Assembly (NCBI GenBank): GCA_016793095.1
Contig: JAEUJQ010000037.1
Location: forward strand, 76,244 to 140,243
Length of the DNA: 64,000 bases
Source of the DNA: Myxococcaceae bacterium
GTDB lineage: Bacteria; Myxococcota; Myxococcia; Myxococcales; Myxococcaceae
Direction of reading: 5' to 3'
In this document: positions 1 through 64,000 of the stretch, in pieces
How positions within the stretch are numbered: position 1 is the stretch's first letter
Layout of the letters: each line of letters opens with the position of its first letter
Notes under the pieces: model-generated
Database searches by the model: none
What the model was told of the DNA's origin: nothing
Seen by the model: the letters and a program-made list of their open reading frames with translations, nothing else
Made by a program: the position numbers and the translations under genes

Positions 1-3
1 GCG

Positions 4-1236
4 ATGCTGTCGCACGCGAACGTGCTCGACGGGCTCGTCGCCATCTCCGCCGCGTTCGGCCTCAGCGACGACGGCGAGACGGTGGTGTCGTACCTGCCCT
101 TCTCACACATCGCCGAGCAGATCGTCTCGCTCTGGGGTCACGGGAAGCTGGGGACCCTGACGGGCTTCTGCGAAGACCTCGAGCAGCTCGGCGACGCGCT
201 CAGGGAGATCCGCCCGACGGTCTTCTTCGCCGTCCCCCGCGTGTGGGAGAAGATGCAGGCGAAGATGGTCGCAGCCGGCGCGCAGAACCCGTGGCTGCGC
301 AAGAAGATCGCCGCCTGGGCCCGCGGCGTCGGCCTGCGGGCGAACCTGGCGCGCATCGAAGGCCGGCCCCTGCCCGGCGGCTACGGCCTGGCGTCGAAGC
401 TCGTCTTCTCGAAGGTGCGCGAGCGCCTGGGGCTCGACCGCTGTCGCCTCGCGGTCAGCGGTGCAGCGGCGCTCCCACGCGCGACGCTCGACTTCTTCCT
501 GTCCCTCGACGTGCCCATCCTCGAGCTCTACGGCATGACGGAAGGCCTGGGCGTCGCGACGACGAACACGCCGACCGCGTTCCGGCCGGGCACCACGGGC
601 AAGAGCCTCGCCGGCTACCAGCTCGAGCTCGCGGCGGACGGAGAGATCCTCATGAAGGGGCCGCACGTCTTCAAGGGCTACTTCAAGGACCCGGTGATGA
701 CGGCCGAGGCCCTCGACGCCGACGGCTGGCTGCACTCCGGCGACATCGGCGAGCTCGACGCCGACGGGTTCTTGCGCATCACCGACCGGAAGAAGGAGCT
801 CTTCAAGACCGCGGGCGGCAAGTACATCGCGCCGCAGCACCTCGAGGGCCTGCTCAAGGGCATTCCGGGCATCGGCCAGGCGGTCGTCGTGGGCGGCGAC
901 GATCGGAAGTACGTGGCGGCGCTGCTCACGCTCGACCCCGAGAGCGCGCCACGGCTCGCGAGCACCCTGGGCGCTCCGGCGGAGCTCGCGGCCCTGTCCG
1001 CTCACCCCGGCTTCGTCGCGCACGTGCAGCGCGAGCTCGACCGCATCAACGAGAAGCTGGCGCGCTACGAGTCCATCAAGCGCTTCAAGCTGCTGCCCCG
1101 CGAGCTCTCGGTGGACGGCGGGGAGCTGACGCCGACGCTCAAGCTCAAGCGGAAGGTCATCGCGCAGAAGTACGCGGCCGACATCGAGGCGCTCTTCTCA
1201 GGGGAGCCGCCCTCGTCGGCGTCGTCAGCGGCGTGA
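4..1236 (+). CDS. Long-chain fatty-acid--CoA ligase (AMP-dependent synthetase), C-terminal part; 5' end lies outside the window
   Basis: Adenylate-forming enzyme C-terminal motifs are present (GWLHSGDIG, DRKKELFKTAGGKYIAPQ, LTPTLKLKRK). The frame is open from the window edge and third-position GC is high. Confidence 0.85.
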   Translation: MLSHANVLDGLVAISAAFGLSDDGETVVSYLPFSHIAEQIVSLWGHGKLGTLTGFCEDLEQLGDALREIRPTVFFAVPRVWEKMQAKMVAAGAQNPWLRKKIAAWARGVGLRANLARIEGRPLPGGYGLASKLVFSKVRERLGLDRCRLAVSGAAALPRATLDFFLSLDVPILELYGMTEGLGVATTNTPTAFRPGTTGKSLAGYQLELAADGEILMKGPHVFKGYFKDPVMTAEALDADGWLHSGDIGELDADGFLRITDRKKELFKTAGGKYIAPQHLEGLLKGIPGIGQAVVVGGDDRKYVAALLTLDPESAPRLASTLGAPAELAALSAHPGFVAHVQRELDRINEKLARYESIKRFKLLPRELSVDGGELTPTLKLKRKVIAQKYAADIEALFSGEPPSSASSAA

Positions 1237-1238
1237 CG

Positions 1239-1574
1239 TCAGTCGTCGAGGCGCACGACGAAGTGCTCGCCGCGCTGCCGCCTGACGCTGCTCACGAGGT
1301 ACCCGGACCGGTTGGCGACGTGGTACCCGCTCTGCACGGTGTCGTCGTCCATCACCGTCCACACGAACAGCTCGTCGCGCCCCTGCACGAAGTCGAGCTG
1401 CTCGCCGAACGTCTCGAAGAGGCAGCCCTCGTCGTCGTCGTTCTGCCACGCGGGCTCGGCGTCTTCGAAGGGGTTGGCGACGAGCGGGAAGCGCCGCTCG
1501 AACTCCGCGAGCGACAACACCGCCGGCTCCACCACTCCGCGCGCCGCCGGCCTCTTCCTCCGTTTCACCGCCAT
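1239..1574 (-). CDS. Hypothetical acidic small protein (111 aa)
   Basis: ATG at 1574, 10 bp downstream of the preceding gene's stop, in the rSAM operon. The sequence is protein-like (MAVKRRK...DDDEGCLFETFGEQLDF...). It converges on the acyl-CoA ligase stop. Confidence 0.45.
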   Translation of the reverse strand: MAVKRRKRPAARGVVEPAVLSLAEFERRFPLVANPFEDAEPAWQNDDDEGCLFETFGEQLDFVQGRDELFVWTVMDDDTVQSGYHVANRSGYLVSSVRRQRGEHFVVRLDD

Positions 1575-1584
1575 CGACCTGAGC

Positions 1585-2103
1585 CTACAGCGGAGCGCCG
1601 AGCTCGAGCGCGGTGAAGAGACGCCGCGACGAGGCGAAGAAGTCGTCGGCGTCGGCGAGGTGCAGCGCGTGCAGCGTCGACGGGCGCGGCAGCCTGCCCG
1701 CGAAGTCAACGGTGACGTTGCGCAGGGGCTCCCGCAGCGCGCGCTTGTGGTGGGCCAGCAGCGTGGCGTCGTCGAGGGACACCTCCCACGCCTCGGCCGG
1801 CTCGTCCGGAGCGACCTTCGCCCAGACGCGCTCGAACAACAGCGCGCGCCGCAGCGCCTCGCTCGTTCGCCTCGTCACCTGCAGCACCGTCGATAACCGC
1901 GGCCACGCGGACAGAACGAGCCGGGTCTGCACGCGCACGCCGAGCCGCTGGAGCGCGCCCTCGACTGCCGACCGGTCCGGCCAGCCGAGCGGCGTCACGA
2001 TGAAGTGGGTCGCCTCAGGGAGCGGCCTGGTGAGGCACCGCTCGTCGAGCGCCGTCAGCCACCGACGCAGGGCCTCGAGCTCGTGGGGGAAGGGCTCCGT
2101 CAC
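1585..2103 (-). CDS. Hypothetical protein (172 aa) translationally coupled to the radical SAM gene
   Basis: GTG start at 2103 overlaps the rSAM TGA stop (GTGA). The frame is open to 1585 and the product VTEPFPHELEALRRWL... looks globular. Confidence 0.5.
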   Translation of the reverse strand: MTEPFPHELEALRRWLTALDERCLTRPLPEATHFIVTPLGWPDRSAVEGALQRLGVRVQTRLVLSAWPRLSTVLQVTRRTSEALRRALLFERVWAKVAPDEPAEAWEVSLDDATLLAHHKRALREPLRNVTVDFAGRLPRPSTLHALHLADADDFFASSRRLFTALELGAPL

Positions 2104-3206
2104 CGTCGCCTCCTCGCGTTGACCGCGTCGTTGTACGCGCGGGTGCAGTGCAGGCAGTACCGCTGGCAGATGGCGTCGGCGGCGCAGTCGTGCGTGGCGA
2201 CGAAGCGCGCGCTCACCCGCCGCTGCACCTCGGGCGCGTCGGTCGTCGGTCCCAGCGGCGTGCCGCCTTCGCGCAGGTACACCGAGCACGGGTAGTAGGA
2301 CTCGCCGTCCACCGTGCGCTCGGTGAGCGGAATGAAGCAGCGCCAGCCGGAGCCCGCCGTCGCCTGCGGAAGGCCGATGGCGTCAGGCGCGAAGACGGTC
2401 TCGACCTTCCGGCGCAGCAAGGGGAACGACGTCGCCGGGTACCTCGCGAGCACCGCGTGCAGGCGCGCCTTCACCTCGGCCACACCCGGGAAGTCGCCGA
2501 GGTGTCCCTTCGCGTCGACGTCGGTGATGAGCTTCAGGTCGTCGATGCCCAGCGAGAGGAACAACCCGACGAGCTCGGGCAGGCGCGCGCGGTTCGCCAC
2601 GCCCACCACGGTGTTGACGATGAGGAAGAAGGGCGCGCCCTGGCGCCGCGCGGCGCAGAGCCCCTGCAACGTCGCCATCGCCCGCGCCCACGCGTTCTGC
2701 CTCCCCGTGAGCGCCGCGCCGAGCGCCGGCTCGCCCGCGTCGAGGGACAGGCGCAGCTCGTCGAGGCCCGCGTCCACCAGGCGGAGCAACCTCGCCGCCG
2801 GCAGCGTGCCGTTCGTCGTCATCGAGAGGCGCTCGACGCCCGCGCGCTTCGCGAGGCGAACCAGCTCGTCGAGGCCGTGCACGAGTGACGCCTCGCCCCC
2901 GGTGAAGTGCAGGTGCCGCAGCGGCGTGCCCGAGTGCTGGGCGAGCAGCGTGGAGAACTCCGCCTCCGTGAAGGTGCGCCGCTTCTGCGGCCTCGCGTCG
3001 AGCTCGGCCTCGCTGCGCGCGATGGTCTTGCAGTACGGGCAGTCGAGGTTGCAGCGGTAGGTGAGGAAGACGGTGAGGCGGTGGAGCGGCGTGCGGACGT
3101 TGACCCGGTCCGGCTCATTGACGAGGCGCCCGAGCTCGGCCACCCGCGCGTCGCGCTCGTCGTCGAACAGCAGGTCCGGCACCGGGCTCCGCACCGCGTC
3201 GGCCAT
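2100..3206 (-). CDS. Radical SAM domain protein with Cys-rich C-terminal (SPASM/twitch-like) region
   Basis: CNLDCPYC (CxxxCxxC) cluster motif and a glycine-rich SAM site (FTGGEAS). Six additional C-terminal Cys (WRC, PCS, HDCAADAICQRYCLHC). Strong Shine-Dalgarno GAGGAGG 5 nt upstream of ATG 3206. Confidence 0.85.
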   Translation of the reverse strand: MADAVRSPVPDLLFDDERDARVAELGRLVNEPDRVNVRTPLHRLTVFLTYRCNLDCPYCKTIARSEAELDARPQKRRTFTEAEFSTLLAQHSGTPLRHLHFTGGEASLVHGLDELVRLAKRAGVERLSMTTNGTLPAARLLRLVDAGLDELRLSLDAGEPALGAALTGRQNAWARAMATLQGLCAARRQGAPFFLIVNTVVGVANRARLPELVGLFLSLGIDDLKLITDVDAKGHLGDFPGVAEVKARLHAVLARYPATSFPLLRRKVETVFAPDAIGLPQATAGSGWRCFIPLTERTVDGESYYPCSVYLREGGTPLGPTTDAPEVQRRVSARFVATHDCAADAICQRYCLHCTRAYNDAVNARRRR

Positions 3207-3390
3207 CGCGCCTCCTCGATGTGCGACAGCGTGCTACATGGACCCGGACGAGTGCAAACGGGCTGTCAATTCAGCATCTTGCATGGTTGCTGAACGACCT
3301 GATTCGGCTCCCGACGACCCGAACAAGAACAGTCAACGGGGCCTCCGCCGGCCTGGGGTGGCCGCCTGGGAGCACGTGACGCGCTGACGG

Positions 3391-5514
3391 TCACGGCATC
3401 GGGACGAGCGTGCGCACGGACGCGACGCCGCTCGAGGCGCTCAGCTCGAGGTGCCCTCCTTCGAGGCCGTCGTGGGCGAGCACCACGTCTCCGTTGGTCG
3501 CGCGCAGGGTGAGCGTGGTGCGCTCATGACCGAAGTGGGCGACGGACAGGAAGGGAGCGCCCGCCCACTGCACGCGCACGGTGCGGGCGTCGACGCGGGT
3601 CACGCGCACGCCGTCGAGGGACAGGGGCTGCGCGGCCCGGCGCTCCACCACGGCGCCTCCGTGCAGCACCTCGGCCAGCGCGAGCGGCCCCACGTCCTCC
3701 ACCACGCCGAGCAGGTGCACGTCGTCAGACTCCGAGAGGGACGACTCGCGCAGCGACGCGGTGATGACGCGGCCCGAGGCCGAGGTGAGCCGCACGGCCC
3801 ACGCGCTGTCCGTCACCACGGTGCGCGCCGCGAGCGCCTGGTGCAACGGCTCGAGGTGCACCGTCGCCCCGCGCACCACCACCGAGACGATGACGGACGG
3901 CTCGAGCACCATCGCCTGCGGCGGCGTCGGCGCGTAGTCCCCGTCGCGCTCGAGGGCCGTCTGCGCTGCGCGGTACGTGTAGTCGCTGATCCACGTCGGG
4001 TTGCAGTAGCTCATCAGGTCCACGTACTGCGTCGGGTTCATGAACGACTGGCCGTTCCACCCCCACGAGCCGATGCGCGCACCCGCGTAGGGGTACGAGG
4101 GGTCGGTGCCTGCAGCCCCGCCACACGGCGCGTGAGGACGGCCGAAGTTGTGGCCCAGCTCGTGTGACGCGACCCCGACGGAGTCGTCACGGCCGATGGC
4201 GGTGGGCTGGCCGATATAGCCGATGCCAGCGACGCCGAAGGAGCCGACGCGGACGAAGCCGTAGTAGTGCCGCGCGCTCCCGTCGGCCGCGCGCACCTGG
4301 GCGATCTGCGAGAGCAGCGCGCCCCACGCCTGGGTGTCTCCGCCGGTCGGCACGACGCTGGTGGTGTACGGCGCGCGGGTGCGCGACTGCGAGTCGGCGA
4401 AGGGCCACTGCGAGACCATGGTGTCGCGCACGTCGACGACGCTCGAGGTGACGCCGCCCACCACCACCGGCACCGAGGTGAGGTGCAGCACGTTGCGCCG
4501 GCCCACCATCGGCGAGACGCGGCGCTCGTTGTTCTGCTCGTTGGACTCGGGCAGCTGCTCCATGGCGTCGGCCACCACCGCCACCTCGAGGCCCGGCGCC
4601 ACCCACTCGGCCGGCAGCGGCGCGGTGTACTGGCGGTTCACCTCGGCGGGCGCGGTCGGCGGCGCGGCGGGGCCCGTCATGCGCACGCGGCCGAGCTCCA
4701 CACCCTGGCGCCGCGCGACCACCTGCACCACGCACGCGAGGCTCGCGGTGTCCGAGACGATGGACGCAACGACGAGCGCCGGCTTGCCCTCGACGAGCTT
4801 CAGGCTCTCGGCCACCACCGACTGCGCGAAGGCCACGCGCTCGACCCGCACGTCACCGACCGGCTCCACGCCCGTGAGCGTCAGCACCTGGGTCGCCACG
4901 CCCCCGCGCCCGTCGCGCACCGTGAGCGTCACCGTGGTGGGCCCGCGCTGCGTCACCTCGAAGGGCCGCGTCGTCATCGCGCAGGGCACCGGGCCGCCGG
5001 GCGCGAGCTCGCAGGTGAGCGAGGTGGAGTCGGGGTCCACCGCGTCGATGGTGAGCGTCGTGGTGAAGGGCGTCACGCCGGTCGCGCGCGAGGCCGAGAA
5101 GGTCGTGATGCGCGGCGGCTGGTTCGGGGGCAGCAGCACCTCGACTGACACGCTGCGCTCGACCTGCTGGCCTTCGGCGTCGACGACCACGAGCTTGAGC
5201 GTGGCCTGGCCGGGCGTCATCAGGCGCACCTGGGTCGCCGACTCGGAGGAGCAATCGCCGAGCTCGACGCGCTCGCCGGTGGACGTCTCGAGGCGGCAGC
5301 TCAGCACGCCACCACGCGGCGCGACGGCCATCGCCGAGCACGCGAGGGGCACCGTCGCCTCGATCGAGCGGCTCGCGCAGGCGAACGACGTCACCCTCGG
5401 CGTCCCCGCCACCAGGATGACGCCATCGACGGGTCCGGGGTCGGTCTGGAGCAGCGCCGAGCCCTCACACGCGGCGAACGCAAGCAGACACGTCCAGAGC
5501 AGGCGGCGGTTCAT
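3391..5514 (-). CDS. Secreted metzincin-type zinc metalloprotease with N-terminal Ig/PKD-like repeats
   Basis: Signal peptide MNRRLLWTCLLAFAAC, HELGHNFGRPH (HExxHxxGxxH) and a downstream Met-turn (LMSYC). ATG at 5514 is preferred over the TTG at 5532. Confidence 0.8.
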   Translation of the reverse strand: MNRRLLWTCLLAFAACEGSALLQTDPGPVDGVILVAGTPRVTSFACASRSIEATVPLACSAMAVAPRGGVLSCRLETSTGERVELGDCSSESATQVRLMTPGQATLKLVVVDAEGQQVERSVSVEVLLPPNQPPRITTFSASRATGVTPFTTTLTIDAVDPDSTSLTCELAPGGPVPCAMTTRPFEVTQRGPTTVTLTVRDGRGGVATQVLTLTGVEPVGDVRVERVAFAQSVVAESLKLVEGKPALVVASIVSDTASLACVVQVVARRQGVELGRVRMTGPAAPPTAPAEVNRQYTAPLPAEWVAPGLEVAVVADAMEQLPESNEQNNERRVSPMVGRRNVLHLTSVPVVVGGVTSSVVDVRDTMVSQWPFADSQSRTRAPYTTSVVPTGGDTQAWGALLSQIAQVRAADGSARHYYGFVRVGSFGVAGIGYIGQPTAIGRDDSVGVASHELGHNFGRPHAPCGGAAGTDPSYPYAGARIGSWGWNGQSFMNPTQYVDLMSYCNPTWISDYTYRAAQTALERDGDYAPTPPQAMVLEPSVIVSVVVRGATVHLEPLHQALAARTVVTDSAWAVRLTSASGRVITASLRESSLSESDDVHLLGVVEDVGPLALAEVLHGGAVVERRAAQPLSLDGVRVTRVDARTVRVQWAGAPFLSVAHFGHERTTLTLRATNGDVVLAHDGLEGGHLELSASSGVASVRTLVPMP

Positions 5515-5677
5515 GGAGCCCGTCGGGTGCAAGACGAGCGCCCCGCCCCGCGGGCGTGCTTCCGGTCACTTCCGCCTGCCCGCCCTGAGCACCGGCGTGA
5601 TCAGCCCGCGCCCGCGCGCTCCACCGCGGCGGCGTTTCTCGTCGCCCAAGGCGCGGTGTTCACCGGGGTGCACACCG

Positions 5678-6460
5678 TCACTTCACGAACTCAAGCCCGG
5701 CGGGCCCGATGCGCACCTGCGACGGCTCGACCTTCAGGTACCCGGTGATGATGGCGCGCGCGGCCTCCTTCGCGGTGGCCCTCAGCTGCGCGTCCTTCGT
5801 CTCCTCGGCCTGCTGCCAGGTGGCGAGCAGCCAGGTGCCGAGGCTCACCATCAGCTCGTAGAACTGCTGCTTGTCGGCGTCGGGCACCTTCTTCAGCTCG
5901 GGCGTCTCGAGGGCCTGCTGGAGCTGCCGGGCGAGCAGCGTGACGCCGTCTTCGTCGGGCTCCTGGCCGTCGTGCGACACCATCCACCCGATGCCGATGA
6001 AGAACGTCATCGCGCCGGCGAGGTCGTTGGCGAGGCCCTCCTTCGCGGCCTCGGTCTCGTACGCCGTGAGGCCCGCCTCGAAGAGGGTCTTGAGCGCGGC
6101 CTGCTGCTCGGGGTCCTTCGTCATCGCGGCGGCGAGGGAGGGAACGAGCAGGCGCTTCTTCGCCGGCTTGAAGCGTGAGGCGGTCGGCGCGGGGAGCGCC
6201 TTCGACGCCTCGACGGCCTGCTTGCTGCCGCCGAGCACCTCGAGCATCTGCGCCGTCGTCATCTGGCCGAGCTGCGCGTCGGTGTAGCCGCGCTTCTTCA
6301 GCATCACGCGGTACACCAGGCGCGAGTTCATCCGGTCCCAGAACATCGAGTTGACGCTGGCCGAGATGGGGTTGTTGAAGCTGTAGCCGTACGAGTTCGT
6401 GTACTGCGCGGACGCGGTGACGGCAGCCAGGGCGACGACGACGAGCGTGAAGCGCTTCAT
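5678..6460 (-). CDS. Secreted hypothetical protein (261 aa, Ala/Lys/Glu-rich)
   Basis: ATG 6460 is preceded by AAGGAGG. Signal peptide MKRFTLVVVALAAVTASA. The upstream part of the long ORF is Arg-rich junk. Confidence 0.7.
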   Translation of the reverse strand: MKRFTLVVVALAAVTASAQYTNSYGYSFNNPISASVNSMFWDRMNSRLVYRVMLKKRGYTDAQLGQMTTAQMLEVLGGSKQAVEASKALPAPTASRFKPAKKRLLVPSLAAAMTKDPEQQAALKTLFEAGLTAYETEAAKEGLANDLAGAMTFFIGIGWMVSHDGQEPDEDGVTLLARQLQQALETPELKKVPDADKQQFYELMVSLGTWLLATWQQAEETKDAQLRATAKEAARAIITGYLKVEPSQVRIGPAGLEFVK

Positions 6461-6705
6461 GCGGCCTCCTTCCCCCCGGCGCGTCCCAGCATCGCAGGCC
6501 ACACGTGCCGTGTCGCGAGGCGCGTCTTCGACAGCAGCGATGCACAGGCTGGAGGCACCGCATTCTCCGCCTCCCCGTCGGCGCCCACTCTCCTGCCCGC
6601 GACGAGCTTCAGGTGACGGCCGACGACGACGTGCGCGAATGCACTGGCTCCATCGGGTCGATGCGTGAGTCCGTGCCTGGCGCGGCTGTTGCTGACCGGC
6701 GGACC

Positions 6706-7524
6706 ATGCGGCTCCGGTCCAGGCTCTCCGTTGCAGCGGTTGCGTTGATTCTGTTCGCGTGGTTCGGCTGCCACGTCGCCACGCGAGCGCACGCCGCGGA
6801 CAGATCGCCACGGTGCCTGCGCGTGATGACCTACAACATCCTCGCGGGCGATCGAGGGCTCGATGGCATCCGCAAGACCCTTGAGGCTGCCGACGCCGAC
6901 GTCATCGCGCTGCAGGAAGTCGATGAGAAGACCAGACGCTCTGGCCGGGTCGACCAGGCTGCCGCGCTCGGCAAGGCGCTCTCGATGCAACACACCTTCG
7001 CAGCGCACTTCCCCTATCAGGGCGGGCGCTACGGAGTCGCGCTCCTCTCGAGGTACCCCATCGTCAGCTCGCTGCGACGCACGGTGAAAGGGAGCCGGCT
7101 CGCACAGCTCGACGCCACCGTTCGAACGCCCTCGGGCGACGTGCGGATCATCGTGGTGCACTACACCGTCACCTTTCCTCTACGAGACGAGCAGGAGACC
7201 GCGGCTACTGACGCAGCCCGCCTCGCCGAGGCGACCGCCACCGCGACGCTCGCGAAGGCGACCGGGGGCCCCGTGCTCGTCCTCGGCGACATGAACGACG
7301 ACACCGGGTCGCCGACCTACGAGCAGCTCGCCCCGACGATGCAAGACGCCTGCGAGGTGAAGGGGAAGGGGCTGGCGAAGACGTGGAACAGCGCCTTCGC
7401 CTTCACCCGCATCGACTACGTGTGGGCGAGCACGCACTTCGAGGTCGAGGGTTGCGGCACGCTCCCGGGCACCGCGAGCGATCATCTGCCCGTCGTGGCC
7501 GACCTCTGCCTCAGGGAACGGTGA
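6706..7524 (+). CDS. Endonuclease/exonuclease/phosphatase (EEP) family secreted protein
   Basis: Signal peptide MRLRSRLSVAAVALILFAWFGC. EEP motifs MTYNIL, DVIALQEV, GDMNDD, RIDYVWAS, SDHLPV. Confidence 0.8.
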   Translation: MRLRSRLSVAAVALILFAWFGCHVATRAHAADRSPRCLRVMTYNILAGDRGLDGIRKTLEAADADVIALQEVDEKTRRSGRVDQAAALGKALSMQHTFAAHFPYQGGRYGVALLSRYPIVSSLRRTVKGSRLAQLDATVRTPSGDVRIIVVHYTVTFPLRDEQETAATDAARLAEATATATLAKATGGPVLVLGDMNDDTGSPTYEQLAPTMQDACEVKGKGLAKTWNSAFAFTRIDYVWASTHFEVEGCGTLPGTASDHLPVVADLCLRER

Positions 7525-7593
7525 GCGACTGCAGCGTCACGCGGCGCGCGCACCAACCAACGCGCGAGGCAGGGGCTAAGCTGAGCGGCCGTC

Positions 7594-8406
7594 ATGACAC
7601 CCGGGCGCGCGCGCACGCTCGAAGACTGGCTGGCGGCGCCGGCAGGGCGTTGGTTTCCCGGCCGCTGCTTCGTCACCTTCTGTCCGACGCCGACGCTCTT
7701 CGGCTTCGCGCTGTGGGGCCGGCCGGGCCGCGCCGACATCGAGCGCCTCACCCGTGCGCTGCTCGTCGAGCTGGGCCCCAACGCCGGGCCGCACCGCTCG
7801 CTCGTTGACGTGCGGTTCGTCGAGAGCGTCGACGGCGCCGCCTTCGAGGTGCTGCAGCGGTACGTGCAGTCGCACCACGCGGCGCTGAAGGAGCGCGTCA
7901 CCTCGCTCGCCCTCGTGCGCCCCGCCGGCCTCGTGGGCGCCGTGGTGGCGGGCTTCTACTCGGTCCTCGACTCACCCTACCCCACGAAGGACTTCGGGAC
8001 CCTCGGCGAGGCCGTGCGCTGGCTCGGGCTCGACGCGGACGTGGGCGATGGCGTCGCGGCCCTCGTCGCGGAGCACTCCGGCCAGTCACCCCTGCTCGTC
8101 GACCTGCACGCGTGCCTCGACGCGCTGGGCCCGAAGGCGCCGATGGCCCGCATCGCGAAGCAGCTCGGCGTCGCCACGAGGACGCTCCAGCGCAGGCTCT
8201 CGGAGCAGCGCACCTCGTTCGCGCGCGAGGTGATGGCCCACCGGCTGCGCGCCGCCCGCGCCCGCATGCTCGAGACCGACGAGCCGCTCACCGCCATCGC
8301 CCTCGACTGCGGCTTCGCCTCGCTGCAGCACTTCAGCGCCGCCTTCCGCAAGGCCGAGGGCGCCTCGCCCGCGCAGTGGCGCAAGGCCCGCGGCGCCGGG
8401 CGCTGA
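7594..8406 (+). CDS. AraC family transcriptional regulator
   Basis: C-terminal AraC helix-turn-helix region (IAKQLGVATRTLQRRL...IALDCGFASLQHFSAAFRKAEGASP). Confidence 0.85.
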   Translation: MTPGRARTLEDWLAAPAGRWFPGRCFVTFCPTPTLFGFALWGRPGRADIERLTRALLVELGPNAGPHRSLVDVRFVESVDGAAFEVLQRYVQSHHAALKERVTSLALVRPAGLVGAVVAGFYSVLDSPYPTKDFGTLGEAVRWLGLDADVGDGVAALVAEHSGQSPLLVDLHACLDALGPKAPMARIAKQLGVATRTLQRRLSEQRTSFAREVMAHRLRAARARMLETDEPLTAIALDCGFASLQHFSAAFRKAEGASPAQWRKARGAGR

Positions 8407-8407
8407 C

Positions 8408-8656
8408 TCAGCGAGGCTTCTCGTCACCCGGACTCGCGCCCGACGGCCACAGCGCCAGCAGCGCGCCGACGAAGACGACGACGAGCGCGATGGCGCCAGC
8501 CGCGAGGCCGCCGCTGAAGCCGAAGAGGAAGCCAAGGCCCGACGAGGCGCGCGGCGTGTCCACCATGTCGCGCGAGAAGAGCCAGGTCGCCGCCGTGGTG
8601 ACGAGCAGGAACGCGAGCCCCGCCAGGAACCCGCTCAGCGCGAAGACGCGGCACAT
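8408..8656 (-). CDS. Small two-helix membrane protein (83 aa)
   Basis: Hydrophobic segments FLAGLAFLLVTTAATWLF and LAAGAIALVVVFVGALLAL. Start taken at MCRV; the RBS is weak. Confidence 0.45.
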   Translation of the reverse strand: MCRVFALSGFLAGLAFLLVTTAATWLFSRDMVDTPRASSGLGFLFGFSGGLAAGAIALVVVFVGALLALWPSGASPGDEKPR

Positions 8657-8775
8657 GACGCGAGCGTACCCGCGCTCCCCGCGGCGAGCACGGCGCAAGG
8701 CCCGCGGCGCGAAGACGTAAACGATTGGCGCGTTCTCGTACGCACCAGCGGCGCGCTCCGGGCGACAAGACGGGC

Positions 8776-9609
8776 ATGAACGCTCCCGCCTTCGAGCCGA
8801 TGACCGACGCCTCGTCCTTCCGCCGCATGGCCGCCGCGATGTGGAGGAGCCCCGCCGACCCCACCATCTTCGGCGCGATGGACCTCGACGCCACCGCCCT
8901 GCTCGCCTTCATCGACGAGCACCGCGCGCGCACGGGCCAGCGCCTCACCGTCACGCACCTCGTCTCGCAGGCCGTCGCGCGGGCCTTCGCCCAGCACCCC
9001 ACGCTCAACGCCAAGGTGCGCTTCGGGGGCCGCCTCGAGCGCCGCACCTCGGTGGACCTCTTCGTGTCCGTCAGCACCGAGAACGGGAAGGACCTGTCGG
9101 GCGTGCGGGTGGACGGGGCCGACCGGCTCGACCTCGCGGGCTGGGTCGACACGCTGGCGGTGAAAGCGAGGGACATCCGCTCCGGGCAGGACGCGAGCTT
9201 TCAGAAGACGCGCAGCCTCTTCAAGCTGATGCCCTTCTGGTTGCTCCGGCCGTTCCTGCGGCTCGTCGACGTGCTCGCGAACGAGCTGCACGTGCACCTG
9301 CCCGCGCAGGGCCTGCCGCGCGACCCGTTCGGCACCGCCGTCATCACGAACGTGGGCTCGTTCGGCATCGACACCGCGTTCGCGCCCTTCGTGCCCATGG
9401 GCCGCTGCCCGATGCTGCTGCTCATCAACGAGGTGCGCGAGCGTCCGTGGGTCGTCGACGGCGCGCTGGCGGTGCGGCCGGTGCTGCGCCTGTGCGGCAC
9501 CTTCGACCACCGCATCATCGACGGGCACGCGGCTGGCCTCATCGCCCGCGCCATTCGCACCGCGCTCGAGCAGCCGGCCGGGCTCGCGCCGCTGGCCCGC
9601 GCCGCCTGA
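8776..9609 (+). CDS. 2-oxoacid dehydrogenase acyltransferase (E2) catalytic-domain-only protein
   Basis: DHRIIDG catalytic motif of the E2/CAT fold with no lipoyl or subunit-binding domains. Start at MNAPAFEP. Confidence 0.75.
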   Translation: MNAPAFEPMTDASSFRRMAAAMWRSPADPTIFGAMDLDATALLAFIDEHRARTGQRLTVTHLVSQAVARAFAQHPTLNAKVRFGGRLERRTSVDLFVSVSTENGKDLSGVRVDGADRLDLAGWVDTLAVKARDIRSGQDASFQKTRSLFKLMPFWLLRPFLRLVDVLANELHVHLPAQGLPRDPFGTAVITNVGSFGIDTAFAPFVPMGRCPMLLLINEVRERPWVVDGALAVRPVLRLCGTFDHRIIDGHAAGLIARAIRTALEQPAGLAPLARAA

Positions 9610-9623
9610 CGAGAGGAGCCACC

Positions 9624-10829
9624 ATGCACTTCGACCTCCTCATCGCGCTCGACGGAAACGGGCTCAACGGCTTCGAGGGCTTCGCCGGCATCGCGAAGCT
9701 GACGTGCGACCCCGACCACGACCGCTACGACATCCAGGTGCGGTACTACGACGGGCTCGCGGGCGGCCACGCGACGCAGCTCAACCCGTCGGGCACCGTC
9801 GGCTACCTCGGCAACCTCTCGCAGACCCTCTTCTTCTACGACCCGCGCACGCTGAACGAGGTCGCGCGCCTGTCGACGCTGCGCTTCCGCGCGCCGTCCA
9901 CGTTCTACGAGAGCCAGACGCACGTGGCGTGGCTCGACGACGCGACCTTCGTCACCGTGCTGGGGCCCGACTTCTACCGCTTCCGGCTCGACGACCTCTC
10001 GCACCCCGAGCGGCTCGGCGCGCACGGCGTCACGCTCCCGCACGCGCTCAAGAAGTCACCGTCTGGGCGCTTCCTCTTCTACGGCGCGATGGACCACGAC
10101 TCCCGCGGCTACGCGAACGAGGTGGGCGTATTCGACCTGAAGGAGCGCACTGCCCGCGTGGTGAAGCTGCCGGCGACGGCGTGGCACCTCGGCGTGCACC
10201 CGACGCGAGACGTCTTCTACGCGCCGACGCAGCGCTGCGCGCCGCAGGGCACCGAGTTCGTCGAGTACACCATCGGCCACTTCAAGAACTACCTGTTCGA
10301 GGTGGACGGCGAGACGGCGAAGGTGACGCGGCACGTGGCGATTCCGAAGGACCTGCCGGGCTCGCTCACCTCCGACGTCGTCGTGACGGAGGACGCGGTG
10401 CTCTACAACGCCTGCGCGAGCGGCGCGGTGGTGCGGGTGGACCTCGAGACGTTCTCGCGCGTCGAGTGGCTCGACGAGCGCGTCACCGGCTGGGAGACGC
10501 TCACCCACCTGCCGACGGCCTGGTCGAACCTGGTGGAGAGCGCGTCACGCGCGAACCTCTTCGGCGCGCCGCACGTGCTCTTGAAGGCGCTGCGGGCCAC
10601 GCGCTTTTCGGCGCTGGACGGCAGCTACGGGCTGCAGCGCTCTCCGTGTGGCCGCTACCTGCTGTCGGCGCACCGGGGCCTCAACGAGGTCCGCGTGTAC
10701 AAGATGAGCGACTTCTCGCTGCACCGGCGCGTGCGGTTTCCGCCGATTCAGCGGTCGTTCCCGCAGCACTTCGGCCTGCTCGACGACCCGCGCCTGGGCT
10801 TCCACCACACCGCGCTCCGGGCGCCCTGA
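9624..10829 (+). CDS. Hypothetical protein, beta-propeller-like (401 aa)
   Basis: GAGAGGAG RBS before ATG 9624, 14 bp after the E2-like gene. Repetitive beta-rich sequence and high GC3. Confidence 0.75.
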   Translation: MHFDLLIALDGNGLNGFEGFAGIAKLTCDPDHDRYDIQVRYYDGLAGGHATQLNPSGTVGYLGNLSQTLFFYDPRTLNEVARLSTLRFRAPSTFYESQTHVAWLDDATFVTVLGPDFYRFRLDDLSHPERLGAHGVTLPHALKKSPSGRFLFYGAMDHDSRGYANEVGVFDLKERTARVVKLPATAWHLGVHPTRDVFYAPTQRCAPQGTEFVEYTIGHFKNYLFEVDGETAKVTRHVAIPKDLPGSLTSDVVVTEDAVLYNACASGAVVRVDLETFSRVEWLDERVTGWETLTHLPTAWSNLVESASRANLFGAPHVLLKALRATRFSALDGSYGLQRSPCGRYLLSAHRGLNEVRVYKMSDFSLHRRVRFPPIQRSFPQHFGLLDDPRLGFHHTALRAP

Positions 10830-10959
10830 CGCGGTCCGTTCACGTCAACGAGGCGCTCGAGGACTCCCAGCGTCGGGAAGGATGGCCGGGACGACGACGA
10901 ACATCGGGCGGCGGCAGCGATTGCGTGACAGCGGGGGGCTGGTCCACGATGCGCGCGCC

Positions 10960-11370
10960 ATGACGGAGCATCAGGAAGCGAGGCGGTGGCAGACGAGCTG
11001 GGGGTACGCCGCCGGCGTCGCCTTCGCGCTGAGCGCGCTGCCGTTCCTCGCCCTCGGTCCGTTCCTTGCCCTGGCGGCGGGGGTGCCCGGCGTGCTGGCC
11101 TTCTTCGCGTTCAAGCTGGCGCGCGAGGGCGTGACGACGGTGCAGTTGGGGGTGGTGGCCGTGGGTTCAGTGGCGACGTCTGGCTTCGGCGTGGCCATGC
11201 TGGGCGTCGAGAAGGGCACCGACGTGTTCGAGGGGCTCGCGTACCTGGTGTGGACCCTGGGTGCGTGGCAGCTGGCCACCGGCACCATCGGGGTCGGCGC
11301 GTGCGTGCGTGCCTTCCTCCGCTCCAGCAGGGAGCCCGGCCCCGGCCAGCCTTCCTCGACCTCTTCATGA
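10960..11370 (+). CDS. Hypothetical membrane protein
   Basis: Three or four hydrophobic helices (GVAFALSALPFLALGPFLALAAGVPGVLAFFAF...). Confidence 0.5.
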   Translation: MTEHQEARRWQTSWGYAAGVAFALSALPFLALGPFLALAAGVPGVLAFFAFKLAREGVTTVQLGVVAVGSVATSGFGVAMLGVEKGTDVFEGLAYLVWTLGAWQLATGTIGVGACVRAFLRSSREPGPGQPSSTSS

Positions 11371-11864
11371 CCGCTCGCCGTGTGACGTGGTGAGCCACGC
11401 CCGCAGGCGCGAGCCCTTGGCCGGCCGAGGTCGCTGGTTTGAGCTTCGGCCAAGAACGCTCGACGTCTGTGGGTGGGGCTGTGGCTGATGGCCACGTGGT
11501 GCGCGTCGGTCGGCAACGTGCAGCGCGCCGACACTCTGGGAAGAGGGAACTCGTACCGGCACAGCGCCAGCCGCACACGCTCGGGGCCCTCGTCGCGGGC
11601 TGCCTCCAGCTCCCTCACCGTCACGGCGCGGAGCTCATCCCACGGGCTCCCTGAGGGTACGCCGGCTCGTGCTCCGCGTTGGGCTGCGGCGCGGCGGGAG
11701 GCCCCACGGCGACTTCCTCCTCACCATCGAACAGCCCGAGCTGCGTCAGACGTCGGGTGGCCATGCGCTACGGACAACACCAGTGCTGCGCCAGCGCACG
11801 TCACCCTCGACGTCCGAGAAGCGCCCGACCAGGCCGTTCACCCACGGCAGATCGGTACGACGCC

Positions 11865-13223
11865 TCAGCTCGTTCCTCGACGGCGTCCGCGACGGCGACG
11901 AGCCAGCACCCAGGCGGCGAGCGGGGCGCACCCGAGGAGCGTCGTGCTCGAGCACCCCCCCGTCATCGCCGCAACCTCACGCGCCTCCCCTTCGCCAGCA
12001 GGAGCCGAAGCCTGCTGCGACGGAGGCGGCGCCGTCCCTGCGTCCTGCGTACCTGTCGGAGCCGGGTTCGAGGTCGCGCCCCCGTCGGAAGGCGCGGGCT
12101 GACTCACGACGTTTCCCGCGTCTGGCGGTGGGCCGGCGTCCGGGGGCTCAGGAAAGGCGGGCCGCGGGCCGGGCGTCACCTCGAGCACGGGCTTCACGTC
12201 GGCCGATTCGCGCGAGAAGTAGCCTGAGCCGTCCGGGTCGAGCGAGCTGATGGCGAACGCGTATTGCCCATCGCCCGCGACTGCGCGCGTCACGTCGAAC
12301 GCCGCGGTCGCGCCCAGCTCCACCCGCCCCTGCGTCGAGAGCACGACGCCGAGCGCCGGCCTGCTCGCGAACGACACGGCGCCCTCGGCCCACGAGGTGT
12401 CTGCGACGGCGTGCGCCTGGCCCGCGCCTCCGGCGTTGAGCGCCTTGAGCACCAGGCGCGCGGACGAGACCGAGGTCATCAGGCCTCTGACGTCGAAGCG
12501 GAGGTAGATGACGCGTCCATCACCGCCAACCCGGAGCTCACCACTCGCCCCGTTCACAGAGCCGAGCGCGCTGGGGTCGACCCAGGTGTCGGCGACGGGC
12601 GCGAAGCACCGCGCCGCTCCACACGTCGCCGGTGGTGGCTGCGGCGTCGTTGCTGGCGCGCTCGCCTCGTCCCAGCGGATGTTCGTGAGCACCGCTCCTT
12701 CGGCGCCGTTGCGCACGCTGGGGGGCCACCCGTAGCCCATCGTCACCCGCGCAGGAGCCGCGCCGCTCACCGTGGCGCTCGAGACGACCGCGCCGCCCTG
12801 CCGGACCGTGTACTCGGCACGGTCGATCTTGATCTCCATCCGCACCCGGTACGACAGCGGTGGGCTCCACGGAACCCAGATGCGGCGCTCGCCCGCGTAC
12901 TGGGTCACCGAGTAGAGCTTGAGCTTGTAGTCGCGGAAGGCAGCGGCGTACGTCCCCGCAGGCGGGTTGCCTCCCGACCAGTCACGGCCCTCGGCGACGG
13001 CCCACCCGAGGTGCTCCTCCACCAGCCCGGGAGCGCCGGGCGTCGTGCCCTCGTTCGTCGGTTGCTTTCCCATCACGTCGAACTCGAGCGCGCACGGCAC
13101 GTTGAGCGTGCGCTCGACCCGCTGCCCTCGTGTGACGGTGTATGTCTGCGCCTGCACCGACCCCGAGAGCGACGCGACCACGAGCATCAGGCCGCGCCAT
13201 GAGCAGGTGTTGGGAAGCGTCAT
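11865..13223 (-). CDS. Secreted MYXO-CTERM domain protein (possible DNRLRE/CBM-like module)
   Basis: Signal peptide MTLPNTCSWRGLMLVVASLSGSVQA. C-terminal GGCSSTTLLGCAPLAAWVLARRRRGRRR is a typical MYXO-CTERM sorting signal. Confidence 0.75.
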   Translation of the reverse strand: MTLPNTCSWRGLMLVVASLSGSVQAQTYTVTRGQRVERTLNVPCALEFDVMGKQPTNEGTTPGAPGLVEEHLGWAVAEGRDWSGGNPPAGTYAAAFRDYKLKLYSVTQYAGERRIWVPWSPPLSYRVRMEIKIDRAEYTVRQGGAVVSSATVSGAAPARVTMGYGWPPSVRNGAEGAVLTNIRWDEASAPATTPQPPPATCGAARCFAPVADTWVDPSALGSVNGASGELRVGGDGRVIYLRFDVRGLMTSVSSARLVLKALNAGGAGQAHAVADTSWAEGAVSFASRPALGVVLSTQGRVELGATAAFDVTRAVAGDGQYAFAISSLDPDGSGYFSRESADVKPVLEVTPGPRPAFPEPPDAGPPPDAGNVVSQPAPSDGGATSNPAPTGTQDAGTAPPPSQQASAPAGEGEAREVAAMTGGCSSTTLLGCAPLAAWVLARRRRGRRRGTS

Positions 13224-13437
13224 GTCTGCCCACGATGCGACGGCTGTGCCGTTGGCATCGCGAGAGAGTGCCAGAGGTTGCGGACTCCGGGCGGAGCGGC
13301 GCTGCTCCGGTCCACGCGGCGCTGGTGCGCCACGCCCACGCGAAGTCGGCTTACAGCGCTCGCGCTCGACCGTGGTGCCAGGCACGCCTGAGGAGGCACG
13401 GTAAGCGTTTCCCCGGCTGTTCTGCGAGACTCGGCCC

Positions 13438-14403
13438 ATGCGTACGACGACGCGGTGGGTGGGGATGACCAGCCTGATGCTCGCTGCGACGGCCGGCGCG
13501 GGCCCGAAGAACTCGCAGAAGAAGGCCGAGCTCGAGCGGAGCAGGGAGGGCGTCGAGCGGATCTCGAAGGCCTGCGGCTGCACGGTGGGGGTGGACTTCA
13601 AGTTCGACGGCTTCCCCGACGACACCGGTCTGATGGGCGCTGGGCACCAGGTGAGCGAGCTCGCCGAGGCCGCCGAGCGGCAGTGTCAAACGAAGGCGAC
13701 GAAGCAGGTCTTCTGCAAGGCCGTCGCGAAGGTCGAGGTCGCCTGGGGCGGCAAGGCCTGCGAGAGCGGCGCGGACTTCCCAGCGCCAGAGCTCGTGGAC
13801 AGGACGCTCAGGACCATCCACTGCATCGGCTCGGGCACGGGCTCGCGGGCCATCTGGGACCTGTTCGACTCGAAGCTCGAAGCGCCGACCACGGAGGTCG
13901 GCGACAGCGCGGATGAGGCCGACCCGGGCGTGAAGACCACCGAAGAGCTGGCGCGCTTCCCCGGCAGCAAGGCCCGCCCGGACGGAGTCAGCGGCGAGGA
14001 GCTGCGACGGATCAACTCGTACTGGGAAGACATTCTCGCCAGGACCGACGACGTGGTGCGCAACTGCCGCTCGCGGCCGAAGACCGACATCGACTGGGCC
14101 TCCTTCAAGGGCCCCCTGGTGCAGTACGGCTCGATGGTCTGCGTGTCGGCGCTCGCCGCGCTCCGCGACGCCTGCAACCCGGTACACCGCGACAAGACCG
14201 ACTACGCCGAGGTCATCGGCAAGAAGGTCAAAGTGGTGCGCTGCCACTACGACCCGAACCTCAAGGCTGATTCGGACGGCAACGTCAGATCGCGCTACGC
14301 CTTCAAGGACGGCGTGTTCGAGATGTGGGCGAAACCCGCGGAGTACGCTGGCGACCACGACGCCGCGTACGCCGTCCAGTTCCTGCGCTTGAACGTCCGC
14401 TGA
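13438..14403 (+). CDS. Secreted Cys-containing hypothetical protein (321 aa)
   Basis: N-terminal signal sequence, about 12 Cys, Lys-rich and coherent codon usage. Divergent from the MYXO-CTERM gene. Confidence 0.7.
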   Translation: MRTTTRWVGMTSLMLAATAGAGPKNSQKKAELERSREGVERISKACGCTVGVDFKFDGFPDDTGLMGAGHQVSELAEAAERQCQTKATKQVFCKAVAKVEVAWGGKACESGADFPAPELVDRTLRTIHCIGSGTGSRAIWDLFDSKLEAPTTEVGDSADEADPGVKTTEELARFPGSKARPDGVSGEELRRINSYWEDILARTDDVVRNCRSRPKTDIDWASFKGPLVQYGSMVCVSALAALRDACNPVHRDKTDYAEVIGKKVKVVRCHYDPNLKADSDGNVRSRYAFKDGVFEMWAKPAEYAGDHDAAYAVQFLRLNVR

Positions 14404-14498
14404 CGGCACCGGGCACCGTTCCCGGAAGGGCGCCAACGCACCCGCACTGACCGGAGAGGTCGCCGAAGAGCCGACCTGAGCGCTCGAGCTGAGCTGCG

Positions 14499-16220
14499 TC
14501 AGGGACAGCACCACTGCTGCGCCAGCGCGCGCGGCGTGCCCGGCCCAGGCGCGTAGACGTACGCCGGCGTCGGCACGAGCGCCTGGCACAGCGGCTCGTT
14601 GTTCGTGTCCCACGAGGCCGCCGTGCCGACGCGCAGGTGGCGCACCGCGAGCTCGGTGCACGCGGCGCAGGCGGCCGTCTTCGACGTCGCGTCGAGCAGC
14701 GGGTCCTGCGCGTGGGCCTTCAACGCGTCGAGCTGGGCCGTCGTCGTCGCGGCGCACCACTCCTTCGCGTGGGCCACGTGGAAGACGCGGGCCAGGGTCA
14801 CCGCGCGCGGCGGCCCACCCGGACCCCATGGCAGCGGCGGGTCTTCATAGGCGGCCGGCGAGGCGTACGCGCCGTTGGGGCTGACGCCCATGAAGTCGCC
14901 GAGCCCACCCTCGGCCAGCGACGTGCCCTGCGGGTCGTCCTTCGCGGTGAGGCGCGCCATCGTGGTGACGCGCTCGAGCGAGAGGCGGAACTCGTTCTTC
15001 GTCTTCTTCGCCACCGGCACCTTGCCGGACGCGCGCGCGACCTGCGGCACCATCCACGAGGCGAAGCGCGCATCGAGCGGAATCGTCGTCTGAAGGCCGA
15101 TGACCTTCAGCTGAATCGCCATGCCGCGCACGATGGCCTCGTTGGTCGCGCGCTGGCCGAAGCAGTGGTCCGACGTCGGGTCCACCGAGGAGAGGCCCTG
15201 CGCCGGCTGCCCGAGCGCGCCCAGCGACATGCCCGTCGCCTGGTACACCTGCAGCAGGCCCGAGGTCGCGCAGTCGAAGAAGCGCTGCTTCTGCGCGGCC
15301 GTCATCTGCGCGACGTAGAGGTCGCCCACCGCGTGCGAGACGAGCCCGTCTTTCGCGACGAAGCGCACGTCGTCGTGCGGCGCGCACATCGCGTCGTTCA
15401 CGTCGTACGTCGTCCACGTCGGCAGCGCCTGCAGCACGCCGCGCGCGCCGTGCACGAAGCCCGAGACGAGCGCCGAGAGCACCGCCTTGTCACGCTTCTC
15501 CTCCACCGTCGCCCCGGGGAAGTCCTCGAGCGTCGAGGAGCCCCAGCGCTGCCACATGTGGCCCATGCTCCAGGCGTCCTGCAGGAAGTGCTGGCCCATC
15601 GCCTCGAGCGCGAGCGCCTCGACCTCACACGCGCGGGACACCTCGGGGAAGCGGCCCTGCACCGCCGTCGCGAGCGGGCGGCACTCGGCGGCGCGGGCCA
15701 GGGCGAGCGCGTGAACGCGGGCGTAGAGGCGCTGCGACTGCGGCACGAAGTGGTTCGAGTTCACCGGCCCCATGTGGCTCGCGAAGTCGTGGCACAGCGT
15801 CGCGTCGGTGCCGTCGGCCAGGGGACACGTCTCGTGACCGCTCGCCCAGTCCCACAGCGCGTACGAGAAGTCGGGCAACTGCGCGAGCTCGCCCACGGTG
15901 AACGTGCGCGTCTGCGCGCGCGTCGTCTGCTCGAAGGCCGCCGGCTGCAGCGTCGGCGCGGGGGTGCCGCCGATGTCCACCGTCGCCGAGGTGGTGAAGA
16001 CGGTGAGCGTCTGCGGGTCCGACACCGACAGCGGCAAGCCCGCCTGCGCGCGCGTCTGCTCGAAGAGCTGCCGGTGCTCGTCGCTGGGGCCGACCCACCG
16101 GTTCCGCGCCGTCTGAGGACCTGCGAAGGGAGAGCAGGAGCGGCCGCCAGCCTCGTAGCAGACCGAGTCCCACGCGAGCGCCGGCAGCGGCAGCAAGATG
16201 ACGAGGAGGAGCCGGTTCAT
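14499..16220 (-). CDS. Secreted Cys-rich hypothetical protein (574 aa); mature N-terminus predicted to begin with Trp
   Basis: ATG 16220 overlaps the upstream stop (ATGA). Signal peptide MNRLLLVILLPLPALA followed by WDSVCYEAGG. Confidence 0.75.
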   Translation of the reverse strand: MNRLLLVILLPLPALAWDSVCYEAGGRSCSPFAGPQTARNRWVGPSDEHRQLFEQTRAQAGLPLSVSDPQTLTVFTTSATVDIGGTPAPTLQPAAFEQTTRAQTRTFTVGELAQLPDFSYALWDWASGHETCPLADGTDATLCHDFASHMGPVNSNHFVPQSQRLYARVHALALARAAECRPLATAVQGRFPEVSRACEVEALALEAMGQHFLQDAWSMGHMWQRWGSSTLEDFPGATVEEKRDKAVLSALVSGFVHGARGVLQALPTWTTYDVNDAMCAPHDDVRFVAKDGLVSHAVGDLYVAQMTAAQKQRFFDCATSGLLQVYQATGMSLGALGQPAQGLSSVDPTSDHCFGQRATNEAIVRGMAIQLKVIGLQTTIPLDARFASWMVPQVARASGKVPVAKKTKNEFRLSLERVTTMARLTAKDDPQGTSLAEGGLGDFMGVSPNGAYASPAAYEDPPLPWGPGGPPRAVTLARVFHVAHAKEWCAATTTAQLDALKAHAQDPLLDATSKTAACAACTELAVRHLRVGTAASWDTNNEPLCQALVPTPAYVYAPGPGTPRALAQQWCCP

Positions 16221-16705
16221 GGCGTCTCCAGCGCGGCGCGAACGCCGGGGAAGCAGTCGGGCTGGCGGAAGAGCACCTTCTCGAGCGCGGGGTTCGGCGC
16301 CGTCCCCGCCGCGACCTCTCGCTCGAACGCCTCGCGGCACGTCGCCGGGCAACAGGCCGGCTCGGTCCACGGCTCCATCGTCGAGCACCCGCGCACGCTG
16401 GCGAAGCAGCTGGCCAGGGTGAAGTTCGGCGGCGCGTAGCAGTACGAGAGCAGGTCGGCGCACTCTCCCAGCGCCGTCAGCGCGTCACGCTGGGTCGGAT
16501 CGAGCTCGACCCGCGCGTTGGAGACCTCGGCGAGCAGCTTCGTCGCTCCGGCGCCCACCGGCGCGAACACGGCGAGGTTCAGCACCGGCGGCAGCGACGG
16601 CAGCCTGAAGGCGCTCCCTCCACCGGCGCCACCGTCGGCCCCACCGCCGCCTCCTCCAAGCACTCCGCAGGACGTACAGAGCAGTACACTGAGGACTCGT
16701 TTCAT
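16217..16705 (-). CDS. Cys-rich lipoprotein (163 aa) with poly-Gly linker
   Basis: MKRVLSVLLCTSCG lipoprotein signal. Its stop overlaps the start of the downstream gene. Confidence 0.65.
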   Translation of the reverse strand: MKRVLSVLLCTSCGVLGGGGGGADGGAGGGSAFRLPSLPPVLNLAVFAPVGAGATKLLAEVSNARVELDPTQRDALTALGECADLLSYCYAPPNFTLASCFASVRGCSTMEPWTEPACCPATCREAFEREVAAGTAPNPALEKVLFRQPDCFPGVRAALETP

Positions 16706-16928
16706 GTGGCTCGCTTTCGTGCACGCCCGGTGCCGATGGCAGTGTGGCACGAAGCGCGGTCGCTTCGGCCGGGGACGTTGCGCAGGAAGACGCGCAGTCG
16801 TCGGTTGGCCCTGACGCCCGTGTCATCCCGAAGAGCCCAACAGACGCGCGGGTCGTCGAGCCGCGCCCTCGACAGGCAGCTCGACGGAGCAGGGACGTCG
16901 TCGAAGACCACGTCTCGCGCTGAGCGCG

Positions 16929-17180
16929 TCACGGAGAGAACGCGAAGACGAGCGCCTTGCGTCCGAAGGTGACGCGCTTCTTCGTCGCGTCCCACGTCAC
17001 GCGCTCGCGCTGGAGCGAGTCGACGTACTGCTGGAAAAAGTGCGGCAGGCTGCGGGCGACTCCTCTTCCCACGCCGTAGTCTTCGCGGTCGCGAAAGACG
17101 ACCCGACCGGCGGCGGGTGCCGTCAGCTCAATCCACAAGCCTGCGCCGAACGAGTTCGTCGAAGGCCACGACACGCGCAC
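16929..17180 (-). CDS. Possible small protein (83 aa, GTG start); weakly supported
   Basis: Protein-like 3' portion of an otherwise junk antisense ORF (…GLWIELTAPAAGRVVF…HFFQQYVDSLQRERVTWDATKKRVTF). GC3 about 84 %. No SD and no ATG. Confidence 0.25.
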   Translation of the reverse strand: MRVSWPSTNSFGAGLWIELTAPAAGRVVFRDREDYGVGRGVARSLPHFFQQYVDSLQRERVTWDATKKRVTFGRKALVFAFSP

Positions 17181-17252
17181 CAGCCCGGGCCAGCAGGGCG
17201 CTGTTCCCAGTCGCCGGATGACTGCGTGTCCGAAACCGGCGAACGTGAGCCC

Positions 17253-17813
17253 ATGGCCGTCCCGGGCTTCGAAGTGACTGGCATCTTCGTCGCGGCGTTC
17301 CGCAAGGCGCTTCAGGACCTCGGGCTGCTCGAGCAGGTGACGGCGAAGCTGCAACCCTCGACGAGGGCCGTTCTCGACGCGCCACACAGCAAGCGCACCC
17401 ACGACGCCGGTGTGCTCAAGGACCTCTCCGACACGCTGTACGCGGTCGCGGGGAACGAGGTCTCTCAGCAGCACGCCTACCTGATGGCGCGGGACTCGCT
17501 GGGGAAGATCCTCATCCCCATGTTCAAGGTCGCCCTCGCGCTCACCGGGCGAACCCCAGCCACCCTGCTCTCCCGCGTCCCCGACTCGGTGCGCCAGGCC
17601 CTCCGCGGGGTGAAGGCCACCTGGAACCCCGACGGTCCGAACGCTGGCACGCTGCAGATCGACTACCCCGAGCCGGTGACGGCCGTCGCCGCGGTGACCT
17701 GGCGCGGCACGCTGAGGTTCCTCTTCGAGCTGGTCGAGGGCACGCCCGCGCACATCGAGCGAATCGACCTCACGAACGAGCTGCGCACCATCGTCATCGT
17801 CGTGCGCTGGTGA
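17253..17813 (+). CDS. Hypothetical protein, TIGR02265/DUF2378-like (Myxococcales paralogous family); family assignment tentative
   Basis: Very high GC3 and a globular sequence from MAVPGFEVTG. The upstream part of the ORF is junk. Confidence 0.7.
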   Translation: MAVPGFEVTGIFVAAFRKALQDLGLLEQVTAKLQPSTRAVLDAPHSKRTHDAGVLKDLSDTLYAVAGNEVSQQHAYLMARDSLGKILIPMFKVALALTGRTPATLLSRVPDSVRQALRGVKATWNPDGPNAGTLQIDYPEPVTAVAAVTWRGTLRFLFELVEGTPAHIERIDLTNELRTIVIVVRW

Positions 17814-17913
17814 CGGTCCGCCGGGTGTGGCCGAGGCTGTTACAGGTGACCCGCCTGCTCACACGCCTGCCATCCGGCGGTTGAAACCACGTTGATCTTC
17901 CAGCGCACCGAGC

Positions 17914-17928
17914 TGGCACCCGCGTTGC
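17914..17928 (+). promoter_or_regulatory. Sigma-54 (RpoN) promoter, -24/-12 elements TGGCAC-N5-TTGCT
   Basis: Exact consensus with correct spacing, 37 bp upstream of the ATG of the S8 protease gene. Confidence 0.5.
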
Positions 17929-17964
17929 TCACGCACCGTCATCCCCCGCCACACGGAGACGGTC

Positions 17965-20900
17965 ATGAAGACACGATACACGCTGATGCCCGGGCTCATC
18001 GCCCTCTGCGCCTGCAGCACCCTGCCGCCGTCCTCGGAACCGAAAGGCGCCGATGCGACGCTCACCTTGAACGTCCCTCAACGCGTCATCGCCTCGGCCG
18101 ACGCGCCTGCCCGCTTCACGGTGCTGGTGTCCGGCAGCGCGGAGCCCGTCCGGCTCACCATCGAAGGCGCGCCGGCTGGCGTGACGACCCAGCTCGACCA
18201 GCCAGAGACGACGACGTCGTCGGTGGTGACGGTGAAGGTCGAAGCCGGCACCTCGCCGATGACGGCGGAGCTGACGGTGCGCGCGACGGTCGGCACCGTG
18301 GAGGCGAAGAAGAGCGTGCGTCTCGACGTCGTGGGCGCGCCGAAGCTGCCCACCCGCGCCCCCGAGATCAGCGTCACGCTCGACCAGCTCTTCTACGCCG
18401 CGGGCCAGCGCGTGGAAGCCGTCGTGGACTTCGGCGCCCTCACCCCGCCCTCGACGGTGACCCTCTTCCTGTCTTCGACGGACTCGCGGGACGCGGAGCG
18501 ACTCGTGCTCGAGCGCGGGCCGGGCAACACCTTCCGGACGGCGGCGGGTGTGCCGACGTCCGCGCTCACGACGGGTGAGGGCGCGCCAAACGACGGCACG
18601 CTGCAGCTCCACCCGGGCGACAGCTTCTACGCGCTGTACTTCGTCGACCCCTCGCTCCCGAACCTCGAGGTCGGGCTCGTGTCCGACCTCGCGTTCCTCG
18701 ACGGCCCAGCGCGCGCCGAGACCCCGACCCACCTCGACAGCCGGCTCGCCCTGACGCCCGACGAGGCCTCGGCGATGAGGCCCATCGCGACGCTGCTGCG
18801 CAAGAACGAGCTGCCGCTGCAGCTCGCCGCTCGGGAGCTCATCGCCACCCCGTCCAGTCAGCGAGAGCTCGACCGCATCGTCGCCCTCACCGGTGGGCGC
18901 GTGGTGGATCAGCAGCCGGTGGGCCTCGACGGCACCGCCCTGGCCTACCTGCTCGAGGTGCCGACGGAGCGGGTGACCGCCGAGCGGCTCAGCATCATGC
19001 GGCACTTCGTCGGCGAGCTCGGCGAGCTCGCGTCCAGTCGCCCTGAAGGCCTCGGCGTGTACGCCCTGGCTCTGGCCGCGCGCCTCGAGGGGCTGCCAGT
19101 CACCGTCAACCCCAGGCTCGGCAGCCACGCGGCGCCCACCACCATCGAGGGTGAGCCGCCCAGCGACAACATGAGGGCGCTGGGCCGCGCCGGAGACACG
19201 GGCCCCTGCCTGCCAGGCGCCGACGCCGGCAACCCCTGCGTGCGGAACGCGCCGGCTCTGTGGACGTGGCTGTCGCTCATGGACCGGGACACCGAGCGGG
19301 TGCGCGTCGGCGTGCTCGACTACGGCTTCGCGCCGAACGCGGACTTCCGCCCGGACGCGGACGGTGGCTTTCGTGAGTGTGACATGACGGGCGGCGCAGC
19401 ACGGTGTGCCCCGGGGGCAGCGCGGGCGGCGCCGAACGCGGGCGCCTTCGGCGGCGACCGGGTGTGGCACGGCACCGGCTCGGTGACGGCGCTCGGCGGG
19501 GTGGTGAACGACGGCTTCGGCGGCGCTGGCACGGGTGGCCAGGTCGCGGTGCCGATGATGTACCGGTACGACAACCTCAACTTCGTCTTCAACATCGGCC
19601 GGGGCGTGCGACAGGCAGTGAACGACGGCGCGTCGGTCATCAACATCAGCGCCGGCTACCCGTGCAGCGTCGCGGTGAACGTCGGCCCCGACCTCGACCT
19701 CTGCACCGTCGCGGGCCGCGCTGCCATCTGCGCGGTGGTGAGCTTCGGAGTGCTGGGCGCCGCAGCCCTCGTCTGCCAGATCGACCCGCTCCTCTCGTGC
19801 GCGGTCGCCAACGGCATCGCGGCGACGGCAGTGACGGCGTGCGTGGGTACGCTCCAGACGAGCTTCGCGCTGGGAGACCCGCGCGACCCGATGCGCTCGG
19901 GCATCGTCTACGCGAAGAGCCGCGGCGTGCCGGTGGTGGTGTCGGCGGGCAACGCCTACCCGAGCAGCGTGCTGCCCGACGTGATTCGCGACTACGTCAA
20001 CCTGAACGACCGCAACACCAGCCGCTGGGGCGTGGTGCCCGCCTCGTTCCCTGAGGTCATCACGGTGGGCGCCGTCAACACCGCCCTCGACAACCAGGAG
20101 TTCCTCGGGCCCCGCGTCGACGTCTGGGCGCCCATCTTCACGCGCTACGCCCGGCCCTCGACTGACGACCCGGCGTCGGCGACGGTGTTCGACACCTTCA
20201 GCGGCACCTCGGACGCGGCGCCCTACACCACCGGCGTCGTGGCCGCGATGCAGGCCGCGAACCCGCGCCTCAACCCTGCCACCACGACGCTCACGGCCGA
20301 GGAGCGGCGCACCCTCACCGAGCGGGTGAAGGCGCTGTTGCGGGACACCGCGTGGACGAACAGCCAGCTCGTCTCGTACGGCTATCAGCACCAGCCGACC
20401 GAGCGCCCCCGGCTGCTCAACCCCCTCGGCGCGGTGAAGGCGGCCGCTCGAGGCGCGCTGCCCGACCTGCTGGCCCTGGGGTACGACGACCAGCTCAACT
20501 TCGAGGAGCACACCACCGTCGATGACCTGCCGTCCCAGGCGCGCGTCATCTCGGTCGGCTCGTGGGTGACCGGGTCCATCGTGGGCATCCCTGCCGTGCG
20601 CCTCGCCTCACCGCCGACCGATGTCGACTCTTTCCGGGTGCGGGGCGTGACGTCCGGGCGGGAGATGGTCTCGCAGGAGCTGCGCCTGCGGGTGCTGGCG
20701 GGCGTCACCGAGCTGCCGGTGCTCGTCGTCGATCGCGCCCTCGTGCAGTTCGAGCGTGTGTCCACGACGCGGCTGGGCGACGCCGAGTGGGAGCTCGTGT
20801 ACCGCTTCTTCACCCGCGAGCCGGACCTGACGTTCGGCGTGACGGCGGCGCCAGGCGACGACTTCGCCTACCGGCTGCGGCTCGAACCACCGGTGCGCGC

Positions 20901-21510
20901 GACGCCGTCGGTCCGAATCACTGAGCCTGCGGTGGCGATGTCGCGGATCTGCGTCGGTCAGTCGTTCGCGCTCAACGGCCGCGTCTCGTACCCGCCCACC
21001 ACTTTCACCGAGACGATGGGGCGCTGGCTCATCGATGGCGTCGTGGTGCGGAACACCGCCGACCGCTTCACGCCCACCTTCACCACCGCCGGTCTGCGCC
21101 GGATCGTCCTCGAGAGCGGAGGGGCCATGGACTCCATCACCGTCGAGGCGGTCCCGTGCTCGGTGTTCGTACGCATGGCAACTCCGGGCGGGAACGTCGC
21201 GGACTATCCATCGGGCTCGAACTCGTATTTGAGCGTGCCCCTGGGAGGGGAGCTGCGGGACGTGTCGGGCAACCTCTTGCCGACGGCGGGCTACACGTTC
21301 GAGTGGGTGACGGATCGCGCCGACGCGCAGCCGGGTGGACCGACGTCAGGGACCCAGGTCGTCGCGACGGGCAGCAGCGCCACGGGCCTCTTCTACGCGG
21401 TGCCGGGCGAAGCGGCGACCGAGCACCGGCTCGTCCTCATCGTCCGGCAGGGCGGCGTCGAGGTCGGTCGCTCGATCACGCGCCTCATCACCGTGCTGCA
21501 GCTCATCTGA
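17965..21510 (+). CDS. Subtilisin-like (S8) serine protease lipoprotein, 1181 aa
   Basis: Lipoprotein signal MKTRYTLMPGLIALCAC. S8 catalytic motifs HGTGS and GTSDAAPYTTG. GGAG RBS. Confidence 0.9.
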   Translation: MKTRYTLMPGLIALCACSTLPPSSEPKGADATLTLNVPQRVIASADAPARFTVLVSGSAEPVRLTIEGAPAGVTTQLDQPETTTSSVVTVKVEAGTSPMTAELTVRATVGTVEAKKSVRLDVVGAPKLPTRAPEISVTLDQLFYAAGQRVEAVVDFGALTPPSTVTLFLSSTDSRDAERLVLERGPGNTFRTAAGVPTSALTTGEGAPNDGTLQLHPGDSFYALYFVDPSLPNLEVGLVSDLAFLDGPARAETPTHLDSRLALTPDEASAMRPIATLLRKNELPLQLAARELIATPSSQRELDRIVALTGGRVVDQQPVGLDGTALAYLLEVPTERVTAERLSIMRHFVGELGELASSRPEGLGVYALALAARLEGLPVTVNPRLGSHAAPTTIEGEPPSDNMRALGRAGDTGPCLPGADAGNPCVRNAPALWTWLSLMDRDTERVRVGVLDYGFAPNADFRPDADGGFRECDMTGGAARCAPGAARAAPNAGAFGGDRVWHGTGSVTALGGVVNDGFGGAGTGGQVAVPMMYRYDNLNFVFNIGRGVRQAVNDGASVINISAGYPCSVAVNVGPDLDLCTVAGRAAICAVVSFGVLGAAALVCQIDPLLSCAVANGIAATAVTACVGTLQTSFALGDPRDPMRSGIVYAKSRGVPVVVSAGNAYPSSVLPDVIRDYVNLNDRNTSRWGVVPASFPEVITVGAVNTALDNQEFLGPRVDVWAPIFTRYARPSTDDPASATVFDTFSGTSDAAPYTTGVVAAMQAANPRLNPATTTLTAEERRTLTERVKALLRDTAWTNSQLVSYGYQHQPTERPRLLNPLGAVKAAARGALPDLLALGYDDQLNFEEHTTVDDLPSQARVISVGSWVTGSIVGIPAVRLASPPTDVDSFRVRGVTSGREMVSQELRLRVLAGVTELPVLVVDRALVQFERVSTTRLGDAEWELVYRFFTREPDLTFGVTAAPGDDFAYRLRLEPPVRATPSVRITEPAVAMSRICVGQSFALNGRVSYPPTTFTETMGRWLIDGVVVRNTADRFTPTFTTAGLRRIVLESGGAMDSITVEAVPCSVFVRMATPGGNVADYPSGSNSYLSVPLGGELRDVSGNLLPTAGYTFEWVTDRADAQPGGPTSGTQVVATGSSATGLFYAVPGEAATEHRLVLIVRQGGVEVGRSITRLITVLQLI

Positions 21511-21582
21511 TGGCTCCGAGCGCGCTGGCGGCGACCTCGTCGTGCGTGGTGAGCCGACCACGCCCGTGAGAGAGTCGCCGCC

Positions 21583-24456
21583 GTGCGCGCCGACGTGTCG
21601 GTCCAGCTGGTGAACCCACCCGCGGCCCCGCCTCCCGGGTCGTCGCCGCGGGCGCTGGGCCAGGGTCGCCTCGTGACCGCGTCGGGCTGGGAGGTGCCGA
21701 CGCTGAAGGACCCGCGGCTTCCGTTCGGCCTGCTGCTCTTCTCGTACGCCGTCGCGGGCTTCACCTTCCTCGGCTTCAACCGGCAGTGGTGGCAGATGGC
21801 CATCATCATGGGCAGCGCGTCGCTGCTCGAGGTGGCGCTGAGCTGGCTGCTGCACCGGCGGAAGATCGTCCCCGTCTCGGCCTTCATCACGAGCTGCTCG
21901 CTCGCCATCCTCCTCAACTACTCGCACCACTCGTGGGTGCTGCTGTTCCCCGTCTTCCTCGCCATCGGCTCGAAGTACGTGCTCACCGTCGAGGGCCGGC
22001 ACGTCTTCAACCCCGCCATGTTCGGCGTGGCGGTCTCGCTGCTCGTCTCGCGCGAGTGGATCACCGCGGCGCCGGCCTACCAGTGGGCCGGTGGTGACGT
22101 GACCATCAGCGTCTTCATCGCCACCGCCGCGCTCATGCTCTTCCTCTTCCGCGTGGGGCGCGGGCCGCTGGTGGTGAGCTTCCTCGTGCTCTACGCCCTG
22201 CAGACGGCGCTGCGCGCGTACATCATGCGGCACCACCTGCCGTGGCAGACGCTCTTCTTCGGCACCCTCGAGTCGCCGCCCTTCTACCTCTTCACGTTCT
22301 ACATGATCACCGACCCGGCCACGTCGCCGGCCGGCACACGCGGCCAGGTGCTGGTCGCCCTCGCGCTCGTCGTCATCGACGGCGTGCTGCACTTCAAGGA
22401 GAGCGTCTACACGTTCTTCTACGCGGCGCTGACCGTGGGCGTGGTGCGCTTCCTGTGGGCGCACGGCGCGCTGCTGGTGAAGGGTGGCGCGGCCCGGCTC
22501 GCGCGGCTCTTCGACCGGGACTCCTTCCTGCGCGTGGGCGCCGTCGGGGGCCTCGGCGTCGGGCTGCTCACCGCGTGGACGACCGTGCTCGCGCCGCTCG
22601 ACGCGCCGGCCGACGTGGGCTTCCGCTTCGAGCGGGTGGACGTGAAGCAGGCGGGGCTGCACTCCGAGCTGGGCACGACGCTGACCGAGGTCGACCCGCG
22701 CCTGCGCCACGTCGCCAAGTGGGTGCTCTCGGTGGGCGACGCCATCGTGACCGGCGACGTGGACGGAGACGGCTTCACCGACGTGCTGCTGACGCACCCG
22801 CTCGCGACCGCGAAGGACCGCGTCGGGCTGTACCGGAACCGGGGGGACTTCACGTTCGAGCGGCTGCCCCTTCCGGCGCTCGAGCCCTTGATGAACGACC
22901 CGAAGACGCACGGGCTCGCGAGCGGCGGCGTCTTCATCGACGACGACGGGGACGGCGATCAGGACCTGCTCCTCACCGTGGCGTTCGGCAAGACGCGCCT
23001 CCTGCGCAACCGCCTGAAGGAGACCGGCGCGCTCTCGTTCGAGGACGTGTCGCTGGCAGCGGGCCTCGACGCGCACACCGTGTCACTCGCGGCGACCTTC
23101 TTCGACTTCGACCAGGACGGCGTGCTCGACCTGCTCGTCACCAACGCGCTCACCACGCACCTGCCGGACTACGAGGCGCCGACGCCCCTCAACGTCTTCG
23201 CCTTGCCGCCGCCGGCCTCCGAGGGCGACCGCCGCATGTTCCGCTTCATGCACAACGGGTGGCACGACGCCGACAACGGCGGGGTGAACCACCTCTACCG
23301 GGGCCGCGGGGACGGCTCCTACGAGCGCCTCGACGAGAAGACCTGGGGCCTGCCCGAGACCCACTGGACGCTGGCCGTCGGCACCCAGGACTTCAACCAC
23401 GACGGCTTCACCGACCTCTACCTCGCCAGCGACTTCGGCCCCGACGACGTCTACCTGAACGAGGGCGGCCGCCACTTCCGCCGCATCGCGGGGCCGCGCT
23501 TCGGCGACGTCGGCAAGGACACCTACAAGGGCATGAACGTCTCCATCGCCGACTTCGATCGCGACGGCTTCTCCGACGTCACCGTCTCGAACGTGCACCA
23601 CGCGCTGCAGTCCGAGGGCAGCCTGCTGTGGATGGTGCGGCCCTCGAAGAGCGACCCCTTCGTGCCGACCTTCACCGACGAGGCGACGCAGCGGGGCATG
23701 TTGAACGAGCGGCGCTTCGGCTGGGGCGCGGCGGCGGGCGACCTCGACCTCGACGGCTGGGACGACCTCGTGCAGGCGAACGGCATGGTGGACACGCGCC
23801 TCGACCCCGAGCTCCTGACGCCGAGCCGCGAAGGCTTCGAGTGGCCCTGGAACAAGGGGCGCACCGACTACTGGTACGTGAACCAGAAGCTCATGCAGTC
23901 GGGGCCAGACATTCACACGTACGCCGACCGCTGGGGCGACATCCGCGGGCGCCACATCTACGCGAACGAGGCGCGGCGCGCGTACCTGAACCTCGGCCCC
24001 GGCAAGCCCGGCCAGTTCGTCGACGCGGCGAAGGCCCTCGGCGTGGACGACCCGGACAACTCCCGCGGGGTCTTGCTCGCCGACTTCGATCGCGACGGAG
24101 ACCTGGACCTGCTCATCAGCAACCAGCACGGCCCGGCGTCGCTCTACCGCAGCACGCTGCGCTCGAAGCCTGCTCGGCCGCACTTCGTCGCGCTCGAGCT
24201 GCACGGAGCCAGCGGCAACGGGGCGGCGGTGGGCGCGGTGGTGACGGTGAGCGCGACCGTCGAGGGACGTCCACTGACTCAGCGGCGTGAGGTGCAGCTC
24301 ATGGCCGGCTTCGCGGCGCAGGCCGAGCGGCGCCTCCTCTTCGGGCTCGGTGACACGGGTGAGCGACAGGTCGAGGTCACCGTGCAGTGGCCACGCGGCG
24401 ACCGTCGTTCCCTGCGGCTCGACGTCGATGCGCTCCACGTGGTGCGCGAGGAGTAG
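21583..24456 (+). CDS. Polytopic membrane domain fused to FG-GAP/VCBS repeats and a C-terminal ASPIC/UnbV domain (CRTAC1-like)
   Basis: About eight N-terminal TM helices with an RnfD/NqrB-like FNPAMFG motif. Repeated DxDGDGxxD FG-GAP loops. C-terminal LMAGFAAQAERRLLFGLGD (UnbV/ASPIC). GTG start. Confidence 0.85.
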   Translation: MRADVSVQLVNPPAAPPPGSSPRALGQGRLVTASGWEVPTLKDPRLPFGLLLFSYAVAGFTFLGFNRQWWQMAIIMGSASLLEVALSWLLHRRKIVPVSAFITSCSLAILLNYSHHSWVLLFPVFLAIGSKYVLTVEGRHVFNPAMFGVAVSLLVSREWITAAPAYQWAGGDVTISVFIATAALMLFLFRVGRGPLVVSFLVLYALQTALRAYIMRHHLPWQTLFFGTLESPPFYLFTFYMITDPATSPAGTRGQVLVALALVVIDGVLHFKESVYTFFYAALTVGVVRFLWAHGALLVKGGAARLARLFDRDSFLRVGAVGGLGVGLLTAWTTVLAPLDAPADVGFRFERVDVKQAGLHSELGTTLTEVDPRLRHVAKWVLSVGDAIVTGDVDGDGFTDVLLTHPLATAKDRVGLYRNRGDFTFERLPLPALEPLMNDPKTHGLASGGVFIDDDGDGDQDLLLTVAFGKTRLLRNRLKETGALSFEDVSLAAGLDAHTVSLAATFFDFDQDGVLDLLVTNALTTHLPDYEAPTPLNVFALPPPASEGDRRMFRFMHNGWHDADNGGVNHLYRGRGDGSYERLDEKTWGLPETHWTLAVGTQDFNHDGFTDLYLASDFGPDDVYLNEGGRHFRRIAGPRFGDVGKDTYKGMNVSIADFDRDGFSDVTVSNVHHALQSEGSLLWMVRPSKSDPFVPTFTDEATQRGMLNERRFGWGAAAGDLDLDGWDDLVQANGMVDTRLDPELLTPSREGFEWPWNKGRTDYWYVNQKLMQSGPDIHTYADRWGDIRGRHIYANEARRAYLNLGPGKPGQFVDAAKALGVDDPDNSRGVLLADFDRDGDLDLLISNQHGPASLYRSTLRSKPARPHFVALELHGASGNGAAVGAVVTVSATVEGRPLTQRREVQLMAGFAAQAERRLLFGLGDTGERQVEVTVQWPRGDRRSLRLDVDALHVVREE

Positions 24457-24810
24457 AGGCCCTCACTGCGCCGTGCACGCGAACCATGCGTCGAGGCCGA
24501 CGTTGTACGGCCCGGGCGGGTTGAAGCTGCTGAGCACGGGCGACGGGCTGACGGAGTCGATCGCCTCGTTCGGTCCTCACACCGTCTTGTCGCAGACGAC
24601 GGTGTGGCGTCGTCGCGACCTTCCCTCTTCGGACAACCCGCTGGGACGGTGCGCCGCCGGCGCAGAAGTCCTCGGAGCCGCGCGAAGATTGCGCCTCGTC
24701 ACCGCTCAACCGTCCGCGCCCGCGCGGTGGCGACAGGCATCGCAGATGCAGCTTCCGCCCTGCCCTGCGCGCGTCGCGCAGCACGCTTCATCATGATCAA
24801 GAGGCACGCC

Positions 24811-25641
24811 ATGACTCTGCATCGCGCATTCCTCGCCCTGGCCCTCCTTGGTGCCGGCGCTGCATTCGCGGCCGACAAAGAGAAGGCCGGCTGCAAGGAC
24901 TACCCGGTCTTCCCCACCCGCATGCCGGACTACTTCCTCATCGACTGCCAGATGCGCGAGTTCGACAAGTTCGAGTTCCAGACAGGGAAGCGCGAGAAGA
25001 ACCGCGTCGAGGGCAAGTTCACGATGCTGAAGTACCAGATCGGCGAGAAGAAGACGCAGCAGAGCGGCCTCGCCATCACCCGCAACTACGAGAACGCGAT
25101 CAAGCAGCTGGGCGGCACCATCGCCGCCAGCGACCCGGACCGCTGGGTCAACGGCAGCGTGAAGGTGGACGGTAAGGAGATCTGGGTCGAGGTCTACAAG
25201 GGCAACGGCTTCTACACGCTCAACATCATCGAGAAGCAGGCCATGGAGCAGCACATCGTCGCCGACGCCGCGTCACTCACCGCCGACCTCGCGCGCACCG
25301 GCCACGTCACCGTGCACGGCATCTTCTTCGACACCGGAAAGACCGAGCTCAAGGCCGAGTCGAAGGCCGCGCTCGACGAGGTCGCGAAGCTGCTCAAGGC
25401 CGACGCCGCGCTGAAGCTGTGGGTCGTGGGGCACACGGACTCGGTGGGCTCCGTCGATGACAACATGAAGCTCGCCCAGGGCCGCGCCGAGGCAGTGGTG
25501 AGCTCCCTCGTCAGCGCGCACGGCATCGCGGCGGCGCGGCTCAAGGGGTACGGCGTGGGGCCGCTCGCGCCCATCTCGAGCAACGACGCCGAAGACGGCC
25601 GCGGGAGGAACCGGCGCGTCGAGCTCGTGAAGCAGCCCTGA
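24811..25641 (+). CDS. OmpA family protein
   Basis: Signal peptide MTLHRAFLALALLGAGAAFA, AAGAGG RBS. OmpA C-terminal domain (GHTDSVGSVDDNMKLAQGRAEAV, NRRVELV). Confidence 0.85.
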   Translation: MTLHRAFLALALLGAGAAFAADKEKAGCKDYPVFPTRMPDYFLIDCQMREFDKFEFQTGKREKNRVEGKFTMLKYQIGEKKTQQSGLAITRNYENAIKQLGGTIAASDPDRWVNGSVKVDGKEIWVEVYKGNGFYTLNIIEKQAMEQHIVADAASLTADLARTGHVTVHGIFFDTGKTELKAESKAALDEVAKLLKADAALKLWVVGHTDSVGSVDDNMKLAQGRAEAVVSSLVSAHGIAAARLKGYGVGPLAPISSNDAEDGRGRNRRVELVKQP

Positions 25642-25681
25642 CGCACCAGCAGCGCACGCGCCCGGTGTAGAACGAGCCGCG

Positions 25682-27643
25682 GTGATCCTCTGCTGCCAGC
25701 AGTGCCAGACCAGGTTCGACCTCGCAGACGCGCTCGCCACGCCCGGCACTGCGGTGCAGTGCAGCCGGTGCGGACAGCTCTGGACCCTGGCCGCGACCGT
25801 CATCTTCAACTGCCGTCATTGCCGGCTGAGCCAGCCCTTCCAGCGCAGCGCCCCTGGAGCCGATGACTGGGCGTGCACGCGCTGCGGCACCCTGCTGCAA
25901 CCAGGCGGCGCGGTGCGTCGTCCGCCAGCCGAGCCGCCAGCACGGGCGCCGGTGAACACGGGGCGGGTCATGATCTTTGGCGCACCGGCGGGCCAGGTCA
26001 ACGCGCCGGCCCCCAATCCCCGGTCGCAGATGATGGTGTTCGGTGAGCCGCGCGCGAACGCGATGATGTTCGGCTCGCCAGCCCACACCGGACCGCCGCC
26101 GCCCGAGCCCGTCATCGCGCCGTGCGAGACGTGCGGTGAGCTTCGCCTCGAGCGAGGCCCCGCGCCGCTGGGCCTCGTCTTTCACGGCTGCGGTCGCTGC
26201 GCCCACACCGTCCTCGACAAGGTGCACGTGGCGGCCCAGCGGGCGCAGGTTCGTTCGAAGGGTTACCGGCCAGGCAGCCGCTGCCCCATCTGCGAGACGC
26301 GCGCCCTCGTCGAAGAGCCGCAGACGGGCGAGCGCCCACGGCAGTACCGCTGCACTGCCTGCGACGCGGCGTTCCCGTTCGGCGCCCTGCCGGTGCCCGA
26401 CCAGCCCGGGCCACGCACGCGCCCTGCGCGCTGGGCGAACTGCAGCGACTGCAGCTCCACCGTCTGGCGCCTCGGCCAGGCCCCGCGCTCGGTCCCCTCG
26501 TCCACCTGCGACCGCTGCGGCCGTCGGAAGTTCGACGACGTCGCCCTCGGCCACCGCCGCGCGTGGGCCCGCCAGATGACGGCGCCCCAGCGCCTCGTGT
26601 TCGGACTCGGGCCGTCGCCGTACGACTTCTGCATCGTGTGTGGCCACCAGCGCGTCATCGAGGGCCGGTGCGCAGCCTGTGGGGAGGTCTACGACGGCAA
26701 GCCGCTCGGGCCGTCTCCCGACGAGCGCTCCGAGGCGACGCTGCTCGAGCGCATCGCCGCCGCTCCCGACGACGACGCGCCCCGGCGCGTGCTCGCGGAC
26801 GTGCTGCTCGACCGTGGGGACGAGCGCGGTGAGTTCATCACCCTGCAGCTCGACGCCGAGGCGGGCCCGTTGACGGCAGCGGCGCAACAGCGGCTGGACA
26901 ACCTGCTGGTGCAGATGCGGCACCGTGCCGCCCCGCCTGGCGTCGAGCACACCGGTGTCACCTTCCGCCGTGGGTTTCCCGACGCGGTCGTGTGGCCCGG
27001 GTGGACGGACCCGCAGCACCCGGGCTGGCGGACCGTCACCGAGCTGCTCGTCCCCGCGTTCGCGCCCGACGCAGGCCGCCGCGACCTCACCCCGCTCGGC
27101 GGCCCTCCGCTCACGAGCCTGCGCCAGCTGCGAGGCGCCGGGCGCACCATCGCGGGGTTTCTCGTCGAGAACCCGCCGCCCAACCTCACGACGCTCGGGC
27201 TGTGGCTGGAGCCGCCCGTCGGCGACGGGGACCTCTCGCTGCTTCAGCGCCTGCTCGACGCGCTGCCACGGCTCAACGACCTCTCCGTCCACGAGCGAGG
27301 GCCCCAGCGCTTCGGCGCCCGCCGGTGGGGGCCCACGGTGGCCCGCCTCGTCGCGGCCCGGCTCTTCCGCCTGCGCCTGCACCTCGACGAGCTGACTCCG
27401 GGGCAGGCCCGCGAGCTCGTCGCCCGGGACGCGCCACACCTCACCCTGCAGCTCGAGCCGGAGCCGTCGATTCGCGCGCGCGCGTGGGTCGAGGTCGATG
27501 ACGAGGGGACCCGGCTCGTGCTGCGCGAGCAGGTCGAGGCGCCGCTCCTCGAGCGGGTGGCCCTCGCGCTGCGCGCCTCGGGGCTCACCGGCGTCGATGC
27601 GCTCGACCTCGCCTCAGGACAGCGGTCGCGCTGGGAGCTGTAG
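25682..27643 (+). CDS. Multi-zinc-ribbon protein with TIGR02996 repeat-companion domain
   Basis: Six CxxC...CxxC zinc-ribbon modules (the first is MJ0042-like), then LLERIAAAPDDDAPRRVLADVLLDRGDERGEFITLQ. GTG start. Confidence 0.8.
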   Translation: MILCCQQCQTRFDLADALATPGTAVQCSRCGQLWTLAATVIFNCRHCRLSQPFQRSAPGADDWACTRCGTLLQPGGAVRRPPAEPPARAPVNTGRVMIFGAPAGQVNAPAPNPRSQMMVFGEPRANAMMFGSPAHTGPPPPEPVIAPCETCGELRLERGPAPLGLVFHGCGRCAHTVLDKVHVAAQRAQVRSKGYRPGSRCPICETRALVEEPQTGERPRQYRCTACDAAFPFGALPVPDQPGPRTRPARWANCSDCSSTVWRLGQAPRSVPSSTCDRCGRRKFDDVALGHRRAWARQMTAPQRLVFGLGPSPYDFCIVCGHQRVIEGRCAACGEVYDGKPLGPSPDERSEATLLERIAAAPDDDAPRRVLADVLLDRGDERGEFITLQLDAEAGPLTAAAQQRLDNLLVQMRHRAAPPGVEHTGVTFRRGFPDAVVWPGWTDPQHPGWRTVTELLVPAFAPDAGRRDLTPLGGPPLTSLRQLRGAGRTIAGFLVENPPPNLTTLGLWLEPPVGDGDLSLLQRLLDALPRLNDLSVHERGPQRFGARRWGPTVARLVAARLFRLRLHLDELTPGQARELVARDAPHLTLQLEPEPSIRARAWVEVDDEGTRLVLREQVEAPLLERVALALRASGLTGVDALDLASGQRSRWEL

Positions 27644-27652
27644 CGTCACCCG

Positions 27653-29431
27653 CTACAGGCGCAGCTTCTTCACCGTCGTCTGGCCGGCCTTGATCTCCAC
27701 CTCGATGGAGCTGTCGAGGCCCGCCTCGGAGTTGGTCAGCTTGAGCAGGTGAGTCCCGACGGGCACCGGCACGTCCACCAGCGGCGTGTCGCCCAGCTTC
27801 TTGCCTCCGAGGAACACGCTCGTCCACGGCGTCGTCTTGAGCGTGAGCTTGCCCAGCTGCTTCGGCTTCACCGCGACGGTCTTCGGCTTCTCGGCGCTGG
27901 TGTCGGCGACGGGCGGCGGCGATGGAGCCAGCGCCACCTCGACCATCAAGCGCTCCCCGGGCTTCGGCAACGGTACGGTGCGTGACGCTGGCAGGTGTCC
28001 CTCGAGGGTGGCCTCGAGCAGGTGGTCGCCCGGCGTGAGCGAGTCCAGGGTGACGGGCGCGGTGCCCACGCTCTTCCCGTCGACGGTGATGCTGGCCCCT
28101 GGCGGCGAGCTGCTGATGACGAGGACGGGCGGAGCCGGTGGAGGCGGCGTCGGCGCGACGATGGGCTGCACGACCGGGGGTGGAGGCGCCGGGTTTCGGG
28201 CAGCCAACAACGCGAAGGTCAGCACCGCGATGACGATGGACCCCACCGCGCCACCGACGAAGACCGGCACCATCGAGCGACGTCCGCCGGTGACCGGCTC
28301 AGCGCGGCTCTTCGAGGTGACGCCCGAGCCCGCCGACTGCGCGAGCCGCCGCACGTTGGCGACGCCGTTGGGGGTCATCTCGGCCCGCATCGCCGCCTCG
28401 ATGAGCTGCCGTCGGTCGTGAATGCGCCGGGCGAACAGCGCGCGCAGGTAGTCGGCGAGGTCGCTCGTCGTGACCGTGAGGCCTCGGCGGCCGAGCCAGC
28501 CCTCGAGCGCGTCCTGAAGCTCGCGGGCGCTCTGGTAGCGCTCCTCCTTCCGCGGAGCCATCGCCTTCAAGACGATCTGCTCGAGCTCGGGGTCGAGGTC
28601 GGCGCGACGGTCACGCGGCTTCGGCAGGTTTCCGTGCGCGATGGCGCCGAGCACCTGGGTGTCTTCCATCTGGGGGAAGAGCCGGCCACGCGTCACCAGC
28701 TCGAAGAGCACGATGCCGAGCGCGAAGACGTCGCTGCGGGCGTCGAGCTGCTCGCCCCTCGCCTGCTCGGGCGACATGTAGCCGAGCTTGCCCTTCAGCT
28801 TGCCCGAGGTGGTGTGCTGGCTCGCGAGCTTCGCCACCCCGAAGTCGAGCACCTTGAGCCCGCCGTCGAAGGTGGCGAACAGGTTCTGCGGCGAGATGTC
28901 GCGGTGAACGATGCCGAGCGTCCTGCCATCGACGCCCACGCGGGTGTGTGCGTAGTGCAGCCCGTCGGCGGCCCAGGCCACCATCCGCACGGCGTGGTGG
29001 TCGAGCAGCGGGAGCTGGTGCTTGATGCCCATGCGCCGCACGACCGCCAGGTTCTCGCCGTCGAGGTACTCCATGACGAGGTAGAGCGACTGGCCGGCCT
29101 CGCCGAGATCGAAGATCTGCACGACGTGCGGGTGGTTGAGCTGCGCCGCCAGCCGCGCCTCGGTGAGGAACATGTCCACGTGCTCGGGGTCCGACTCGAG
29201 CGCGTCAATCATGCGCTTGATGACGACCAGCCGCTCGAAGCCCTTGGGGCCCGACTGCCGCGCGAGCCAGATCTCAGCCATGCCTCCCTGGGCGATCGGC
29301 GTCATCAACAGGTACGAGCCGACCGTCGTCCCGGGCTCCCAGCCGGAACGTGTCTCGGGAAGGCTCACGCTGCTCTCTCGTGCGAAGGGCGCTGCATCGC
29401 GGGTAGGTGAGTGTGGTGGCGGGGCACTCAC
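27653..29431 (-). CDS. Ser/Thr protein kinase with TM segment and C-terminal PEGA domains
   Basis: Hanks kinase motifs (GGMAEIW, VVIKRM, HRDISPQN, DFG, GKLGYMSPE). One TM helix. Two PEGA-like repeats. GTG start. Confidence 0.9.
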   Translation of the reverse strand: MSAPPPHSPTRDAAPFARESSVSLPETRSGWEPGTTVGSYLLMTPIAQGGMAEIWLARQSGPKGFERLVVIKRMIDALESDPEHVDMFLTEARLAAQLNHPHVVQIFDLGEAGQSLYLVMEYLDGENLAVVRRMGIKHQLPLLDHHAVRMVAWAADGLHYAHTRVGVDGRTLGIVHRDISPQNLFATFDGGLKVLDFGVAKLASQHTTSGKLKGKLGYMSPEQARGEQLDARSDVFALGIVLFELVTRGRLFPQMEDTQVLGAIAHGNLPKPRDRRADLDPELEQIVLKAMAPRKEERYQSARELQDALEGWLGRRGLTVTTSDLADYLRALFARRIHDRRQLIEAAMRAEMTPNGVANVRRLAQSAGSGVTSKSRAEPVTGGRRSMVPVFVGGAVGSIVIAVLTFALLAARNPAPPPPVVQPIVAPTPPPPAPPVLVISSSPPGASITVDGKSVGTAPVTLDSLTPGDHLLEATLEGHLPASRTVPLPKPGERLMVEVALAPSPPPVADTSAEKPKTVAVKPKQLGKLTLKTTPWTSVFLGGKKLGDTPLVDVPVPVGTHLLKLTNSEAGLDSSIEVEIKAGQTTVKKLRL

Positions 29432-29507
29432 CAGTCAAACGATCATCTCGTCACAATCCACGCGAGTGCTTCACGGCCCGCCGACACGGTTGATCTATGG
29501 TCATGAC

Positions 29508-30545
29508 ATGCGCGTGCTCGCGGTGACTGCGGCGGTGGTGGCGTTTTGGGTCGCCGCCGCCGCTCCCAACCCGAAGATCGGTGAGGGCCGCAAGCTGCTC
29601 GAAGACCTCGAGCTGGAGAAGGCGGCTCGCACGCTGGCGGCGGCCGAGTCGCAAGCTGGCAACGACCGCGCGCAGGTGCTCGAGATCCTCGAGCTGCAGG
29701 CAGTGGTGTACGGCACGATGAACAAGGAGGCGAAGGCCCGCGACGCGTTCCGCGAGCTGTTGACGCTCAACCCGGGCTTCAAGCTCCCGCCCGAGCACCC
29801 GCCGCGCGTGCGGACGCCGTTCTACGAAGCGAAGGAGTGGGTCGCGCAGAACGAGCCCCTGAAGCTCGAGCAGACCGCGACCACCGAGGCCGGCGTCACC
29901 ACGCTCACGCTCTCGGTGAAGAAGGACCTCCTGCGGCTCGTGAAGAAGGCGCGCTTCGTCTTGACGGACGGGCCGGCGCCCCAGGTTCGTGAGGCGGCGC
30001 TCGAGGCTGGCCTCGCGAAGACGACGGTGGAGGCTCCGAAGCTCGGGTGGACGATTCAGGTGCTGGGCGCCCGCGACGCCATCGTCATCGAGCTGGGGCC
30101 CTTCACGCACGAGGTGCCCACCGGCGCTCCGGTGTCGGTCGAGCAGACGAGGGCAGAGGGGAACGAGGGGGTTTCCACGGCCGCGTCCGCCCCGGCCTCG
30201 CCGTCGCCGCTGAGGCCTGTCGGGTACGCGCTCTTCGGAGCGGGGGTGGTCGCCGCAGGAGTCGGGGTGGTCTTCGGAGTGCTCGCGAACGGCGCGAGGG
30301 CGCGGGTGACCGGAGCGACGCAGGACGGGCAGGGGCTCATCACGTCGCTGACGCAACGGCAGGCGCAGACCCTGGAGCAGCAGGCGCGCTCGCAGGCGGT
30401 GCTCGCGAACGTGCTCTTCGGGGTCGGCGGGGCGCTCGCGGCCGCTGGCGTCGTGCTCTTCTTCGTGGGTGCGCCCACGTCGGAGGCTCCCGTGTCGCTG
30501 ACCATCGCGCCCGGCGGAGTCGTGGTGACCGGAGCGTTCCCATGA
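29508..30545 (+). CDS. Secreted TPR-like protein with C-terminal membrane anchor
   Basis: Signal peptide MRVLAVTAAVVAFWVAAAA. Helical TPR-like N-terminal region. C-terminal TM (VLFGVGGALAAAGVVLFFV). Its stop overlaps the next start. Confidence 0.65.
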   Translation: MRVLAVTAAVVAFWVAAAAPNPKIGEGRKLLEDLELEKAARTLAAAESQAGNDRAQVLEILELQAVVYGTMNKEAKARDAFRELLTLNPGFKLPPEHPPRVRTPFYEAKEWVAQNEPLKLEQTATTEAGVTTLTLSVKKDLLRLVKKARFVLTDGPAPQVREAALEAGLAKTTVEAPKLGWTIQVLGARDAIVIELGPFTHEVPTGAPVSVEQTRAEGNEGVSTAASAPASPSPLRPVGYALFGAGVVAAGVGVVFGVLANGARARVTGATQDGQGLITSLTQRQAQTLEQQARSQAVLANVLFGVGGALAAAGVVLFFVGAPTSEAPVSLTIAPGGVVVTGAFP

Positions 30546-32848
30546 AGGTCACCCTGCGCGCCACTCCACCCCTGCTCCTCGTCGCGTTCATCGCCTGCGA
30601 CAGCGGTCCCCTGGGCGTCGACCAGCGTCGCTTCAGTTGTCGGAGCGACGAGGACTGCATCGACGGCTTCGTCTGCGCGGACCGTGGCGACGGGCGGGAG
30701 TGCGTCCAGAGCGCAGCGGCCGGCGGCGGTACCACGGCAGGGGGCGGTGGAGGAAGCAGCGCAGGTGGAGACGCGGGAGGCAGCGCGGGCGGAGACGCAG
30801 GAGGCAGCGCGGGCGGAATCGCAGGAGGCAGCGCGGGCGGGGACGCAGGAGGCAGCGCGGGCGGGGACGCAGGAGGCAGCGCGGGCGGAGACGCAGGAGG
30901 CAGCGCGGGCGGCTCCGCAGGTGGCTCTGCAGGTGGCGGCGCGGGTGGCAGCGCGGGTGGCTCCGCAGGTGGCAGCGCGGGTGGCTCCGCAGGTGGCAGC
31001 AGCGCGGGCGGCTCCGCAGGTGGCAGCAGCGCGGGCGGCTCCGCAGGTGGCAGCGCGGGCGGCTCCGCAGGTGGCAGCGCGGGCGGCTCCGCAGGTGGCG
31101 CAGTCGGTCCGCCGACGCAGCTCGTCTTCTCGAATACGGCGCGGACCTTCCCGATCGCGACCTGCTCACCAGCCATCACCCTCGAGACGCGCGACGCGAT
31201 GGGTCGGGCGAGCCCGGTCAGCGCCGCCACCACCGTGACGCTCACCATCTCCTCGTCCGTGTCGCTGTACCTCTCGGCGAGCTGCGCCGGCTCGCCCCTT
31301 CCGACGATGCCGAGCCTCACCGTCTCGCTGACGGCGGGGAGCTCCCAGACGACGTTCTATGCGCGCGGCAGCTCGCCGGGCACCTTCGCGCTCACGGCGA
31401 CCGCGCCCACCTTCACGCCCGTGATGCAGAACGTCACGCTGCTCAACGGCCCCGACACGCTCGTCTTCACCAACGCGCCGCCTTCACCTCACCGCGCGGG
31501 TGACTGCTTCCCGCTCAGCTACCAGACCCAGCGCACGGGCAGCGCGAACCCGGTCGCGTCGAACACGAGCGTCGCCTTCGGCGTGAGCCCCAGCGGCGCC
31601 GCCCGCTACTACTCGGACGCGACCTGCACGACGCTCACCTCGTCGCAGATCATCCCCGGGGGCACGTCGACGGGCACCGTCTTCGTCCGCGTCTTGACGG
31701 GCGGGACGCCGGTGACGCTCCAGGCGAACGCGGGGCTCTTCACGCCGGCGTCTCGCGTGACGACGGCGCTGCCGATGGTGCGGCGTGGCGCGTGCACGTT
31801 CCCAGCCCAGTCCTGGATTGAACTCGACGGTGGCGTGGATGCTGGAGCCCTCGACGGCGGGGTGAGCCAGACGCTCAACCTCAACTGCGGGTTGTCGCCG
31901 TTGCCTGTCGATCTCACGAACACGATGCTCTTCATCCAGTCCTCGACGTCGGGGCCGTTCAGCGACGCGCTGATCAGGTGCCGACTCGGCGCCACGCCAG
32001 GTGACAGCCTGCGCTGCGTCCGCCGTGCTGGTGAAGCGGGCGCGTCGGTGAACTGGCAGGTCGTCGAGGTGCCCATGGGCGTTCGGGTGGCGACAGCCTC
32101 ATCCTCCAGCTGCCCGAGCGCCGTGACGTTGTCGGCGATGGTGGACCCCGCGAAGGCGTTCTTGTTGAAGACCCAGGCCAACTCCTCGACGGCGTTCGAT
32201 GATGAGGACCTCGTCGTGCTGACGCTGACCGGGCCGACGTCGGTGTCCCTGTCGCGGACGGACTGCCAGGGCATCGATGTGCAGGCCGTCGAATGGGAAG
32301 GCGTGACCGTGACGCGCGGCGTGCTCGACGGTGGGCTCGCGGCGCAGCGGACCTCCGGTTCGATTCTGGGGCTCACTCCCGCGACGACGCAGCGCGCGCT
32401 GCTGGCGCAGCCGGGCACGATGACGAACGGAGACCTGCCGATGTGCGGGGTTCTGGCGCGCGCGACGGCCCCTGGACCCGGCGAGGTCGCGTTCACGAGG
32501 GCCATGGGTGACGGTGGCTGCAGCACCAACGCGCTCGACCGCGTCGAGTTCGAGCGGCTCGACTTCGGCTCACGCGCCACCGTGCAGGAGCGCACGCTGA
32601 CCTTCAACCCGACCGTCAGCAACCTGGTCTCGACCATCACCGCCGTCGACCCCACCAGGACCTTCATCTTCGCGAGCAACCAGGGCGCCTTCGGGCAGAG
32701 CCTGGGAGAGACGTCGTCCCCCGTCTTCGCGTCGCCGCACGAGGCGACGTTCAGCTTCGATCTGACGACCCCGACGACGGTGACGGTGCGCCGGCCGAGG
32801 TCGGCCTCGACGGCGGCCGTGACCTTCTACGTCGTGCAGCTCGAGTAG
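30542..32848 (+). CDS. Lipoprotein with Cys-rich head and a long Gly/Ser/Ala/Asp repeat linker (768 aa)
   Basis: ATGA overlap with the upstream gene. LLLVAFIACDSG lipobox. About 115-aa (GGSAGGD)n/(GGSAGGSA)n tract encoded by tandem 21/24-bp DNA repeats. Beta-rich C-terminal region. Confidence 0.75.
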   Translation: MKVTLRATPPLLLVAFIACDSGPLGVDQRRFSCRSDEDCIDGFVCADRGDGRECVQSAAAGGGTTAGGGGGSSAGGDAGGSAGGDAGGSAGGIAGGSAGGDAGGSAGGDAGGSAGGDAGGSAGGSAGGSAGGGAGGSAGGSAGGSAGGSAGGSSAGGSAGGSSAGGSAGGSAGGSAGGSAGGSAGGAVGPPTQLVFSNTARTFPIATCSPAITLETRDAMGRASPVSAATTVTLTISSSVSLYLSASCAGSPLPTMPSLTVSLTAGSSQTTFYARGSSPGTFALTATAPTFTPVMQNVTLLNGPDTLVFTNAPPSPHRAGDCFPLSYQTQRTGSANPVASNTSVAFGVSPSGAARYYSDATCTTLTSSQIIPGGTSTGTVFVRVLTGGTPVTLQANAGLFTPASRVTTALPMVRRGACTFPAQSWIELDGGVDAGALDGGVSQTLNLNCGLSPLPVDLTNTMLFIQSSTSGPFSDALIRCRLGATPGDSLRCVRRAGEAGASVNWQVVEVPMGVRVATASSSSCPSAVTLSAMVDPAKAFLLKTQANSSTAFDDEDLVVLTLTGPTSVSLSRTDCQGIDVQAVEWEGVTVTRGVLDGGLAAQRTSGSILGLTPATTQRALLAQPGTMTNGDLPMCGVLARATAPGPGEVAFTRAMGDGGCSTNALDRVEFERLDFGSRATVQERTLTFNPTVSNLVSTITAVDPTRTFIFASNQGAFGQSLGETSSPVFASPHEATFSFDLTTPTTVTVRRPRSASTAAVTFYVVQLE
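30755..31106. repeat. In-frame tandem repeats (about 7 x 21 bp, then about 8 x 24 bp) encoding a Gly/Ser/Ala linker
   Basis: Direct reading: gcaggaggcagcgcgggcggagac units followed by ggctccgcaggtggcagcgcgggt units. Confidence 0.9.
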
Positions 32849-32949
32849 CGCCCGGGCCGTCGGGCAGCACGAGCGAGATTGCTGCTCGTCGTGCTCGACA
32901 GGCCGCCTCGCTGCGGCTTTGGTCTGCCCTCACCAACCCTGGAGGGGAC

Positions 32950-34617
32950 ATGACCCGACTGATGCTCGACTACCTCTACGACCACGAGTCCACCCGCGCC
33001 CAGCAGGTGTACCTGACCCAACCCCTCGGCGGCGGACAGGCGAGGGACTACACGTGGGCCCAGGTGATGAGCGAGGCGCGCAAGATGGCCGCGCACCTGC
33101 GCACGCTGGGCCTCTCGCCCGGCGACAAGGTGGCCATGCTGTCGAAGAACTGCGCCCACTTCTTCATCGCTGAGATCGCCATCTGGATGGCGGGCTACAC
33201 GACGGTCGCCATCTTCCCCACCGAGGGCCCGGACACCATCCGCTTCGTGCTCGAGCACTCGGACTCGAAGGTCCTCTTCGTCGGCAAGCTCGACAACTGG
33301 GCCTCGCAGGCGCCAGGCGTTCCCGCGCACCTCAAGCGCATCGCCTTCCCGCTCGGCCCGAAGAGCGACGACGCCGGCGACAAGTGGGACGACCTCGTGG
33401 CGAAGACCGCGCCGCTCGACGGCAAGCCAGCGCGTGACCCGAAGGACCTCGCGATGATCATCTACACCTCGGGCTCCACCGGGCAGCCCAAGGGCGTGAT
33501 GCACAGCTTCGAGCGCGCGACCGAGGCGACCCGACGCATCGTCGAGCGCATCAAGCTGGGCGACGGCGACCGGGCGCTCTCGTACCTGCCCCTCGCGCAC
33601 ATCTTCGAGCGCGCGTACATCGAGTGCGCGTCGATGCTGACCGGCGGCGCCCACATCTTCTTCGCCGAGTCGCTCGAGACCTTCGTCGCCGACCTCAAGC
33701 GCGCGCACCCGACGCTCTTCCTCTCGGTGCCCCGTCTCTGGCTCAAGTTCCAGCAGGGCGTCTTCACCAAGCTGCCCCCACAGCGCCTCGACCTCTTGCT
33801 CAAGCTGCCCATCATCAAGGGCCTCATCTCGAAGAAGGTCCTCACGGGCCTGGGCCTCGACGCCGTGCGCCTCGCTGGCAGCGGGTCGGCGCCCATTCCT
33901 GCCGAGCTCATCGCCTGGTACCGCCGCCTCGGCCTCAACCTGCTCGAGGGGTACGCGATGACCGAAGACTTCGCGGTCTCGCACCTGTCCACCGAGACGT
34001 TGAACGCGCCGGGCTACGTGGGCGTGCCGTACCCGGGCGTCGACGTGAAGATCACCGAAGAGGGAGAGGTGCTCATCAAGTCGCCGGGCACGATGGTGGG
34101 CTACTACAAGCGGCCCGATCTCGACGCCGAGGCCTTCTCCGCTGACGGCTTCTTCCGCACCGGTGACAAGGGCGAGCGACGCCCTGACGGCCTGCTCAAG
34201 CTGACCGGCCGCGTGAAGGAGCTCTTCAAGACGGCCAAGGGCAAGTACGTGTCGCCGGCGCCCATCGAGAACAAGCTGAACGAGCACGCGCTCATCGAGC
34301 TGTCGTGCGTGTCGGGGGTTGGCCAGCCGTCGGCCTTCGCGATGGTGGTGCTGGCCGAGGACATCCGCAAGACGCAGACGAGCCCCGAGACGCGCGCGCG
34401 GGTCGAGAAGGAGCTGGGCGAGTGGCTCAAGCAGGTGAACGCGGGGCTGTCGGCCTACGAGCAGCTGCAGATGCTCATCGTGATGCCGGGGCCATGGACC
34501 ATCGAAGAGGGCACGCTCACGCCGACGATGAAGCTCAAGCGCGCGAAGATCGAGGCGCTCATCGGGCCGAAGCAGGAAGGCTGGTTCGCCAACTCCGCGC
34601 CCGTGCAGTGGGCGTGA
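32950..34617 (+). CDS. AMP-dependent synthetase/ligase (long-chain acyl-CoA synthetase-like)
   Basis: YTSGSTGQPKGV, GYAMTE and LTPTMKLKR motifs. GGAGGGG RBS. Confidence 0.9.
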   Translation: MTRLMLDYLYDHESTRAQQVYLTQPLGGGQARDYTWAQVMSEARKMAAHLRTLGLSPGDKVAMLSKNCAHFFIAEIAIWMAGYTTVAIFPTEGPDTIRFVLEHSDSKVLFVGKLDNWASQAPGVPAHLKRIAFPLGPKSDDAGDKWDDLVAKTAPLDGKPARDPKDLAMIIYTSGSTGQPKGVMHSFERATEATRRIVERIKLGDGDRALSYLPLAHIFERAYIECASMLTGGAHIFFAESLETFVADLKRAHPTLFLSVPRLWLKFQQGVFTKLPPQRLDLLLKLPIIKGLISKKVLTGLGLDAVRLAGSGSAPIPAELIAWYRRLGLNLLEGYAMTEDFAVSHLSTETLNAPGYVGVPYPGVDVKITEEGEVLIKSPGTMVGYYKRPDLDAEAFSADGFFRTGDKGERRPDGLLKLTGRVKELFKTAKGKYVSPAPIENKLNEHALIELSCVSGVGQPSAFAMVVLAEDIRKTQTSPETRARVEKELGEWLKQVNAGLSAYEQLQMLIVMPGPWTIEEGTLTPTMKLKRAKIEALIGPKQEGWFANSAPVQWA

Positions 34618-34633
34618 GCTGACAGGAGCCCCC

Positions 34634-37600
34634 ATGCCGCTGCGCTCGCGGGTCGCCGCGCTGCTCTTCTTCTCGGGCGCGTGCGCCCTCGTCTACCAGG
34701 TGGCATGGCTCCGCGAGCTCCGGCTCATCTTCGGGGCCTCGACCGCGGCGTCGGCGGCGGTGCTCGCCATCTTCATGGGCGGGCTCGGCCTCGGCGGCGC
34801 GCTGCTGGGCCGGCGGGTGGACGCGAACCCGCAACCCCTGCGGCTGTACGCGAAGCTCGAGCTCGCGGTGGCCGGCGTGACGCTGGTGACGCCGGTGCTG
34901 GTGGGGCTCGCGCGCGCCGTCTACATCGCGGTGGGCGGCGCGGCGACGCTGGGCGACGTGGGCGCGACGCTGGCGCGGCTCGTGCTCGCGGTGCTGGTGC
35001 TGGGGGCGCCGACGTTCCTGATGGGGGGCACGCTGCCGGCTGCCGCGCGCGCCATCGAGACCGCTGGCGACAAGGGGCGCAGCGGCGTGGCGACGCTCTA
35101 CGGCGTCAACACCTTCGGCGCGGTGACGGGCGCGGTGCTGGCCAACTTCGTGCTCATCGAGGCGCTGGGGACCCGCCAGACGCTCTTCTTCGCGTGCGTC
35201 GTCAACGCCGTGGTGGCTGGCGTCGCCTGGCGCCTGTCGCAGGGCCTGGGCGCGGCCTCGAAGAGCGGGGCTCAGCCCGAGCAGGAAGACGACGTGGCCC
35301 CCTCGGCGCCGCCGCGCTTCGTCCTCGTCTCTGCGGGTGTCGTGGGCTTCGCCTTCTTCCTGATGGAGCTCGTCTGGTACCGCATGCTCGGGCCGCTCCT
35401 GGGCGGCAGCTCGTACACCTTCGGCCTCATCCTCGCGGTGGCGCTCGTCGGCATCGCGGTGGGTGGCGTGCTCTTCGCGGCAATGGGGCGGCAGCGCGCG
35501 CCCACCCTCACCTCGTTCGCCCTCACCTGCGCGGTCGAAGCGGCGCTCGTCATCATCCCCTTCGCGCTCGGGGACGAGGTGGCGCTGCTGGCGCTCTTCC
35601 TTCGCCCGCTGCGGGGCTTCGGCTTCCTGGGGCTCGTCGCGGCCTGGAGCGTGGTGGCGGCGCTGGTGGTGCTGCCGGCCGCCATCGTGTCGGGCTACCA
35701 GTTCCCGATGCTCATCGCGCTGCTGGGCAGCGGGAAGAAGAACGTCGGGCGCCACATCGGCAACGCGTACGCCGCGAACACCGTGGGCGCCATCGCCGGC
35801 TCACTGGCGGGGGGCTTCGGGTTGCTGCCGTTGCTCGGCGCCACGGGCTCGTGGCGGCTCGTGGCGGCGGTGCTGGCCGCGCTGGGCGCGAGCGCGGTGG
35901 GGCTGGCCCTTCGCGCGAAGACGCCCGTGCGTGCGTTCCTGGCCCCGGTGGCGTTCACCGCGGTGTCCGTCGCGCTGCTCTTCGCGACCGGTCCCACGGC
36001 GGCCTGGCGCCACAGCCCCATCGGGGTGGGCCGCGCCGACGACATCATCGCCCGGCCGTCCGAGGTCGCCGTCGAGAACTGGCTGCGCGCGTCGCGCGAC
36101 GGGATTCTGTGGGAGGCCGACGGGAGGGAGAGCTCGGTGGCCCTCAACGGCCGCCTCGGCATGGCCTTCATCGTGAACGGGAAGAACGACGGCAACGCGC
36201 GGAGCGACGCGGCGACGCAGGTCTTCTCGGGGTTGATGGGCGCGGCGCTCCACGCGGCGCCGAAGCGCGCGATGGTGGTCGGCCTCGGCACCGGCAGCAC
36301 CGCCGGGTGGCTCGGCGTCATCCCCGGCATGGAGTCAGTGGACGTGGTGGAGCTCGAGCCCGCCATCCTCCGCGTCGGCGATGACTGCACGCCGGTCAAC
36401 GCGGGGGTGATGAAGAACCCGAAGGTGCACCTGTCCATCGGCGACGCGCGCGAGGTGTTGCTCACCACGCGCGAGCAGTACGACATCGTCTTCTCGGAGC
36501 CGTCGAACCCGTATCGCGCCGGCATCTCGAGCCTCTACACGCGCGACTTCTACGAGGCGGTGAAGACGCGCCTGTCGTCGAAGGGCGTCTTCCTGCAGTG
36601 GCTGCAGGCCTACGAGGTTGACGCGACCGCGCTGCGCATCGCGATGACGACGCTCTCGAGCGTCTTCGCCCACGTCTCCGTGTGGACGACCCAGCAGGGC
36701 GACCTCATGCTCATCGCCACCGCCGAGCCGCTGACCATCGACGCACCCACCCTGCGCGCACGGCTCGAGACCGAGCCCTGGCGCAGCGCGATGGCGCACG
36801 TGTGGCGCGCGACCGGGCTCGAGACCTTCCTCGCGCACCACCTGGCCACGCCGCAGTTCACGAAAGGCATCGCGGACGAAGAGGGCCCGGGCCGCGTCAA
36901 CTCCGACGACCGCAACCTGCTCGAGTTCGCCTTCGCCGGCGCGGTGGGGCGGGGCGCGGGCTTCCCGGTCACCGACGTGTGGAACGCAGCGATGGCGAAG
37001 AAGGCCGACCGGCCCGCCGTCACCGGAGACGTCGATTGGGTGAAGGTGGCGGAGCGCCGCGCGCAGATCAGCCGGGTGCCGTTGCCGCGCGGCGTGTCGC
37101 TGAGCCCGCCCCGCGCCGCGATGCTGCGCGCCGTGTGGCGGCACGCGGCCGACGACCTGCAAGGCACGCTCGCTGCGCTCAAGAGCGACGAGGCCATCGG
37201 CTCCGAGACGCTGCTCGAGGCCGAGGCCGCGGCCGAGGCGTTCGCCGAGGTGGGCGACGCACGGGCGCTCACGCACCTCGAGCTGGTGCGCGCGCAGGAG
37301 CCGGTCGAGGCCGATGCGCTCGAGGCGCGCTACCTGCTGCGCAGCGGGAAGGCTGACGAGGCGTCGCAGAAGCTGGCCGCGGCGCTCGTCGCCTACCGGA
37401 GCGATCCGTGGCCACGCGCGCGGGTGATGTACCGGGCCATTCTGCTCGCCGGTGAGCTGGCCAACCTCGGTCCCCCGCACGCCGAGCGGCTCTTCGCGGC
37501 GCTCGAGAAGCCCTTCTCGGTGACGATGCACGACGGCGCGCGGCGCATGGCGCTGCTCGAGGTGGCGATGCGCCTCGACGGGACGAAGTGCGCGACCGCC

Positions 37601-37783
37601 GTCGCCCAGCTCGAGCCCCACTTCCCCTTCGAGCGCGGGCCGCTGGAGAAGCGCGTGGCGTGTCTCAAGCGCGGAGGAGCGGCCGCCGAGCTCGCCCGGG
37701 CCACCGCCGACCTGCAGCGCTTCGTCGCGGCCAGCCCCCCGCCCTTCGCGAGGTCGGGTGGAGGGACCGGCGACGGCGACTGA
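34634..37783 (+). CDS. Fused polytopic membrane (MFS-like) / spermidine-synthase-like aminopropyltransferase family protein (1049 aa)
   Basis: About 12 N-terminal TM helices. Spermidine-synthase-like GLGTGSTAGW and DIVFSEPSNP motifs. Long helical C-terminal tail. AGGAG RBS, 16 bp after the ligase gene. Confidence 0.85.
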   Translation: MPLRSRVAALLFFSGACALVYQVAWLRELRLIFGASTAASAAVLAIFMGGLGLGGALLGRRVDANPQPLRLYAKLELAVAGVTLVTPVLVGLARAVYIAVGGAATLGDVGATLARLVLAVLVLGAPTFLMGGTLPAAARAIETAGDKGRSGVATLYGVNTFGAVTGAVLANFVLIEALGTRQTLFFACVVNAVVAGVAWRLSQGLGAASKSGAQPEQEDDVAPSAPPRFVLVSAGVVGFAFFLMELVWYRMLGPLLGGSSYTFGLILAVALVGIAVGGVLFAAMGRQRAPTLTSFALTCAVEAALVIIPFALGDEVALLALFLRPLRGFGFLGLVAAWSVVAALVVLPAAIVSGYQFPMLIALLGSGKKNVGRHIGNAYAANTVGAIAGSLAGGFGLLPLLGATGSWRLVAAVLAALGASAVGLALRAKTPVRAFLAPVAFTAVSVALLFATGPTAAWRHSPIGVGRADDIIARPSEVAVENWLRASRDGILWEADGRESSVALNGRLGMAFIVNGKNDGNARSDAATQVFSGLMGAALHAAPKRAMVVGLGTGSTAGWLGVIPGMESVDVVELEPAILRVGDDCTPVNAGVMKNPKVHLSIGDAREVLLTTREQYDIVFSEPSNPYRAGISSLYTRDFYEAVKTRLSSKGVFLQWLQAYEVDATALRIAMTTLSSVFAHVSVWTTQQGDLMLIATAEPLTIDAPTLRARLETEPWRSAMAHVWRATGLETFLAHHLATPQFTKGIADEEGPGRVNSDDRNLLEFAFAGAVGRGAGFPVTDVWNAAMAKKADRPAVTGDVDWVKVAERRAQISRVPLPRGVSLSPPRAAMLRAVWRHAADDLQGTLAALKSDEAIGSETLLEAEAAAEAFAEVGDARALTHLELVRAQEPVEADALEARYLLRSGKADEASQKLAAALVAYRSDPWPRARVMYRAILLAGELANLGPPHAERLFAALEKPFSVTMHDGARRMALLEVAMRLDGTKCATAVAQLEPHFPFERGPLEKRVACLKRGGAAAELARATADLQRFVAASPPPFARSGGGTGDGD

Positions 37784-37799
37784 GCTATGACCAGGCTCC

Positions 37800-39485
37800 A
37801 TGCCTCGTCGAGTCACCACGCCGCAGGTCCCCGCCGTTCCTTCTCCCACGCCAGCGACGACGCCGTCCGTCAACGGCACCACCGCGACGCCCGCGACCAC
37901 CGCGGTGAGCGGCGTTCGCGACGCCTTCACCAGCTCGGCGGCGCCGGCCATCGAGACCGTCTTCACGCCCGGCAACCAGGCGCTGCAGATGGAGCTCAAG
38001 GAGCTCGACGCCATCATCAACGCGCGCCGGGCCGACGCCAGGCAGTTCGCCACTCCTGGCGAGAACCCGTACCGGATTCAGTACGCGGTCTACAACCTCA
38101 CTGATCCGCAGGTCATCGCGAAGCTGACCGAGGCCTCGCGCGCCGGCATTCACGTGCAGCTGCTCATCGACTCGGCGCAGATCGCGCCCGACCGGCCCTG
38201 GAACACGGTGGTGGACGAGCTCAAGAGCGCGGGCTTCTCGCACGCCGAGACGCACAAGGGGCTGACCGAGGCTCAACGCCGCGACACGCAGATCATCGAG
38301 ATCGACATGGGGCGGGGCCTCTTCCACCTGAAGGCCCGCACCTTCCGCTACCCGGACCCGCAGACCGGCGCGCTCAAGGAGACGCTCCTCACCGGCTCGC
38401 ACAACCCGCAGGAGTCGGCGCACAAGAACAACGAGAGCCTGCACCGCGTCACCGACCCGGGCCTCATCGCGAAGTACACGGCGGCCATCGAAGCGCTGAA
38501 GGCGGGCAAGCCGATTCAGAACTCGTGGGACGAGGCGGCGCCGGTCAACGTCCTCTTCACCTCGCCGACCGCGAAGGGCACCCGCGTCGCCGACAAGCTG
38601 TTCTCGATGATCCGCGACGAGAAGGAGCTCATCTTCATCTCCGTCTTCACCCTGCGGAACATCACCAACAGCGAAGGGCGGACGAAGCTGGTGGACGAGC
38701 TGGCCGCGGCGAAGGCGCGCGGGGTGAAGGTGACGGTGGTGACCGACCAGAAGCAGGCTGACGGCGTGGACGTGGACGGGAACCCGCGCCCCGACTCGAG
38801 CGACGACGACACCGAGGACCTGCTGCGCGCCGCCGGTATCCCCACGTACGAGGTGACGAACCGCGCGGGCCCGCACACCGCGATGCACCTCAAGTCAGCA
38901 GTCTTCGGCCTCACCGACATGAAGGTCGTCACCGACGCGGGCAACTGGACCTTCTCGGCCATGGGCAGCAAGGCGTCGAGGCCGAAGAACGCCGAGTCGG
39001 TGCTCTTCATCGACTCGAAGAAGGCCGACGGGAACAAGACGGGCATGCAGTACCTCGGCGAGTACCTCAGCATCCTGAGGCGCTACGCCCCGCAGAACCA
39101 CGGCGGCCCCGAGGTCGAGAACCTCATTCGCGACCTGCAGGCCACGCCGGGCTGGCCGAAGGTGAAGGTGAACTTCGACGTCATCGCGCGCACGAACTGG
39201 GGCCAGGACGTCTACCTCGTCGGGAACACCCCCGAGCTCGGCGGCTGGGGCCAGACCGGGCCGGGCCTCAAGCTCGACACCGACTCCAGCACGTACCCGT
39301 CGTGGAAGGCGAAGGACGTCGAGCTGCCGCTGGGCACGACGCTCGAGTACAAGGTCATCAAGCGCAACCCCGACGGCCGCATCGACTGGGAGCCCGGGCA
39401 GAACGCCGTGCTGGTCGTGGACAACTCGCGCACGCAGACGCCGAAGACGCTCGACGTCCGCGATGACTTCAACGGCGACAGTTGA
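37800..39485 (+). CDS. Phospholipase D-like (HKD) protein with C-terminal CBM20-like domain
   Basis: Two HxK...GSHN/GNWT motifs (FHLKARTF...GSHNPQES; MHLKSAVF). C-terminal WGQDVYLVGNTPELGGWG...LEYKVIK resembles a starch-binding domain. 16 bp after the upstream gene. Confidence 0.8.
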   Translation: MPRRVTTPQVPAVPSPTPATTPSVNGTTATPATTAVSGVRDAFTSSAAPAIETVFTPGNQALQMELKELDAIINARRADARQFATPGENPYRIQYAVYNLTDPQVIAKLTEASRAGIHVQLLIDSAQIAPDRPWNTVVDELKSAGFSHAETHKGLTEAQRRDTQIIEIDMGRGLFHLKARTFRYPDPQTGALKETLLTGSHNPQESAHKNNESLHRVTDPGLIAKYTAAIEALKAGKPIQNSWDEAAPVNVLFTSPTAKGTRVADKLFSMIRDEKELIFISVFTLRNITNSEGRTKLVDELAAAKARGVKVTVVTDQKQADGVDVDGNPRPDSSDDDTEDLLRAAGIPTYEVTNRAGPHTAMHLKSAVFGLTDMKVVTDAGNWTFSAMGSKASRPKNAESVLFIDSKKADGNKTGMQYLGEYLSILRRYAPQNHGGPEVENLIRDLQATPGWPKVKVNFDVIARTNWGQDVYLVGNTPELGGWGQTGPGLKLDTDSSTYPSWKAKDVELPLGTTLEYKVIKRNPDGRIDWEPGQNAVLVVDNSRTQTPKTLDVRDDFNGDS

Positions 39486-39492
39486 GCGCGCG

Positions 39493-41076
39493 ATGTCGAG
39501 GCTCCTGTTGCTGGTGACCATCTCCGGCGTCTTCGCCTGTGGAACCACGCCGACCCGTCCCTGCTCGGCGGCGTCCTGCCCGCTCGGCTGCTGCAGCGCA
39601 GGCCGGTGCGAGCCCGGCACGCTCCCGTCGGCGTGCGGAACGAACGGCGCCGCCTGCGTCACCTGTCGAACGGGAGATCAGTGCACCTTGAACCGGTGCA
39701 CGTCCGCGGGTGGCGGGAGTTCTGGCGGCTCCTCGGCTGGCGGCTCCGCGGCTGGCGGCTCCTCGGCTGGCGGCTCCTCGGCTGGCGGCTCCACGGCTGG
39801 CGGCTCCGCGGCTGGCGGCTCCGCGGCTGGCGGCTCCACGGCTGGCGGCTCCGCGGCTGGCGGCTCCGCGGGTGGCGGCAGCGCGGGGGGCATGGCGGGA
39901 GGTGGTGCTGCGCGACGGTGGGCGAACCTGCAGTGGCCCCCCTGGGCGACCCTCGACGCCGGGGCGAGCCTGACGATGTACGGGCAGGTCTGGGTCGAGG
40001 GACGCACGGGCAGCGTCGGCGCGACGCCCGGACTCAGCGGAGAGGTGGGCTTCGGTCCTCACGGCACCCGGCCTGACGACCCGGACGCTGGCTGGAGCTG
40101 GCAGAGCACGACCTTCAACGTGGACGTCGGAAACAACGACGAGGTGCAGGGACCCGTGACGCCGCTGACGCCCGGCGTGTGGGACGTCGCGTTCCGCATG
40201 CGGCTGCCGGCGGCTTTCGCGGGAGCGGTCTTCGGCGACCGGAGCGACCGCGGCCGGGTCGGCAGCGACGACGGCTATCAGACGGAGAACGCAGGCCGGC
40301 TCGTGGTGCCCGGCCCGGGCGCGCGGCTCGAGGTCGCGAGCCTCAACCTCCAGTGCCTCACCGGTGACGTGGCGGCACGGCTCGACGCCGCGGCGCAGCG
40401 GTTCGCACAGCTCGGCACCGACGTCATCGCGCTGCAGGAGGTCTGTGTCCCGGCTCAAGACGCGGGCGTGACCGACACCGCTGAGATGCTCGCTGGCCTC
40501 CTCAGCACGCGCACGGGCCGACGCTGGACGAGCCGCTTCGCCTTCACGCACCTCGCGAACAACGTGACGCCCGAGGGCCTGGGCCTGGTGACGGCGCTGC
40601 CGCTGAGTGAGCTGCAGGTCATCGACCTGCCCGTGGGGGACTTCCAGCGGCGCGCCCTCATCGGCGTCGTCGCGTCCTCCGTCGGCATGGTCGCGGTGGC
40701 GGCGACCCACTTCTCGTTCCGCACCCAGGACGCGCAGGTGCGGGTCGCGCAGGCGAACGCCATCGTCACCGCCCTCGGCCAGTTGATGCCCGCCACGCCG
40801 CGCCAGTTGGTGCTCGGTGACCTGAACGCGATTCCCACCGAGGCCTGCCACGACGTCTTCCGCATGGCGGGCTTCGTCGATGCATGGAACGCAGTGCACC
40901 CCTCCCTCCCCGGCTTCACGCACACGAGCACGAGCCCCACCCGGCGCATCGACTACGTGTGGGCGCGAGGTCCGCTCGACGCGGTCGCGGCGGAGACCCA
41001 GTTCGGCGCCCCCTTCCGCGGTACCGAGTACGTGTCGGATCACCTCGGCCTGACCGTGGAGTTCTCGACGCGCTGA
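39493..41076 (+). CDS. EEP-family lipoprotein with Cys-rich head and Gly/Ser/Ala linker
   Basis: MSRLLLLVTISGVFACG lipobox. About 12 Cys in the first 60 aa. (AGGSx)n linker. EEP motifs DVIALQEV, GDLNAIP, RIDYVWA, SDHLGL. Confidence 0.8.
   Translation: MSRLLLLVTISGVFACGTTPTRPCSAASCPLGCCSAGRCEPGTLPSACGTNGAACVTCRTGDQCTLNRCTSAGGGSSGGSSAGGSAAGGSSAGGSSAGGSTAGGSAAGGSAAGGSTAGGSAAGGSAGGGSAGGMAGGGAARRWANLQWPPWATLDAGASLTMYGQVWVEGRTGSVGATPGLSGEVGFGPHGTRPDDPDAGWSWQSTTFNVDVGNNDEVQGPVTPLTPGVWDVAFRMRLPAAFAGAVFGDRSDRGRVGSDDGYQTENAGRLVVPGPGARLEVASLNLQCLTGDVAARLDAAAQRFAQLGTDVIALQEVCVPAQDAGVTDTAEMLAGLLSTRTGRRWTSRFAFTHLANNVTPEGLGLVTALPLSELQVIDLPVGDFQRRALIGVVASSVGMVAVAATHFSFRTQDAQVRVAQANAIVTALGQLMPATPRQLVLGDLNAIPTEACHDVFRMAGFVDAWNAVHPSLPGFTHTSTSPTRRIDYVWARGPLDAVAAETQFGAPFRGTEYVSDHLGLTVEFSTR
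39711..39905. repeat. In-frame tandem 15-bp repeats (about 12 copies) encoding (S/A)AGGS linker
   Basis: gctggcggctccNcg units read directly. Confidence 0.85.
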
Positions 41077-41162
41077 CCTCGGCGCGCCGGCTCCGGCGTG
41101 ACGGAGCGGGGCATGCTCGCGAGGGCGCGCTGGCCCGAGGGGGGCCTTCCCCGGCCGTCCAC

Positions 41163-41345
41163 CGACCTCACCATCGGCGACGTCCACTGGCTGAAGGTGG
41201 CCGAGCGCGAGGTGAACCGCGTGCAGCGCCCTCGTGGCCGAGCCGACCGCACCTGGACTGCTGCACGCCGGGTGGCAGCACGCGGCAGACGACCTGCCCG
41301 GCACGCTCGCCGCGTTGAAGGCGGACGAGGCCATCGTGTCCAGCA
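41163..41345 (+). pseudogene. Degenerate, frameshifted partial copy of codons about 37021-37205 of the spermidine-synthase-like gene
   Basis: Nucleotide and peptide similarity: AVWRHAADDLQGTLAALKSDEAIGSE versus AGWQHAADDLPGTLAALKADEAIVSS, and DVDWVKVAERRAQISRVPLPRG versus DVHWLKVAEREVNRVQRPRG, with a frame switch near 41235. Similarity is lost after 41345. Confidence 0.5.
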
Positions 41346-41476
41346 CGCCGCGCGACGCCGAGCGGGCCGTACACGGCGACCGTCACCGTCCCCTTGAGGG
41401 AGCGGCGGCCGAGGGGTGCAGCCTGAGCGCCTGGGCAGGCGGGGTAGCTCCGGTTCGGTGGCGCGGGCGGCGGTCT

Positions 41477-41854
41477 TCACCGCGACGCCGGGGGCCGCAG
41501 GTCGGCGAGCGCCTGGTCGACGTCGATGGTCGGGTCCGGCGTGAGGCTGATGACGAGGTCCTGCCTGCTGGGGACGACCTCGACGCGTACGCCCACCGTC
41601 GCCGGGCGCACCAGCGCTGTCCTGCGCCACAGCCGCCAGCCTCCATCGGGCGTCATCGCCTCGAGCTGGCCGAGCCACGCCCCCGGCACGCCACCCGACA
41701 CGACACGCCACCGCAGGAGCGAGGGGCTGCACGCCTCGAGGCGCTCGCCGGGCGCGTCGCTCAACGCGGTCAGCTCCCAGCCCTTCCATGGCTCGCAGGG
41801 CGCGACCTTCGGACAGCCGGACAAGGCGGGGACGAGCAGGAGCCAGCGCATCAT
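41477..41854 (-). CDS. Small lipoprotein (125 aa)
   Basis: MMRWLLLVPALSGC lipobox at the protein-like 3' end of an otherwise antisense-to-pepN ORF. Weak RBS. Confidence 0.5.
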   Translation of the reverse strand: MMRWLLLVPALSGCPKVAPCEPWKGWELTALSDAPGERLEACSPSLLRWRVVSGGVPGAWLGQLEAMTPDGGWRLWRRTALVRPATVGVRVEVVPSRQDLVISLTPDPTIDVDQALADLRPPASR

Positions 41855-41899
41855 CGAGACGATGCCGCACCGGCGGCCGGTGCTGCTACATCTCCCGCC

Positions 41900-44566
41900 A
41901 TGCTGAAGGACGCCACGCCGAAGACCATTCGCCTGTCCGAGTACCGCCCGCCCGACTTCGCCATCGAGCGCGTCGCCCTCACCTTCGACCTCGACGTGGA
42001 CCGCACCGAGGTCGAGGCCGAGCTCGTCTTCCGACGCCTCGGCGGCCTGGGTCCGCTCGTGCTCGACGGCGCCGACGACGCCGAAGGTTCGGGCCAGCTG
42101 CTCTCGCTGCGCATCGACGGCGTGGAGCCACCGGCCAGCGCGTTCACCGTCTCCGAGAACGGGCTCACCCTGCACGCCCCGAAGGACCGGTTCACGCTGA
42201 CGACCCGCCGCCGCCTGACGCCGTCGAAGAACAAGAGCCTCGAGGGCCTCTACGCCTCGGCGAGCGGGCTCTACACGCAGTGCGAGGCCGAGGGCTTCCG
42301 GAAGATCACCTGGTACCTCGACCGCCCCGACGTGATGAGCGTCTTCACCGTCACCCTGCGCGCCGACCCCGAGCGCTTCCCGGTGCTGCTCAGCAACGGC
42401 AACAAGGTGAGCGAGCGCGACGAGGTGGTGAACGGCCAGCGCCGGCGCGTGGCCGTGTGGCACGACCCGTTCAAGAAGCCCTGCTACCTCTTCGCCGTCG
42501 TCGCGGCGGACCTGGTGGCGCGCAAGGGCTCGTTCACCACCAGGAGCGGCCGCGCCGTCGAGCTCAACGTCTGGGTGCAGCCGCACGACCTCGACCAGAC
42601 GGCGCACTGCCTCGACAGCCTCGTCAAGTCGATGAGCTGGGACGAGACGCGCTTCGGCCGCGAGTACGACCTCGACGTCTTCAACCTCGTCGCCGTGTCG
42701 GACTTCAACATGGGCGCGATGGAGAACAAGGGCCTCAACGTCTTCAACACGAAGTTCGTGCTCGCCCGCCCCGACACCGCGACCGACGTGGACTTCGCGA
42801 ACATCGAGGGCGTCGTCGGCCATGAGTACTTCCACAACTGGTCGGGCAACCGCGTCACCTGCCGCGACTGGTTCCAGCTCTCGCTGAAGGAGGGCTTCAC
42901 GGTCTTCCGCGACCAGGAGTTCTCGAGCGACGTCGGCTCGCGCGCGGTGAAGCGCATCGAAGAGGTGCGGCGCCTGCGCAGCCTGCAGTTCCCCGAGGAC
43001 CAGGGACCGACGGCGCACCCGGTGCGACCCGATAGCTACGTCGAGATCTCCAACTTCTACACCGTCACCATCTACGAGAAGGGCGCCGAGGTGGTGCGCA
43101 TGTACCTCACGCTGCTCGGCGAGGAGGCCTTCCGCCGCGGCACCGACCTCTACTTCTCGCGGCACGACGGCCAGGCCGTGACGACCGACGACTTCCTCGC
43201 GTGCATGGCCGAGGTGAGCGGCCGCGACTTCCGCCAGTTCAAGCGCTGGTACTCGCAAGCCGGGACGCCGCGGGTGAGCGCGCGCGGAGCCTGGGACGAG
43301 CCCACGAAGACGTGGACGCTCACGCTCTCGCAGACGGTGCCGCCGACGCCGGATCAGCCGAGGAAGGAGCCGATGCACATCCCCGTCGTCACCGCACTGC
43401 TGGGGCGCGACGGCAAGCGGCTGCCGCTGGTCGTGAACGGCGAGCGGCGCGGCGTCGAGACCGTGCTCGAGCTCACCACCGACGAGGAGCGCTTCGCCTT
43501 CACCGGCCTGTCCGAGAAGCCGGTGCCGTCGCTCCTGCGGGGCTTCTCGGCGCCGGTGCAGCTCGAGACTGACGACGACGAGGCCGCCATCCTCTTCCGG
43601 CTCGCTCACGACGACGACGCCTTCAACCGCGTCGAGGCCGGCCAGGAGCTGTTCTTCCGGCACCTCTTCGCGAACGTCGCCGCGCTGCAGGCGGGCGGGG
43701 CACTGACCGAGCCTTCGACGGCGCTCGTCGATGCCGTGAAGACCGCGCTCGCGACCTCGCTCGAGCAGGGAGACCCGGCGTTGCTCGCCCTCGCGCTCTC
43801 GGTGCCAGGCATCGACCTCATCGGCGACCGGCTGCCGTGGGCGGACTACGCGAACGCCTTCCTCGCGCGCGAGCACCTCGTCACGGCGCTCGCCTCCACG
43901 CTCAGGCCCCTCATCAGCGACGTTGACGCGCACCTCTCGAAGGGCCTCGACGGAGCGCCGTACCGCTTCACCCCCGACGACGTGGGCCGCCGCAGCCTGC
44001 GCAACCTGATGGTGTCGTGGCGCGCGCGCCTGCCGGACGGAGAGCACCACGTCGTGGGCCACCTCCGCCGCGCCGGCTGCATGACCGACACCCAGGCCGC
44101 CCTCGCGCTGCTCGCGAACACCGAGAGCCGCGCACGCGACGAGGCGTTCGCCGCCTTCTACGCGCAGTGGAAGGGCGAGGCGCTCATGGTGGACAAGTGG
44201 TTCACCATGCAGGCCATGAGCACGCGGGCGCGGGCGCTCGACGATGTGCTCACGCTCACGACCCACGAGGCCTTCACGCTCGAGAACCCCAACCGCGCGC
44301 GCTCGGTCATCGCGTCGTTCGGCATGGCGAACCCGCTGCGCTTCCACGAGGCGTCGGGGCGCGGCTACGTCTTCCTGGCCGAGCAGGTGCGGGCCCTCGA
44401 CGTCTTCAACGCGCAGATCGCCGCCCGGTTGATGACGCCGCTGACGCGCTGGAAGCGGCAGGACCCGCCGCGGCAGGCGCTCATGAAGCGCGAGCTGCAG
44501 CGCATCCTCGACCGGGAGGGCTGCAGCAAGGACGTGTACGAGATCGCGACGAAGTCGTTGGCCTGA
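41900..44566 (+). CDS. pepN: Aminopeptidase N (M1 family)
   Basis: GAMENKGLNVFN and HEYFHNWSGN motifs with a PepN-like N-terminus (IRLSEYRPPDF). 888 aa. Confidence 0.92.
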   Translation: MLKDATPKTIRLSEYRPPDFAIERVALTFDLDVDRTEVEAELVFRRLGGLGPLVLDGADDAEGSGQLLSLRIDGVEPPASAFTVSENGLTLHAPKDRFTLTTRRRLTPSKNKSLEGLYASASGLYTQCEAEGFRKITWYLDRPDVMSVFTVTLRADPERFPVLLSNGNKVSERDEVVNGQRRRVAVWHDPFKKPCYLFAVVAADLVARKGSFTTRSGRAVELNVWVQPHDLDQTAHCLDSLVKSMSWDETRFGREYDLDVFNLVAVSDFNMGAMENKGLNVFNTKFVLARPDTATDVDFANIEGVVGHEYFHNWSGNRVTCRDWFQLSLKEGFTVFRDQEFSSDVGSRAVKRIEEVRRLRSLQFPEDQGPTAHPVRPDSYVEISNFYTVTIYEKGAEVVRMYLTLLGEEAFRRGTDLYFSRHDGQAVTTDDFLACMAEVSGRDFRQFKRWYSQAGTPRVSARGAWDEPTKTWTLTLSQTVPPTPDQPRKEPMHIPVVTALLGRDGKRLPLVVNGERRGVETVLELTTDEERFAFTGLSEKPVPSLLRGFSAPVQLETDDDEAAILFRLAHDDDAFNRVEAGQELFFRHLFANVAALQAGGALTEPSTALVDAVKTALATSLEQGDPALLALALSVPGIDLIGDRLPWADYANAFLAREHLVTALASTLRPLISDVDAHLSKGLDGAPYRFTPDDVGRRSLRNLMVSWRARLPDGEHHVVGHLRRAGCMTDTQAALALLANTESRARDEAFAAFYAQWKGEALMVDKWFTMQAMSTRARALDDVLTLTTHEAFTLENPNRARSVIASFGMANPLRFHEASGRGYVFLAEQVRALDVFNAQIAARLMTPLTRWKRQDPPRQALMKRELQRILDREGCSKDVYEIATKSLA

Positions 44567-44569
44567 GCG

Positions 44570-45025
44570 ATGTCCTCCACGTCGCGGGCGACGACGCTCT
44601 ACCGATGGATGCCGGTGCTGCTCGCCGCGCTGCCGGTCCTCCTGTGCCTCGCGAGCGGGCTCGTTCGCCGCGCCTTCCCACCCCCGCCTCCAGAGCCCTT
44701 TCCGCGCCTGCTCATCCCCGGGGGCGCGGCGTTCCTCTCGAAGGACGCTGGCGAGTCCGAGCACTGCTACGCGCACACCGTCGCCCGCGTGGGTCCCGTG
44801 TCGTCCGACGCCGCCGCGAGCTGGGCGAAGCGCCTCGACCTGCCCTGTGACGCCGACGTCGACGGCGGCGCTCCGTGTCCCGCGTGGTCGACCGCGCACC
44901 GCAAGGATCGGTCCTGGGGCCATGAGCAGGACGAGCCCGACGGCCTCGACACGGTGCAGGCGCGGCTCGACGGCACCACGCTGGTCGTGGACTGGGGTGA
45001 CTACCTCTGCGCCGGGCCGCTGTGA
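44570..45025 (+). CDS. Small secreted hypothetical protein (151 aa, 4 Cys)
   Basis: 3 bp after the pepN stop. Hydrophobic N-terminus MPVLLAALPVLLCLASGL. High GC3. Confidence 0.55.
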   Translation: MSSTSRATTLYRWMPVLLAALPVLLCLASGLVRRAFPPPPPEPFPRLLIPGGAAFLSKDAGESEHCYAHTVARVGPVSSDAAASWAKRLDLPCDADVDGGAPCPAWSTAHRKDRSWGHEQDEPDGLDTVQARLDGTTLVVDWGDYLCAGPL

Positions 45026-45148
45026 CGCCGCGCCGGCCTCACGTCCACCTCGCGCACGACACGTTGGCGAGCAGCACCTCGTCTGCGGCTAGCAACGAGG
45101 CGCCAGCAGCCAGCGCCCAGCCAGACCGCGACATGCGTCGCGAGCGAC

Positions 45149-45727
45149 TCAAGCCCCGATGTGGCGCACGTCGATGACTGCGTCCACGACGTGGCGCAGG
45201 CGCCGGCGCTGCCGCACGAGCGGCCACCAGTCGTAGAGCAGCGCCTCGAGCGGCCGCCACATCGCGACCCACCCGGTGATGACGAGGCCCTCGCGAACGA
45301 TCTGCCGCAGCGGCCCCTCGTCCATCCGGCGCCCCACCACCTCGGCCAGCGCGAGGAAGGACACGAGCACCGAGAGCCCGACCGCGAAGAGGTACCGGGT
45401 GCGCTGCCAGTGCGTCGTGAGCCGCGCCTGGGCGCGCTCCGCCTCGTGCCGGAAGTGGACGCGAATGGCCTCCGCAACCACCTCGGTCGGCAGCAACGGG
45501 TCCGCGTCGTCGAAGACCAGCACGAGGCTCACCGGACTGCTGGTGCCGACCTCCGCCACCGACGACACGATGTACTCGACCGCCTCGGGGTCGAGCTCAC
45601 GCTCTCGAAACGGCGCGGGGTCGCGGTTGTCGAAGAGGTGCCGCGGGCTCTTCAAGCGCAGGTCGATGCACCATCGCCCGTCGGCGAAGCGATAGCGCGA
45701 AGGCTGTGCCGGGGTGCTCGTCGTCAC
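45149..45727 (-). CDS. Hypothetical protein (192 aa) with C-terminal hydrophobic segment
   Basis: Protein-like composition, whereas the overlapping plus-frame ORF is Arg/Pro-rich junk. GTG start. Confidence 0.55.
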   Translation of the reverse strand: MTTSTPAQPSRYRFADGRWCIDLRLKSPRHLFDNRDPAPFRERELDPEAVEYIVSSVAEVGTSSPVSLVLVFDDADPLLPTEVVAEAIRVHFRHEAERAQARLTTHWQRTRYLFAVGLSVLVSFLALAEVVGRRMDEGPLRQIVREGLVITGWVAMWRPLEALLYDWWPLVRQRRRLRHVVDAVIDVRHIGA

Positions 45728-45851
45728 GTCGCGCTCTTACACCGCTCCCCCGGCCGCTCGGGCGACTCTTCTCGCAGCGCAACGTCCGTCTGTTGGGCGT
45801 TGACTCCCGCGTCCGTCGAGGCGAACACGTCACCCCTCAGGAGGCCCTCAC

Positions 45852-48800
45852 GTGGGTTCGTTCAAGGACGTCTCGTCGGAAGTCGAGTTCGGCGCACAGG
45901 AGCACGGCGTCATCGAGCTGTGGAAGCGGCAGAACACCTTCCAGCGCTCGGTGGACCAGCGCAAAGACGCGAGGAACTTCATCTTCTACGACGGGCCTCC
46001 GTTCGCGACCGGCCTGCCCCACTACGGACACCTCGTCGCCTCGACGCTGAAGGACATCGTGCCGCGCTACTGGACGATGCGCGGCTTCCGCGTCGAGCGG
46101 CGCTTCGGCTGGGACACGCACGGCCTGCCCATCGAGATGCAGGTCGAGAAGACCCTGAACCTCTCGGGGCCACAGAGCATCCGCGAGTACGGCATCGCGA
46201 AGTTCAACGAGGCCTGCCGCGGCTCGGTGCTCACCTACGTCGAGGAGTGGCGCCGCACCGTCACCCGCGTCGGCCGCTGGGTCGACTTCGACAACGACTA
46301 CAAGACGATGGACCTCTCGTTCATGGAGAGCGTCTGGTGGGTCTTCGCCGAGCTGTGGAAGAAGGGCCTCGTCTACCAGGGCCGCCGGGTGATGCCGTAC
46401 TCGTGGCGCCTCTCGACGCCGCTGTCGAACTTCGAGGCCGGCCTCGACTATCGCGACGTCGATGACCCGGCGCTCACCATCCGCCTCGCGCTCGACGAGC
46501 CCATGGGCGGGAAGAAGACCTCGCTGCTCGTGTGGACGACGACGCCGTGGACGCTCCCGTCCAACCTCGCGGTCGCGGTGTCGAACGACATCGACTACGT
46601 GCTGGTCGATCACGAAGACGGCCAGCGGTACGTGGTGGCGAAGGACCTGCTCGCGGCGACGCTGGGCGAGAAGGCCACGGTCGTCTCGACGCTCAAGGGC
46701 AAGGACCTCGTCGGCAAGACGTACGCGCCGCTCTTCCCCTTCTTCGCCGCGCGGAAGCAGGCGGGCGCGTTCCGCGTCATCCACTCCGAGCACGTCACCA
46801 CCACCGACGGTACGGGCCTGGTGCACATGGCGCCGGCCTTCGGTGAAGACGACTTCGTCGCCTGCCAGAAGGAAGGCATCGAGCTGGTCGACCCCATCGA
46901 CCCCGAGGGCAACTTCACGAAAGACGTGCCGCCCTACGCCGGCAAGAACGTGAAGGACGCGGACAAGCAGATCATCCACGACCTCAAGGCGCAGGGCTCG
47001 GTGCTGAAGCACGCGCAGCTCCGCCACCCGTACCCGTACTGCTACCGGTCGGGCACGCCGCTCATCTACAAGACGACGCCGTCCTGGTACGTGAAGGTCG
47101 AGCCGCTGCGCGAGCGCATGGTGGCGAACAACCGCACGATCCACTGGGTGCCGGACTTCGTCGGTGAGAAGCGCTTCGAGAACTGGCTCAAAGAGGCGCG
47201 CGACTGGTCCATCAGCCGCTCGCGCTTCTGGGGCACGCCAATTCCGCTGTGGACGAGCGACGACGGCGCCGAGCTGCACTGCGTCTCGTCGGTGCAGGAG
47301 CTCGAGCAGCTCACCGGCACGACGGTCACCGACCTCCACCCGCACAAGATCGACCACCTCACCTTCACGCAGAACGGCAAGGTGATGAGGCGCATCGGCG
47401 ACGTGTTCGACTGCTGGTTCGAGTCGGGCTCGATGCCGTACGCGCAGCTGCACTACCCGTTCGAGAACAAGCAGGTCTTCGAGCAGGCCTTCCCCGCGCA
47501 GTTCATCGCCGAGGGGCTCGATCAGACGCGCGGCTGGTTCTACACGCTGCTGGTGCTGTCCACGGCGCTGTTCGACAAGGCGCCCTTCAAGAACGTCATC
47601 GTGAACGGGCTCGTCCTCGCGGAGGACGGCTCGAAGATGTCGAAGAGCAAGCAGAACTACCCCGACCCGAACAAGGTCATCGAGCAGCACGGCGCCGACG
47701 CGCTCAGGGCGTACCTCATCAACTCGCCGCTCGTGCGCGCCGAGCCCCTGCGCTTCTCGGAGAGCGGCGTGAAGGAGGTCGTGCGCACGGTGCTGCTGCC
47801 GCTGCAGAACGCGTGGAGCTTCTTCACCACCTACGCGAACGTCGACGGCTGGAACCCGAAGACCGACCTCGCGAAGGCGCCGGCGCTGCAGCAGCGGCCC
47901 GAGCTCGACCGGTGGATCGTCTCGGTGCTGCAGTCGCTGGTGCGCGAGATCAACACGCAGATGGAGGGCTACTACCTCGACCGCGTGGTGCCGCCGATGC
48001 TCGGCTTCATCGACGACCTGACGAACTGGTACATCCGCCGGTCGCGCCGCCGCTTCTGGAAGAGCGAGGACTCGACCGACAAGGCGGCGGCGTACGCGAC
48101 GCTCTACGAGGTGCTGACGACGTTCTCGAAGGTGGTGGCGCCGGTGCTGCCGTTCTTCGCCGAGCGGCTGTACCAGAACCTCGTCGTCGAGCCGGGCCTC
48201 GCGGCGCCGGGCCAGGACAGCGTGCACCTCTGCGACTACCCGCAGCCCGACGAGAAGAAGATCGACCTGCACGTCGAGCAGGCGATGGCGTCGGTGCGGC
48301 AGACGGTGGTGCTCGGCCGGGCGCTCCGTGAGAAGCACAAGCTCAAGACACGGCAGCCCCTCGCGACGCTCACCGTCGTCTCCACGAACGAGGCGGTCCG
48401 CAAGGCCCTCGTCGCCCACGCGGAGCTGCTCGAAGACGAGCTCAACGTGAAGCAGGTGGTGGCGCTCGCCGACGACGCCGCGCTCGCGACGCTCACCTTC
48501 AAGCCGAACCTGAAGACGCTCGGGAAGCGGCTCGGCAAGAAGCTGAAAGACGCGACGACGGAGATCGCCGCCTTCACCCGCGAGCAGTGGGCGGTGCTCG
48601 AGGCTGGTGGCTCCATCACCGTGCAGGGCGAGGCCATCCTCAAGGACGACGTGTTGGTGACGCGCACGGCGAAGGGTGAGGTGGTGGTGGAGTCTGCTGG
48701 AGACCTCACCGTCGCCCTCGACACCCACGTCACCGAGGTGCTGCGCCGCGAGGGGCTGATGCGCGAGGTGGTGTCGCGCGTGCAGAAGCAGCGCAAGGAC

Positions 48801-48998
48801 CAGGGGCTCGAGGTGTCAGACCGCATCGTGCTGACGCTCGCGACGGCCGACGCCGAGCTGAAGGCCTGCTTCACCGAGCACGAAGCCCGCATCAAGGACG
48901 AGGTCCTCGCGGTGAAGCTCGAGGCGCCCGCGACCGCGGAGGGCGAGGCGATGGACGTCGACGGCCACCAGGTGACGGTCAAGGTGACGAAGGCTTGA
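45852..48998 (+). CDS. ileS: Isoleucine--tRNA ligase, type 2 (eukaryote-like)
   Basis: HIGH (PHYGHL) and KMSKS motifs. 1048 aa with no C-terminal zinc finger. GGAGG RBS before the GTG start. Confidence 0.95.
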   Translation: MGSFKDVSSEVEFGAQEHGVIELWKRQNTFQRSVDQRKDARNFIFYDGPPFATGLPHYGHLVASTLKDIVPRYWTMRGFRVERRFGWDTHGLPIEMQVEKTLNLSGPQSIREYGIAKFNEACRGSVLTYVEEWRRTVTRVGRWVDFDNDYKTMDLSFMESVWWVFAELWKKGLVYQGRRVMPYSWRLSTPLSNFEAGLDYRDVDDPALTIRLALDEPMGGKKTSLLVWTTTPWTLPSNLAVAVSNDIDYVLVDHEDGQRYVVAKDLLAATLGEKATVVSTLKGKDLVGKTYAPLFPFFAARKQAGAFRVIHSEHVTTTDGTGLVHMAPAFGEDDFVACQKEGIELVDPIDPEGNFTKDVPPYAGKNVKDADKQIIHDLKAQGSVLKHAQLRHPYPYCYRSGTPLIYKTTPSWYVKVEPLRERMVANNRTIHWVPDFVGEKRFENWLKEARDWSISRSRFWGTPIPLWTSDDGAELHCVSSVQELEQLTGTTVTDLHPHKIDHLTFTQNGKVMRRIGDVFDCWFESGSMPYAQLHYPFENKQVFEQAFPAQFIAEGLDQTRGWFYTLLVLSTALFDKAPFKNVIVNGLVLAEDGSKMSKSKQNYPDPNKVIEQHGADALRAYLINSPLVRAEPLRFSESGVKEVVRTVLLPLQNAWSFFTTYANVDGWNPKTDLAKAPALQQRPELDRWIVSVLQSLVREINTQMEGYYLDRVVPPMLGFIDDLTNWYIRRSRRRFWKSEDSTDKAAAYATLYEVLTTFSKVVAPVLPFFAERLYQNLVVEPGLAAPGQDSVHLCDYPQPDEKKIDLHVEQAMASVRQTVVLGRALREKHKLKTRQPLATLTVVSTNEAVRKALVAHAELLEDELNVKQVVALADDAALATLTFKPNLKTLGKRLGKKLKDATTEIAAFTREQWAVLEAGGSITVQGEAILKDDVLVTRTAKGEVVVESAGDLTVALDTHVTEVLRREGLMREVVSRVQKQRKDQGLEVSDRIVLTLATADAELKACFTEHEARIKDEVLAVKLEAPATAEGEAMDVDGHQVTVKVTKA

Positions 48999-49108
48999 GC
49001 ATCAGCGCGCGGGAGCCTGAGGAAGCGGGCCACCCGGTGACGGTCGGGGTGAACGGCTGAGCACCACCGCTCGAGGCTGACGCTCACGCCTCGGCACCAC
49101 CTCCGTCG

Positions 49109-49836
49109 CTACCGCGGGTCGCGCGAGAGGCCGCACGCGGTGGCGACGTCGTCGCGGTAGACGAGCCAGGCGGACAGCACCTGCTCCATCGAGGCGATGA
49201 CGGCGGCGTGGTCCGCCTCGGGCACGTGGTCGAGCATCACCCTCCAGGCTGCCATGCGGTGCTCGCCCTCGACGCCGCGTGAGCCTTCGTCAGCGCGAGC
49301 GACGCGACCGGCAGCCCATAGTGCTTCACGAGCGGGTGCTGCTCGAGCGGCGGCTCCGGGCGGGGCGGCGCCGAGGGGTCGAAGAGCGCGCGCTCGTGCG
49401 GCGTGCCCTCGAGGAAGAGCGTCACCACCGCCGCGGCGACGCTCCAACCGCGCGTCTGCGTCGCCTCGTCGAGCAGCCCCCGGTACAGCCTCGCGCCCGG
49501 CAGCAGCGTGACGTGCTCGAAGCGCGACACGTCGAACCCGAGGCCCTTCGGGTACTCGAGGAACAGCTCGGGGTGTGGCCGGCCCGCGTGCAGCCCGCCC
49601 GTCTCCTCCTCGTACATGTTCTCAGCCAGCTCGCGGCGCACCGCGGGGATGGGGCACTGCACGTACGCGCGCGCGACCAGCACCGGGAAGTCACGCACGT
49701 AGACCGCGTACTCCTGCTCGAGGTGTACGTGCAGCCGCGCCTTCGCCACCGTGCCGTTCGTGAACGAGCTCCACGCCCAATGCTGCTTCTTCTCCATCAC
49801 CTGGAGCAGCGCCTCGCGGAACCCGTCGCGCGTCAT
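49109..49836 (-). pseudogene. PqqC-like / TenA (haem-oxygenase-like) family gene with apparent +1/-1 frameshift near 49280
   Basis: N-terminal 200 aa in frame A (stop at 49237). C-terminal about 60 aa (EHRMAAWRVMLDHV...) continues in another frame to 49109. Joined, they reproduce the PqqC H-x5-6-H spacing and a typical length of about 240 aa. Confidence 0.6.
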
Positions 49837-49927
49837 GAGGGGATTGTCGGCGCTCCAGCTCGTCGCCTCAAGCCGTGCGCCGCGCGCAGGCGGAACCGGT
49901 CGCGAGTCGTGCAGACGCTGAACGGCG

Positions 49928-50075
49928 CTCCAGCCCGTCCGCGGAGCGCTTCGCCCGTCACGCTCGGAGTGGCGGCGCTTCAGCCCGTCCACCCGCGGAG
50001 CGCTTCGCCCGTCCCGCACGGAGTGGCAGCGCTCGAGCCCGTCCACCCGCGAAGAGCTTCGCCCGTCACACGACA
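49928..50075. repeat. About 53-bp direct tandem repeat, about 2.7 copies, intergenic
   Basis: cagcccgtcc(acc)cgcggagcgcttcgcccgtc(a/c)cgc(t/a)cggagtggc(g/a)gcgct units read directly. Confidence 0.85.
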
Positions 50076-50158
50076 CCCGCAACGCGGTGGACCTGCGCAA
50101 GGTGGACAAGTGGGTCGCGACCGCGGCGAAGCACCCCTCGTCGCCCCAGCCGGTCGCC

Positions 50159-51139
50159 TCAGGCCGTGGGCCGCGGCCCGCTGGACGAGACCAGCCGCAG
50201 CAACTCGACGTACCCGCTGGCGAGCGTCGCGTCTGCGAGCACACCCCGTTCGCCCAGCAGCCGGTGCAGCGCCTCGAGCCGGTGATGCGGCACGGTCATC
50301 AGCAGGTGATGCTCGAGGTGGAAGTTCACGTGGTGCGGCGCGACGGTGAGCCGCGCGAGCAGGTTCGCCTTCGTCGTGCGCGTGTTGCGGAGCGGGTCGG
50401 CTGAGCGCTCGGTGCAGGCGTGCTCGGCGAGCGAACGGAGGCGCAGGAAGAGGCTGAACGTCGTCAGGTACGCCCCGAGCCAGAGCAGCGAGAGCCAGGG
50501 CGCGCCGATGAGCACCGTCACCCCGACGAGCGCGCCGTTCGCCAGCAGCACCGGCCCCAGCCGACGGACACCGAAGGCCAGGACCTCGCCGAGCGGCCGC
50601 CCGCGCCCGGTCCACCGCGCGCCGACCGACGCCGTGTACGTCAGGTACCCGAGGTCCATCAGCGCGAGGCCGACGACGCGCTTGAGGCCGGTGACGCCGA
50701 AGAGGTCTCGCGCCAGCTTGCGCACGAGCGACGCCTTCGAGACCGGGAACGGTGTGACGAGCCCGAGGTCCGGGTCTTCGTCGAGCCCGGTGAAGGAGTG
50801 GTGTCGAAGGTGGTGCTCCCGATACTCGTCGAGGTGCAGCCACACGGGCGCGGCGCACAGCCACGCTCCGACGCCGTCGTTGAGCCAGCGTGTCTTGAAG
50901 AGCGACCTGTGGGACGCCTCATGCATCAGAATGGCGAGCGCCAGCTGCCGGCCGCCGAGCACGACGAGCGCCACGGCGACCGTCAGCGCGTTGGGCCAGC
51001 GCCAGACGAGCGCGAAGGCGAAGGTGATGAGGCTCCACGTCACCACGACGCTCCACGCGCCGCGCACGTCGCTCGCCTCGGTGAGGTGGGCGATCTCCTC
51101 GCGGGTGAGGACCTCGGTCACGCGACGCATCGCCCTCAC
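50159..51139 (-). CDS. Fatty acid desaturase family membrane protein
   Basis: Three His boxes HEASH, HHLRHH and HLEHH plus TM helices. GTG 51139 overlaps the upstream stop (GTGA); an alternative ATG is at 51130. Confidence 0.85.
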   Translation of the reverse strand: MRAMRRVTEVLTREEIAHLTEASDVRGAWSVVVTWSLITFAFALVWRWPNALTVAVALVVLGGRQLALAILMHEASHRSLFKTRWLNDGVGAWLCAAPVWLHLDEYREHHLRHHSFTGLDEDPDLGLVTPFPVSKASLVRKLARDLFGVTGLKRVVGLALMDLGYLTYTASVGARWTGRGRPLGEVLAFGVRRLGPVLLANGALVGVTVLIGAPWLSLLWLGAYLTTFSLFLRLRSLAEHACTERSADPLRNTRTTKANLLARLTVAPHHVNFHLEHHLLMTVPHHRLEALHRLLGERGVLADATLASGYVELLRLVSSSGPRPTA

Positions 51140-51720
51140 CTGAGCCGACGCGCCCGGTCCGATGCAACCGGGGGCCGGCGCTCCCTTTGCGTCAGCAGGT
51201 CGAGCAGCGCGGTCGTGGTGTTCCAGGTGCGAACGGTGAGGTCCTTGTACACGGCGAGGCCCATCAGCTTCGGCAGCCGGCTCTGCGAGGCCTTCGCGAT
51301 GAGCCGGCGGAAGTACAGCGCGTGCGTGCCGGCGCTCACCTCGTCGACGCCCGCCTTCACGCTCAGCTGCGGCAGCACCTGCTTCGCCGTCACCGGCGCG
51401 CGGGCGAAGAGCACGTCGTAGCGGAAGCGGGCCGGCTGCTTGCCGAAGCCCCGCGGCGCCTCGGCGACCGCCCTGCCGAGCTGCGCCGCCGTCAGCAGCA
51501 CCACCTTCGCCGAGTACGAGAAGCGCTTGGCCAGCATCGCCTCGATGGCCTCGCGCGACGGCGCCTTCGCTGCCGAGAACACCACGTTGCCGCTGGCGAT
51601 GTACGTGCGGACCTCGCCAAAGCCGAGCGCCTCGAAGGCCTCGCGCAGCTTCACCATGGGGATGAGGTTGTTCCCGCCGACGTTGATGCCGCGCAGCAGC
51701 GCCAGGTGTCTCGTGCCCAT
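51136..51720 (-). CDS. DUF1697 domain protein
   Basis: N-terminal LALLRGINVGGNNLIPMVKL signature. Confidence 0.75.
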   Translation of the reverse strand: MGTRHLALLRGINVGGNNLIPMVKLREAFEALGFGEVRTYIASGNVVFSAAKAPSREAIEAMLAKRFSYSAKVVLLTAAQLGRAVAEAPRGFGKQPARFRYDVLFARAPVTAKQVLPQLSVKAGVDEVSAGTHALYFRRLIAKASQSRLPKLMGLAVYKDLTVRTWNTTTALLDLLTQRERRPPVASDRARRLR

Positions 51721-51778
51721 GGGCGAGGACTACCCCACGTCGGGGCGGGAAGGGGGAGCGCGAAGGGAGCTCTCGTGC

Positions 51779-52558
51779 TCAGCCGGTGAACGTCAAGGCT
51801 CCGGTCGAGACGAGCCAGGTGAGCACGGGCAGCTGCGCGTCCATCAGGGCGTGAACGACGAGGAGCCACGGCAGCAGCGTGGGCCGGCGGTACACCACGA
51901 GCCCCACCAGGAGCGCGAACGGCAGGAACATGAGCCCCCGCCACGCGAAGAATCGCCAGTCGGGCTCGAGCGGCATCGCGACGTGCTGGACGGCGAGCAC
52001 CAGGGACGGGACGAGCACCGAGGGCGCGCTCGCCCACCCGGCGCGCCGCAACGCCGGGCCCATCTGGCCGAAGTAGAACGGCAGCTCGGCGAGCGCCTGC
52101 GTCACCGGGAAGGCGACCAGCAACACCGCGAGCACGGGGAGCGGCAGCGGGCGGAAGAGCACCGCATTGCCGGTGTCGGGCGCGTCCCACAACACGCTTG
52201 CGAGGGCGACGTTCGGCAGCCAGCCGACGGGCCCGGCGACCACCGTGAAGGCGACGAACCAGCCGAGGTCGCCCTTCCAGGTCGCCCTGCTGAATCGCCA
52301 CAGGCGTCGGACGCCGCCCTCTTCACGTCGCAGGCGGGACAGCAGCGCGATCGTCCCGACGTTGGCCACCGTCACCGACACCAGCCACCAGCGGCCTGCC
52401 GACGAGAACGGCGCGCCGTCTCCAGTCGCCCAGCACACGAGCGCCACGATGGCCTGCGCCCCGGCGATGGCCAGGGCCCGGGACAGGAGCAGCCAGGCGG
52501 CCGAGCGCTCGCTCATGACGGGCTCACTGGCGACGGAGCCAGCCCGCTCCGTCGCCAT
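51779..52558 (-). CDS. Polytopic membrane protein, possibly CPBP/Abi-type intramembrane protease family
   Basis: Six to seven TM helices. Family assignment is weak. An alternative start lies at 52516. Confidence 0.55.
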   Translation of the reverse strand: MATERAGSVASEPVMSERSAAWLLLSRALAIAGAQAIVALVCWATGDGAPFSSAGRWWLVSVTVANVGTIALLSRLRREEGGVRRLWRFSRATWKGDLGWFVAFTVVAGPVGWLPNVALASVLWDAPDTGNAVLFRPLPLPVLAVLLVAFPVTQALAELPFYFGQMGPALRRAGWASAPSVLVPSLVLAVQHVAMPLEPDWRFFAWRGLMFLPFALLVGLVVYRRPTLLPWLLVVHALMDAQLPVLTWLVSTGALTFTG

Positions 52559-52574
52559 CGTCCCGAGAGCGCCC

Positions 52575-55340
52575 TCAGCGGTTCACGATCGCCGCGTGCG
52601 CCGCCGCGAGCCGGGCGATGGGCACCCGGAACGGTGAGCAGCTCACGTAGGTGAGGCCGAGGCGGTGGCAGAAGTCGATGCTCTTCGGGTCGCCGCCGTG
52701 CTCGCCGCAGATGCCCACCTCGAGCGTCGGGCGCACCTTCCGGCCCTTCTTCACCGCCATCTCCATCAGCCCACCGACCCCGTTCTGGTCGATGGTCGCG
52801 AACGGGTTCTCGGGGAGGATGCGCTTCTCGAGGTACTCGAGCAGGAAGCCCGTCTCGGCGTCGTCGCGGCTGATGCCGAACGTCGTCTGCGTGAGGTCGT
52901 TGGTGCCGAACGAGAAGAACTCGGCGAGCGAGGCGATCTCGTCGGCCACCACCGCGGCGCGGGGAATCTCGATCATCGTGCCGAACTGGTACTTCACCTT
53001 CACGCCCTGCTCGGTCATCACCTTCTTCGCCTCCTCCTCGAGGATGCCGCGCTCGAAGATGAGCTCGGCCTTCAGCGACGTCAGGGGGATCATCACCTTC
53101 GGGTAGACCTTGACGCCGTCTTTCTGGCACGCGCAGGCCGCCTCGAAGATGGCGCGCACCTGCATGCGCACCAGCGCCGGCAGGTGAATGCCCAGGCGCA
53201 CCCCGCGCAGGCCGAGCATGGGGTTCTGCTCCCGCATGCCGTCCACGGCCGCCAGCATGCGCTTCTGCTTCGACAGCCGGCTCTCGAGGCCGAGGGCGTC
53301 GACCGTCACCCCGTCCATCTTCAGGCGCGTCTCGAGCTCGGTCACCTCCTGCAGCAGCGAGTCGTGGCTCGGGAGGAACTCGTGCAGCGGCGGGTCGATG
53401 AGGCGGATGGTGACCGGCTGCCCGTTCATCGCGCGGAACAGGCCGTCGAAGTCACCCCGCTGCATCGGCAACAGGGCCGCGAGCGCCTCGGTCTGCTCGG
53501 CCTCGTTCGCCGCGAGGATCATCTTCTGCACGATGGGCAGGCGCTCGGTCTCGAAGAACATGTGCTCGGTGCGGCACAACCCGATGCCCTCGGCGCCGTA
53601 GCCACGGGCGCGCTCGGCGTCGCGCGGGTAGTCCGCGTTCGTCCACACGCCCAGCTCGCGGATCTCGTCCGCCCACTTGAGGAGCGTCATCAGGAACGGG
53701 TCGTTGAACTCCGGCACCATGGTGGGCACCTCGCCGGCGAACACCTCACCGGTGGTGCCGTCGAGCGAGACGATGTCGCCCTGGTTGAAGGTGCGACCCT
53801 TCACCGTCATGCGCTTGTTCTCGACGTCCACGTCGAGCGTGGTGATGCCGACGACGGCTGGCTTGCCGAACTGCCGGGCCACCAGCGCTGCGTGGCTGGT
53901 GCGGCCCCCGCGCGAGGTGAGGATGCCCTTCGCCGCGAGCATGCCGTGCACGTCGTCGGGCTTCGTCTCGGGGCGCACGAGGATGACCGACTTCTTCTCT
54001 TTCCGGCCCAGCTGCTCGGCGGTGTCGGGGTCGAACACCACCGCGCCCGTCGCCGCGCCGGGTGACACGTTGAGCCCCTTCGCGAGCAGGTCGCCGCGAT
54101 CCACCGCTGCTTTGCGGGCCTTCATGTCGAACTGCGGGTGCAGGAAGAAGTCCACGTGCTCGGGCTTGACGCGCAGCACCGCCTCTTCCTTCGTGATGAG
54201 GCGCTCCTTGGTGAGCTCGACGGCGATGCGCACCGCGGCCTGGGCCGTGCGCTTGGCGTCACGGGTCTGCAGGATCCACAGCTTGCCGTCCTCGACCGTG
54301 AACTCGACGTCCTGGGTGTCGCGGAAGTGCTTCTCGAGGCGCTGGCAGTGCTTCGCGAACTCGGCGGCCACGTCGGGCATGTCGGCGGTCATGTCCGAGA
54401 TGCGCTTCGTCATGCGCGTGCCCGAGACGACGTCTTCGCCCTGCGCGTTGAGCAGGTAGTCGCCCTCGAGCTGCTTCTCGCCGGTGGACACGTTGCGCGT
54501 GGTGACGACGCCGGTGCCCGAGCGGGGCCCGGTGTTGCCGAACACCATCATCTGGATGTTCACGGCGGTGCCGAGGTCGTGCGCGATGCCCGCGGCGTTG
54601 CGGTAGTCGATGGCGCGCTTGCCGTTCCACGACTTGAAGACCGCCTCGATGGCGAGCCGCATCTGCTCGAGCGGGTCCTGCGGGAAGTCCCTGCCCGTCT
54701 TCTCCTTCACGATGCCCTTGAAGACCTCGGTGACGCCCTGAAGCGCCGCCGCGTCGAGCTGCGAGTCGTTCTCGACGTTGGCGGCAGCGCGACGCTTCTT
54801 GAGCTCGTTCTCGAACGGGTGGTGGTCGAGCTCGAGCACGACGGTGCTGAACATCTGAATGAGGCGCCGGTACGAGTCCCAGACGAAGCGGGTGCGCTCG
54901 GGGTTCGCCGCCAGCGCCGCGGCGATGTCGTCGTTGAGCCCGATGTTGAGGACCGTGTCCATCATGCCGGGCATCGAGAACTTCGCGCCCGAGCGGCACG
55001 ACACGAGGAGCGGCGCAGCGAGGTCTCCGAAGCGACGGCCGCTCTGCACCTGGAGCGTCTCGAGCGCCTTCAGCACCTGCGGCCAGAGGTCCTTCGGGAA
55101 GCCCTTCGCGTCGAAGTACGCGTTGCAGGCCTTCGTCGAGACGATGAAGCCCGGCGGGACCGGCAGCCCGAGCCGCGTCATCTCGCACAGGTTGGCGCCC
55201 TTGCCTCCGAGCAGGCCCTTCTGATCAGCCCGCCCCTCCTTGAAGAGGAAGACCCACTTGGTGCTGGCGACCTTCTTCGCCCCCTTCTTCGCCTTCTTGC
55301 CCGACTTCGCACGCACTCGCTTCTCGCTGAGGTTGGCCAT
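52575..55340 (-). CDS. ppdK: Pyruvate, phosphate dikinase
   Basis: GGKGANLCEM, GGRTSHAALVARQFGKPAVVG and GICGEHGGDP motifs. 921 aa with a Lys-rich N-terminal extension. Confidence 0.93.
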   Translation of the reverse strand: MANLSEKRVRAKSGKKAKKGAKKVASTKWVFLFKEGRADQKGLLGGKGANLCEMTRLGLPVPPGFIVSTKACNAYFDAKGFPKDLWPQVLKALETLQVQSGRRFGDLAAPLLVSCRSGAKFSMPGMMDTVLNIGLNDDIAAALAANPERTRFVWDSYRRLIQMFSTVVLELDHHPFENELKKRRAAANVENDSQLDAAALQGVTEVFKGIVKEKTGRDFPQDPLEQMRLAIEAVFKSWNGKRAIDYRNAAGIAHDLGTAVNIQMMVFGNTGPRSGTGVVTTRNVSTGEKQLEGDYLLNAQGEDVVSGTRMTKRISDMTADMPDVAAEFAKHCQRLEKHFRDTQDVEFTVEDGKLWILQTRDAKRTAQAAVRIAVELTKERLITKEEAVLRVKPEHVDFFLHPQFDMKARKAAVDRGDLLAKGLNVSPGAATGAVVFDPDTAEQLGRKEKKSVILVRPETKPDDVHGMLAAKGILTSRGGRTSHAALVARQFGKPAVVGITTLDVDVENKRMTVKGRTFNQGDIVSLDGTTGEVFAGEVPTMVPEFNDPFLMTLLKWADEIRELGVWTNADYPRDAERARGYGAEGIGLCRTEHMFFETERLPIVQKMILAANEAEQTEALAALLPMQRGDFDGLFRAMNGQPVTIRLIDPPLHEFLPSHDSLLQEVTELETRLKMDGVTVDALGLESRLSKQKRMLAAVDGMREQNPMLGLRGVRLGIHLPALVRMQVRAIFEAACACQKDGVKVYPKVMIPLTSLKAELIFERGILEEEAKKVMTEQGVKVKYQFGTMIEIPRAAVVADEIASLAEFFSFGTNDLTQTTFGISRDDAETGFLLEYLEKRILPENPFATIDQNGVGGLMEMAVKKGRKVRPTLEVGICGEHGGDPKSIDFCHRLGLTYVSCSPFRVPIARLAAAHAAIVNR

Positions 55341-55460
55341 GGTGCCCGGGCGCTGTGCATCGTGCGGGCCATGCGCGCTCCCGGCTGACCGCGGACAAGA
55401 CGCGCAACCCTTGCGCGAAGGGGTTGGCGGCGGGGCGGACTTGCGCTCCACTGACGGGCC

Positions 55461-55778
55461 ATGAGCAAGGCTGACAAGGAAGATGACGAGGGGACGATTG
55501 AGAACCGCGTGTACCTCTTCGAGTCGCTCGCGCGCGGCTTCGTCGAGAAGGCGGCGGACGACCTGTCGGGGAAGAACCCCGAACGACGGGCGCGGGCCCT
55601 GAAGGCGCTGGCCGACCTCGCGTACGTGAGCTGTGTGGTGGCCGACACCGGGCAGGCGTCGCCGAAGGCAGTGCGTCGCAGGGTGCTGGCCGCCATCGCG
55701 CTCGAGGCGCCGGTCGCTGAGAGGCCAGAGGACGAGGAGTCCGACGAGGACGGCGACGACCCGCACGCCGAGGACTGA
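55461..55778 (+). CDS. Small acidic hypothetical protein (105 aa)
   Basis: Divergent from ppdK. Coherent sequence with an acidic tail. Confidence 0.45.
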   Translation: MSKADKEDDEGTIENRVYLFESLARGFVEKAADDLSGKNPERRARALKALADLAYVSCVVADTGQASPKAVRRRVLAAIALEAPVAERPEDEESDEDGDDPHAED

Positions 55779-55851
55779 AGGTGCCCGCCTTCGACGCGAG
55801 GCCTCACGCTTCTTCATGGTGTGGCATGGAGCGCTCCGCTACCTCTGGTGC

Positions 55852-56508
55852 ATGAAGACGGTGCTCTTCGGCGGCTCGGGGATGATTGGGCAAGGTGTGC
55901 TGCGGGAGCTGCTCGGCCGGCCCGAGGTGACGAAGGTGGTGTCGGTCGGCCGCACGCCAGTGCCGCAGAAGGACCCGAAGCTCGAAGAGGTGCTGTTGAA
56001 GGACCTCACCGACTACGCGTCCTGCGGCGCGGCGTTCGAGCGCGTCGACGCGGTGCTCTTCTGTCTCGGCGTCAGCGCCGGGGGCATGTCGGAGGCCGAC
56101 TACCGGCGCATCACGCTCGACGTCACCCTCGCGGCGGCGAAGGCGGTGCACGCGAAGAGCCCGGGCGCGACGTTCTGCTTCATCTCTGGCGCCGGCACGG
56201 ACGCGAAGAGCCGCACGATGTGGGCGAGGGTGAAGGGCGAGGCCGAGAACGCGCTCCAGCAGGTCGGCTTCAAGGCGGTGTACTGCTTCCGCCCGGCGAT
56301 GATCGAACCGATGGACGGCATCACCTCGAAGACGCCGTCCTACCGGTGGCTGTACGCGGTGATGACGCCGCTCTTCCCGCTCCTGCGCGGCCTGACGAAG
56401 TACGTCACCACGACGCGCCAGCTCGGGTTCACGATGGTCGAGGTGGCGACGAAGGGCTTCCCGAGACACATCCTCGAGAACGCGGACATCAACGCCCTTC
56501 GTCGGTGA
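55852..56508 (+). CDS. NAD(P)-binding Rossmann-fold protein (atypical SDR / NmrA-like)
   Basis: N-terminal VLFGGSGMIGQG, about 218 aa. Confidence 0.75.
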   Translation: MKTVLFGGSGMIGQGVLRELLGRPEVTKVVSVGRTPVPQKDPKLEEVLLKDLTDYASCGAAFERVDAVLFCLGVSAGGMSEADYRRITLDVTLAAAKAVHAKSPGATFCFISGAGTDAKSRTMWARVKGEAENALQQVGFKAVYCFRPAMIEPMDGITSKTPSYRWLYAVMTPLFPLLRGLTKYVTTTRQLGFTMVEVATKGFPRHILENADINALRR

Positions 56509-56694
56509 GCTCTCGGCGAGCGGGGCGGATCTCGTTGCAGCGCGACGCCCGGAAGGAACCCCCCGGGTCAGCTGCCGACACCCCAACGCCGGTTCGCAGA
56601 ACGCGTGGGTCTGCGAGGGCCCTTCGTGAAGGGCGGCGGCCAGGTCGCGGTCCTGATCGACGTGAAGAGGCTGCGCGAGGCGCTCGCCGGCTCG

Positions 56695-57144
56695 TCAGTC
56701 GCCCTCCACCGGCCACGGGAAGCGGACCGGCGGCACCCGCACCGTTGCCTGCGGGTCTGGCTCGTCCCAGCCGCGGCCGGTCTTGCCGAAGGCGTCGAGC
56801 GCTCCCTGGAGCCGCCGGGCCAGCTCGTCGCGCGCGCCCTGCACGTCGATCACCAGCGACTGCGAGATGATGAGCCCGAGCGGCTCACTCGCGCCGCTGG
56901 TGAAGACGACGCCGTCGTCACCGCTCGTCAGGACCCACGCGTCCCACTCGGGGGGCTGACCGTCTTCACCCACCGCGAGGTGGCACCAGCCGGCACGCTC
57001 GCGCTCGCACCAGGCGACGACCGAGGCGAGGTCACGCGCCCCGAGAATGGCCCGCCCCGCCCGCTGCAGCTGGGCGCGCCCGAGAGGCGGGAGCTGGTTC
57101 ACGTCACGCCGCGACTGCACCTTCCGCTGGAGGAACGCCCGCAT
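56695..57144 (-). CDS. Hypothetical protein
   Basis: More protein-like than the overlapping plus ORF. The start is uncertain (ATG 57144 or GTG 57180). Confidence 0.35.
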   Translation of the reverse strand: MRAFLQRKVQSRRDVNQLPPLGRAQLQRAGRAILGARDLASVVAWCERERAGWCHLAVGEDGQPPEWDAWVLTSGDDGVVFTSGASEPLGLIISQSLVIDVQGARDELARRLQGALDAFGKTGRGWDEPDPQATVRVPPVRFPWPVEGD

Positions 57145-57254
57145 GCCGACGTGATGTGCGGACCGGTGGATCTGGATCACGCAGGCCCGGAATCCGCGCG
57201 CACCGTCGGCGGCGCGTGGGCTACAGTGCGACCGTCTTCCACGCCGGAGCGCCC

Positions 57255-57926
57255 ATGCCCTCGATTCGTTACGGGAAGTTCGTGGCCGAGAACGTGCTGC
57301 ACGCCAACGGCCTGCACCGCAAGGTGTCGGTGCAGGAGCTGGTGAAGGAGGCGAAGAAGTTCGACACGAAGAACCGCGGCTACCTGAGCCAGGACGAGTT
57401 CCAGAAGGCCGCCGACGCCCTCAAGGCGCGCCTCGGAGACCGGCCGGTGAGCGGCCGTGACGGTGGCTTCCGCTACGCGCCGGGGCAGATGCGCGAGGTG
57501 CACCAGGAGTACCTGCGCGGCAATCCGAACAAGCGCTTCAGCGAGGCCCAGCTCGTCAACGCGGCGAAGGTGCACGACGACGGTGACAAGTACCTGTCGC
57601 GGGCCGAGCTCGAGGCTGGCGCCATCGACCTGCAGCGCGGCGTGGACGCCGGCACCCTGTCGAACAAGCTGCAGTCGCTGTGGGACCGCGGGCGCTTCCC
57701 CGCGAAGCTGTCACGCGAGCCCTCCACTGCGGGGCTGCGCAGCTTCGACGCCGGGCTCACTGCGCGCTCGATGAATGACGACGTCGAGTCGAAGGCCTTC
57801 GTCGACGAGGCGAAGGGCCGCGTGCTGGTGAAGGTGACCGTCACCGAACGCCTGCCGTGGGAAGGCGCGACCTCGACGAGCACCACCTGGCACGCGGTGC
57901 CGCTGCAAGAGCTGCGCGACCGATGA
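57255..57926 (+). CDS. Hypothetical protein with degenerate EF-hand-like loops
   Basis: GGAG RBS. DTKNRGYLSQDEF and DDGDKYLSRAEL motifs. Its stop overlaps the next start (ATGA). Confidence 0.55.
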   Translation: MPSIRYGKFVAENVLHANGLHRKVSVQELVKEAKKFDTKNRGYLSQDEFQKAADALKARLGDRPVSGRDGGFRYAPGQMREVHQEYLRGNPNKRFSEAQLVNAAKVHDDGDKYLSRAELEAGAIDLQRGVDAGTLSNKLQSLWDRGRFPAKLSREPSTAGLRSFDAGLTARSMNDDVESKAFVDEAKGRVLVKVTVTERLPWEGATSTSTTWHAVPLQELRDR

Positions 57927-58588
57927 ACGCCCGGGCCCTGCTCCTCGCCGCCGTCGCCTCGTCAGGGTGGGCCGAAGAGCGCCCGCCTTCGCGAGACCGC
58001 GCGCCGGCCGCGTTCTTCGCCGAGCCCCAGGGTGGTTCGACCACGCCCGGAGCCCGCTTCATCGCCTCGCTGCCCGAAGACGCACGGCGGGCGCTGGCGA
58101 AGGACCTGCAGGTGGTGCTCGACCAGTCGTCGAAGGACGGCGGGCCCGCGCTCATCCGCGCGGTGGCGAAGTTCGGCCGGCCGAAGGCCGAGGTCTGGGA
58201 GCTCATCACCCGCACCTCGGACCAACACACCTTCCTGCCCCACGTCACCCAGTCCCGGCGCGTCGGCGAGCGCACCGCCGAGGGCGAGGTGAACGACTAC
58301 GTCGTCGCGTTCTTCTTCACCTTCAAGTACCGCACGCAGCACTGGTTCTACCCCGACCAGTCGCGCCTCGAGTGGAACCTGGACCCGTCGGGCGAAGACG
58401 GCCTCGTCGAGCAGCTCGGCTTCTGGCAGCTCTACGAGCTCGACGAGAAGACGACGGTGGGCGAGTACGGCACCCGCATCGTCGTGCGCGGCTCGTTCAT
58501 CAACTTCCTGCGCAGCCTCGGCGAGCGCGGCGGCGTGAAGGACGCGCTGACGGCCTTCCGCAGGCACGTGAACGCCGCGAAGCTGTGA
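57923..58588 (+). CDS. Secreted protein, SRPBCC (Bet v1/polyketide-cyclase-like) fold suspected
   Basis: Signal peptide MNARALLLAAVASSGWA. Beta-rich FFFTFKYRTQHWFYPDQSRLEWNLD. Confidence 0.55.
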   Translation: MNARALLLAAVASSGWAEERPPSRDRAPAAFFAEPQGGSTTPGARFIASLPEDARRALAKDLQVVLDQSSKDGGPALIRAVAKFGRPKAEVWELITRTSDQHTFLPHVTQSRRVGERTAEGEVNDYVVAFFFTFKYRTQHWFYPDQSRLEWNLDPSGEDGLVEQLGFWQLYELDEKTTVGEYGTRIVVRGSFINFLRSLGERGGVKDALTAFRRHVNAAKL

Positions 58589-58701
58589 GCAAGCGCCCAC
58601 GGGAGGCGGAGAGCGACATGCAGGACATCGTGATGCGCTTCGAAGCGAAGTACGGCCCGGCACGGTAGGCCGCGAGCAGCGACTGGGGCGAGTGGCGCGA
58701 G

Positions 58702-59199
58702 GTGTGGGCACAGGGAGACCCCGCCTTCGACCTGCTGAACACCGATGAAGCGAACGAGACGGGTGGCGTCAGCCCGGCTCTCCTCGCAGCGCACGGCTGG
58801 CCGCTGACCGGGGGCACAGCGCTGCTCGACGAGGTACCGGTGCTGGACCTCGTGGCTCGCCTCGAAGGCGGCGAAGCGCTGCTCAGCGACGGGTACTTCC
58901 CTGACAACCTGCCCTCGCTGCTGGCCGCGCTCCCTTCGTCGGCCCACCTCGTCGGAGCAACGCTCGAGGTCTCGTGGGCAGCGGGACCCGACTGGCTCCA
59001 CGCCGAAGTTCACACCACTCCGGCCGAAGACGGCCCATCAGTCAGCTTCTCCGTCTTCATCAGGCACCTCGACGGTCAGACCGCAGCGGGCATCTTCGGG
59101 CACGCCAGACGAGACGAGCTGGCAGCGCTGTCTGGCCTGCCGCTCGACGACCTGAACGAGGCGCCCCGAGAGGTCCGGCAGGTGTTTCGGCCCTGGTAG
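58702..59199 (+). CDS. Hypothetical protein (165 aa, GTG start)
   Basis: The open frame begins after an in-frame TAG at 58666. Moderate coding character. Confidence 0.35.
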   Translation: MWAQGDPAFDLLNTDEANETGGVSPALLAAHGWPLTGGTALLDEVPVLDLVARLEGGEALLSDGYFPDNLPSLLAALPSSAHLVGATLEVSWAAGPDWLHAEVHTTPAEDGPSVSFSVFIRHLDGQTAAGIFGHARRDELAALSGLPLDDLNEAPREVRQVFRPW

Positions 59200-59718
59200 C
59201 AGGCGCCCGTCACTGGGCGCCCACCACCTTCTCGGCACCTTCTCAGGCCACGCCCGCACCGCGAGCGCCTCCTCCTGCTTCCCGGGAGAAGCACGGACGG
59301 TGAGCTGGGCATCCTCGAGGGGCACCACCGCCCCGACGTCGCGCTGACGCAAGGAGACTCCCACCCTGAGAGGTGGAGAAACCCCGCGGGCTCGAGCGCC
59401 TGTCGCCACGCGGCCTCGAGCACCGGGGACTCCGTCCCACCAGGATGTGACGACGGTCGCTGGGAGGCGGCCGCCGGCTTCTGGTCGATTGCGTCGGCCT
59501 CACTGGCGCGCCCGGAGCCTTCCCAGCAGGTCGAGCACGCTCGCGTACCGCCCCTCGACGCCCACGTACCGCTCGAGCACGTGGAAGAGGAAGTCGTACG
59601 CGCGCCGACGACCAGCTGCACGCCACGACGAGCCCCGCGCGCACGAGCCGCTCGTCCTCCACGACGAGCGGGCCCACGAGGAGGGCGAAGCGGCCGCTCG
59701 GGGGCCACACCACGCGCT

Positions 59719-59819
59719 TCAGGTCGTCGGTGAAAGTGCCGCGCTCACGAGCACGATGACGAAGACGAGGACTCCCCTGGCGACGATCCACCAGGTGTCG
59801 GTGAGGTCGCCCCCGACGC

Positions 59820-59823
<4 letters not shown>
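59719..59823 (-). CDS. Candidate 34-aa single-TM micropeptide
   Basis: GTG overlaps the M28 peptidase TGA (GTGA). VSVGGDLTDTWWIVARGVLVFVIVLVSAALSPTT. Confidence 0.25.
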
Positions 59824-62606
<2,783 letters not shown>

Positions 62607-62629
62607 CACGTCGCTCCTCTTCGCTCGGG

Positions 62630-63256
62630 TCAGGGGGCCGGCAGCTTCGCCCAGCGCATCTGGATGACGGCGGGCGTGCCGGCCTTGTCGTAGAAGCTCT
62701 CGAGGGCGACCTTGAAGTACTGCTGCTCGTCGCTCCTCACCACGTAGACGATGGGGCGCCCGAAGAGCGCATGAATCGTCGGGTCGTACCGGTACCAGGT
62801 CTCGGCGTTCTCGAAGACGGTGTCGGGCTCGGTGTTGGCGTCGTCGCCGTCGGGCTGGTCGTACAGGTAGCCGGCGTCGGGCGCGCGGGTGACGTCGGCG
62901 AAGCCCGCGTCGACGAGGGGAATGGCCGCCACCCCGCCGTCGCCGTTCACCCCACCGCGCAGCCGCACGCGCTGGCGGCGGAACGCGATGTCCCACTTCG
63001 CGTCGACGAAGGGCGCCTCTTCGCCGGTGTCGAAGTCGAAGGCGACGAAGACCTGGTCGCTGAGGGCCTGCACGATGGTGAGGTTGCCGCCGTCGACCGC
63101 GGTGGTGGCGAACTTCGGCTTCGGCGGCGCGCCGCCGTCCACCTGCACGCCCGCGTCCACGGCCACCTGCTCGTCGGGGCCCGGCGTCAGCTCGAGCGTC
63201 TCGCAGGCCGTCACCGTCACCACCGTCAGCACCGGGAGCAGGAAGAGAGGCTTCAT
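62630..63256 (-). CDS. Lipoprotein (208 aa), possible receptor-associated binding protein
   Basis: MKPLFLLPVLTVVTVTAC lipobox. 4 nt after the TonB-dependent receptor stop. Confidence 0.7.
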   Translation of the reverse strand: MKPLFLLPVLTVVTVTACETLELTPGPDEQVAVDAGVQVDGGAPPKPKFATTAVDGGNLTIVQALSDQVFVAFDFDTGEEAPFVDAKWDIAFRRQRVRLRGGVNGDGGVAAIPLVDAGFADVTRAPDAGYLYDQPDGDDANTEPDTVFENAETWYRYDPTIHALFGRPIVYVVRSDEQQYFKVALESFYDKAGTPAVIQMRWAKLPAP

Positions 63257-63260
63257 CGCG

Positions 63261-64000
63261 TCACCACGTGAACGAGAGGCCGCCGTACACCTGGCGGGGC
63301 GTGAGGAGCAGGTCGCTGGCGTTGCCCGCGCCCGCGAGGTTGTTGGCCACCAGGAACAGCTCGAGCCGCTCGAAGAACGTCTTCGACACGCGGGCGTCCA
63401 CCAGCACGAAGGGCGCGGTGTAGCGCGTCATCGCCTCGCCGTCGGACAGCGGCCGCCCCGAGGTGACGGACGCGCGCACGAAGCCGTTGACGCCGATGGA
63501 GCGGAACCGCAGGCGCAGCTGCGACACCGCGCGGAGCAGCGCCTGGTTGTCGAGCGGCTGGTCGAGCGAGAGGTTGCGCGCGTCGGTCACCGTCGCGCCC
63601 ACGCCCCAGCTCAGCCACGTTGCAGGGCTCACCGTCGCCGACAGCTCGCCGCCTCGCGTGCGGGCCCGCTCGATGTTCGCGTAGGTGAAGGTGAGGCCCA
63701 TGTCGCTCGTGCTGCTGTCGTAGGCGATCATGTTCGACAGCTCGTTCCAGAAGAGGCTGCCGGCGAACGCGAGGCGCGGGTGCGGCTGCCAGTCGGCCGA
63801 GAAGGTGAGGCCCACGCTGCGCTCGGGGCCCAGCAGCGGGTTGCCGTTGATGACGTAGCCGGCGCCGGTGTTCTCGAAGTCGAGGTACAGCTCCTGGAAG
63901 CTGGGCGCGCGGAAGCCGGTGCCCACGGCGGCGCGGAGCGCGACGGTCGAGTGCGGGTCGAAGCGGGCGGCGAGCCGCGGCGTCACCACCGGGCCGAACA
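63261..64000 (-). CDS. TonB-dependent outer-membrane receptor, C-terminal barrel portion; 5' end lies outside the window
   Basis: Beta-barrel strand pattern ending in the terminal aromatic ...GGLSFTW. The frame is open to the window edge. Confidence 0.8.
   Translation of the reverse strand, partial: FGPVVTPRLAARFDPHSTVALRAAVGTGFRAPSFQELYLDFENTGAGYVINGNPLLGPERSVGLTFSADWQPHPRLAFAGSLFWNELSNMIAYDSSTSDMGLTFTYANIERARTRGGELSATVSPATWLSWGVGATVTDARNLSLDQPLDNQALLRAVSQLRLRFRSIGVNGFVRASVTSGRPLSDGEAMTRYTAPFVLVDARVSKTFFERLELFLVANNLAGAGNASDLLLTPRQVYGGLSFTW

Follow-up and report, generated by a model that had tools for sequence, protein, structure and literature searches.

Do the two short reading frames that lie next to each other on the minus strand at 49109-49836 encode two proteins, or are they the halves of one gene? 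The window analysed here (the whole stretch of DNA under study, 64,000 nucleotides with a G+C content of ~71%) comes from a metagenome-assembled genome (MAG) contig of 204,243 bp labelled 'Myxococcaceae bacterium'. In GenBank the two halves are independent CDSs that carry no frameshift or pseudogene flag. MBL8920136.1 (199 aa, 'iron-containing redox enzyme family protein') is identical to the upstream piece, and MBL8920135.1 (48 aa, 'hypothetical protein JNJ54_14815') corresponds to the ORF at 49109-49255. The break therefore sits in the deposited assembly, since GenBank has exactly the same two pieces. A preliminary description of this DNA had proposed that a single-base frameshift splits one gene, and it is almost certain that one gene, broken in this way, occupies 49109-49836.

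Reading frames and orthologues

When the two frames were derived anew, the coordinates and both peptide strings of the preliminary description were recovered. On the minus strand, frame A opens at ATG 49836 (MTRDGFREALL...) and runs for 199 codons to a TGA at 49239-49237. Frame B stays open between 49621 and its TAG at 49111-49109; from ~49297 it reads ...SRGVEGEHRMAAWRVMLDHVPEADHAAVIASMEQVLSAWLVYRDDVATACGLSRDPR, and toward the TAG it encodes ...RGVEGEHRMAAWRVMLDHVPEADH... A longer 335-aa ORF with a GTG start at 50244 was rejected, as the coding signal starts near 49878 and ATG 49836 is the start that matches the MTRD(G/E)F with which all orthologues begin. The features of the locus are as follows.

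49109-49836, minus strand: the whole gene, almost certainly single, for a 242-aa heme-oxygenase-like (PF14518) protein once repaired
49237-49836, minus strand: N-terminal piece in frame A, with 186 authentic codons (M1-H186), 13 out-of-frame codons (AASRASTAWQPGG) and TGA
49237-49278, minus strand: out-of-frame tail of frame A, 13 codons plus TGA, with a GC3 of 71% versus 96-98% in the true frames
49279-49280, minus strand: site of the missing base, one gap relative to seven orthologous loci
49109-49279, minus strand: C-terminal piece in frame B, R187-R242 plus TAG, with E190 (49270-49268) and H193 (49261-49259)
49109-49255, minus strand: 48-aa ORF from ATG 49255 (MAAWRVML...), in truth the 3' end of the HDO-like gene

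How do orthologues of this gene look? With the joined sequence as query, a collection of 5.8 billion proteins yielded 3641 homologues, and the best 120 of these were inspected. They are 72-93% identical to the repaired protein, 238-277 aa long (most 239-245), and each is a single protein covering 98-100% of the query. When one genome per species was scanned, 317 loci were confirmed, and in the 80 of them that were kept the match is one unbroken stretch from residue 1 to ~239. Nearly all of the kept loci come from Myxococcota MAGs, in addition to Sandaracinus, Enhygromyxa, and Nannocystaceae isolates. An intact single ORF of about 239-242 codons, spanning both pieces, is thus present in all orthologues inspected (120 proteins and 80 genomic loci, with identity up to 93%), and one inserted base turns the two pieces into a full-length protein that is colinear with every one of them. 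The preliminary description would have been abandoned if full-length orthologues ended together with frame A and the segment downstream had no homologue; instead, orthologues run past the stop codon of frame A, and the frame-B segment has strong homologues.

The same picture emerges from the window itself. In a tblastn search with the repaired protein, residues 1-186 match 49836-49279 and residues 187-242 match 49279-49112 in the adjacent frame, with base 49279 included in both segments. The 199-aa piece matches PF14518 in Pfam over profile positions 5-110 of 177 (49 bits), and repair extends the match to positions 5-176 of 177 (58.3 bits; cut-off 28.9). Frame B has a GC3 of 98% over its 56 codons, and its alignment with the C-terminal ends of 82-93% identical orthologues is residue by residue and 100% colinear. 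The similarity of frame B is therefore not due to chance, given its GC3, the extended Pfam match, and its residue-for-residue alignment with orthologue C-termini. Is it conceivable that the protein naturally ends at 199 aa and that what follows is a coincidence? GenBank annotates a 199-aa CDS, and nothing else speaks for this idea, whose probability is negligible. In the 20-member cluster at 90% identity only two members are shorter than 239 aa, and the other short one is a 131-aa protein from a 1.9-kb Logan contig; furthermore, the Pfam domain would be cut at position 110 of 177, while a downstream frame fully colinear with orthologue C-termini would be left unexplained.

At which position is the base missing? 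Aligned at the DNA level with seven orthologous loci, the window shows exactly one gap column, reading GCT CA-CGC GGC GTC GAG versus GCN CAY CGY GGY GTS GAR in the orthologues. At the protein level every orthologue has SLALTKAH-RGVEG(E/D)HR, of which SLALTKAH comes from frame A and RGVEGEHR from frame B. Because of the gap column and the double use of base 49279 by the tblastn segments, the lost base is placed at the His186/Arg187 boundary, between 49280 and 49279 (CA|CGCGG on the minus strand). In the alignment it may equally be read as the third base of the His186 codon or as the leading C of the Arg187 codon. The insertion point given in the preliminary description, gcggcg|tcgag, was ~7 nt too far 3' by comparison with the seven loci. 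As a consequence its repaired peptide TKAHAAVEGEH should be read as TKAHRGVEGEH, with RG in place of AA and the length of the protein unaffected; the H-x6-H spacing that it had pointed out holds with either insertion point.

Family and fold of the encoded protein

Which kind of protein does the repaired gene encode? By sequence it is a member of the PF14518 heme-oxygenase-like 'iron-containing redox enzyme' family. Within this family it probably belongs to an uncharacterised HDO-type oxidase/oxygenase subfamily of Myxococcota, putatively dimetal, for which both metal binding and chemistry are predictions. The subfamily (P0001-P0120) is large (>3600 matches) and tightly conserved (omega ~0.1-0.2), and it has no characterised member. 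The AlphaFold (AF2) model of P0001, an orthologue with 93% identity, is all-helical with a pLDDT of 92.9. In a Foldseek comparison of this model with the PDB, CADD came first (TM 0.70-0.80), followed by PqqC, TenA, UndA, BesC, and FlcD, at 10-18% identity; all of them belong to the superfamily with the heme-oxygenase-like fold. Among solved structures, those closest in sequence are CADD/CT610 and related 4-aminobenzoate synthases, with an E value of 0.04 for the single sequence; a 71-sequence profile searched against the PDB has its best match in 9PJ4 (E 7e-5).

HDOs (heme-oxygenase-like diiron oxidases/oxygenases) hold a dimetal cofactor by a conserved set of three histidines and three carboxylates on core helices 1-3 (PMC7848743). 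Among the 71 homologues, H186, R187, E190, H193, R194, E76-E78, H88, and E143 are invariant. In the profile alignment H186-x3-E190-x2-H193 falls on the H-x3-D-x2-H of the pABA synthase 9PJ4, and in a pairwise alignment E77 and H88 fall on E81 and H88 of CADD. H-x3-E-x2-H is thus the putative core-helix-3 metal-binding motif, and the invariant E143 may be the equivalent of the core-helix-2 Glu. Similar to UndA, BesC, SznF, FlcD, and RohS, the protein belongs to PF14518 and appears to have the core-helix-3 ligand motif H-x3-D/E-x2-H; UndA, BesC, and FlcD are also among its fold matches. In contrast to these HDOs, the myxobacterial protein is a single domain of ~240 aa, widespread in Myxococcota, encoded outside any recognisable biosynthetic cluster and without a characterised function or substrate.

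CADD/CT610 (PDB 1RCW, 8VA9, 9PJ4; TIGR04305) is both the best structural match and the best PDB match by sequence and profile. It shares the seven-helix heme-oxygenase-like bundle, and the H-x3-(D/E)-x2-H and EE...H motifs of the two proteins align. However, their identity is only ~15%, and the myxobacterial family has a 4-residue insertion between the Glu and the His of the first motif. The CADD model TIGR04305 is the sole match in NCBIfam, but with 37.4 bits it lies far under the cut-off of 200. CADD sacrifices Tyr27 to make pABA (PMC9522330), and this residue aligns with an invariant Trp22 in the myxobacterial family. The low TIGR04305 score, Trp22 in place of the sacrificial Tyr27, and the 4-residue insertion led to the rejection of a CADD-type pABA synthase.

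Is the protein related to PqqC, as its first designation 'PqqC-like' implied? This is justified at the level of superfamily and fold: PqqC (PDB 1OTW, 5VRC) belongs to the same fold superfamily (TM 0.67-0.71), and there is a weak partial match to PF03070 TENA/THI-4/PQQC (24.9 bits versus a cut-off of 22, profile positions 21-126 of 210). At the family level the designation does not stand, as PF14518 is the better Pfam match, CADD is the closest structure, and no PqqC model matched in the NCBIfam scan of the protein. To our knowledge PqqC has no metal cofactor, whereas the HDO-like family appears to keep a set resembling the three histidines and three carboxylates. No pqqA, pqqB, pqqD, or pqqE gene adjoins it in the window or in any syntenic locus that was examined. 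PqqC identity was therefore rejected, the neighbours being genes for IleRS, a fatty-acid desaturase, a DUF1697 protein, and a PPDK-like protein, with no PqqC model and no pqqABCDE context. Some JGI records call orthologues 'pyrroloquinoline-quinone synthase'. There are many such labels on the subfamily, and the family tests applied here do not support them.

The truncated product and possible ways around the break

Translation of the sequence as it is written would leave the frame right after His186, add 13 wrong residues (AASRASTAWQPGG), and stop. The break lies inside the H-x3-E-x2-H motif, ten residues into helix 177-204 of the P0001 model. The product would retain the first part of the helical bundle; E190, H193, the larger part of helix 177-204, and helix 207-234 in its entirety are lost. 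Because these two residues and the helices downstream of the break are missing, conservation and fold suggest that the product as encoded should be inactive. No mechanism of rescue is visible in the sequence: there is no slippery site, and residues 187-194 (RGVEGEHR) are in neither annotated piece, because the 48-aa ORF from ATG 49255 begins at M195.

Could the sequence as written still give an enzyme? Programmed -1 ribosomal frameshifting or transcriptional slippage might bridge the break and produce a full-length protein, which would carry the junction peptide ...TKAHRGVEGEHR... The shift required is indeed -1, and the downstream frame is perfectly kept. Nevertheless, bridging is highly improbable. 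Frame A has no X XXY YYZ slippery heptamer at 49240-49621, where both frames are open, homopolymers within 90 nt of the break reach 3 nt at most, and CAC, the His codon in the P site, is unable to re-pair on UCA one base back. Moreover, programmed shifts are conserved, but a frameshift is found in none of the 120 orthologue proteins and none of the 80 loci. No terminator-like or promoter-like consensus was found in 48800-50300.

It might also be proposed that two pieces (199 aa and 48 aa) are translated separately and assemble non-covalently as a working enzyme. GenBank annotates both pieces, and the last 19 nt of frame A overlap the ORF that begins at ATG 49255, so that translational coupling is possible. 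Such an assembly is most unlikely, as RGVEGEHR, including the invariant E190 and H193, would be encoded by neither piece. The only start further upstream in frame B is TTG 49447, which is preceded by 65 nonsense codons, and no split orthologue occurs among the 120 proteins and 80 loci. The chance that the sequence is correct and a working enzyme is made all the same, by unconventional -1 recoding at CAC-GCG or by a two-piece assembly that tolerates the loss of residues 187-194, is very small.

Origin of the missing base and the state of the locus

Is the missing base an error or a mutation? The preliminary description had offered a sequencing or assembly error and a genuine inactivating mutation, and this is the right pair of options. 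The gene is otherwise free of decay, which fits either an error or a very recent event. Where a column is ≥95% conserved in 132 homologues, the repaired protein never deviates, versus a median of one deviation for the other sequences. For the 56 codons after the break, median dN/dS is 0.22 in pairs with the window versus 0.21 between orthologues; for the part before the break, the values are 0.16 and 0.20. Relaxed selection was not detected in the downstream piece by dN/dS, conserved columns, or GC3. As the rest of the gene looks to be under normal purifying selection, the lesion is either very recent or no biological event at all.

There is about an even chance that the cause is an artefact (a consensus or assembly indel) or an unfixed strain variant captured in the MAG. 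This explanation has to contend with the lack of positive evidence of error. The lesion lies outside any homopolymer (context CA[C]CGCGG, with a longest nearby run of 3 nt), and among ~40 other ORFs of the window no second domain is cut at a frame change, which indicates that the assembly is not generally indel-prone. That survey consisted of Pfam scans of the ~40 ORFs and reaches only ORFs with a Pfam match. A GC3 frame scan marked several junctions between adjacent genes on the same strand, none of which is backed by Pfam as a split gene. Seven ORFs of >900 aa are intact, and the flanking IleRS and PPDK-like genes align with their orthologues over the full length. Frameshifted genes at a frequency of ~1% are normal in real bacterial genomes, so one in ~55 genes is also expected from real pseudogenes.

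Two further observations from the survey of the window concern other loci. In a 957-aa ORF at 21583-24456, FG-GAP repeats and a C-terminal ASPIC/UnbV domain occur together with a weak NQR2/RnfD/RnfE-like match at the N-terminus (residues 52-265). Such a combination is unusual, and the N-terminal match may be spurious or come from an over-extended start. At 39714-39884 on the minus strand there are several short, repeated, low-complexity tblastn matches (proline-rich, PEPP-like). They are antisense to a plus-strand ORF at 39463-41076, which ends in an Exo_endo_phos domain, and this suggests a repetitive stretch of DNA.

Has the region around the gene changed in this lineage? In the close relatives represented by loci L001, L004, L007, and L013, the orthologue lies between an upstream PPDK-like gene and a downstream convergent IleRS gene; in L004 it has the PPDK-like gene as its immediate upstream neighbour. 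In the window, the PPDK-like gene (52575-55817) and the HDO-like gene lie ~2.7 kb apart, with the following features between them.

51779-52558, minus strand: hypothetical gene, 259 aa, no Pfam match
51136-51720, minus strand: DUF1697 gene
50159-51139, minus strand: fatty-acid desaturase gene (PF00487)
49925-50069, intergenic, between the desaturase stop (50159) and the HDO-like start (49836): tandem repeat with a period of 54 bp, 2.8 copies, and 86% matches

The desaturase and 259-aa genes have no counterpart in any of 80 related loci. For the DUF1697 gene there is a protein match in only one of the 80 and, at the DNA level, only a weak match, in L056. In L003 a different minus-strand gene takes the position upstream of the orthologue. 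The block at 50159-52558 probably represents an insertion specific to this lineage, or else a variable region; its lack of counterparts in the 80 loci, together with the different gene in L003, indicates that the region upstream of the gene varies between lineages. The 54-bp tandem repeat inflates the spurious 335-aa ORF from GTG 50244.

This remodelling of the upstream region bears on the origin of the lesion, as it could accompany a real loss of the gene and so counts against an artefact. That the deletion is real, recent, and fixed, which would make the locus a young pseudogene of a conserved HDO-like gene, has a probability somewhat below even. It agrees with the break being present, and annotated as such, in the deposited sequence, with an assembly that looks clean (no other frameshift in the ~40 ORFs), and with the lineage-specific 5' neighbourhood, made up of the block of desaturase, DUF1697, and hypothetical genes and the 54-bp repeat. 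However, secondary decay is zero by conserved columns, unchanged dN/dS, and a GC3 of 98%. Strong purifying selection acts on the family (omega ~0.1-0.2), all relatives inspected have the gene intact, and a tblastn search found no paralogue in the window that could compensate for the loss.

Does a second copy from the same strain exist? Exact look-ups of IleRS, the DUF1697 protein, the 192-aa neighbour, and both gene pieces led to the NCBI record only, and a search for encoding contigs returned no record for the 199-aa product. The closest intact protein is 93% identical. A scan of JGI metagenomes for either allele (CTGACGAAGGCTCA[N]CGCGGCGTCGAGGGCGAGCAC) found nothing, and the GTDB representatives that were scanned for loci do not include the source genome. 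On balance, we lean slightly towards an artefact or an unfixed variant over a fixed real mutation.

What does this locus mean for the organism and the family? It follows the textbook pattern of frameshift-split genes in draft genomes and MAGs, with no difference: a single-base indel leaves two neighbouring same-strand CDSs which jointly make up one orthologue, and the downstream piece is named 'hypothetical protein'. It is an ordinary broken gene or an assembly error, of a kind already known, and not a new mechanism; no open question is made testable by it. Its main value lies in curation, as MBL8920136.1 and MBL8920135.1 should be merged, whether as a frameshifted or pseudo feature or as a single corrected gene. 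Should the deletion turn out to be real and fixed, a HDO-like enzyme that is uncharacterised but otherwise highly conserved in Myxococcota would be naturally knocked out in this MAG, and this, if true, would be a modest hint for students of the family.
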